A stretch of 27,680 nt of DNA from IMG/VR virus record IMGVR_UViG_2684622552_000002; one strand, written 5' to 3'. The stretch comes from a virus (lineage: Duplodnaviria > Heunggongvirae > Uroviricota > Caudoviricetes). Below the pieces are notes generated by a model. It was not told the DNA's origin and did not search any database. It saw only the letters and a list, made by a program, of their open reading frames with translations. Both the position numbers and the translations under genes were made by a program. This document shows positions 1 to 27,680 of the stretch, piece by piece. How positions within the stretch are numbered: position 1 is the stretch's first letter; every line of letters starts with the position of its first letter.

Positions 1-1
1 T

Positions 2-109
2 GATTACATCGAAATGTTTTATAACAGTAAGCGTCGGCATGGTTCTAGCGAACAGATGTCACCGACAGAATATGAAAACCAGTATTATCAACGGCTCGGA
101 AGTGTCTAG
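2..109 (+). mobile_element. C-terminal fragment of an IS3-family-like transposase (integrase-core tail), truncated at window start
   Basis: Frame beginning at nt 2 reads DYIEMFYNSKRRHGSSEQMSPTEYENQYYQRLGSV then TAG (107-109); FYN..RRH...SP.EYE resembles the C-terminal tail of IS3-family OrfB transposases. No terminal inverted repeat recognised downstream. Confidence 0.45.
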
Positions 110-187
110 ATTATCCGTGGCGATTCACTTTAAAGAAAAGGCTGATGGCGAAAAGTGGCCCGATGAGGGCCACAATACGGCTGTCAC

Positions 188-520
188 TTAGACGTAAATA
201 TCAATGGTGCCAGCGGTATTTGTATCGTCTTTTTTCTCTTCTTTTTTATCAGGCTGAACTGTCGCGTCTTTATTCTTTTTCTCTGCCTGCTGCCTTAACA
301 ACTGCTCCAGTTGAGCCCTGAGGCTTTCAATTTGCTTCTGTACCAATGCAGCCATTTCTTTTTTCTGCTGTGTCGTCATCCCCTCTTCCGATGAGATTTT
401 CCCAAGCTTTTCAGTCAGCACCTGAATTTGTCTTGTGATTTTGGCTATTTCTGATGTTCCTTCCGGGGCGGAGTTGTTTGAAATAACGGTTGAGGTATTC
501 CCCTGAATTGTGACAGACAT
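188..520 (-). CDS. flxA: FlxA-like protein (FliA-regulated prophage protein), 110 aa
   Basis: ORF translation MSVTIQGNTSTVISNNSAPEG...IDIYV matches, from memory, Qin prophage FlxA; coiled-coil/charged composition; AAGGAG RBS upstream on minus strand. Confidence 0.75.
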   Translation of the reverse strand: MSVTIQGNTSTVISNNSAPEGTSEIAKITRQIQVLTEKLGKISSEEGMTTQQKKEMAALVQKQIESLRAQLEQLLRQQAEKKNKDATVQPDKKEEKKDDTNTAGTIDIYV

Positions 521-543
521 AGATTTCTCCTTTTAAAAAAGCA

Positions 544-570
544 CTATCGGCATGCACAAAAAAATCTTTA
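544..570 (-). promoter_or_regulatory. sigma28 (FliA)-type promoter upstream of flxA
   Basis: Minus-strand sequence TAAAGATTTTTTTGTGCATGCCGATAG = TAAA-N15-GCCGATAG, matching the sigma28 consensus TAAA-N15-GCCGATAA, about 25 bp upstream of the flxA ATG. Confidence 0.5.
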
Positions 571-1000
571 ATCGTATTTCTTGTTTCATTAATTATTTGA
601 TGTTCAGATTGTTTTCCTCGCGGGCTGGCGCGCCTCAGAAAGTAAAGCTTGTTGACAGGGGTAAACGTTCGGCAATAATTTTCTGCCGCATGCGGGTGTT
701 GCATAAAACGTGCTACGTTCCTTTATCGACAGGTCAGGTCTCCGCTCACCCGCCGACGAGAAAGCAACACTGACATGCTAAAGCAAAAAATAGATGAATA
801 AGTTGAGTTGTGCATATGTAGCCTGACCGTCACAAAGTATATGGTGTCTGTACCAGTAAGATGATGGCCGGACTCTTTAAAAACGAGCTGACCTGCACAA
901 TACAGGATGGACTTAGCAATGGCTGCTCCTGGCACAAAGCGGACAGTGATCACCGTTCTTACGACTACTTTCTGACTTCCTTCGTGACTTGCCCTAAGCA

Positions 1001-1050
1001 TGTCTTACACCTCTTGTAATGACATTTGTAATTACAAGAGGTGTAAGACA
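1001..1050 (+). promoter_or_regulatory. relBE operator-like perfect inverted repeat (20-bp arms, 10-bp spacer) overlapping the relB start
   Basis: tgtcttacacctcttgtaat (1001-1020) is the exact reverse complement of attacaagaggtgtaagaca (1031-1050); lies immediately 5' of and overlapping the relB ATG, as expected for an autoregulated TA operator. Confidence 0.6.
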
Positions 1051-1289
1051 TGGGTAGCATTAACCTGCGTATTGACGATGAACTTAAAGCGCGTTCTTAC
1101 GCCGCGCTTGAAAAAATGGGTGTAACTCCTTCTGAAGCGCTTCCTCTCATGCTCGAGTATATCGCTGACAATGAACGCTTGCCGTTCAAACAGACACTCC
1201 TGAGTGATGAAGATGCTGAACTTGTGGAGATAGTGAAAGAACGGCTTCGTAATCCTAAGCCAGTACGTGTGACGCTGGATGAACTCTGA
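1050..1289 (+). CDS. relB: RelB antitoxin (ribbon-helix-helix), 79 aa
   Basis: Translation MGSINLRIDDELKARSYA...RNPKPVRVTLDEL matches RelB from memory; stop overlaps relE start (TGATG). Confidence 0.9.
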   Translation: MGSINLRIDDELKARSYAALEKMGVTPSEALPLMLEYIADNERLPFKQTLLSDEDAELVEIVKERLRNPKPVRVTLDEL

Positions 1290-1576
1290 TGGCGTATTTT
1301 CTGGATTTTGACGAGCGGGCACTAAAGGAATGGCGAAAGCTGGGCTAGACGGTACGTGAACAGTTGAAAAAGAAGCTGGTTGAAGTACTTGAGTCACCCC
1401 GGATTGAAGCAAACAAGCTCCGTGGTATGCCTGATTGTTACAAGATTAAGCTCCGGTCTTCAGGCTATCGCCTTGTATACCAGGTTATAGACGAGAAAGT
1501 TGTCGTTTTCGTGATTTCTGTTGGGAAAAGAGAACGCTCGGAAGTATATAGCGAGGCGGTCAAACGCATTCTCTGA
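1289..1576 (+). pseudogene. relE: relE toxin gene interrupted by an in-frame amber codon at codon 20 (TAG at 1346-1348)
   Basis: Reads MAYFLDFDERALKEWRKLG then TAG then TVREQLKKKLVEVLESPRIEANKLRGMPDCYKIKLRSSGYRLVYQVIDEKVVVFVISVGKRERSEVYSEAVKRIL; the rest is full-length RelE-like. The ORF track only recovers the downstream part from a TTG. Confidence 0.8.
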
Positions 1577-1647
1577 ACCAAAGCATGACATCTCTGTTTC
1601 GCACCGAAGGTGACACTTCTGCTTTGCGTTGACAGGAGAAGCAGGCT

Positions 1648-1803
1648 ATGAAGCAGCAAAAGGCGATGTTAATCGCCCTGATCGTCATCTGTTTAACCGT
1701 CATAGTGACGGCACTGGTAACGAGGAAAGACCTCTGCGAGGTACGAATCCGAACCGGCCAGACGGAGGTCGCTGTCTTCACAGTCTACGAACCTGAGGAG
1801 TAA
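1648..1803 (+). CDS. hokD: Hok-family small membrane toxin HokD (RelF), 51 aa
   Basis: atg at 1648 preceded by AGGAG; translation MKQQKAMLIALIVICLTVIVTALVTRKDLCEVRIRTGQTEVAVFTVYEPEE; too short for the ORF track. Confidence 0.85.
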   Translation: MKQQKAMLIALIVICLTVIVTALVTRKDLCEVRIRTGQTEVAVFTVYEPEE

Positions 1804-1871
1804 GAGACCAGGCGAGGGAGAAATCCCTCGCCACCTCTGATGTGTCAGGCATCCTCAATGCACCCGCACTT

Positions 1872-1896
1872 AACCCGCTTCGGCGGGTTTATTTTA
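1872..1896 (+). terminator. Rho-independent terminator after relB-relE-hokD
   Basis: Hairpin cccgc-ttcg-gcggg followed by a T-rich run (tttatttt). Confidence 0.6.
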
Positions 1897-2261
1897 TCTG
1901 TAAATATTTTTATAAAAATAATGCCCACACACAGCATAAAACAAAAAGTATCACAGATAAAAAAGGAGAGTAATGTGCAGATTTGTTGTTTTCCATATTT
2001 ACTCACTTTAACATAATCAATATTGATATGGTTGTTGTTTCGGTGGTTTCAAACGAGATGTTATGGTGATCTGGTAAAATTGCATAACATTAAAATTTAA
2101 TTTATCTAATCGCTTTTAATAATAAGCGTTGTGTTTATCCCAACAATCTGTTGTTTGACTTTTATTCCATTAATGTAGGGGCTTTACACTGGAACCAGTT
2201 TATTTATACTTTATACGCCAGCCTGAACAACTGGCACCTGCTGCGCCAGCAGAGACAACCG

Positions 2262-2540
2262 ATGGCGCACGATACCAAATTACACAATTCTGATGATTCT
2301 GCCGTCTTTGCCAGCAGGTGCGGACGGCGTTTTCATGCATTCAAATCGGACTGGTTCCAGCATCCACCATGCACTGAAGAGCAGGCTGAATGGATAATTC
2401 AGTGTTACCGCAGGCGCGGATACGAGGTTAAGAAAGCCCTTAGTCTCGACTACCGTCACTGGATAATCTCAGTCAGATTGCCTTACTCCGAACGCCCACC
2501 GCGTCCGTCCCGTACATTCCAGCAACGCATCTGGAGGTAA
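2262..2540 (+). CDS. Rem-like small prophage protein (hypothetical), about 92 aa
   Basis: ATG at 2262 in frame with track ORF 2151..2540 (the TTG-start extension lies in AT-rich DNA and is unlikely); sits between hokD and ydfU as rem does in Qin; stop is followed by GGAGG and the ydfU GTG. Confidence 0.5.
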   Translation: MAHDTKLHNSDDSAVFASRCGRRFHAFKSDWFQHPPCTEEQAEWIIQCYRRRGYEVKKALSLDYRHWIISVRLPYSERPPRPSRTFQQRIWR

Positions 2541-2541
2541 C

Positions 2542-3591
2542 GTGCGGGTATTACTTCGACCTGTTCTGGTACCGGAACTCGGGCTGGTGGTCGTTAAGCC
2601 GGGCCGTGAATCCATGCCGGTATTCCACAATACCCGGGTACTGGTGGAGCCGGAACCGAAAAGCATGCGTAATCTGCCGTCCGGGGTCGTTCCTGCCGTT
2701 CGCCAGCCGCTGGTGGAAGACAAAACATTGCTGCCGTTTTTCAGTAACGCACGGGTAATTCGTGCTGCTGGTGGTGCTGGTGCATTGTCTGACTGGCTGT
2801 TGCGCCATATTAAATCCTGCCAGTGGCCACACGGCGATTATCATCACAGCGAAACCGTTATTCACCGATATGGTACCGGCGCAATGGTGTTGTGCTGGCA
2901 CTGCGACAACCAGCTGCGTGACCAGACATCCGAATCACTCGAGCAACTTGCTCATCAAAACCTGTCAGCATGGATGATTGACGTCATCGGTCACGCAATA
3001 AGCGGTACGCAGGAGCGTGAATTATCTCTGGCTGAATTATCCTGGTGGGCGGTCCGCAATCAGCTGGCGGACGCGCTACCGGAAGCGGTATTACGTCGCT
3101 CGCTGGGATTACCAGCGGAAAAAATCTGCTCGGTGTACCGCGAAAGCGACATCGTACCGGGAGAGCAGACCGCCACCAGCATATTGAAACAGCGCACAAA
3201 AAATCTTGCACCGTTGCCTCACGCCCACCAGCAACAGAACCCACCACAGGAAAAGACGGTGGTCAGCATTGCCGTTGATCCTGAGTCTCCGGAATCTTTC
3301 ATGAAACGACCTAAACGTCGCCGCTGGGTTAACGAGAAATACACACGCTGGGTGAAGACACAGCCGTGTGCGTGTTGTGGTAAGCCAGCAGACGATCCCC
3401 ATCACCTGATTGGTCATGGTCAGGGCGGAATGGGGACAAAATCTCACGATATTTTCACGCTACCGCTGTGTCGGGAGCATCACAACGAGCTTCATGCGGA
3501 TCCTCTGGCGTTCGAAGAAAAGCATGGTTCTCAGGTTGATTTAATTTTTCGTTTTCTTGATCACGCCTTTGCAACTGGCGTGCTTGGGTAA
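2542..3591 (+). CDS. ydfU: YdfU-like DUF968 protein with C-terminal HNH-like zinc/His motif, 349 aa
   Basis: GTG start 5 nt after GGAGG; length and position match Qin YdfU; C-terminus contains CACCGK...HHLIGHGQGG...CREHHNELH (Cys/His nuclease-like motif). Confidence 0.75.
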   Translation: MRVLLRPVLVPELGLVVVKPGRESMPVFHNTRVLVEPEPKSMRNLPSGVVPAVRQPLVEDKTLLPFFSNARVIRAAGGAGALSDWLLRHIKSCQWPHGDYHHSETVIHRYGTGAMVLCWHCDNQLRDQTSESLEQLAHQNLSAWMIDVIGHAISGTQERELSLAELSWWAVRNQLADALPEAVLRRSLGLPAEKICSVYRESDIVPGEQTATSILKQRTKNLAPLPHAHQQQNPPQEKTVVSIAVDPESPESFMKRPKRRRWVNEKYTRWVKTQPCACCGKPADDPHHLIGHGQGGMGTKSHDIFTLPLCREHHNELHADPLAFEEKHGSQVDLIFRFLDHAFATGVLG

Positions 3592-3603
3592 AAGAGGTGA
3601 CTG

Positions 3604-3978
3604 ATGCTCATAGATTTGGTTTTACCTTACCCGCCGACGGTGAACACTTACTGGCGACGCCGTGGCAGCACATATTTTATCTCGGAGGAGGGAAAGCGTT
3701 ATCGCCGGGCTGTGGCGCTTATTGTTCGCCAGCAGCGGCTGAAATTAAGCCTGTCCGGAAGGCTGGCGATAAAGGTGATTGCAGAGCCACCGGATAAGCG
3801 TCGTCGCGACCTGGACAATATCCTGAAAGCACCGCTGGATGCGCTGACGCATGCGGGAGTGTTAATGGACGATGAGCAGTTTGATGAAATCAATATCGTT
3901 CGTGGTCAGCCAGTATCTGGAGGACGTCTGGGGGTGAAGATTTACCCCATAATGCATGAAGAGCAGGTCAAAAAATGA
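3604..3978 (+). CDS. rusA: RusA-family Holliday junction resolvase, 124 aa
   Basis: Translation contains the RusA hallmarks YPPTVNTYW and PDKRRRDLDNILKAPLDALT; stop overlaps Q start (ATGA). Confidence 0.85.
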   Translation: MLIDLVLPYPPTVNTYWRRRGSTYFISEEGKRYRRAVALIVRQQRLKLSLSGRLAIKVIAEPPDKRRRDLDNILKAPLDALTHAGVLMDDEQFDEINIVRGQPVSGGRLGVKIYPIMHEEQVKK

Positions 3979-4796
3979 AACTGGAAGATTTACCGAAATA
4001 CTACTCCCCAAAATCCCCTTGCCTGACCGATGCATCGGCCTCAACGTCAAAAGATGCGCTGAGTATCACTGATGTGATGGCCGCGCAGGGCATGACACAG
4101 AATCGGGCTGAGATGGGGTTTTCTGCGTTCCTGGGGAAAATGGGCATCAGTATGAATGACAGGGCGCGGGCAACAGAATTACTGGCAGATTATGCACTCA
4201 GTCGGTGCGATCGTGTGGCGGCGTTGAGAAAACTTCCGGCAGAAATAAAACCGGTAGTGATGCGCATTATGGCTTCGTACGCTTTTGAGGATTATGCCCG
4301 CAGCGCTGCGAGTAAAAAGCAGTGCCCTTGTTGCTATGGGGAAAAATTTATTGAAAGCGTAGTTTTTACAAACAAGGTCCAGTATCCGGATGGTAAGCCG
4401 CCGGTATGGGCAAAGTGTACGAAAGGTGTGCATCCGTCTTACTGGGAAGAATGGAAAAAAGTCAGGGAGGTGGTAAAAGTTGCCTGTCCGGAGTGTAGCG
4501 GAAAGGGTGAGGTTTCCACCGCCTTTAAGGATTGCCGTGGGCGTGGTGTCGCCATTCACCGTGAAGAGTCGGTAAAACGTGGTATGCCTGTTATCAGAGA
4601 CTGCCAGCGTTGTGGTGGTCGTGGCTATGAAAGACTACTATCAACGGAGGCATTTAATGCTATATGCGAGGTGACAAACCAGATAACACGCGCGTCATGG
4701 GAAAAAACAGTTAAGAAATTCTATGATGCGCTAGTGACCCGGTTTGATATTGAAGAAGCATGGGCTGAGCGGCAGTTAAAAAAGGTAACTAGGTAA
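3975..4796 (+). CDS. quuQ: Late-gene antiterminator Q (Qin/QuuQ-like), 273 aa
   Basis: Position immediately upstream of the late promoter, terminator, tRNAs and lysis genes; multiple CxxC zinc-binding motifs (CPCCYGEKF, CPECSGKGE, CQRCGGRGY). Confidence 0.75.
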   Translation: MKLEDLPKYYSPKSPCLTDASASTSKDALSITDVMAAQGMTQNRAEMGFSAFLGKMGISMNDRARATELLADYALSRCDRVAALRKLPAEIKPVVMRIMASYAFEDYARSAASKKQCPCCYGEKFIESVVFTNKVQYPDGKPPVWAKCTKGVHPSYWEEWKKVREVVKVACPECSGKGEVSTAFKDCRGRGVAIHREESVKRGMPVIRDCQRCGGRGYERLLSTEAFNAICEVTNQITRASWEKTVKKFYDALVTRFDIEEAWAERQLKKVTR

Positions 4797-4801
4797 CAAG
4801 G

Positions 4802-4830
4802 TTGATTTTTCCGGAATCTGTGGTAAATTC
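4802..4830 (+). promoter_or_regulatory. Putative late promoter PR' (-35 TTGATT, 17-bp spacer, -10 TAAATT) with presumed Q-utilisation region
   Basis: Located 6 bp after the Q stop codon and about 50 bp upstream of a strong terminator, the classic PR'/qut/tR' arrangement. Confidence 0.5.
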
Positions 4831-4876
4831 GTCATAACGATGGGCGTTTTATGCCTGACGTTAGAAGAGTTTCTAC

Positions 4877-4901
4877 AACCCGCCGCCGAGCGGGTTTTTT
4901 A
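4877..4901 (+). terminator. tR'-like rho-independent terminator of the short late leader transcript
   Basis: cccgc-cgccga-gcggg hairpin followed by TTTTTT. Confidence 0.65.
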
Positions 4902-4939
4902 TTGTGAAATTAATTACGGACCGTTATTATTCTGCTCCC

Positions 4940-5015
4940 GGCCCTTTAGCTCAGTGGTGAGAGCGAGCGACTCATAATCGCCAGGTCGCTGGTTCAAATC
5001 CAGCAAGGGCCACCA
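4940..5015 (+). tRNA. tRNA with CAU anticodon (tRNA-Ile2/lysidine type or tRNA-Met; ileZ-like)
   Basis: 76-nt cloverleaf: acceptor ggccctt/aagggcc, D-arm tagctcagtggtgagagc, anticodon loop ctCATaa, T-arm ggttcaaatcc, 3' discriminator A then CCA. Confidence 0.85.
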
Positions 5016-5115
5016 TCACAAACCGCCATTAGCTTATCAGGAAGAGCAGGCGACACGATAACAGGGTTGTTGGTGCGGGGGCGGGTCCCCGATGGCGGTC
5101 CATTATCGGTATTCA

Positions 5116-5192
5116 GCGTTGTTAGTTCAGCCGGACAGAGCAATTGCCTTCTAAGCAATCGGTCACTGGTTCGAATCCAGTACAGCGCGCCA
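5116..5192 (+). tRNA. tRNA-Arg (UCU anticodon; argN/argO-like)
   Basis: 77-nt cloverleaf: acceptor gcgttgt/acagcgc (one G-U), anticodon stem attgc/gcaat with loop ctTCTaa, T-arm ctggttcgaatccag, 3' CCA. Confidence 0.85.
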
Positions 5193-5377
5193 TATTCATT
5201 CTTCCAGATTCCTTCCGGCAGAGCCTTATACTGGAATATACCTGGCTCAGGATATTGTTGAAAATATTATATGTTTGTCAAAAATAAAAGTTCTGTTAAG
5301 TATTGATTGAGTGTTTGTTATACGGTCTAATGGTTTTTTCAGTATTAAATATTTATCATTCATATGGTGTGGGTAGA

Positions 5378-5656
5378 GTGAATATTGATGAGGCGTCGGG
5401 GTGTTTCATCCTTAGGCAGCGTATTGATATAGTCAATGCAGCACGAGCAAAGGCCTTCAGCCGTTTGACAGTTTTGTTCTGTACTCCTGATCGTCTTTCG
5501 GGAAGAGACGTTATTCTTCTGAATAGTGATGCTATACAGAGGGTTTGCGATGAGTTCATGGTTGCTAATTCAGAATTATTTGCTCTTGTTCAGGAGTACA
5601 ACAGAATAGCCAGGACCTGTGGTATGGATGAACTTCGGATTACTCATCTGGGGTAG
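5378..5656 (+). CDS. Hypothetical protein (orphan ORF; start uncertain: TTG 5303, ATG 5330 or GTG 5378)
   Basis: Only long ORF in this AT-rich stretch; no recognisable motif; no convincing RBS for any candidate start. Confidence 0.35.
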   Translation: MNIDEASGCFILRQRIDIVNAARAKAFSRLTVLFCTPDRLSGRDVILLNSDAIQRVCDEFMVANSELFALVQEYNRIARTCGMDELRITHLG

Positions 5657-6130
5657 ATACATATCTGGATTATCACCTGTTACGGTAAAAAGTGATTGCT
5701 TACTGTTTTTGTGAATGGCATTGCAGCAGCCGGATAATATCAGTGCTGGCTGACGGTGTGCTGGTAGCGGGTGTGGTGGTTGTTGCTTTCCCGTTGCTGA
5801 AAAAGAAAACGCCAGACTGTTAGCCGGGTATTAGTTAGCGGGAGAAATTTTTAAATACTTCACAATTCAGGCGGTTGACTGTTGTCTGGTTTGCGGGGAG
5901 TTTGTTAAAAGAAACTGGCATGGTGAATCCCCCTGTGCGGAGGGGCAATCAGCGAGTAGGTATATGGGATAATCGCGGATTCAGGTGCTGGTACTGAATT
6001 CACCGGGAGGCACCCGGCACCATGCACTTCAATAGATTCTCTCCACATTATGGATATTCTTTCAGAATATCCCACGCAGACTTTGTGTAAATGTTAACAA
6101 ATGTGCGTTTTATTTGATCTGATTCGCTGT

Positions 6131-6160
6131 TTGAGCGTCCAAAACAACGGTATATATAAT
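6131..6160 (+). promoter_or_regulatory. Putative sigma70 promoter for the TolA-like lipoprotein genes (-35 TTGAGC, -10 within TATATATAAT)
   Basis: TTGAGC followed 16-18 bp later by TATATA/TATAAT, about 30 bp upstream of the lipoprotein 1 RBS (GAGG) and ATG. Confidence 0.35.
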
Positions 6161-6189
6161 CCTTTACTATATGACATATGTGAGGAAAA

Positions 6190-6618
6190 ATGGGTTTTCG
6201 TAGCGCATCAATTCTTATGTTGATTATTAGTGGGATTATTATCGGGTGCACTGATACTGTATCGACAAATTATCATGACCGTACATCATATTACTCCGAT
6301 AAAGCAATAGAGACACAGTATGTGAGTTCATCTGAACGTACTTCTGATGTTAGTGAGGATATCCGTCTGTATGCCCATCAAATCAAGAGCGCCATCGAAA
6401 AACAGTTCGGGGATGCGAGTAAGTATTCAGGAAAAGAGTGTACACTGAGAATGCATATGGCCCCGAATGGCCTTCTACTGGAGGTTAAAAGAGAAAGTGG
6501 AGACCTCGATTTATGTCGTGAAGCGATGAATGCGATAAAGAATGCTGATATACCTGCCCCCCCTTCGCCGGAAGTATATAAAGTATTTCAAAATGGGGTG
6601 CTGGATTTTAAACCCTGA
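6190..6618 (+). CDS. Lipoprotein with TolA C-terminal (domain III)-like domain, 142 aa
   Basis: N-terminus MGFRSASILMLIISGIIIGC-TD is a signal peptide with a lipobox (IIGC; +2 Thr). C-terminal 80 aa (QIKSAIEKQFGDASKYSGKECTLRMHMAPNGLLLEVKRESGDLDLCREAMNAIKNADIPAPPSPEVYKVFQNGVLDFKP) aligns closely, by recall, with the C-terminus of E. coli TolA (QIKSAIESKFYDASSYAGKTCTLRIKLAPDGMLLDIK...IPKPPSQAVYEVFKNAPLDFKP). Confidence 0.8.
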   Translation: MGFRSASILMLIISGIIIGCTDTVSTNYHDRTSYYSDKAIETQYVSSSERTSDVSEDIRLYAHQIKSAIEKQFGDASKYSGKECTLRMHMAPNGLLLEVKRESGDLDLCREAMNAIKNADIPAPPSPEVYKVFQNGVLDFKP

Positions 6619-6768
6619 TATTTATTGTTTTGTAATAAACGGTTTCGGCTTAGGTTTGTTCTGACACAGCTACGGCACTGAGCTAAATTTAGCGGATAGT
6701 CAGCTCTGAGCCAGTGGCGGACGTAACAACTACTATTGCTGAGATTTTAATGGATTGAGGAGCAAGAA

Positions 6769-7164
6769 GTGGGATTAAAGAAAATCGTTATGTTGACTTT
6801 TTGGGTCGGTTTTGTTGCGGGATGCACACCTTTACACCCTTCAGATTGCCACAAAACTACTGCTACAGGTAGTTGCAGTTCAGGACGCTGGGATGATCAG
6901 GATGAATGGGGGGCGCAAGCGCGGGGAATCAGAGCTGCAATTAATGCCAAACTTGATGAGCCGCATAACTGGAAAGGGAAAAAATGCAGGTTGCATATGG
7001 AATTCTCTCAGGATGGCACGGCGTTAAAAATATCTACCAGTAACGGTGATAAAGCCTATTGCGAAGCGATAAAGTCCGCAGCTCATAAAGCCAAATTTCC
7101 GGCCTTCAACAATCCGGAAGTCTACAGAGATTTTCAGAAATCTGGCTTTGACATGCGAGGTTAG
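6769..7164 (+). CDS. Second, more divergent TolA domain III-like lipoprotein (paralog), 131 aa
   Basis: GTG start 6 nt after GAGGAG; MGLKKIVMLTFWVGFVAGC-TP signal peptide with lipobox; C-terminal region keeps the same scaffold as lipoprotein 1 and TolA (GKKCRLHM...DG...GD..YCEAIKSAAHKAKFPAFNNPEVYRDFQKSGFD). Confidence 0.75.
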   Translation: MGLKKIVMLTFWVGFVAGCTPLHPSDCHKTTATGSCSSGRWDDQDEWGAQARGIRAAINAKLDEPHNWKGKKCRLHMEFSQDGTALKISTSNGDKAYCEAIKSAAHKAKFPAFNNPEVYRDFQKSGFDMRG

Positions 7165-7288
7165 CTCTTCAATTACTATATCTCATTCATAGCAAACTGA
7201 CAGATTTGATGATGTTCTATATACGAAACCTGTGATGTCAAGTCTGAGCTAATACAAATAAACATAATATCAGAGAAATACATTTTAT

Positions 7289-7312
7289 TAGCTCGCTACG
7301 GCGAGCTTTTTA
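7289..7312 (+). terminator. Rho-independent terminator closing the lipoprotein cassette
   Basis: agctcgc-tacg-gcgagct hairpin followed by TTTTT. Confidence 0.6.
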
Positions 7313-7415
7313 TATTGCATCGTCTCCAGCATATATATCAATTAAGGCTCTGATTGATGTGTCTGAAAGCCTACACATAATAACTATGCCATCCGTTCCG
7401 TGCGGAGGTGAGGCT

Positions 7416-7631
7416 ATGAAATCCATGGACAAAATTTCAACAGGCATTGCCTACGGCACCTCCGCAGGCAGTGCTGGCTACTGGTTTTTACAGCTGCTCG
7501 ATAAAGTCACACCCTCACAGTGGGCAGCAATAGGTGTGCTGGGTAGCCTGGTATTTGGCCTGCTGACGTACCTGACAAACCTTTATTTCAAGATTAAAGA
7601 AGATAAGCGCAAGGCTGCGAGAGGTGAATAA
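7416..7631 (+). CDS. S: Class II holin (phage 21 S-type pinholin) with dual-start motif MKSM, 71 aa
   Basis: [26 protein letters not shown]...[17 protein letters not shown] matches the S21 pinholin; two in-frame Met codons (antiholin and holin starts). The GTG 7359 extension in the track is unlikely. Confidence 0.85.
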
Positions 7632-8128
7632 TGCCTCCATCATTACGAAAAGCCGTTGCTGCTGCTATTGGTGGCGGAGCAATTGCTATAGCATCAGTGT
7701 TAATTACTGGCCCAAGTGGTAACGATGGTCTGGAAGGTGTCAGCTACATACCATACAAAGATATTGTTGGTGTATGGACTGTATGTCACGGGCATACAGG
7801 AAAAGACATCATGCTCGGTAAAACGTATACCAAAGCAGAATGCAAAGCCCTCCTGAATAAAGACCTTGCCACGGTCGCCAGACAAATTAACCCGTACATC
7901 AAAGTCGATATACCGGAAACAATGCGCGGCGCTCTTTACTCATTCGTTTACAACGTGGGTGCTGGCAATTTCAGAACATCGACGCTTCTTCGCAAAATAA
8001 ACCAGGGCGATATCAAAGGCGCATGTGATCAGCTACGTCGCTGGACATATGCTGGCGGTAAGCAATGGAAAGGTCTCATGACTCGTCGTGAGATTGAGCG
8101 TGAAATCTGTTTGTGGGGTCAGCAATGA
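7631..8128 (+). CDS. R: SAR (signal-anchor-release) endolysin, T4-lysozyme-like glycoside hydrolase, 165 aa
   Basis: N-terminal Gly/Ala-rich weakly hydrophobic SAR segment ([20 protein letters not shown]) followed by a lysozyme core; start overlaps holin stop (TAATG). Confidence 0.9.
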
Positions 8129-8586
8129 ACAGAGTAACCGCGATTATCTCCGCTCTGGTTATCTGCATCATCGTCTGCCTGTCATGGGCTGTTAATCATT
8201 ACCGTGATAACGCCATTACCTACAAAGCCCAGCGCGACAAAAATGCCAGAGAACTGAAGCTGGCGAACGCGGCAATTACTGACATGCAGATGCGTCAGCG
8301 TGATGTTGCTGCGCTCGATGCAAAATACACGAAGGAGTTAGCTGATGCGAAAGCTGAAAATGATGCTCTGCGTGATGATGTTGCCGCTGGTCGTCGTCGG
8401 TTGCACATCAAAGCAGTCTGTCAGTCAGTGCGTGAAGCCACCACCGCCTCCGGCGTGGATAATGCAGCCTCCCCCCGACTGGCAGACACCGCTGAACAGG
8501 ATTATTTCACCCTCAGAGAGAGGCTGATCACTATGCAAAAACAACTGGAAGGAACCCAGAAGTATATTAATGAGCAGTGCAGATAG
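8125..8586 (+). CDS. Rz: Rz i-spanin (inner-membrane spanin subunit), 153 aa
   Basis: [20 protein letters not shown]-terminal TM anchor plus coiled-coil periplasmic domain; ATG overlaps the R stop (ATGA). Confidence 0.85.
8345..8527 (+). CDS. Rz1: Rz1 o-spanin lipoprotein embedded in the +1 frame of Rz, 60 aa
   Basis: [20 protein letters not shown] lipobox plus proline-rich mature region ([16 protein letters not shown]), matching lambda Rz1. Confidence 0.85.
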
Positions 8587-8617
8587 AGCTGCCCATATCG
8601 ATGGGCAACTCATGCAA

Positions 8618-8911
8618 TTATTGTGAGCAATATACACGCGCTTCCAGCGGAGTATAAATGCCTAAAGTAATAAAACCGAGCAATCCATTTACGAATGTTT
8701 GCTGGGTTTCTGTTTTAACAACATTTTCTGCGCCGCCACAAATTTTGGCTGCATCAACAGTTTTCTCCTGTCCAATTCCCGAAACGAAGAAGTGATGGGT
8801 GATGGTTTCCTTTGGTGTTACTGCTGTCGGTTTGTTTCCAACAGTAAACGTCTGTTGAGCACATCCTGTAATAAGCATTGCCAGAGCGGCAGAAAACAAC
8901 ATTTTTTTCAT
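8618..8911 (-). CDS. bor: Bor lipoprotein (serum-resistance, Iss-like), 97 aa
   Basis: Minus-strand translation MKKMLFSAALAMLITGCAQQTF...EARVYCSQ; the upstream extension in the track is not needed. Confidence 0.9.
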   Translation of the reverse strand: MKKMLFSAALAMLITGCAQQTFTVGNKPTAVTPKETITHHFFVSGIGQEKTVDAAKICGGAENVVKTETQQTFVNGLLGFITLGIYTPLEARVYCSQ

Positions 8912-9270
8912 CTTATTATCCTGCATTGTTAAAAACGGCAGAATCCTATGTGACAACAATTAAACGATAGTTAAATGGATTGATGAAAATTAAAACTATA
9001 TAGGTGGATGCTCAGCCTATTGGAGGAGGGGGGCACTCAGAATCCTGTGGAATGAAATAAACCGCTCTTTCTGTCCATTACCCTTTTAGCTGCGCTGTAT
9101 CGTCGCCGTATTCCCGCATTAACCATGACCGTAGCCCGACGGGGAATTCCTTCTGCGTGAGTGTGCGGGAATAATCAAAAACGATGCACACCGGGTTTTA
9201 CTGTGCTGACAGACGCAGGGTTACCCTCATAGTCGCTTTTCCGGTGCGATGGTGGAAGAAACCGGGATGT

Positions 9271-9465
9271 TTATTCATCATCACTTTGGATTGATGTATA
9301 TGCTCTCTTTTCTGACGTTAGTCTCCGACGGCAGGCTTCAATGACCCAGGCTGAGAAATTCCCAGACCCTTTTTGCTCAAGAGCGATGTTAATTTGTTCA
9401 ATCATTTGGTTAGGAAAGCGGATGTTGCGGGTTGTTGTTCTGCGGGTTCTGTTCTTAGTTGACAT
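9271..9465 (-). CDS. ylcI: YlcI-like small protein (DUF3950 family), 64 aa
   Basis: 64-aa basic N-terminus MSTKNRTRRTTTRNIRFPNQMIEQINIALEQKG...; matches from memory the small ylcI-type protein found near bor in lambdoid prophages. Confidence 0.55.
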   Translation of the reverse strand: MSTKNRTRRTTTRNIRFPNQMIEQINIALEQKGSGNFSAWVIEACRRRLTSEKRAYTSIQSDDE

Positions 9466-9559
9466 GAGGTTGCCCCGTATTCAGTGTCGCTGATTTGTAT
9501 TGTCTGAAGTTGTTTTTACGTTAAGTTGATGCAGATCAATTAATACGATACCTGCGTCA

Positions 9560-9853
9560 TAATTGATTATTTGACGTGGTTTGATGGCGTAGATGCACGT
9601 TGTGACATGTAGATGATAATTATTATCATTTTGCGGGTCCTTTCCGGCGATCCGACAGGTTACGGGGCGGCGACCTCGCGGGTTTTCGCTATTTATGAAA
9701 ATTTTCCGGTTTAAGGCATTTCCGTTCTTCTTCGTCGTAACTTAATGTTTTTATTTAAAATACCCCCTGAAAAGAAAGGAAACGACAGGTGCTGAAAACG
9801 AGCTTTTTGGCCTCTGTAGTTTCCTTTCTCTGTTTTTGTCCGTGGAATGAACA
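9560..9853 (+). other. cos site: cosQ, cosN (12-nt cohesive end GGGCGGCGACCT at 9665-9676) and cosB (terminase/IHF binding region) of lambda type
   Basis: Sequence ...ccgacaggttacg|gggcggcgacctcgcgggttttcgctatttatgaaaattttccggtttaagg... matches the lambda right-end/left-end junction almost base for base; gpNu1 R-element-like repeats (aaaggaaacgac, gtttcctttct) lie between cosN and the Nu1 ATG. Confidence 0.85.
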
Positions 9854-10373
9854 ATGGAAGTCAACAAAAAGCAGCTGGCTGACATTTTCGGTGCGAGTAT
9901 CCGTACCATTCAGAACTGGCAGGAACAGGGAATGCCCGTTCTGCGAGGCGGTGGCAAGGGTAATGAGGTGCTTTATGACTCTGCCGCCGTTATAAAATGG
10001 TATGCCGAAAGGGATGCTGAAATTGAGAACGAAAAGCTGCGCCGGGAGGTTGAAGAACTGCGGCAGGCCAGCGAGGCAGATCTCCAGCCAGGGACTATTG
10101 AGTACGAACGCCATCGACTTACGCGTGCGCAGGCCGACGCACAGGAACTGAAGAATGCCAGAGACTCCGCTGAAGTGGTGGAAACCGCATTCTGTACTTT
10201 CGTGCTGTCGCGGATCGCAGGTGAAATTGCCAGTATTCTCGACGGGATCCCCCTGTCGGTGCAGCGGCGTTTTCCGGAACTGGAAAACCGACATGTTGAT
10301 TTCCTGAAACGGGATATCATCAAAGCCATGAACAAAGCAGCCGCGCTGGATGAACTGATACCGGGGTTGCTGA

Positions 10374-10399
<26 letters not shown>
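9854..10399 (+). CDS. Nu1: Terminase small subunit gpNu1, 181 aa
   Basis: MEVNKKQLADIFGASIRTIQNWQEQGMPV... (winged HTH); first gene after cos; overlaps A. Confidence 0.95.
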
Positions 10400-14080
<3,681 letters not shown>

Positions 14081-14100
<20 letters not shown>

Positions 14101-15400
14101 TCTCCCGCATATTGCCAGCATGGCCTTTAATGAGCCGCTGATGCTTGAACCCGCCTATGCGCGGGTTTTCTTTTGTGCGCTTGCAGGCCAGATTGGGATA
14201 AGCCGCCTGACGGATGCGGTGTCAGGTGACAGCCTGACTGCCGGAGAGTCACCCGCGACGCTGGCGTTATCCGGTGATGATGACGGGCCACGACAGGCCC
14301 GCAGTTATCAGGTCATGAATGGCATCGCCGTGCTGCCGGTGTCCGGCACGCTGGTCAGCCGGACGCGGGCGCTGCAGCCGTATTCGGGGATGACCGGTTA
14401 CAACGGCATTATCGCCCGTCTGCAACAGGCTGCCAGCGATCCGATGGTGGACGGCATTCTGCTCGATATGGACACGCCAGGCGGGATGGTGGCGGGGGCA
14501 TTTGATTGCGCTGACATCATCGCCCGTGTGCGTGACATAAAACCGGTATGGGCGCTGGCCAACGACATGAACTGTAGTGCAGGTCAGCTGCTTGCCAGTG
14601 CCGCCTCCCGGCGTCTGGTCACACAGACCGCCCGGACAGGCTCCATCGGCGTCATGATGGCTCACAGTAATTACGGTGCTGCGCTGGAGAAACAGGGCGT
14701 GGAAATCACGCTGATTTACAGCGGCAGCCATAAGGTGGATGGCAACCCCTACAGCCATCTTCCGGATGACGTCCGGGAAACACTGCAATCCCGGATGGAT
14801 GCAACCCGCCAGATGTTTGCGCAGAAGGTATCGGCATATACCGGCCTGTCCGTGCAGGCTGTTCTGGATACCGAGGCTGCAGTGTACAGCGGTCAGGAGG
14901 CCATTGATGCCGGACTGGCTGATGAACTTGTTAACAGCACCGATGCGATCACCGTTATGCGTGAGGCACTGGATGCACGTAAATCCCGACTCTCAGGAGG
15001 GCGAATGACCAAAGAGACTCAATCAACAACTGTTTCAGCCACTGCTTCGCAGGCTGATGTTACTGATGTGGTGTCAGCGACGGAGGGCGAAAACGCCAGC
15101 GCGGCGCAGCCGGACGTGAACGCGCAGATCACCGCAGCGGTTGCGGCAGAAAACAGCCGCATCATGGGGATCCTCAATTGTGAGGAGGCCCACGGACGCG
15201 AAGAACAGGCACGCGTGCTGGCAGAAACCCCCGGTATGACCGTGGAAACGGCACGCCGCATTCTGGCCGCAGCACCACAGAGTGCACAGGCGCGCAGTGA
15301 CACTGCGCTGGATCGTCTGATGCAGGGGGCACCGGCACCGCTGGCTGCAGGTAACCCTGCATCTGATGCCGTTAACGATTTGCTGAACACACCAGTGTAA
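14081..15400 (+). CDS. C: Head maturation protease/scaffold gpC (S49 peptidase family), 439 aa, GTG start
   Basis: Track ORF 13946..15400 is over-extended; the lambda-type start is GTG 14081 (VTAELRNLPHIASMAFNEPLM...), overlapping the end of B. Confidence 0.9.
14795..15400 (+). CDS. Nu3: Scaffolding protein gpNu3, in-frame internal start within C
   Basis: Internal ATG at 14795 (MDATRQMFAQKVSAYTG...) in the C frame, as for lambda Nu3. Confidence 0.65.
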   Translation: MDATRQMFAQKVSAYTGLSVQAVLDTEAAVYSGQEAIDAGLADELVNSTDAITVMREALDARKSRLSGGRMTKETQSTTVSATASQADVTDVVSATEGENASAAQPDVNAQITAAVAAENSRIMGILNCEEAHGREEQARVLAETPGMTVETARRILAAAPQSAQARSDTALDRLMQGAPAPLAAGNPASDAVNDLLNTPV

Positions 15401-15409
15401 GGGATGTTT

Positions 15410-15742
15410 ATGATGAGCAAAGAAACCTTTACCCATTACCAGCCGCTGGGCAACAGTGACCCGGCTCATACTGCAACCGCGCCTGGCGGATTGAGTGCGA
15501 AAGCGCCTGCAATGACCCCGCTGATGCCGGACACCGCCACCCGTAAGCTGGTTGCGTGGGATGGCACCACCGACGGTGCTGCCGTTGGCATTCTGGCGGT
15601 TGCTGCTGACCAGACCAGCACCACGCTGACGTTCTACAAGTCCGGCACGTTCCGTTATGAGGATGTGCTCTGGCCGGAGGCTGCCAGCGACGAGACGAAA
15701 AAACGGACCGCGTTTGCCGGAACGGCAATCAGCATCGTTTAA
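15410..15742 (+). CDS. D: Capsid decoration protein gpD, 110 aa
   Basis: [39 protein letters not shown]... matches lambda gpD; start chosen by lambda analogy (an in-frame ATG also exists at 15404). Confidence 0.9.
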
Positions 15743-15797
15743 CCTGACCCTTCATCACTAAAGGCCGCCTGTGCGGCTTTTTTTACGGGATTTTTTT

Positions 15798-16823
15798 ATG
15801 TCGATGTACACAACCGCCCAGCTGCTGGCGGCAAATGAGAAGAAATTTAAGTTTGATCCGCTGTTTCTGCGTCTCTTTTTCCGTGAGAGGTATCCCTTCA
15901 CCACGGAGAAAGTCTATCTCTCACAAATTCCTGGACTGGTAAACATGGCGCTGTACGTTTCGCCAATTGTTTCCGGTGAGGTTATCCGTTCCCGTGGCGG
16001 CTCCACCTCTGAATTTACGCCGGGTTATGTCAAGCCGAAGCATGAGGTGAATCCGCAGATGACCCTGCGTCGCCTGCCGGATGAAGATCCGCAGAATCTG
16101 GCGGACCCGGCTTACCGCCGCCGTCGCATCATCATGCAGAACATGCGTGACGAAGAGCTGGCCATTGCTCAGGTCGAAGAGATGCAGGCAGTTTCTGCTG
16201 TGCTTAAGGGCAAATACACCATGACCGGTGAAGCCTTCGATCCGGTTGAGGTGGATATGGGCCGCAGTGCGGCGAATAACATCACGCAGTCTGGCGGCAC
16301 GGAGTGGAGCAAGCGTGACAAGTCCACGTATGATCCGACCGACGATATCGAAGCCTATGCGCTGAACGCCAGCGGTGTGGTGAATATCATCGTGTTTGAT
16401 CCGAAAGGCTGGGCGCTGTTCCGTTCCTTCAAAGCCGTCAAGGAGAAGCTGGATACCCGTCGCGGATCTAATTCCGAGCTGGAGACAGCGGTAAAAGACC
16501 TGGGCGAAGCGGTGTCCTATAAGGGGATGTATGGCGATACGGCGATCGTCGTGTATTCCGGACAGTACGTGGAAAACGACGTCAAAAAGAACTTCCTGCC
16601 GGACAACACGATGGTGCTGGGGAACACTCAGGCACGCGGTCTGCGCACCTATGGCTGCATTCAGGATGCGGACGCACAGCGCGAAGGCATTAACGCCTCT
16701 GCCCGCTACCCGAAAAACTGGGTGACCACCGGCGATCCGGCGCGTGAGTTCACCATGATTCAGTCAGCACCGCTGATGCTGCTGGCTGACCCTGATGCGT
16801 TCGTGTCCGTACAACTGGCGTAA
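15798..16823 (+). CDS. E: Major capsid protein gpE, 341 aa
   Basis: MSMYTTAQLLAANEKKFKFDPLFLRLFFRE...; the track extension from 15771 is not needed. Confidence 0.95.
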   Translation: MSMYTTAQLLAANEKKFKFDPLFLRLFFRERYPFTTEKVYLSQIPGLVNMALYVSPIVSGEVIRSRGGSTSEFTPGYVKPKHEVNPQMTLRRLPDEDPQNLADPAYRRRRIIMQNMRDEELAIAQVEEMQAVSAVLKGKYTMTGEAFDPVEVDMGRSAANNITQSGGTEWSKRDKSTYDPTDDIEAYALNASGVVNIIVFDPKGWALFRSFKAVKEKLDTRRGSNSELETAVKDLGEAVSYKGMYGDTAIVVYSGQYVENDVKKNFLPDNTMVLGNTQARGLRTYGCIQDADAQREGINASARYPKNWVTTGDPAREFTMIQSAPLMLLADPDAFVSVQLA

Positions 16824-16864
16824 TCATGGCCCTTCGGGGCCATTTTCTCTCCGTGGAGGAGTCC

Positions 16865-17263
16865 ATGACGAAAGATGAACTGATTTCCCGTCTTCAGGTA
16901 CTGGGTGAGCAACTGAACCGTGATGTCAGCCTGACGGGGACGAAGGAAGAACTGGCGCTCCGTGTGGCAGAGCTGGAAGAGGAGCTTGATGACTCGGATG
17001 ACACTTCCGGCCAGGACACGCCTGTCAGCCCGGAAAATGCGCTGACCGGGCATGAAAATGAGGTGGTATCAGAGCCGCCGGATACCGTAATTCAGGATAC
17101 GGCTGATCTGGTCACGGTCGTGGCACTGGTGACGCTGCATACCGATGCACTTCACGCCACACGGGATGAGCCTGTGGATTTTGTGCTGCCGGGAACAGCG
17201 TTCCGTGTCTCTGCCGGTGTGGCAGCCGAAATGACAGAGCGCGGCCTGGCCAGAATGCAATAA
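16865..17263 (+). CDS. FI: DNA-packaging protein gpFI, 132 aa
   Basis: MTKDELISRLQVLGEQLNRDVSLTGTKEELALRVAELEEELDD...; ATG at 16865 inside track ORF 16826..17263. Confidence 0.85.
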   Translation: MTKDELISRLQVLGEQLNRDVSLTGTKEELALRVAELEEELDDSDDTSGQDTPVSPENALTGHENEVVSEPPDTVIQDTADLVTVVALVTLHTDALHATRDEPVDFVLPGTAFRVSAGVAAEMTERGLARMQ

Positions 17264-17274
17264 CGGGAGGCGCT

Positions 17275-17628
17275 GTGGCTGATTTCGATAACCTGTTCGA
17301 TGCTGCCATTGCCCGCGCCGATGAAACGATACGCGGGTACATGGGAACGTCAGCCACCATTACATCCGGTGAGCAGTCCGGCGCAGTAATACGTGGTGTT
17401 TTTGATGACCCTGAAAATATCAGCTATGCCGGACCTGGCGTGCGTGTTGAAGGCTCCAGCCCGTCCCTGTTTGTCCGGACTGATGATGTGCGGCAGCTGC
17501 GGCGCGGAGACATGCTGACCATCGGTGAGGAAAACTTCTGGGTAGACCGGGTTTCACCGGATGATGGCGGAAGCTGTCATCTCTGGCTGGGGCGGGGTGT
17601 GCCCCCTGCCGTTAACCGTCGCCGCTGA
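17275..17628 (+). CDS. FII: Head-tail connector protein gpFII, 117 aa
   Basis: GTG start; MADFDNLFDAAIARADETIRGYMGTSATITSGEQ.... Confidence 0.85.
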   Translation: MADFDNLFDAAIARADETIRGYMGTSATITSGEQSGAVIRGVFDDPENISYAGPGVRVEGSSPSLFVRTDDVRQLRRGDMLTIGEENFWVDRVSPDDGGSCHLWLGRGVPPAVNRRR

Positions 17629-17639
17629 AAGGGGGATGT

Positions 17640-18218
17640 ATGTCCATAAAAGGTCTTGAGCAGGCCGTTGAAAATCTCAGCCGTATCAGCAAAACGGCGG
17701 TGCCCGGTGCCACCGCAATGGCCATTAACCGCGTTGCTTCATCCGCGATATCGCAGTCGGCGTCACAGGTTGCCCGTGAGACAAAGGTACGCCGGAAACT
17801 GGTAAAGGAAAGGGCCAGACTGAAAAGGGCCACGGTCAAAAATCCGCAGGCCAGAATCAAAGTTAACCGGGGGGATTTGCCCGTAATCAAGCTGGGTAAT
17901 ACGCGGGTTGTCCTGTCCCGACGCAGGCGACGCAAAAAGGGGCAGCGTTCATCCCTGAAAGGTGGCGGCAGCGTGCTTGTGGTGGGCAATCGTCGTATTC
18001 CCGGCGCGTTTATTCAGCAACTGAAAAATGGCCGGTGGCATGTTATGCAGCGTGTGGCCGGAAAAAACCGTTACCCCATTGATGTGGTGAAAATCCCGAT
18101 GGCGGTGCCGCTGACCACGGCGTTTAAACAGAATATTGAGCGGATACGGCGTGAACGTCTTCCGAAAGAGCTGGGCTATGCGCTGCAGCATCAACTGAGA
18201 ATGGTAATAAAGCGATGA
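17640..18218 (+). CDS. Z: Tail completion protein gpZ, 192 aa
   Basis: Size and order as lambda Z; MSIKGLEQAVENLSRISKTAVPGA.... Confidence 0.9.
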   Translation: MSIKGLEQAVENLSRISKTAVPGATAMAINRVASSAISQSASQVARETKVRRKLVKERARLKRATVKNPQARIKVNRGDLPVIKLGNTRVVLSRRRRRKKGQRSSLKGGGSVLVVGNRRIPGAFIQQLKNGRWHVMQRVAGKNRYPIDVVKIPMAVPLTTAFKQNIERIRRERLPKELGYALQHQLRMVIKR

Positions 18219-18610
18219 AACATACTGAACTCCGTGCAGCCGTACTGGATGCACTGGAGAAGCATGACACCGGGGCGACGCTTTTTGATGGTCGCCCCGC
18301 TGTTTTTGATGAGGCGGATTTTCCGGCAGTTGCCGTTTATCTCACCGGCGCTGAATACACGGGCGAAGAGCTGGACAGCGATACCTGGCAGGCGGAGCTG
18401 CATATTGAAGTTTTCCTGCCTGCTCAGGTGCAGGATTCAGAGCTGGATGCGTGGATGGAGTCCCGGATTTATCCGGTGATGAGCGATATCCCGGCACTGT
18501 CAGATTTGATCACCAGTATGGTGGCCAGCGGTTATGACTACCGGCGCGATGATGATGCGGGCCTGTGGAGTTCAGCTGATCTGACTTATGTCATTACCTA
18601 TGAAATGTGA
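18215..18610 (+). CDS. U: Tail terminator protein gpU, 131 aa
   Basis: [48 protein letters not shown].... Confidence 0.9.
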
Positions 18611-18617
18611 GGACGCT

Positions 18618-19358
18618 ATGCCTGTACCAAATCCAGCAATGCCGGTGAAAGGTGCCGGGACCACACTGTGGGTTTATCAGGGGAACGGTGACCCTTATGC
18701 GAACCCGCTTTCAGACGTTGACTGGTCGCGTCTGGCTAAAGTTAAAGACCTGACGCCCGGCGAACTGACCGCTGAGTCCTATGACGACAGCTATCTCGAT
18801 GATGAAGATGCGGACTGGACTGCGACCGGGCAGGGGCAGAAATCTGCCGGAGATACCAGCTTCACGCTGGCGTGGATGCCCGGAGAGCAGGGGCAGCAGG
18901 CGCTGCTGGCGTGGTTTAATGAAGGGGATACCCGTGCCTATAAAATCCGCTTCCCGAACGGCACGGTCGATGTGTTCCGCGGCTGGGTCAGCAGTATCGG
19001 TAAGGCGGTGACGGCGAAGGAAGTGATCACCCGCACGGTGAAAGTCACCAACGTGGGACGTCCGTCGATGGCAGAAGATCGCAGCACGGTAACAGCGGCA
19101 ACCGGCATGACCGTGACGCCTGCCAGCACTTCGGTGGTGAAAGGGCAGAGCACCACGCTGACCGTGGCATTCCAGCCGGAAGGCGCAACCGACAAGAGCT
19201 TCCGTGCGGTGTCTGCGGATAAAACAAAAGCCACCGTGTCGGTCAGTGGTATGACCATCACCGTGAAAGGTGTTGCTGCAGGCAAGGTCAACATTCCGGT
19301 TGTATCCGGTAATGGTGAACTTGCTGTGGTTGCAGAAATCACCGTCACCGACAGTTAA
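18618..19358 (+). CDS. V: Major tail tube protein gpV with C-terminal Ig-like (Big_2) domain, 246 aa
   Basis: [36 protein letters not shown]...; ATG at 18618 (track start 18588 over-extended). Confidence 0.95.
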
Positions 19359-19373
19359 TCCGGAGAGTCAGCG

Positions 19374-19796
19374 ATGTTCCTGAAAACCGAATCATTTGAA
19401 TATAACGGTGTGAGCGTCACGCTTTCTGAACTGTCAGCCCTGCAGCGAATTGAGCATCTCGCCCTGCTGAAACGACAGGCAGAACAGGCGGGATCCAGTC
19501 TCAATCGACAGGTGAGCGTGGAAGATCTCGTCAGAACCGGTGCTTTTCTGGTGGCGATGTCCCTGTGGCATAGCCATCCGCAGAAGACAAAGATGCCGTC
19601 CATGAATGAAGCCGTTAAACAAATTGAGCAGGAAGTGCTTACCACCTGGCCCACAGAGGCAATTGCTCAGGCTGAAAATGTGGTAATGCGTCTGTCCGGT
19701 ATGTCTGAGTTTGTTGTGAATGATGCACCTGAACAGGCAGATGACGCCGGGCCAGCAGAGCCTGTTTCTGCGGGAAAGTGTTCGACGGTGAGCTGA
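19374..19796 (+). CDS. G: Tail assembly chaperone gpG, 140 aa
   Basis: MFLKTESFEYNGVSVTLSELSALQRIEHLALLKRQAEQAGS...; ends just after the slippery site. Confidence 0.9.
   Translation: MFLKTESFEYNGVSVTLSELSALQRIEHLALLKRQAEQAGSSLNRQVSVEDLVRTGAFLVAMSLWHSHPQKTKMPSMNEAVKQIEQEVLTTWPTEAIAQAENVVMRLSGMSEFVVNDAPEQADDAGPAEPVSAGKCSTVS
19772..19778 (+). other. Programmed -1 ribosomal frameshift slippery heptamer GGGAAAG producing the gpG-T fusion
   Basis: GGGAAAG lies 6 codons before the G stop; the -1 frame is open from here to 20212 (the T ORF), the conserved tape-measure chaperone arrangement. Confidence 0.85.
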
Positions 19797-20212
19797 GTTT
19801 TGCCCTGAAACTGGCGCGTGAGATGGGGCGACCCGACTGGCGCGCCATGCTTGCCGGGATGTCATCCACGGAGTATGCCGACTGGCACCGCTTTTACAGT
19901 ACCCATTATTTTCATGATGTTCTGCTGGATATGCACTTTTCCGGGCTGACATATACCGTGCTCAGCCTGTTTTTCAGCGATCCGGATATGCATCCGCTGG
20001 ATTTCAGTCTGCTGAACCGGCGCGAGGCTGACGAAGAGCCTGAAGATGATGTGCTGATGCAGAAAGCGGCAGGGCTTGCCGGAGGCGTCCGCTTTGGCCC
20101 GGACGGGAATGAGGTTATCACCGTTTCCCCGGATGTGGTGGATATGACAGAGGATGACGTAATGCTGATGACAGTCTCAGAAGGGATCGCAGGAGGAGTC
20201 CGGTATGGCTGA
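19778..20212 (+). CDS. T: gpT portion of the G-T frameshift fusion chaperone (expressed only via -1 frameshift from G)
   Basis: Track ORF 19778..20212 in the -1 frame relative to G; no independent RBS. Confidence 0.85.
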   Translation: MFDGELSFALKLAREMGRPDWRAMLAGMSSTEYADWHRFYSTHYFHDVLLDMHFSGLTYTVLSLFFSDPDMHPLDFSLLNRREADEEPEDDVLMQKAAGLAGGVRFGPDGNEVITVSPDVVDMTEDDVMLMTVSEGIAGGVRYG

Positions 20213-22766
20213 ACCGGTAGGCGATCTGGTCGTTGATTTAAGTCTGGATGCGGCCAGGTTTGACGAGCAGATGGCCAGAGTCAGGCGTCATTTTTCCGGT
20301 ACGGAAAGTGATGCGAAAAAAACAGCGACAATCGTTGAACAGTCGCTGAGCCGACAGGCGCTGGCTGCACAGAAAGCGGGGATTTCCGTCGGGCAGTATA
20401 AAGCCGCCATGCGTATGCTGCCTGCACAGTTCACCGACGTGGCCACGCAGCTTGCAGGCGGGCAAAGTCCGTGGCTGATCCTGCTGCAACAGGGTGGTCA
20501 GGTTAAGGACTCCTTCGGCGGGATGATCCCCATGTTCAGGGGGCTTGCCGGTGCGATCACCCTGCCGATGGTAGGGGCCACCTCGCTGGCGGTGGCGACC
20601 GGTGCGCTGGCGTATGCCTGGTATCAGGGCAACTCAACCCTGTCCGATTTCAACAAAACGCTGGTCCTTTCTGGTCATCAGTCAGGTCTGACGGCAGATC
20701 GTATGCTGGTCCTGTCCAGAGCGGGGCAGGCAGCAGGGCTGACGTTTAACCAGACCAGCGAATCACTCAATGCACTGGTTAAGGCGGGGGTACGCGGTGA
20801 GGCTCAGATTGCATCCATCAGCCAGAGTGTGGCGCGTTTTTCCTCTGCATCGGGCGTGGAGGTGGATAAAGTTGCTGAAGCCTTCGGGAAGCTGACCACT
20901 GACCCGACGTCGGGACTGACGGCGATGGCGCGCCAGTTCCATAACGTGACGGCGGAGCAGATTGCGTATGTTGCTCAGTTGCAGCGTTCCGGCGATGAAG
21001 CCGGGGCACTACAGGCTGCGAACGAGGCCGCCACGAAGGGATTTGATGACCAGACCCGCCGCCTGAAAGAGAATATGGGCACGCTGGAAACCTGGGCAGA
21101 CAGGACAGCACGGGCATTCAAATCCATGTGGGATGCAGTGCTGGATATTGGTCGTCCTGATACCGCTCAGGAGATGCTAATTAAGGCAGAGGCTGCGTTT
21201 AAGAAAGCGGACGACATCTGGAGTCTGCGCAAGGATGATTATTTTGTTAACGATGAAGCACGGGCGCGTTACTGGGATGATCGTGAAAAGGCCCGTCTTG
21301 CGCTTGAAGCCGCCAGAAAGAAGGCTGAACAGCAGACTCAACAGGACAAAAATGCGCAGCAGCAGAGCGATACCGAAGCGTCACGGCTGAAATATACCGA
21401 AGAGGCGCAGAAAGCTTACGAACGGCTGCAGACGCCGCTGGAGAAATATACCGCCCGTCAGGAAGAACTGAACAAGGCACTGAAAGACGGGAAAATCCTG
21501 CAGGCGGATTACAACACGCTGATGGCGGCGGCGAAAAAGGATTATGAAGCGACGCTGAAAAAGCCGAAGCAGTCCGGTGTGAAGGTGTCTGCGGGCGATC
21601 GTCAGGAAGACAGTGCTCATGCTGCCCTGCTGACGCTTCAGGCAGAACTCCGGACGCTGGAGAAGCATGCCGGAGCGAATGAGAAAATCAGCCAGCAGCG
21701 CCGGGATTTGTGGAAGGCGGAGAGTCAGTTCGCGGTACTGGAGGAGGCGGCGCAACGTCGCCAGCTGTCTGCACAGGAGAAATCCCTGCTGGCGCATAAA
21801 GATGAGACGCTGGAGTACAAACGCCAGCTGGCTGCACTGGGCGACAAGGTTACGTATCAGGAGCGCCTGAACGCGCTGGCGCAGCAGGCGGATAAATTCG
21901 CACAGCAGCAACGGGCAAAACGGGCCGCCATTGATGCGAAAAGCCGGGGGCTGACTGACCGGCAGGCAGAACGGGAAGCCACGGAACAGCGCCTGAAGGA
22001 ACAGTATGGCGATAATCCTCTGGCGCTGAATAACGTCATGTCAGAGCAGAAAAAGACCTGGGCGGCTGAAGACCTGCTTCGCGGGAGCTGGATGGCAGGC
22101 CTCAGGTCCGGCTGGAGCGAGTGGAAAGAGAGTGCCACGGACAGTATGTCGCAGGTTAAAAGTGCTGCCACGCAGACCTTTGATGGTATTGCGCAGAATA
22201 TGGCGGCGATGCTGACCGGCAGTGAACAGAACTGGCGCAGCTTCACCCGCTCCGTGCTGTCCATGATGACAGAAATTCTGCTTAAGCAGGCAATGGTGGG
22301 GATTGTCGGGAGTATCGGCAGCGCCATTGGCGGGGCTGTTGGTGGCGGCGCATCCGCGTCAGGCGGTACAGCCATTCAGGCAGCTGCGGCGAAATTCCAT
22401 TTTGCGACCGGGGGATTTACGGGAACCGGCGGCAAATATGAGCCAGCGGGGATTGTTCACCGTGGTGAATTTGTCTTCACGAAGGAGGCAACCAGCCGGA
22501 TTGGTGTCGGCAACCTGTACCGCCTGATGCGGGGCTATGCGGAAGGTGGTTATGTGGGCGGTGCCGGAAGTCCGGCGCAGATGCGGCGGGCTGAAGGCAT
22601 TAATTTTAATCAGAACAATCACGTGGTGATTCAGAACGACGGTACGAATGGTCTGCCAGGTCCACAGATGATGAAGGCTGTGTATGACATGGCCCGCAAG
22701 GGTGCCCGTGATGAAATTCAGGCACAGATGCGCGATGGTGGTCTGTTCTCCGGAGGTGGACGATGA
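20205..22766 (+). CDS. H: Tail tape measure protein gpH, 853 aa
   Basis: 853-aa Ala/Gln-rich coiled-coil protein with Gly-rich C-terminal region; same length as lambda gpH. Confidence 0.95.
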   Translation: MAEPVGDLVVDLSLDAARFDEQMARVRRHFSGTESDAKKTATIVEQSLSRQALAAQKAGISVGQYKAAMRMLPAQFTDVATQLAGGQSPWLILLQQGGQVKDSFGGMIPMFRGLAGAITLPMVGATSLAVATGALAYAWYQGNSTLSDFNKTLVLSGHQSGLTADRMLVLSRAGQAAGLTFNQTSESLNALVKAGVRGEAQIASISQSVARFSSASGVEVDKVAEAFGKLTTDPTSGLTAMARQFHNVTAEQIAYVAQLQRSGDEAGALQAANEAATKGFDDQTRRLKENMGTLETWADRTARAFKSMWDAVLDIGRPDTAQEMLIKAEAAFKKADDIWSLRKDDYFVNDEARARYWDDREKARLALEAARKKAEQQTQQDKNAQQQSDTEASRLKYTEEAQKAYERLQTPLEKYTARQEELNKALKDGKILQADYNTLMAAAKKDYEATLKKPKQSGVKVSAGDRQEDSAHAALLTLQAELRTLEKHAGANEKISQQRRDLWKAESQFAVLEEAAQRRQLSAQEKSLLAHKDETLEYKRQLAALGDKVTYQERLNALAQQADKFAQQQRAKRAAIDAKSRGLTDRQAEREATEQRLKEQYGDNPLALNNVMSEQKKTWAAEDLLRGSWMAGLRSGWSEWKESATDSMSQVKSAATQTFDGIAQNMAAMLTGSEQNWRSFTRSVLSMMTEILLKQAMVGIVGSIGSAIGGAVGGGASASGGTAIQAAAAKFHFATGGFTGTGGKYEPAGIVHRGEFVFTKEATSRIGVGNLYRLMRGYAEGGYVGGAGSPAQMRRAEGINFNQNNHVVIQNDGTNGLPGPQMMKAVYDMARKGARDEIQAQMRDGGLFSGGGR

Positions 22767-23092
22767 AGACCTTCCGCTGGAAAGTGAAACCCGGTATGGA
22801 TGTGGCTTCGGCCCCTTCCGTCAGGAAAGTGCGCTTTGGTGATGGCTATTCCCAGCGAGCGCCTGCCGGGCTGAATGCCGACCTGAAAACGTACAGCGTG
22901 ACGCTTTCTGTTCCCCGTTGGGAGGCCACGGCGCTGGAGTCGTTTCTGGCTGAGCACGGGGGCTGGAAAGCCTTTCTGTGGACGCCGCCTTATGAGTGGC
23001 GGCAGATAAAGGTGATCTGCGCAAAATGGTCGTCGCGGGTCAGTATGCTGCGTGTTGAGTTCAGCGCAGAGTTTGAACAGGTGGTGAACTGA
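22763..23092 (+). CDS. M: Tail tip protein gpM, 109 aa
   Basis: MKTFRWKVKPGMDVASAPSVRKVRFGDGYSQRAPAGLNADLKTYSV.... Confidence 0.9.
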   Translation: MKTFRWKVKPGMDVASAPSVRKVRFGDGYSQRAPAGLNADLKTYSVTLSVPRWEATALESFLAEHGGWKAFLWTPPYEWRQIKVICAKWSSRVSMLRVEFSAEFEQVVN

Positions 23093-23790
23093 TGCAGGAT
23101 ATCCGGCAGGAAACACTGAATGAATGCACCCGTGCGGAGCAGTCGGCCAGCGTGGTGCTCTGGGAAATCGACCTGACAGAGGTCGGTGGAGAACGTTATT
23201 TTTTCTGTAATGAGCAGAACGAAAAAGGTGAGCCGGTCACCTGGCAGGGGCGACAGTATCAGCCGTATCCCATTCAGGGGAGTGGTTTTGAACTGAATGG
23301 CAAAGGCACCAGTACGCGCCCCACACTGACGGTTTCTAACCTGTACGGTATGGTCACCGGGATGGCGGAAGATCTGCAGAGTCTGGTCGGCGGAACGGTG
23401 GTCCGGCGTAAGGTTTACGCCCGTTTTCTGGATGCGGTGAACTTCGTCAACGGAAACAGTGACGCCGATCCGGAGCAGGAGGTGATCAGCCGCTGGCGCA
23501 TTGAGCAGTGCAGCGAACTGAGCGCGGTGAGTGCCTCTTTTGTACTGTCCACGCCGACGGAAACGGACGGCGCTGTTTTTCCGGGACGTATCATGCTGGC
23601 CAACACCTGCACCTGGACCTATCGCGGCGATGAGTGCGGTTATCACGGTCCGGCGGTCGCGGATGAATATGACCAGCCAACGTCCGATATCACGAAGGAT
23701 AAATGCAGCAAATGCCTGAGCGGCTGTAAGTTTCGCAATAACGTCGGCAACTTTGGCGGCTTCCTTTCCATTAACAAACTTTCGCAGTAA
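23092..23790 (+). CDS. L: Tail tip protein gpL, 232 aa
   Basis: Size and order as lambda L; C-terminal Cys cluster (CTWTYRGDECGY...CSKCLSGC). Confidence 0.9.
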   Translation: MQDIRQETLNECTRAEQSASVVLWEIDLTEVGGERYFFCNEQNEKGEPVTWQGRQYQPYPIQGSGFELNGKGTSTRPTLTVSNLYGMVTGMAEDLQSLVGGTVVRRKVYARFLDAVNFVNGNSDADPEQEVISRWRIEQCSELSAVSASFVLSTPTETDGAVFPGRIMLANTCTWTYRGDECGYHGPAVADEYDQPTSDITKDKCSKCLSGCKFRNNVGNFGGFLSINKLSQ

Positions 23791-23795
23791 ATCCC

Positions 23796-24539
23796 ATGAC
23801 ACAGACAGAATCAGCGATTCTGGCGCACGCCCGGCGATGTGCGCCAGCGGAGTCGTGCGGCTTCGTGGTAAGCACGCCGGAGGGGGAAAGATATTTCCCC
23901 TGCGTGAATATCTCCGGTGAGCCGGAGGCGTATTTCCGTATGTCGCCGGAAGACTGGCTGCAGGCAGAAATGCAGGGTGAGATTGTGGCGCTGGTCCACA
24001 GCCACCCCGGTGGTCTGCCCTGGCTGAGTGAGGCCGACCGGCGGCTGCAGGTGCAGAGTGATTTGCCGTGGTGGCTGGTCTGCCGGGGGACGATTCATAA
24101 GTTCCGCTGTGTGCCGCATCTCACCGGGCGGCGCTTTGAGCACGGTGTGACGGACTGTTACACGCTGTTCCGGGATGCTTATCATCTGGCGGGGATTGAG
24201 ATGCCGGACTTTCATCGTGAGGATGACTGGTGGCGTCACGGTCAGAATCTCTATCTGGATAATCTGGAGGCCACAGGGCTGTATCAGGTGCCGTTGTCAT
24301 CAGCACAACCGGGCGATGTGCTGCTGTGCTGTTTTGGTTCATCGGTGCCGAATCATGCCGCCATTTACTGTGGTGATGGCGAGCTGCTGCACCATATTCC
24401 TGAACAACTGAGCAAACGAGAGAGGTATACCGACAAATGGCAGCGACGCACACACTCCCTCTGGCGTCACCGGGCATGGCGCGCATCTGCCTTTACGGGG
24501 ATTTGCAACGATTTGGCCGCCGCATCGACCTTCGTGTGA
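23796..24539 (+). CDS. K: Tail tip assembly protein gpK (MPN/JAMM plus NlpC/P60 domains), 247 aa
   Basis: JAMM-like motif ALVHSHPGGLPWLSEAD in the N-terminal part and an NlpC/P60-like Cys/His region (GVTDCYTLF...HAAIY) C-terminally. Confidence 0.9.
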   Translation: MTQTESAILAHARRCAPAESCGFVVSTPEGERYFPCVNISGEPEAYFRMSPEDWLQAEMQGEIVALVHSHPGGLPWLSEADRRLQVQSDLPWWLVCRGTIHKFRCVPHLTGRRFEHGVTDCYTLFRDAYHLAGIEMPDFHREDDWWRHGQNLYLDNLEATGLYQVPLSSAQPGDVLLCCFGSSVPNHAAIYCGDGELLHHIPEQLSKRERYTDKWQRRTHSLWRHRAWRASAFTGICNDLAAASTFV

Positions 24540-25078
24540 AAACGGGGGCTGAAGCCATCCGCGCACTGGCCATGCAGATCCCGGCGTTTCGTCAGAAGCT
24601 GAGCGACGGCTGGTATCAGGTACGCATTGCCGGGCGTGATACAGGTGAAACGGAATTATCAGCCCGCCTTAATGAACCGCTGGCAAATGGTGCTGTGATC
24701 CATATCGTGCCGCGTCTGGCGGGAGCCAAAAGTGGCGGTGTGTTTCAGGCTGTGCTGGGGGCGGCTGTTATGGCGGTTGCTATATGGATGCCGGGGGTAG
24801 GAATTATGGCGAGTAATCTGCTGTTTTCTCTCGGTGCCAGTATGACGCTTGGCGGTGTTGCACAGATGCTGGCCCCTAAACCCAAAACCCCCCGCACACA
24901 GACAACGGATAACGGCAAACAGAACACCTATTTTTCTTCACTGGATAATATGGTTGCCCAGGGCAATGTCCTGCCCGTTCTGTACGGTGAAATGCGCGTG
25001 GGATCACGTGTGGTTTCTCAGGAGATCAGCACGGCAGACGAAGGGGACGGTGGTCAGGTTGTGGTGATTGGTCGCTGA
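24437..25078 (+). CDS. I: Tail tip assembly protein gpI, 213 aa
   Basis: MAATHTLPLASPGMARICLYGDLQRFGRRIDLRVKTGAEAIRALA...; overlaps the 3' end of K as in lambda. Confidence 0.9.
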   Translation: MAATHTLPLASPGMARICLYGDLQRFGRRIDLRVKTGAEAIRALAMQIPAFRQKLSDGWYQVRIAGRDTGETELSARLNEPLANGAVIHIVPRLAGAKSGGVFQAVLGAAVMAVAIWMPGVGIMASNLLFSLGASMTLGGVAQMLAPKPKTPRTQTTDNGKQNTYFSSLDNMVAQGNVLPVLYGEMRVGSRVVSQEISTADEGDGGQVVVIGR

Positions 25079-25096
25079 TGCAAAATGTTTTATGTG

Positions 25097-25117
25097 AAAC
25101 CGCCTGCGGGCGGTTTT
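25097..25117 (+). other. Conserved stem-loop between I and J (aaaccgcc-tgcg-ggcggtttt)
   Basis: Perfect 8-bp GC-rich stem followed by TTTT, directly before the J RBS (GAGG) and ATG; lambda has the same element, which is read through. Confidence 0.4.
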
Positions 25118-25138
25118 GTCATTTATGGAGCGTGAGGA

Positions 25139-27680
25139 ATGGGTAAAGGCAGCAGTAAGGGGCATACCCCGCGCGAAGCGAAGGACAACCTGAAGTCCAC
25201 GCAGTTGCTGAGTGTGATCGATGCCATCAGCGAAGGGCCGGTTGAAGGTCCGGTGGATGGATTAAAAAGCGTGCTGCTGAACAGTACGCCGGTGCTGGAC
25301 AGTGAGGGGAATACCAATATATCCGGCGTCACGGTGGTGTTCCGGGCCGGTGAGCAGGAGCAGACACCGCCGGAGGGATTTGAATCCTCCGGTTCCGAGA
25401 CGGTGCTCGGTACAGAAGTGAAATATGACACGCCGATCACCCGGACCATCACGTCGGCAAACATTGACCGTCTGCGTTTTACTTTCGGCGTGCAGGCACT
25501 GGTGGAAACCACCTCAAAGGGGGACAGGAATCCATCGGAAGTCCGCCTGCTGGTTCAGATACAACGTAACGGTGGCTGGGTGACGGAAAAAGACATCACC
25601 ATTAAAGGTAAAACCACTTCACAGTATCTGGCCTCGGTGGTGGTGGATAACCTGCCGCCGCGCCCGTTCAGTATCCGGATGCGCAGGATGACGCCGGACA
25701 GCACCACAGACCAGCTGCAGAACAAAACGCTCTGGTCGTCATACACCGAAATTATCGATGTGAAACAGTGCTACCCGAACACGGCACTGGTCGGCGTGCA
25801 GGTGGACTCGGAGCAGTTCGGCAGCCAGCAGGTGAGCCGTAATTATCATCTTCGCGGGCGCATTCTGCAGGTGCCGTCGAACTATAACCCGCAGACGCGG
25901 CAATACAGCGGTATCTGGGACGGGACGTTTAAACCGTCATACAGCAACAACATGGCATGGTGTCTGTGGGATATGCTGACCCATCCGCGCTACGGCATGG
26001 GGAAACGTCTTGGTGTGGCGGATGTGGACAAATGGGCGCTGTATGTCATCGGCCAGAATTGCGATCAGTCGGTGCCGGACGGTTTTGGCGGCACGGAGCC
26101 GCGCATCACCTGTAATGCGTACCTGACCACACAGCGCAAGGCGTGGGATGTGCTCAGTGATTTTTGCTCGGCGATGCGCTGTATGCCGGTATGGAACGGG
26201 CAGACGCTGACGTTCGTGCAGGACCGACCATCGGATAAGGTGTGGACCTATAACCGCAGTAATGTGGTGATGCCGGATGATGGCGCGCCGTTCCGCTACA
26301 GCTTCAGCGCCCTGAAGGACCGCCATAATGCCGTTGAGGTGAACTGGATTGACCCGAACAACGGTTGGGAGACAGCGACAGAGCTTGTGGAGGACACACA
26401 GGCCATTGCCCGTTACGGTCGTAACGTCACGAAGATGGATGCCTTTGGCTGTACCAGCCGGGGGCAGGCGCACCGCGCCGGGCTGTGGCTGATTAAAACG
26501 GAACTGCTGGAAACGCAGACCGTGGACTTCAGCGTGGGTGCTGAAGGGCTTCGCCATGTACCGGGCGATGTCATTGAAATCTGCGATGATGACTATGCCG
26601 GTATCAGCACCGGTGGTCGCGTGCTGGCGGTGAACAGCCAGACCCGGACGCTGACGCTCGACCGTGAAATCACGCTGCCATCCTCCGGCACCACGCTGAT
26701 AAGCCTGGTTGACGGTCAGGGTAATCCGGTCAGCGTGGAGGTTCAGTCCGTCACCGACGGCGTGAAGGTGAAAGTGAGCCGTGTTCCTGACGGCGTTGCA
26801 GAATACAGCGTGTGGGGGCTGAAGCTATCGACGCTGCGCCAGCGCCTGTTCCGCTGCGTGAGTATCCGTGAGAACGACGACGGCACGTATGCCATCACCG
26901 CCGTGCAGCATATACCGGAAAAAGAAGCCATCGTGGATAACGGGGCGCACTTTGACGGCGACCAGAGCGGCACGGTGAATGGTGTCACGCCGCCAGCGGT
27001 GCAGCACCTGACTGCCGAAGTCACCGCAGACAGCGGGGAATATCAGGTGCTGGCGCGCTGGGATACGCCGAAGGTGGTGAAGGGCGTGAGCTTCCTGCTT
27101 CGTCTGACCGTGACAGCGGAAGACGGCAGTGAGCGGCTGGTCAGCACAGCCCGGACGACGGAAACCACATACCGCTTCACGCAACTGGCGCTGGGAAACT
27201 ACAGGCTGACAGTCCGGGCGGCAAATGCCTGGGAGCAGCAGGGCGATCCGGCATCGGTATCGTTCCGGATTGCCGCACCGGCAGCACCGTCGCGGATTGA
27301 GCTGACGCCGGGTTATTTTCAGATCACCGCCACGCCGCATCTTGCGGTTTATGATCCGACGGTACAGTTTGAGTTCTGGTTTTCGGAAAAGCGGATTACC
27401 GATATCAGGCAGGTTGAAACCAGCGCGCGTTATCTTGGTACGGCGCAGTGCTGGATAGCTGCCAGTATCAATATCAGGCCGGGCCATGATTATTATTTTT
27501 ATGTTCGCAGTGTGAACACCGTCGGCAAATCGGTATTTGTGGAAGCTGTTGGCCAGCCGAGTAATGATGCGTCCGGCTATCTGGATTTTTTCAAAGGAGA
27601 GATAGGGAAAACACATCTGGCCCAGGAGCTGTGGACACAAATTGATAACGGTCAGCTTGCCCCGGATCTGGCTGAAATCA
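25139..27680 (+). CDS. J: Central tail fibre / host-specificity protein gpJ, N-terminal about 847 aa (continues beyond window)
   Basis: [54 protein letters not shown]...; single open frame to the window end. Minus-strand ORFs in this interval are antisense artefacts. Confidence 0.95.

Follow-up and report, generated by a model that had tools for sequence, protein, structure and literature searches.

The window analysed here, a 27,680-nucleotide stretch of DNA, carries a Qin-type relB-relE-hokD cluster within an Escherichia fergusonii lambdoid prophage, and we consider it very probable that this cluster records an ordinary, recent death of the relBE module, left non-functional by three private lesions. 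The toxin gene is interrupted by an amber codon, the antitoxin carries an arginine-to-proline substitution (R32P), and the -10 hexamer of the promoter has been lost to a templated replacement. The damage is not confined to the toxin but extends to the antitoxin and the promoter, and so to the entire relBE module. An earlier note on this DNA had described recent inactivation of the toxin beside an antitoxin and operator that are preserved; the inactivation stands but the preservation does not, since RelB R32P and the templated loss of the -10 hexamer lie on the same haplotype.

The window, an IMG/VR record, corresponds to the complete contig JZWN02000008.1 (27,680 bp) of assembly GCA_000968895.2, from E. 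fergusonii GTA-EF03, a ground beef isolate sequenced on the Illumina MiSeq platform at 132x coverage and assembled with SPAdes (PMC4832150). The sequence is an Illumina Nextera draft assembly. All features below lie on the forward strand of the window unless stated otherwise. The window is a lambdoid prophage of full length that includes head and tail genes, with ~97% identity to E. coli prophages across 1634-25000.

Alignment to K-12, which begins at position 128, revealed that positions 128-1890 are collinear with the Qin segment flxA-ydfV-relB-relE-hokD. The cluster shares with the K-12 Qin relBEF operon its gene order, the ATGA overlap of relB and relE, the relO hexads and the flxA and ydfV neighbours, and positions 742-1783 are nucleotide-identical to K-12 save for three events, namely the relE S20amber, RelB R32P and the replacement of the -10 hexamer by a templated 9-mer. 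The window differs from K-12 further in the 3' part of hokD, which from ~1784 is the A46V allele, in the absence of rem and in its full-length prophage. The region is a recombination mosaic: it is K-12 Qin-like up to ~1783, and from 1634 on it corresponds to lambdoid prophages that lack relBE and whose hok carries a full Sok leader. Beyond 1890 similarity to Qin collapses, and an AT-rich stretch stands in place of the K-12 rem gene. A terminator-like GC hairpin followed by a T-run at 1872-1889, also found in K-12, likely marks the end of the relB-relE-hokD transcript.

The relE pseudogene spans 1289-1576. Its ATG at 1289 overlaps the relB stop in the sequence ATGA (1287-1291), and its frame continues to a TGA at 1574-1576, interrupted by the in-frame TAG at 1346-1348 that the earlier note had read as codon 20. 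Alignment to reference loci, which that note had proposed as a check, showed that the lesion is a single C-to-A change at 1347 and that the ancestral codon is the sense codon TCG (Ser), present in 13 of 13 other relBE loci (the K-12-type ER1709, the O26 strain RM10386 and 11 more). The rest of the frame is as complete and conserved as had been supposed: the remaining 94 codons encode exactly the RelE of K-12, the crystallised protein, and with codon 20 repaired the product matches PF05016 and the PDB RelE over residues 1-95. With TAG at codon 20, RelE is terminated after 19 residues and the locus encodes no full-length translatable toxin of the RelE/ParE fold. The public record calls no gene at this position.

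A search with the 60-nt stretch that contains the amber codon found no exact match among the 1,268 E. coli complete-genome records (1,247 genomes) that hold the region. All of these records fell in the 95-99% identity band, and the matches listed were at 98.3%, which corresponds to one mismatch. A 32-mer around the TAG likewise had no exact match in GTDB species representatives or JGI metagenomes. On this distribution the relE amber is a derived change confined to one lineage, which makes it recent, in agreement with the recent inactivation proposed earlier. The literature yielded no useful survey of relE pseudogenes.

The promoter lesion is a templated replacement at 1004-1012, where CTTACACCT stands for the ancestral TGTAGTGCGATA and 12 nt have become 9. 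The ancestral GCATGT-TGTAGTGCGATA-CTTGTAAT accordingly reads GCATGT-CTTACACCT-CTTGTAAT in the window. Read in reverse complement, the nine new bases match exactly the stretch at 1039-1047 (AGGTGTAAG), which lies between the relB Shine-Dalgarno sequence and start codon. The flanking complementary blocks CTTGTAAT/ATTACAAG and CATGT/ACATG were already present in the ancestral sequence, and the ancestral-type locus holds an imperfect inverted repeat with 12-nt arms, CTTGTAATGACA/TGTAATTACAAG, and the outer CATGT/ACATG.

As a result, the window contains a derived perfect palindrome at 999-1052, with 22-nt arms (999-1020 and 1031-1052) around a spacer at 1021-1030, and its right arm contains the Shine-Dalgarno sequence and ATG of relB. 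The inverted repeat extends to 31-nt arms at 90% complementarity, as against the 12-nt arms of the ancestral-type locus, and the computed hairpin energy falls from -5.6 to -16.6 kcal/mol for DNA and from -22.4 to -41.1 kcal/mol for RNA. The site is ancestral in 13 of the 13 other relBE loci compared. Not one of the 1,255 E. coli records (1,234 genomes) that hold the region carries the derived palindrome, nor was it found in any GTDB representative or JGI metagenome.

The event at 1004-1012 bears the classic marks of a quasipalindrome template-switch mutation, and it is these marks that point to the mechanism. The ancestral repeat was imperfect, the inserted sequence is the opposite arm read in reverse complement, and a single event accounts for both the multi-base substitution and the change in length from 12 to 9 nt, giving perfect 22-nt arms; the probability of a chance 9-nt match is ~4^-9. 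Copying of the other arm by the nascent strand, by which the repeat becomes perfect, is documented in E. coli (PMC7202029). In the proposed sequence of steps, a single template switch at replication would have led the nascent strand to copy the opposite arm of the imperfect relO-centred repeat, with the switch occurring between the complementary blocks CTTGTAAT/ATTACAAG and CATGT/ACATG, and the 12 ancestral nucleotides would thereby have been exchanged for the 9-nt reverse complement of the region from the relB Shine-Dalgarno sequence to the start.

The event resembles the quasipalindrome mutations described by Ripley (1982) and by the Lovett laboratory in E. coli thyA and lacZ reporters, in that one complex event makes an imperfect repeat perfect, with new bases that exactly match the reverse complement of the opposing arm and a change in length that follows from the templating. 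It differs from those cases in being a natural allele of a wild isolate and not of a reporter, and, unlike them, it erases a promoter -10 box and truncates the divergent ydfV ORF.

The replaced bases include the GATA of the ancestral hexamer GATACT, and the former -10 position, 1009-1014, now reads ACCTCT. We presume that TTGCCC at 989-994 is the -35 hexamer of PrelBE, a placement that follows from the ancestral spacing; the distance from it to the -10 hexamer position was 17 nt in the ancestral sequence and is 14 nt in the window. Dinucleotide changes that hit the TA or the CT within the -10 box (-10 to -7) abolish PrelBE activity (Overgaard 2009, PMC2812701). With its -10 hexamer overwritten and its spacer cut from 17 nt to 14, and judged by this mutagenesis, which affected the same positions through other substitutions, PrelBE is most likely dead. 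Any read-through transcript arriving from upstream would, moreover, bury the relB Shine-Dalgarno sequence and ATG in a hairpin of ~-41 kcal/mol.

The operator core survives the probable loss of the promoter. The relO core at 1014-1037 consists of the hexads TTGTAA-TGACAT-TTGTAA-TTACAA, identical to those of K-12, for which the motif [A/T]TGT[A/C]A has been defined (Overgaard 2009, PMC2812701). The window keeps the four hexads but probably lacks an autoregulated promoter whose -10 box overlaps relO. The claim that the relO palindrome is intact holds only superficially: the hexads are unchanged, but the long palindrome is itself derived and has replaced the -10 box.

The window retains TGTAAT motifs at 1015-1020 and at 1027-1032, the second with CTTACA 17 nt to its 5' side. 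These motifs might provide weak residual or new promoter activity; the TGTAAT/CTTACA candidate lacks the key A at -11. A consensus promoter scan found nothing in the window, yet it also misses the experimentally mapped PrelBE of K-12, and we set it aside as uninformative.

The same event alters ydfV, the divergent neighbour of relB, which lies on the reverse strand at 723-1025 with a K-12-type start at 1025-1023. Codon 7 of ydfV (1007-1005) has become TAA through the palindrome mutation, so that the remaining ORF, which starts at an internal ATG at 1001, has 92 aa, compared with the 101 aa of YdfV in K-12 and other loci. YdfV had no Pfam match, and we know of no function for it.

The third lesion lies in relB (1050-1289), a full-length 79-aa ORF with a strong Shine-Dalgarno sequence and a full-length family match (PF04221, 108.5 bits). 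It is a RelB-family ribbon-helix-helix (RHH) antitoxin gene directly 5' of the toxin gene, to which it is translationally coupled by the ATGA overlap. Codon 32 (1143-1145) is CCT (Pro) and not CGT (Arg), the changed base being 1144. RelB is identical to PDB 4FXE at 78 of 79 residues, and residue 32 is its only difference from the RelB of 4FXE and 2K29. The substitution lies in helix alpha2 of the RHH domain, and the C-terminal, RelE-binding part of RelB shows no change. The exact R32P protein was found in only three contigs of a 153-billion-gene index, all with the same triple haplotype. The antitoxin that had been called intact is thus whole as an ORF but carries a substitution at a conserved residue that was hit in an autoregulation screen.

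Comparison with laboratory alleles illuminates the probable effect. R32 is a conserved RHH residue and was among those mutated in a screen for autoregulation-defective relB, in which the recovered changes all abolished autoregulation; RHH mutants derepress PrelBE more than 100-fold, the G24P mutant of RelB is hyperlabile, and relB101, likewise in helix alpha2, destabilises RelB (Overgaard 2009, PMC2812701). R32P resembles these alleles as a substitution in helix alpha2 at a residue recovered in that screen, whereas the published ones were selected in the laboratory on plasmids carrying the non-toxic RelE(R81A). By this analogy we infer that the proline set in helix alpha2 would cost RelB its repressor function and possibly its stability too. 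No characterisation of R32P itself was found in the literature.

Downstream, hokD (relF, 1648-1803) is an intact Hok-family toxin ORF of 51 aa (PF01848, 78.6 bits) with a strong Shine-Dalgarno sequence, whose anti-Shine-Dalgarno duplex is computed at -7.4 kcal/mol. The ORF is whole and has its own ribosome-binding site, as previously noted; however, it is an orphan without a Sok/mok leader. The Rfam sok model (RF01794) had no match in 1400-2100, either at the gathering threshold or at E<=10, and a positive control, the relBE-less prophage L006 with the same Hok protein, gave a sok match of 113 bits directly upstream of hok. Judged from these matches, the hokD locus is not a complete type I system.

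In K-12, probes for relB, relE and relF (hokD) detect one full-length transcript, from the relBE promoter (PMC3598666). The hokD gene probably shares the fate of that promoter: because it is without Sok and normally rides the relBE transcript, it has probably been silenced along with relBE.

The differences of hokD from K-12 (1784-1785, 1810 and beyond) were considered as de novo mutations and rejected, as they form a common allele of lambdoid prophage hok genes; the exact Hok protein, the A46V allele, occurs in 7,860 index blocks. The allele is common in lambdoid prophages that resemble the window from 1634 onward, so the differences were gained by recombination. The change at 1784-1785 (codon 46), CT to TC relative to K-12, gives A46V and lies immediately 5' of the Tyr47 codon TAC, which is followed by G (1786-1789). 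The editing context of hokD accordingly reads C-UACG-AA in the window versus U-UACG-AA in K-12. The former is, we presume, the anticodon-loop sequence of tRNA-Arg(ACG). In hokD mRNA, A-to-I editing by TadA recodes Tyr to Cys at position 46 in the numbering of the survey that reports it (bioRxiv 10.1101/2025.08.07.668861). The common A46V allele of hokD might be the better TadA substrate.

Several other readings of the locus deserve consideration. The amber codon could reflect a toxin-only knockout in which functional RelB and its promoter-operator are kept, for example as an anti-addiction or cross-neutralising antitoxin, and the full-length relB ORF with its strong Shine-Dalgarno sequence, the four unchanged relO hexads and the unchanged RelE-binding part of RelB are what such a locus would show. 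This genotype does exist. E. coli MSI001 (NZ_CP076645.1, 1833-2120) carries an independent relE nonsense allele, Q65amber (CAG to TAG), in the same cluster, annotated as 'internal stop'; unlike the window it retains a wild-type promoter and RelB and is a true toxin-only knockout, with an IS3 (3-1569) inserted in ydfV just upstream. Since MSI001 carries this independent allele beside wild-type relB and promoter, relE nulls evidently recur and are tolerated, and loss that begins with the toxin occurs. In the window, however, the -10 hexamer is overwritten and the spacer shortened, and R32P places a structurally severe helix proline at a residue recovered as autoregulation-defective, so that we regard a preserved antitoxin function here as improbable. 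Equally, the sequence itself could be at fault, through a miscalled base at the TAG or a hairpin chimera that made the palindrome, since the source is an Illumina Nextera draft assembly and library artefacts can generate palindromes. Three assemblies, drawn from at least two runs, nevertheless share the identical triple haplotype, and the original coverage was 132x. The TAG is seen in the NCBI contig and in the Logan assemblies of runs SRR1916749 and SRR29133879, which possibly derive from one isolate; because it recurs in the assemblies of two runs and the coverage is high, an assembly error, which the earlier note had asked to be checked, is very unlikely, and an artefactual origin of the haplotype as a whole is extremely so.

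Two further possibilities, both raised in the earlier note, would allow some RelE activity despite the amber codon, and neither found support. Were the TAG decoded as sense, whether through a host amber-suppressor tRNA or through leaky termination, full-length RelE would be made at a low or conditional level; one published account (PMC7918605) proposes that in-frame stops persisting in bacterial genes are read through, and the relE frame past the TAG is still perfect. Against this, an undamaged downstream frame is expected anyway of an allele that is private and recent, the allele occurs in no other genome among the E. coli records, GTDB representatives and JGI metagenomes searched, the window encodes tRNA-Met(CAT) and tRNA-Arg(TCT) but no suppressor tRNA, and the promoter lesion argues against any expression; the chance of conditional expression seems to us very slight. 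Reinitiation at the in-frame TTG at 1364, 15 nt past the TAG, would yield a hypothetical 70-aa ORF (1364-1576, RelE residues 26-95) that keeps the catalytic C-terminal residues, still scores 34 bits against PF05016 and might retain some activity. Yet TTG is a weak start codon, and this one lacks a Shine-Dalgarno sequence: its anti-Shine-Dalgarno duplex of -3.3 kcal/mol equals the median of 3,000 random window positions, as against -7.1 kcal/mol for relB and -7.4 for hokD. The product would cover positions 29-87 of the 89 in PF05016 and lack positions 1-28, about the first third of the RelE/ParE fold, and the promoter lesion applies here too. The 70-aa ORF is probably not expressed, and an active truncated toxin is highly improbable.

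The preferred reading remains the recent decay of the whole module, in which the change of relE Ser20 from TCG to TAG ends RelE after 19 residues. Intermediate haplotypes, which would put the three hits in order, did not turn up: exact-pattern scans of GTDB representatives and JGI metagenomes with the palindrome and the amber 32-mer found none, and a look-up of RelB R32P returned only triple-mutant contigs. A look-up of the FlxA allele returned only wild-type loci; this allele is not lineage-specific, as its SNPs are silent at the protein level.

To gauge the background of private change, we compared the flank with the closest complete E. coli genome, from which the window differs by SNPs at 500, 585, 595 and 741. 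Given a best match of 99.2% over 440-800, no complete E. coli genome has at least three of these, so that the 361-nt flxA-ydfV flank holds 3-4 private SNPs, a private divergence of ~1%. The relBE region holds three private events in 892 nt, all disruptive and none silent. Because the private divergence of the flank is ~1%, these three events are no excess. Positive selection for inactivation was accordingly rejected as an explanation: the number of events per 892 nt is not above the flank, and non-synonymous change in two of two coding events is not significant. The data are consistent with recent neutral decay that set in once a first hit had inactivated the module.

A more eventful history, a compensatory cascade driven by an unguarded Hok toxin and not by independent drift, appears unlikely to us. 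Under such a cascade R32P would have come first and abolished autorepression, flooding the cell with relBE-hokD mRNA that includes the Sok-less hokD; relE and the Sok-less hokD would then have been costly, and selection would have favoured both the promoter-erasing switch and the relE null. If this were true, the quasipalindrome of the operator would amount to a ready-made, one-step 'off switch' for the operon.

With neutral decay as the preferred reading, the locus represents a known system with an ordinary fate, another case of the decay of prophage-borne toxin-antitoxin modules that opens no new question. It is modestly instructive as an apparently clean, natural quasipalindrome template switch in which a single event does away with a -10 box. 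The locus also shows that an intact-looking antitoxin ORF and operator beside a nonsense toxin allele are not functional by default and should first be compared with reference alleles; in this locus, what stood out as an 'operator palindrome' turns out to be the mutation that most likely killed the promoter.

Several further observations concern the prophage outside the cluster. Positions 1-127 are the 3' end of an IS3-family element, 100% identical to E. coli sequences annotated 'IS3 family transposase'. This end abuts Qin-like sequence ~60 nt from the flxA stop, and the contig terminates inside the IS; the early region of the prophage is either interrupted by the element or simply unassembled. 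The genes for tRNA-Met(CAT) and tRNA-Arg(TCT), at 4940-5015 and 5116-5192, lie just 3' of a Q-like antiterminator gene (3975-4796), the usual place for tRNA genes in Stx-type lambdoid phages. Positions 5889-6079, in the late-region leader of the prophage, strongly match the Rfam sRNA family STnc100 (RF02076, 114 bits). The adjacent ORFs at 6190-6618 (142 aa) and 6769-7164 (131 aa) are both assigned to PF06519 (TolA) in public-record annotations, and tandem TolA-like genes are unusual in a prophage late region.

Follow-up and report, generated by a model that had tools for sequence, protein, structure and literature searches.

The window analyzed here is the whole 27,680-nucleotide stretch, and it contains a lambda-like prophage in which two small genes, ORF1 (6190..6618, 142 aa) and ORF2 (6769..7164, 131 aa, GTG start), each encode a TolA domain III with a lipoprotein signal peptide and a tether. 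Both lie on the plus strand, as do all features given below, where a first-pass annotation of this DNA had placed them. The late-operon context is set upstream by the gene for the late-gene antiterminator Q (3975..4796), separated by a tR'-like terminator (4877-4896) from two tRNA genes, tRNA-Met (4940-5015) and tRNA-Arg UCU (5116-5192). A match to the STnc100 sRNA family (5889..6079; 114 bits against a gathering score of 47) directly precedes the cassette. Downstream of ORF2, a P21-type holin S gene (7416..7631) opens the lysis module, which also comprises lysozyme (7631..8128), Rz (8113..8586) and Rz1 (8345..8527). The proposal that the cassette occupies the slot of stx in Stx phages is supported by a 66%-identical ORF1 variant, which occurs alone, directly upstream of nanS-p, in a late region of the 933W type. 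The same prophage carries bor, inside the window and 1.5 kb from the cassette.

The locus had been described as a self-contained, AT-rich insertion with its own promoter and terminator. GC content does dip to 0.36-0.47 across the cassette, compared with about 0.50 in the flanks, and suitable signals flank both genes, one as a motif and one as a fold. A sigma-70 promoter-like site, TTGAGC-18 nt-TATAAT (6131..6160), lies 30 nt 5' of the ORF1 start and scores 10/12 in a motif scan, the best of 12 sites in 4700-7700 against 5.6 +/- 2.2 expected. Between ORF2 and the holin gene, an intrinsic-terminator-like hairpin (7290..7317) has a 7-bp stem with five G-C pairs and a loop of 4 (7290-7307), followed by the T-run TTTTTATATTG; it folds at -13 kcal/mol (z -4.19), and 0 of 200 shuffled sequences were equally stable. 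No terminator was found between ORF1 and ORF2, where shuffled sequence folds as well as the spacer does. The self-contained character itself did not survive a comparison of 80 viral contigs, in which homology breaks neither at 6131 nor at 7312. The block shared among these prophages instead runs from ~5857/5999 to ~7630 or ~8510, taking in the STnc100 sRNA and the holin gene as well as ORF1 and ORF2, and the promoter-like site falls within it in every case. We therefore rejected a discrete insertion delimited by promoter and terminator. The sRNA accompanies the cassette in other prophage backgrounds (83 bits in L020), and the P21-type holin S is linked to it throughout the 80 contigs. Phage morons are independent transcription units inserted in late operons; the cassette shows a promoter-like motif, a terminator-like hairpin and a drop in GC, but the edges of homology lie away from these signals. 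Such moron-like signals may allow expression of ORF1 and ORF2 from a repressed prophage. One candidate piece of expression evidence was discarded: PMC11125564 links the CP-933O gene EDL933_2012, induced 32-fold by ciprofloxacin, to TolA, but its supplement lists a tail fibre protein.

Profile matches, structural models and lipoboxes all agree with the earlier description of the genes as a tandem for predicted lipoproteins that carry the TolA domain III fold. Both proteins exceed the gathering score of Pfam PF06519 (25 bits): ORF1 with 82.6 bits (E=2.4e-23, residues 49-140, profile positions 4-96 of 96) and ORF2 with 54.6 bits (E=1.3e-14, residues 44-125, positions 10-92 of 96). Searches against solved E. 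coli TolA-III chains gave E ~5e-28 for ORF1 and ~5e-9 for ORF2. AlphaFold models of both have pLDDT above 90 over the domains and show the TolA-III fold, with three helices, a three-stranded sheet and a conserved cysteine pair, C84/C109, which is invariant and aligns with TolA C363/C388. In Foldseek comparisons the ORF1 model overlays TolA-III chain 2x9a_B at an rmsd of 0.6 A (TM 0.96), and that of ORF2 overlays 3qdp at 1.1 A (TM 0.92).

ORF1 consists of a lipoprotein signal peptide ending at Cys20, a disordered tether of about 30 residues, and the domain at ~51-142. Residues 55-142 align without gaps to TolA 334-421 with 52 of 88 positions identical (59%), up to the C-terminal ends (...VFQNGVLDFKP in ORF1, ...VFKNAPLDFKP in TolA); the first-pass annotation had put this at more than 50 percent. 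ORF2 has its signal peptide up to Cys19, a conserved segment at 20-47 and the domain at ~45-131, which is more diverged on the same scaffold, as had been noted (27/79 identical to E. coli TolA-III, 34%). In both proteins a segment of 28-34 residues after the signal peptide is modelled with low confidence. The ORF2 segment is a strongly conserved Cys-loop/acidic-aromatic stretch, TPLHPSDCHKTTATGSCSSGRWDDQDEW. Possible mimicry of the colicin E9 TolB box by the conserved ORF2 linker sequence SSGRWDDQDEWG proved unsupported, since the linker matched no colicin when compared with all PDB sequences.

We tested for lipoproteins with the pattern [LVI][ASTVI][GAS]C and the absence of Asp at +2. At this pattern level the lipobox and the Thr at +2 are confirmed in both: IIGC|TD in ORF1 (MGFRSASILMLIISGIIIG-C-TD, Cys20) and VAGC|TP in ORF2 (MGLKKIVMLTFWVGFVAG-C-TP, Cys19), each preceded by a positively charged start and a hydrophobic core. 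The lipobox cysteine is invariant in 16 family members, and 50 of 70 short family representatives have a lipobox. Both proteins are thus predicted to be sorted to the outer membrane. Each gene has its own start codon and ribosome-binding site, and dN/dS ranges from 0.08 to 0.37 for the two: 0.24 for the ORF1 domain (against the 66% variant), and 0.08-0.12 for ORF2 overall with 0.02-0.09 across residues 20-47. Judged from these substitution patterns, ORF1 and ORF2 are real genes under purifying selection, and the ORF2 N-terminal segment is constrained beyond the needs of a tether, which suggests a specific partner.

Existing annotation in Pfam, NCBI and PHROGs already notes the TolA-III homology; PHROGs places both ORFs in phrog_5772 ('unknown function'). 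NCBI names the ORF1 product 'tolA', which is an over-annotation: against the TolA equivalog NF007065, ORF1 scores 107.8 bits and ORF2 53.7, both below the cut-off of 213, while the ORF1 score against TIGR02794 (75.5, cut-off 59.45) covers only model positions 265-362 of 362; ORF2 reaches 47.2 there, under the cut-off. The transmembrane helix of TolA domain I and the helical domain II are absent from both proteins. Neither they nor plasmid TolA-like proteins matched PADLOC-DB v2 defense models at E <= 0.1. In a full-text literature search we found no functional study of these TolA-III lipoproteins and, as the first-pass annotation had supposed, no characterized phage TolA-mimic; TolA-like genes on a cloacin plasmid receive one passing mention (PMC10269471).

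The two genes belong to a large uncharacterized family that is also carried by plasmids. ORF1-type genes are restricted to prophages of E. coli/Shigella and were found in 897 of 5426 genomes; among complete E. coli genomes the share is ~16%. ORF2-type genes form modules of one gene each, carried by pO157-like and IncK2/Z plasmids and by the chromosomes of five other genera, at a different site in each. Outside the prophage, homology is limited to 6732..7166, that is, the gene with ~35 nt containing its ribosome-binding site, and this module is 87% identical in nucleotides on pO157-like plasmids, 82% on a Serratia chromosome and 80% on an Enterobacter chromosome. The idea that ORF1 and ORF2 form one system consequently failed, as they are separate modules with different host ranges, and the ORF2 type is mostly not phage-borne. 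TolA-III homologues appear in ~1300 plasmid records, including pO157-like, IncFII(K) Klebsiella and cloacin plasmids. Deposited phage genomes with these genes amount to 1 of 50,697 records, mEp460_ev081, judging by its name an evolved form of mEp460. Two origins were rejected. ORF2 is not an ancestral core gene of the other genera, given the different locus per genus and homology confined to the gene and ~35 nt; nor was host tolA recently captured, since a sensitive DNA search matched only the 897 genomes with ORF1-type genes and not tolA in all 5426.

We then compared the ligand-binding edges of the two domains with those of TolA, using the colicin A contact residues defined in PMC3365938. 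The ORF1 family keeps L375, L376, K379 and K396 (TolA numbering) and has conservative swaps at D377 (E/Q), I378 (V) and L392 (M); the character of the colicin A site is altered only by K368 to H/Y and P380 to R. At the beta-3 edge, to which g3p N1 and TolB bind (PMC7391070), the family retains NxxLDFKP (NAPLDFKP in TolA, NGVLDFKP in ORF1), with L as the final residue in 2 of 6 members. By these residues, ORF1 copies E. coli TolA-III almost faithfully at its two known binding edges. In ORF2 none of the three cation-pi lysines that contact colicin A (K368, K379 and K396) remains, and only the g3p/TolB edge keeps its character. The two proteins probably differ in the ligands they would catch.

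The neighborhoods of homologues make a decoy function more plausible, although they are associations from a handful of sampled loci and not a statistical enrichment. On Klebsiella plasmids resembling CloDF13, the gene for a TolA-III lipoprotein overlaps one for a TonB_C protein with a signal peptide, and this pair adjoins a cloacin-type bacteriocin/immunity/lysis operon. A second, unrelated TolA_C and TonB_C pairing occurs in Raoultella; our window contains no TonB_C gene. In Pantoea the lipoprotein gene adjoins one for an Exc2-family (entry-exclusion) lipoprotein, and in Serratia a GmrSD/HEPN pair. Further homologues lie on F-type and I-complex conjugative plasmids, whose pili serve TolA-dependent filamentous phages as primary receptor.

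Our preferred reading, to which we give a little less than an even chance, is that ORF1 and ORF2 are decoys for Tol-dependent colicins and filamentous phages. They would be outer-membrane-tethered, periplasm-facing copies of the TolA C-terminal hub domain which, with neither an anchor in the inner membrane nor the long helical domain II, cannot couple to the TolQR motor. Placed just beneath the outer membrane, they would bind the TolA-binding epitopes of invaders emerging into the periplasm, be they group A colicins and bacteriocins akin to them or filamentous phages with their g3p N1 domain, and hold them in an unenergized dead-end complex. Lysogens and plasmid-carrying hosts would thereby gain a broad but partial tolerance. 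Colicin and g3p epitopes have roughly micromolar affinity for TolA-III. TolA and TolB form a weak complex (Kd ~40-200 uM; PMC7391070), so that moderate decoy levels could be enough to titrate invaders while Tol-Pal keeps running. The intact domain, the conserved fold and disulfide cysteine pair, and the purifying selection on both genes speak for decoys. On the other side, isolated TolA-III causes leakiness, so constitutive expression could be costly; ORF2 is without the cation-pi lysines; there is no PADLOC match; and the Q-dependent late position before the holin gene and the constant holin linkage also fit a lytic role.

Comparison with known systems places these proteins close to, but apart from, several precedents. 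They share with E. coli TolA domain III (PDB 1S62, 3QDP, 1TOL, 2X9A, 3QDR) the fold and disulfide pair, and ORF1 retains the beta-3 LDFKP and most colicin A contacts; unlike TolA, both replace domains I and II with a lipoprotein signal peptide and a short tether, and ORF2 adds the conserved Cys-loop segment. The 1993 work of Levengood-Freyermuth reportedly found that periplasmic TolA-III gave tolerance to colicins E1, E2, E3 and A. Such laboratory constructs are likewise isolated, exported domains that compete with native TolA; PMC6195910, citing Levengood-Freyermuth 1993 and Wan & Baneyx 1998, describes perturbed Tol function and leaky cells. They are, however, engineered, soluble and overproduced, whereas ORF1 and ORF2 are natural, predicted to be lipid-anchored, diverged and encoded on a mobile element. 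Exclusion by g3p/pIII of filamentous phages also blocks import by sequestration, with pIII or N1 tying up TolA-III; g3p or N1 made in the periplasm gave colicin A tolerance and a 4-log fall in fd uptake (PMC10424213). The arrangement proposed here is the reverse, as pIII occupies the host hub while ORF1 and ORF2 would occupy the epitope of the invader and leave the host hub free. Cor, T5 Llp, TraT, Exc2 and the Bor moron are likewise small mobile-element lipoproteins acting at the envelope, often morons with their own promoter and terminator, but have no sequence relationship to ORF1 and ORF2. Cor and Llp block the outer-membrane receptor FhuA, and none of the five is known to copy a host periplasmic hub domain. 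The same principle is met in the sister system, where Howard et al. in 2001 are said to have used periplasmic TonB C-terminal fragments as dominant-negative inhibitors; natural genes for secreted TonB_C proteins adjoin TolA-III lipoprotein genes in the two unrelated loci above.

Could the two ORFs simply be non-functional tolA fragments in a mosaic prophage? The NCBI name of ORF1 and a match limited to the last 97 positions of the full-length model invite this reading, but we consider it refuted and give it virtually no weight: both genes have their own starts and ribosome-binding sites and, unlike tolA, lipoprotein signal peptides, their dN/dS values and the lipoboxes of other short representatives point to function, and host tolA is undetectable at the DNA level. 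A helper role in the lytic cycle deserves more attention, though we regard it as improbable. TolA-III lipoproteins abundantly made from the Q-antiterminated late transcript would compete dominant-negatively for the TolB N-terminus, and perhaps for CpoB, uncouple Tol-Pal, loosen the outer membrane and raise leakage or vesiculation shortly before holin triggering, thereby aiding the spanins or the release of cargo. The location between Q/tR' and the holin gene, a slot shared with stx, whose product needs late transcription and lysis, fits this, as do the conserved TolB-binding edge of ORF1 and the leakiness caused by periplasmic TolA-III (PMC6195910). The holin linkage across the 80 contigs fits too, but may simply stem from the recent shared ancestry of a 99%-identical block. 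Moreover, the prophage already has a full holin/endolysin/Rz-Rz1 set, and the promoter-like site and the terminator-like hairpin before the holin gene suggest an independent transcription unit. The helper role is also weakened by the mostly non-phage carriage of the ORF2 type: ORF2-type genes and related lipoproteins sit mainly on plasmids and at chromosomal sites without lysis genes, where they are under strong purifying selection, so the function of the ORF2 type is not specific to lysis.

Slightly more probable than a lytic helper, but still unlikely in our estimate, is that the proteins modulate the envelope by binding a partner of the carrier cell, be it TolB, CpoB, Pal or a different protein of the outer membrane or periplasm. 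They would tune Tol-Pal activity, Pal mobility or vesicles, and changes in serum, bile or phage resistance or in colonization would follow indirectly, as in lysogenic conversion of the Bor/Lom type. TolA-III is a hub for TolB and CpoB (PMC7391070), the very low dN/dS of the ORF2 N-terminal segment suggests a specific partner, ORF2-type genes occupy ordinary chromosomal sites in several genera, and bor is nearby in the same prophage. Against this, a site that differs in each genus together with plasmid carriage is typical of conflict-related accessory traits rather than of core envelope physiology. The repeated pairing with orphan TonB_C genes and a bacteriocin operon points instead to import pathways.

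The decoy reading can be extended beyond this locus, with slightly less confidence than we attach to the decoys themselves. Mobile elements of Enterobacterales may deploy exported, motor-less copies of two C-terminal hubs, that of TolA in the form of outer-membrane lipoproteins and that of TonB in secreted form, as a general and previously unrecognized layer of envelope immunity. In these periplasmic sinks, bacteriocins and filamentous phages that depend on Tol or Ton would be caught ahead of the energized import machines. The carriers would be lambdoid prophages, F-type and I-complex conjugative plasmids, bacteriocin plasmids and single-gene chromosomal modules, with the ORF1/ORF2 pair covering two ligand spectra. 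If ORF1 and ORF2 are decoys, they represent a simple and very common means by which prophages and plasmids blunt colicin warfare and filamentous-phage infection. This would bear on the performance of colicin and bacteriocin therapeutics, on phage display and the behavior of Ff-type phages in natural isolates, and on competition among mobile elements; it would also supply natural TolA-III variants with altered binding edges, useful for dissecting Tol-Pal interactions. If they instead loosen the outer membrane at lysis, they would constitute an accessory step in the lambdoid lysis pathway, encoded at the toxin locus of Stx phages.

We asked what the two tandem genes of the cassette encode. ORF1 (6190..6618, + strand, 142 aa) and ORF2 (6769..7164, + strand, 131 aa, GTG start) each follow a GAGGA-type ribosome-binding site and lie exactly where the first-pass annotation had put them. 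That annotation proposed TolA domain III (TolA-III) homology for both products, the first more than 50% identical and the second more diverged on the same scaffold, and all comparisons agree with it. Both match the Pfam TolA C-terminal domain far over threshold (E 2.4e-23 for ORF1, 1.3e-14 for ORF2) as well as solved E. coli TolA-III chains (E ~5e-28 and ~5e-9). ORF1 residues 55-142 align gaplessly with TolA 334-421, to an identical C-terminal end point and with 52/88 identities (59%); ORF2 shares 27/79 residues (34%) with E. coli TolA-III, and only 25/79 with ORF1. AlphaFold gives pLDDT >90 across both domains, leaving residues 1-50 (ORF1) and 1-41 (ORF2) unstructured, and the top Foldseek match is TolA-III in each case (2x9a_B, TM 0.96, 0.6 A; 3qdp, TM 0.92, 1.1 A). 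The Cys pair aligned to TolA C363/C388 is invariant. Unlike TolA, which has a transmembrane domain I and a helical domain II, the two proteins have neither and begin instead with predicted lipoprotein signal peptides (IIG-C20-TD and VAG-C19-TP), the lipobox Cys being invariant across 16 homologues. Going by sequence, ORF1 and ORF2 are not TolA.

The TolA domain homology of both ORFs is already in public annotation. The RefSeq/NCBI name of ORF1 (window 6190-6618) is 'tolA', because a match to the last 97 positions of the TIGR02794 model passes the cut-off; judged by domain content this is a systematic over-annotation, since domains I and II are absent. PHROGs places both ORFs in one single family labelled function unknown, no PADLOC model covers either, and full-text searching of the literature turned up no work on naturally occurring, exported TolA-III proteins.

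By their substitution patterns, both ORFs are real, constrained genes. Between ORF1 and its 66% variant, dN/dS is 0.24 in the domain and 0.51 in the signal peptide and tether; for ORF2 it is 0.08-0.12 against plasmid, Enterobacter and Serratia copies. The supposed tether of ORF2 (residues 20-47, window 6826-6909; TPLHPSDCHKTTATGSCSSGRWDDQDEW), with two extra Cys, is under tighter constraint than the TolA-III domain of ORF2. Compared with the copies on the pO157-like plasmid and in Serratia, its dN/dS is 0.02-0.09 (synonymous sites were saturated against Enterobacter and the ratio not computable), so the segment evidently has a function of its own. Its C-x-K...C loop recurs among ORF2 family representatives to ~37% identity; AlphaFold confidence is low in this segment, and a PDB search returned no match to it.

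The prophage is lambda-like, and the window corresponds to its late region. The upstream part encodes a DUF968 protein, RusA and the Q antiterminator (3975..4796), followed 3' of Q by a tR'-like terminator (4877-4896), tRNA-Met and tRNA-Arg(UCU). Between tRNA-Arg and an sRNA lies an AT-rich stretch of ~700 bp (5200-5880, GC 0.38-0.46) without a recognisable gene, its only ORF (5303..5656, TTG start, 117 aa) having no Pfam match; different sequence fills this position in other prophages. The sRNA, a full-length STnc100-family Rfam match (5889-6079, + strand, 114 bits for a gathering score of 47), sits directly 5' of the cassette's promoter-like site. Downstream of the cassette come a P21-type holin S gene (7416..7631, PF04971), lysozyme, and Rz with embedded Rz1. 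This lysis module (7416-8586) is of phage 21 type; the lysozyme N-terminus resembles a signal-anchor-release segment, and the module may be of the pinholin/SAR kind. Just past it, on the minus strand, are genes for a Bor lipoprotein (8618-8959) and a DUF3950 protein (9271-9465), ahead of the terminase and morphogenesis genes. bor is a classical lambda moron; counting it, the late region has three or more accessory genes for predicted lipoproteins.

The promoter and terminator claimed for the cassette were both recovered as motifs: TTGAGC-18-TATAAT (6131-6160) scored highest in a 3-kb scan, and the terminator placed at 7289-7312 corresponds to a stable hairpin (7290-7307, -13 kcal/mol, z -4.2) with a T-run, a strong terminator-like signal. 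Scanning and folding found no terminator-like element in the ORF1-ORF2 spacer. EDL933_2012, which one paper's text ties to TolA and colicin import (PMC11125564), was rejected as an expression lead: the paper's own supplementary table lists it as a tail fibre protein, making the statement unusable for prophage TolA-like genes.

Breakpoints in 80 IMG/VR contigs carrying the 99% cassette show that the proposed self-contained insertion at 6131-7312 is only partly right. Homology ends on the left at 5999 in 44/80 contigs, or at 5857 by sensitive search, STnc100 match included; on the right it ends at ~7620-7630 (holin end) in 34/80, at ~8510 (Rz end) in 26/80, and at the terminator in none of the 80. 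The commonest background has another, shorter ORF (known by position alone) in the place of Q, no tRNAs, then the same sRNA-cassette-holin block. At one sampled locus (L020) the STnc100 match (5125-5311) is still joined to cassette and holin despite a swapped upstream Q region.

The whole cassette, 99.8% identical, is present in 775/5426 complete E. coli genomes and in 1/50,697 deposited phage genomes, that of mEp460_ev081 (to judge by the name, mEp460 after experimental or other evolution). Of the 5426 genomes, 897 have ORF1-type domains, nearly always on the chromosome, as a handful of variants (65-99% identical) whose source is E. coli or Shigella in every case. A DNA-level search with ORF1 does not detect host tolA, so ORF1 is an old copy. 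The 66% variant occurs unaccompanied by ORF2 in a late region of the 933W type (Q, TfpB, AraC-like gene, TolA-like gene, nanS-p, DUF1378, DUF826, holin, lysozyme), which bears out the suggested stx-slot position; pairing is therefore not obligatory. The ORF2-type family is much larger, with 370 clusters. Its genes hold fixed positions on conjugative plasmids, after psiB/psiA/hok on pO157-like IncF plasmids, with toxB next on one of them (L003 4815-5246), and immediately 3' of the relaxase gene on IncK2/Z plasmids (L014 and L015 5815-6246). They also occur singly on the chromosomes of Enterobacter, Serratia, Citrobacter, K. oxytoca and Raoultella, at five different sites. DNA homology is limited to 6732-7166 for plasmid and chromosomal ORF2-type copies and to 6258-6619 for the ORF1 variant; the cassette is therefore two independent gene modules side by side.

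The known ligands of TolA-III use two edges: g3p N1, the filamentous phage domain, and the TolB N-terminus extend the sheet at beta-3, and colicin A adds a strand at beta-2, the opposite edge (PMC7391070), contacting L375-P380, K368, K379, K396 and L392 (PMC3365938). The ORF1 family keeps L, L, E/Q, V and K at TolA 375-379 as well as K396, has M at 392, and replaces K368 with H/Y and P380 with R; in its beta-3 edge, NGVLDFKP, only the last residue varies. In the ORF2 family the three colicin A lysines (K368, K379, K396) become E, S and H/Q, and L392 becomes K, with the hydrophobic-Asp-hydrophobic-basic pattern of beta-3 kept (FDMR vs LDFK). Judged by these contacts, ORF1 seems to copy both edges faithfully, and ORF2 seems specialised for ligands of the beta-3 type.

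The best-supported reading, which we hold tentatively, is that both proteins act as decoys: a motor-less TolA-III suspended from the outer membrane would catch colicins and g3p by their TolA-binding epitopes. Two precedents exist. An engineered periplasmic TolA-III fragment is reported to give colicin tolerance. That fragment also makes cells leaky (PMC6195910), and periplasmic g3p sequesters TolA, which works in the opposite direction (PMC10424213). The weak TolA-TolB affinity (40-200 uM; PMC7391070) leaves room for a decoy without crippling Tol-Pal. Against decoys, their expression is expected to carry a cost. The late-operon position, linked to the holin, also counts against decoys and keeps alive the first-pass annotation's second idea, that the proteins loosen Tol-Pal before lysis; we consider this improbable, and the survival of ORF2-type genes at a distance from any lysis genes fits decoys. 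Modulation of an endogenous envelope partner is slightly less doubtful, though still unlikely, and the three readings together do not take up all of the probability. With decoys as the candidate function, we rate ORF1 and ORF2 within a known class, mobile-element-encoded envelope exclusion/tolerance factors; the family is common and the decoy hypothesis specific.

Repeated genomic associations also fit the decoy reading: orphan TonB_C proteins, a bacteriocin operon, exclusion/defence genes and pilus-encoding plasmids. An exhaustive profile search gave 130 representatives at 50% identity, with a lipobox (our own pattern) in 50/70 of those of 100-175 aa, and relatives turn up in 1299 plasmid records (660 from Klebsiella, 546 from E. 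coli). Among the sampled contexts, CloDF13-like 10-kb Klebsiella plasmids carry a TolA-III lipoprotein gene (LTAC-K) overlapping a signal-peptide-bearing TonB_C gene, both oriented divergently to a bacteriocin/immunity/lysis operon; a survey notes these genes briefly but does not test them (PMC10269471). The ORF2-type gene of Raoultella is two genes away from one for another, unrelated exported TonB_C protein. These stand-alone proteins (121 aa, L002 5276-5641, Klebsiella cloacin-type plasmid; 111 aa, L100 5140-5475, Raoultella chromosome) share merely 33% identity across 42 residues, at unrelated loci, and may represent a parallel class of TonB decoys. Homologues adjoin an Exc2-family (entry-exclusion) lipoprotein gene in Pantoea and a GmrSD/HEPN pair in Serratia. 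On IncFII(K) Klebsiella plasmids (L004 4229-4777), a signal-peptide-bearing thioredoxin-fold gene (DsbA/TraF-like, CxxC) lies directly 5' of the TolA-III lipoprotein gene, and its periplasmic product might form the disulfide of the TolA-III domain.
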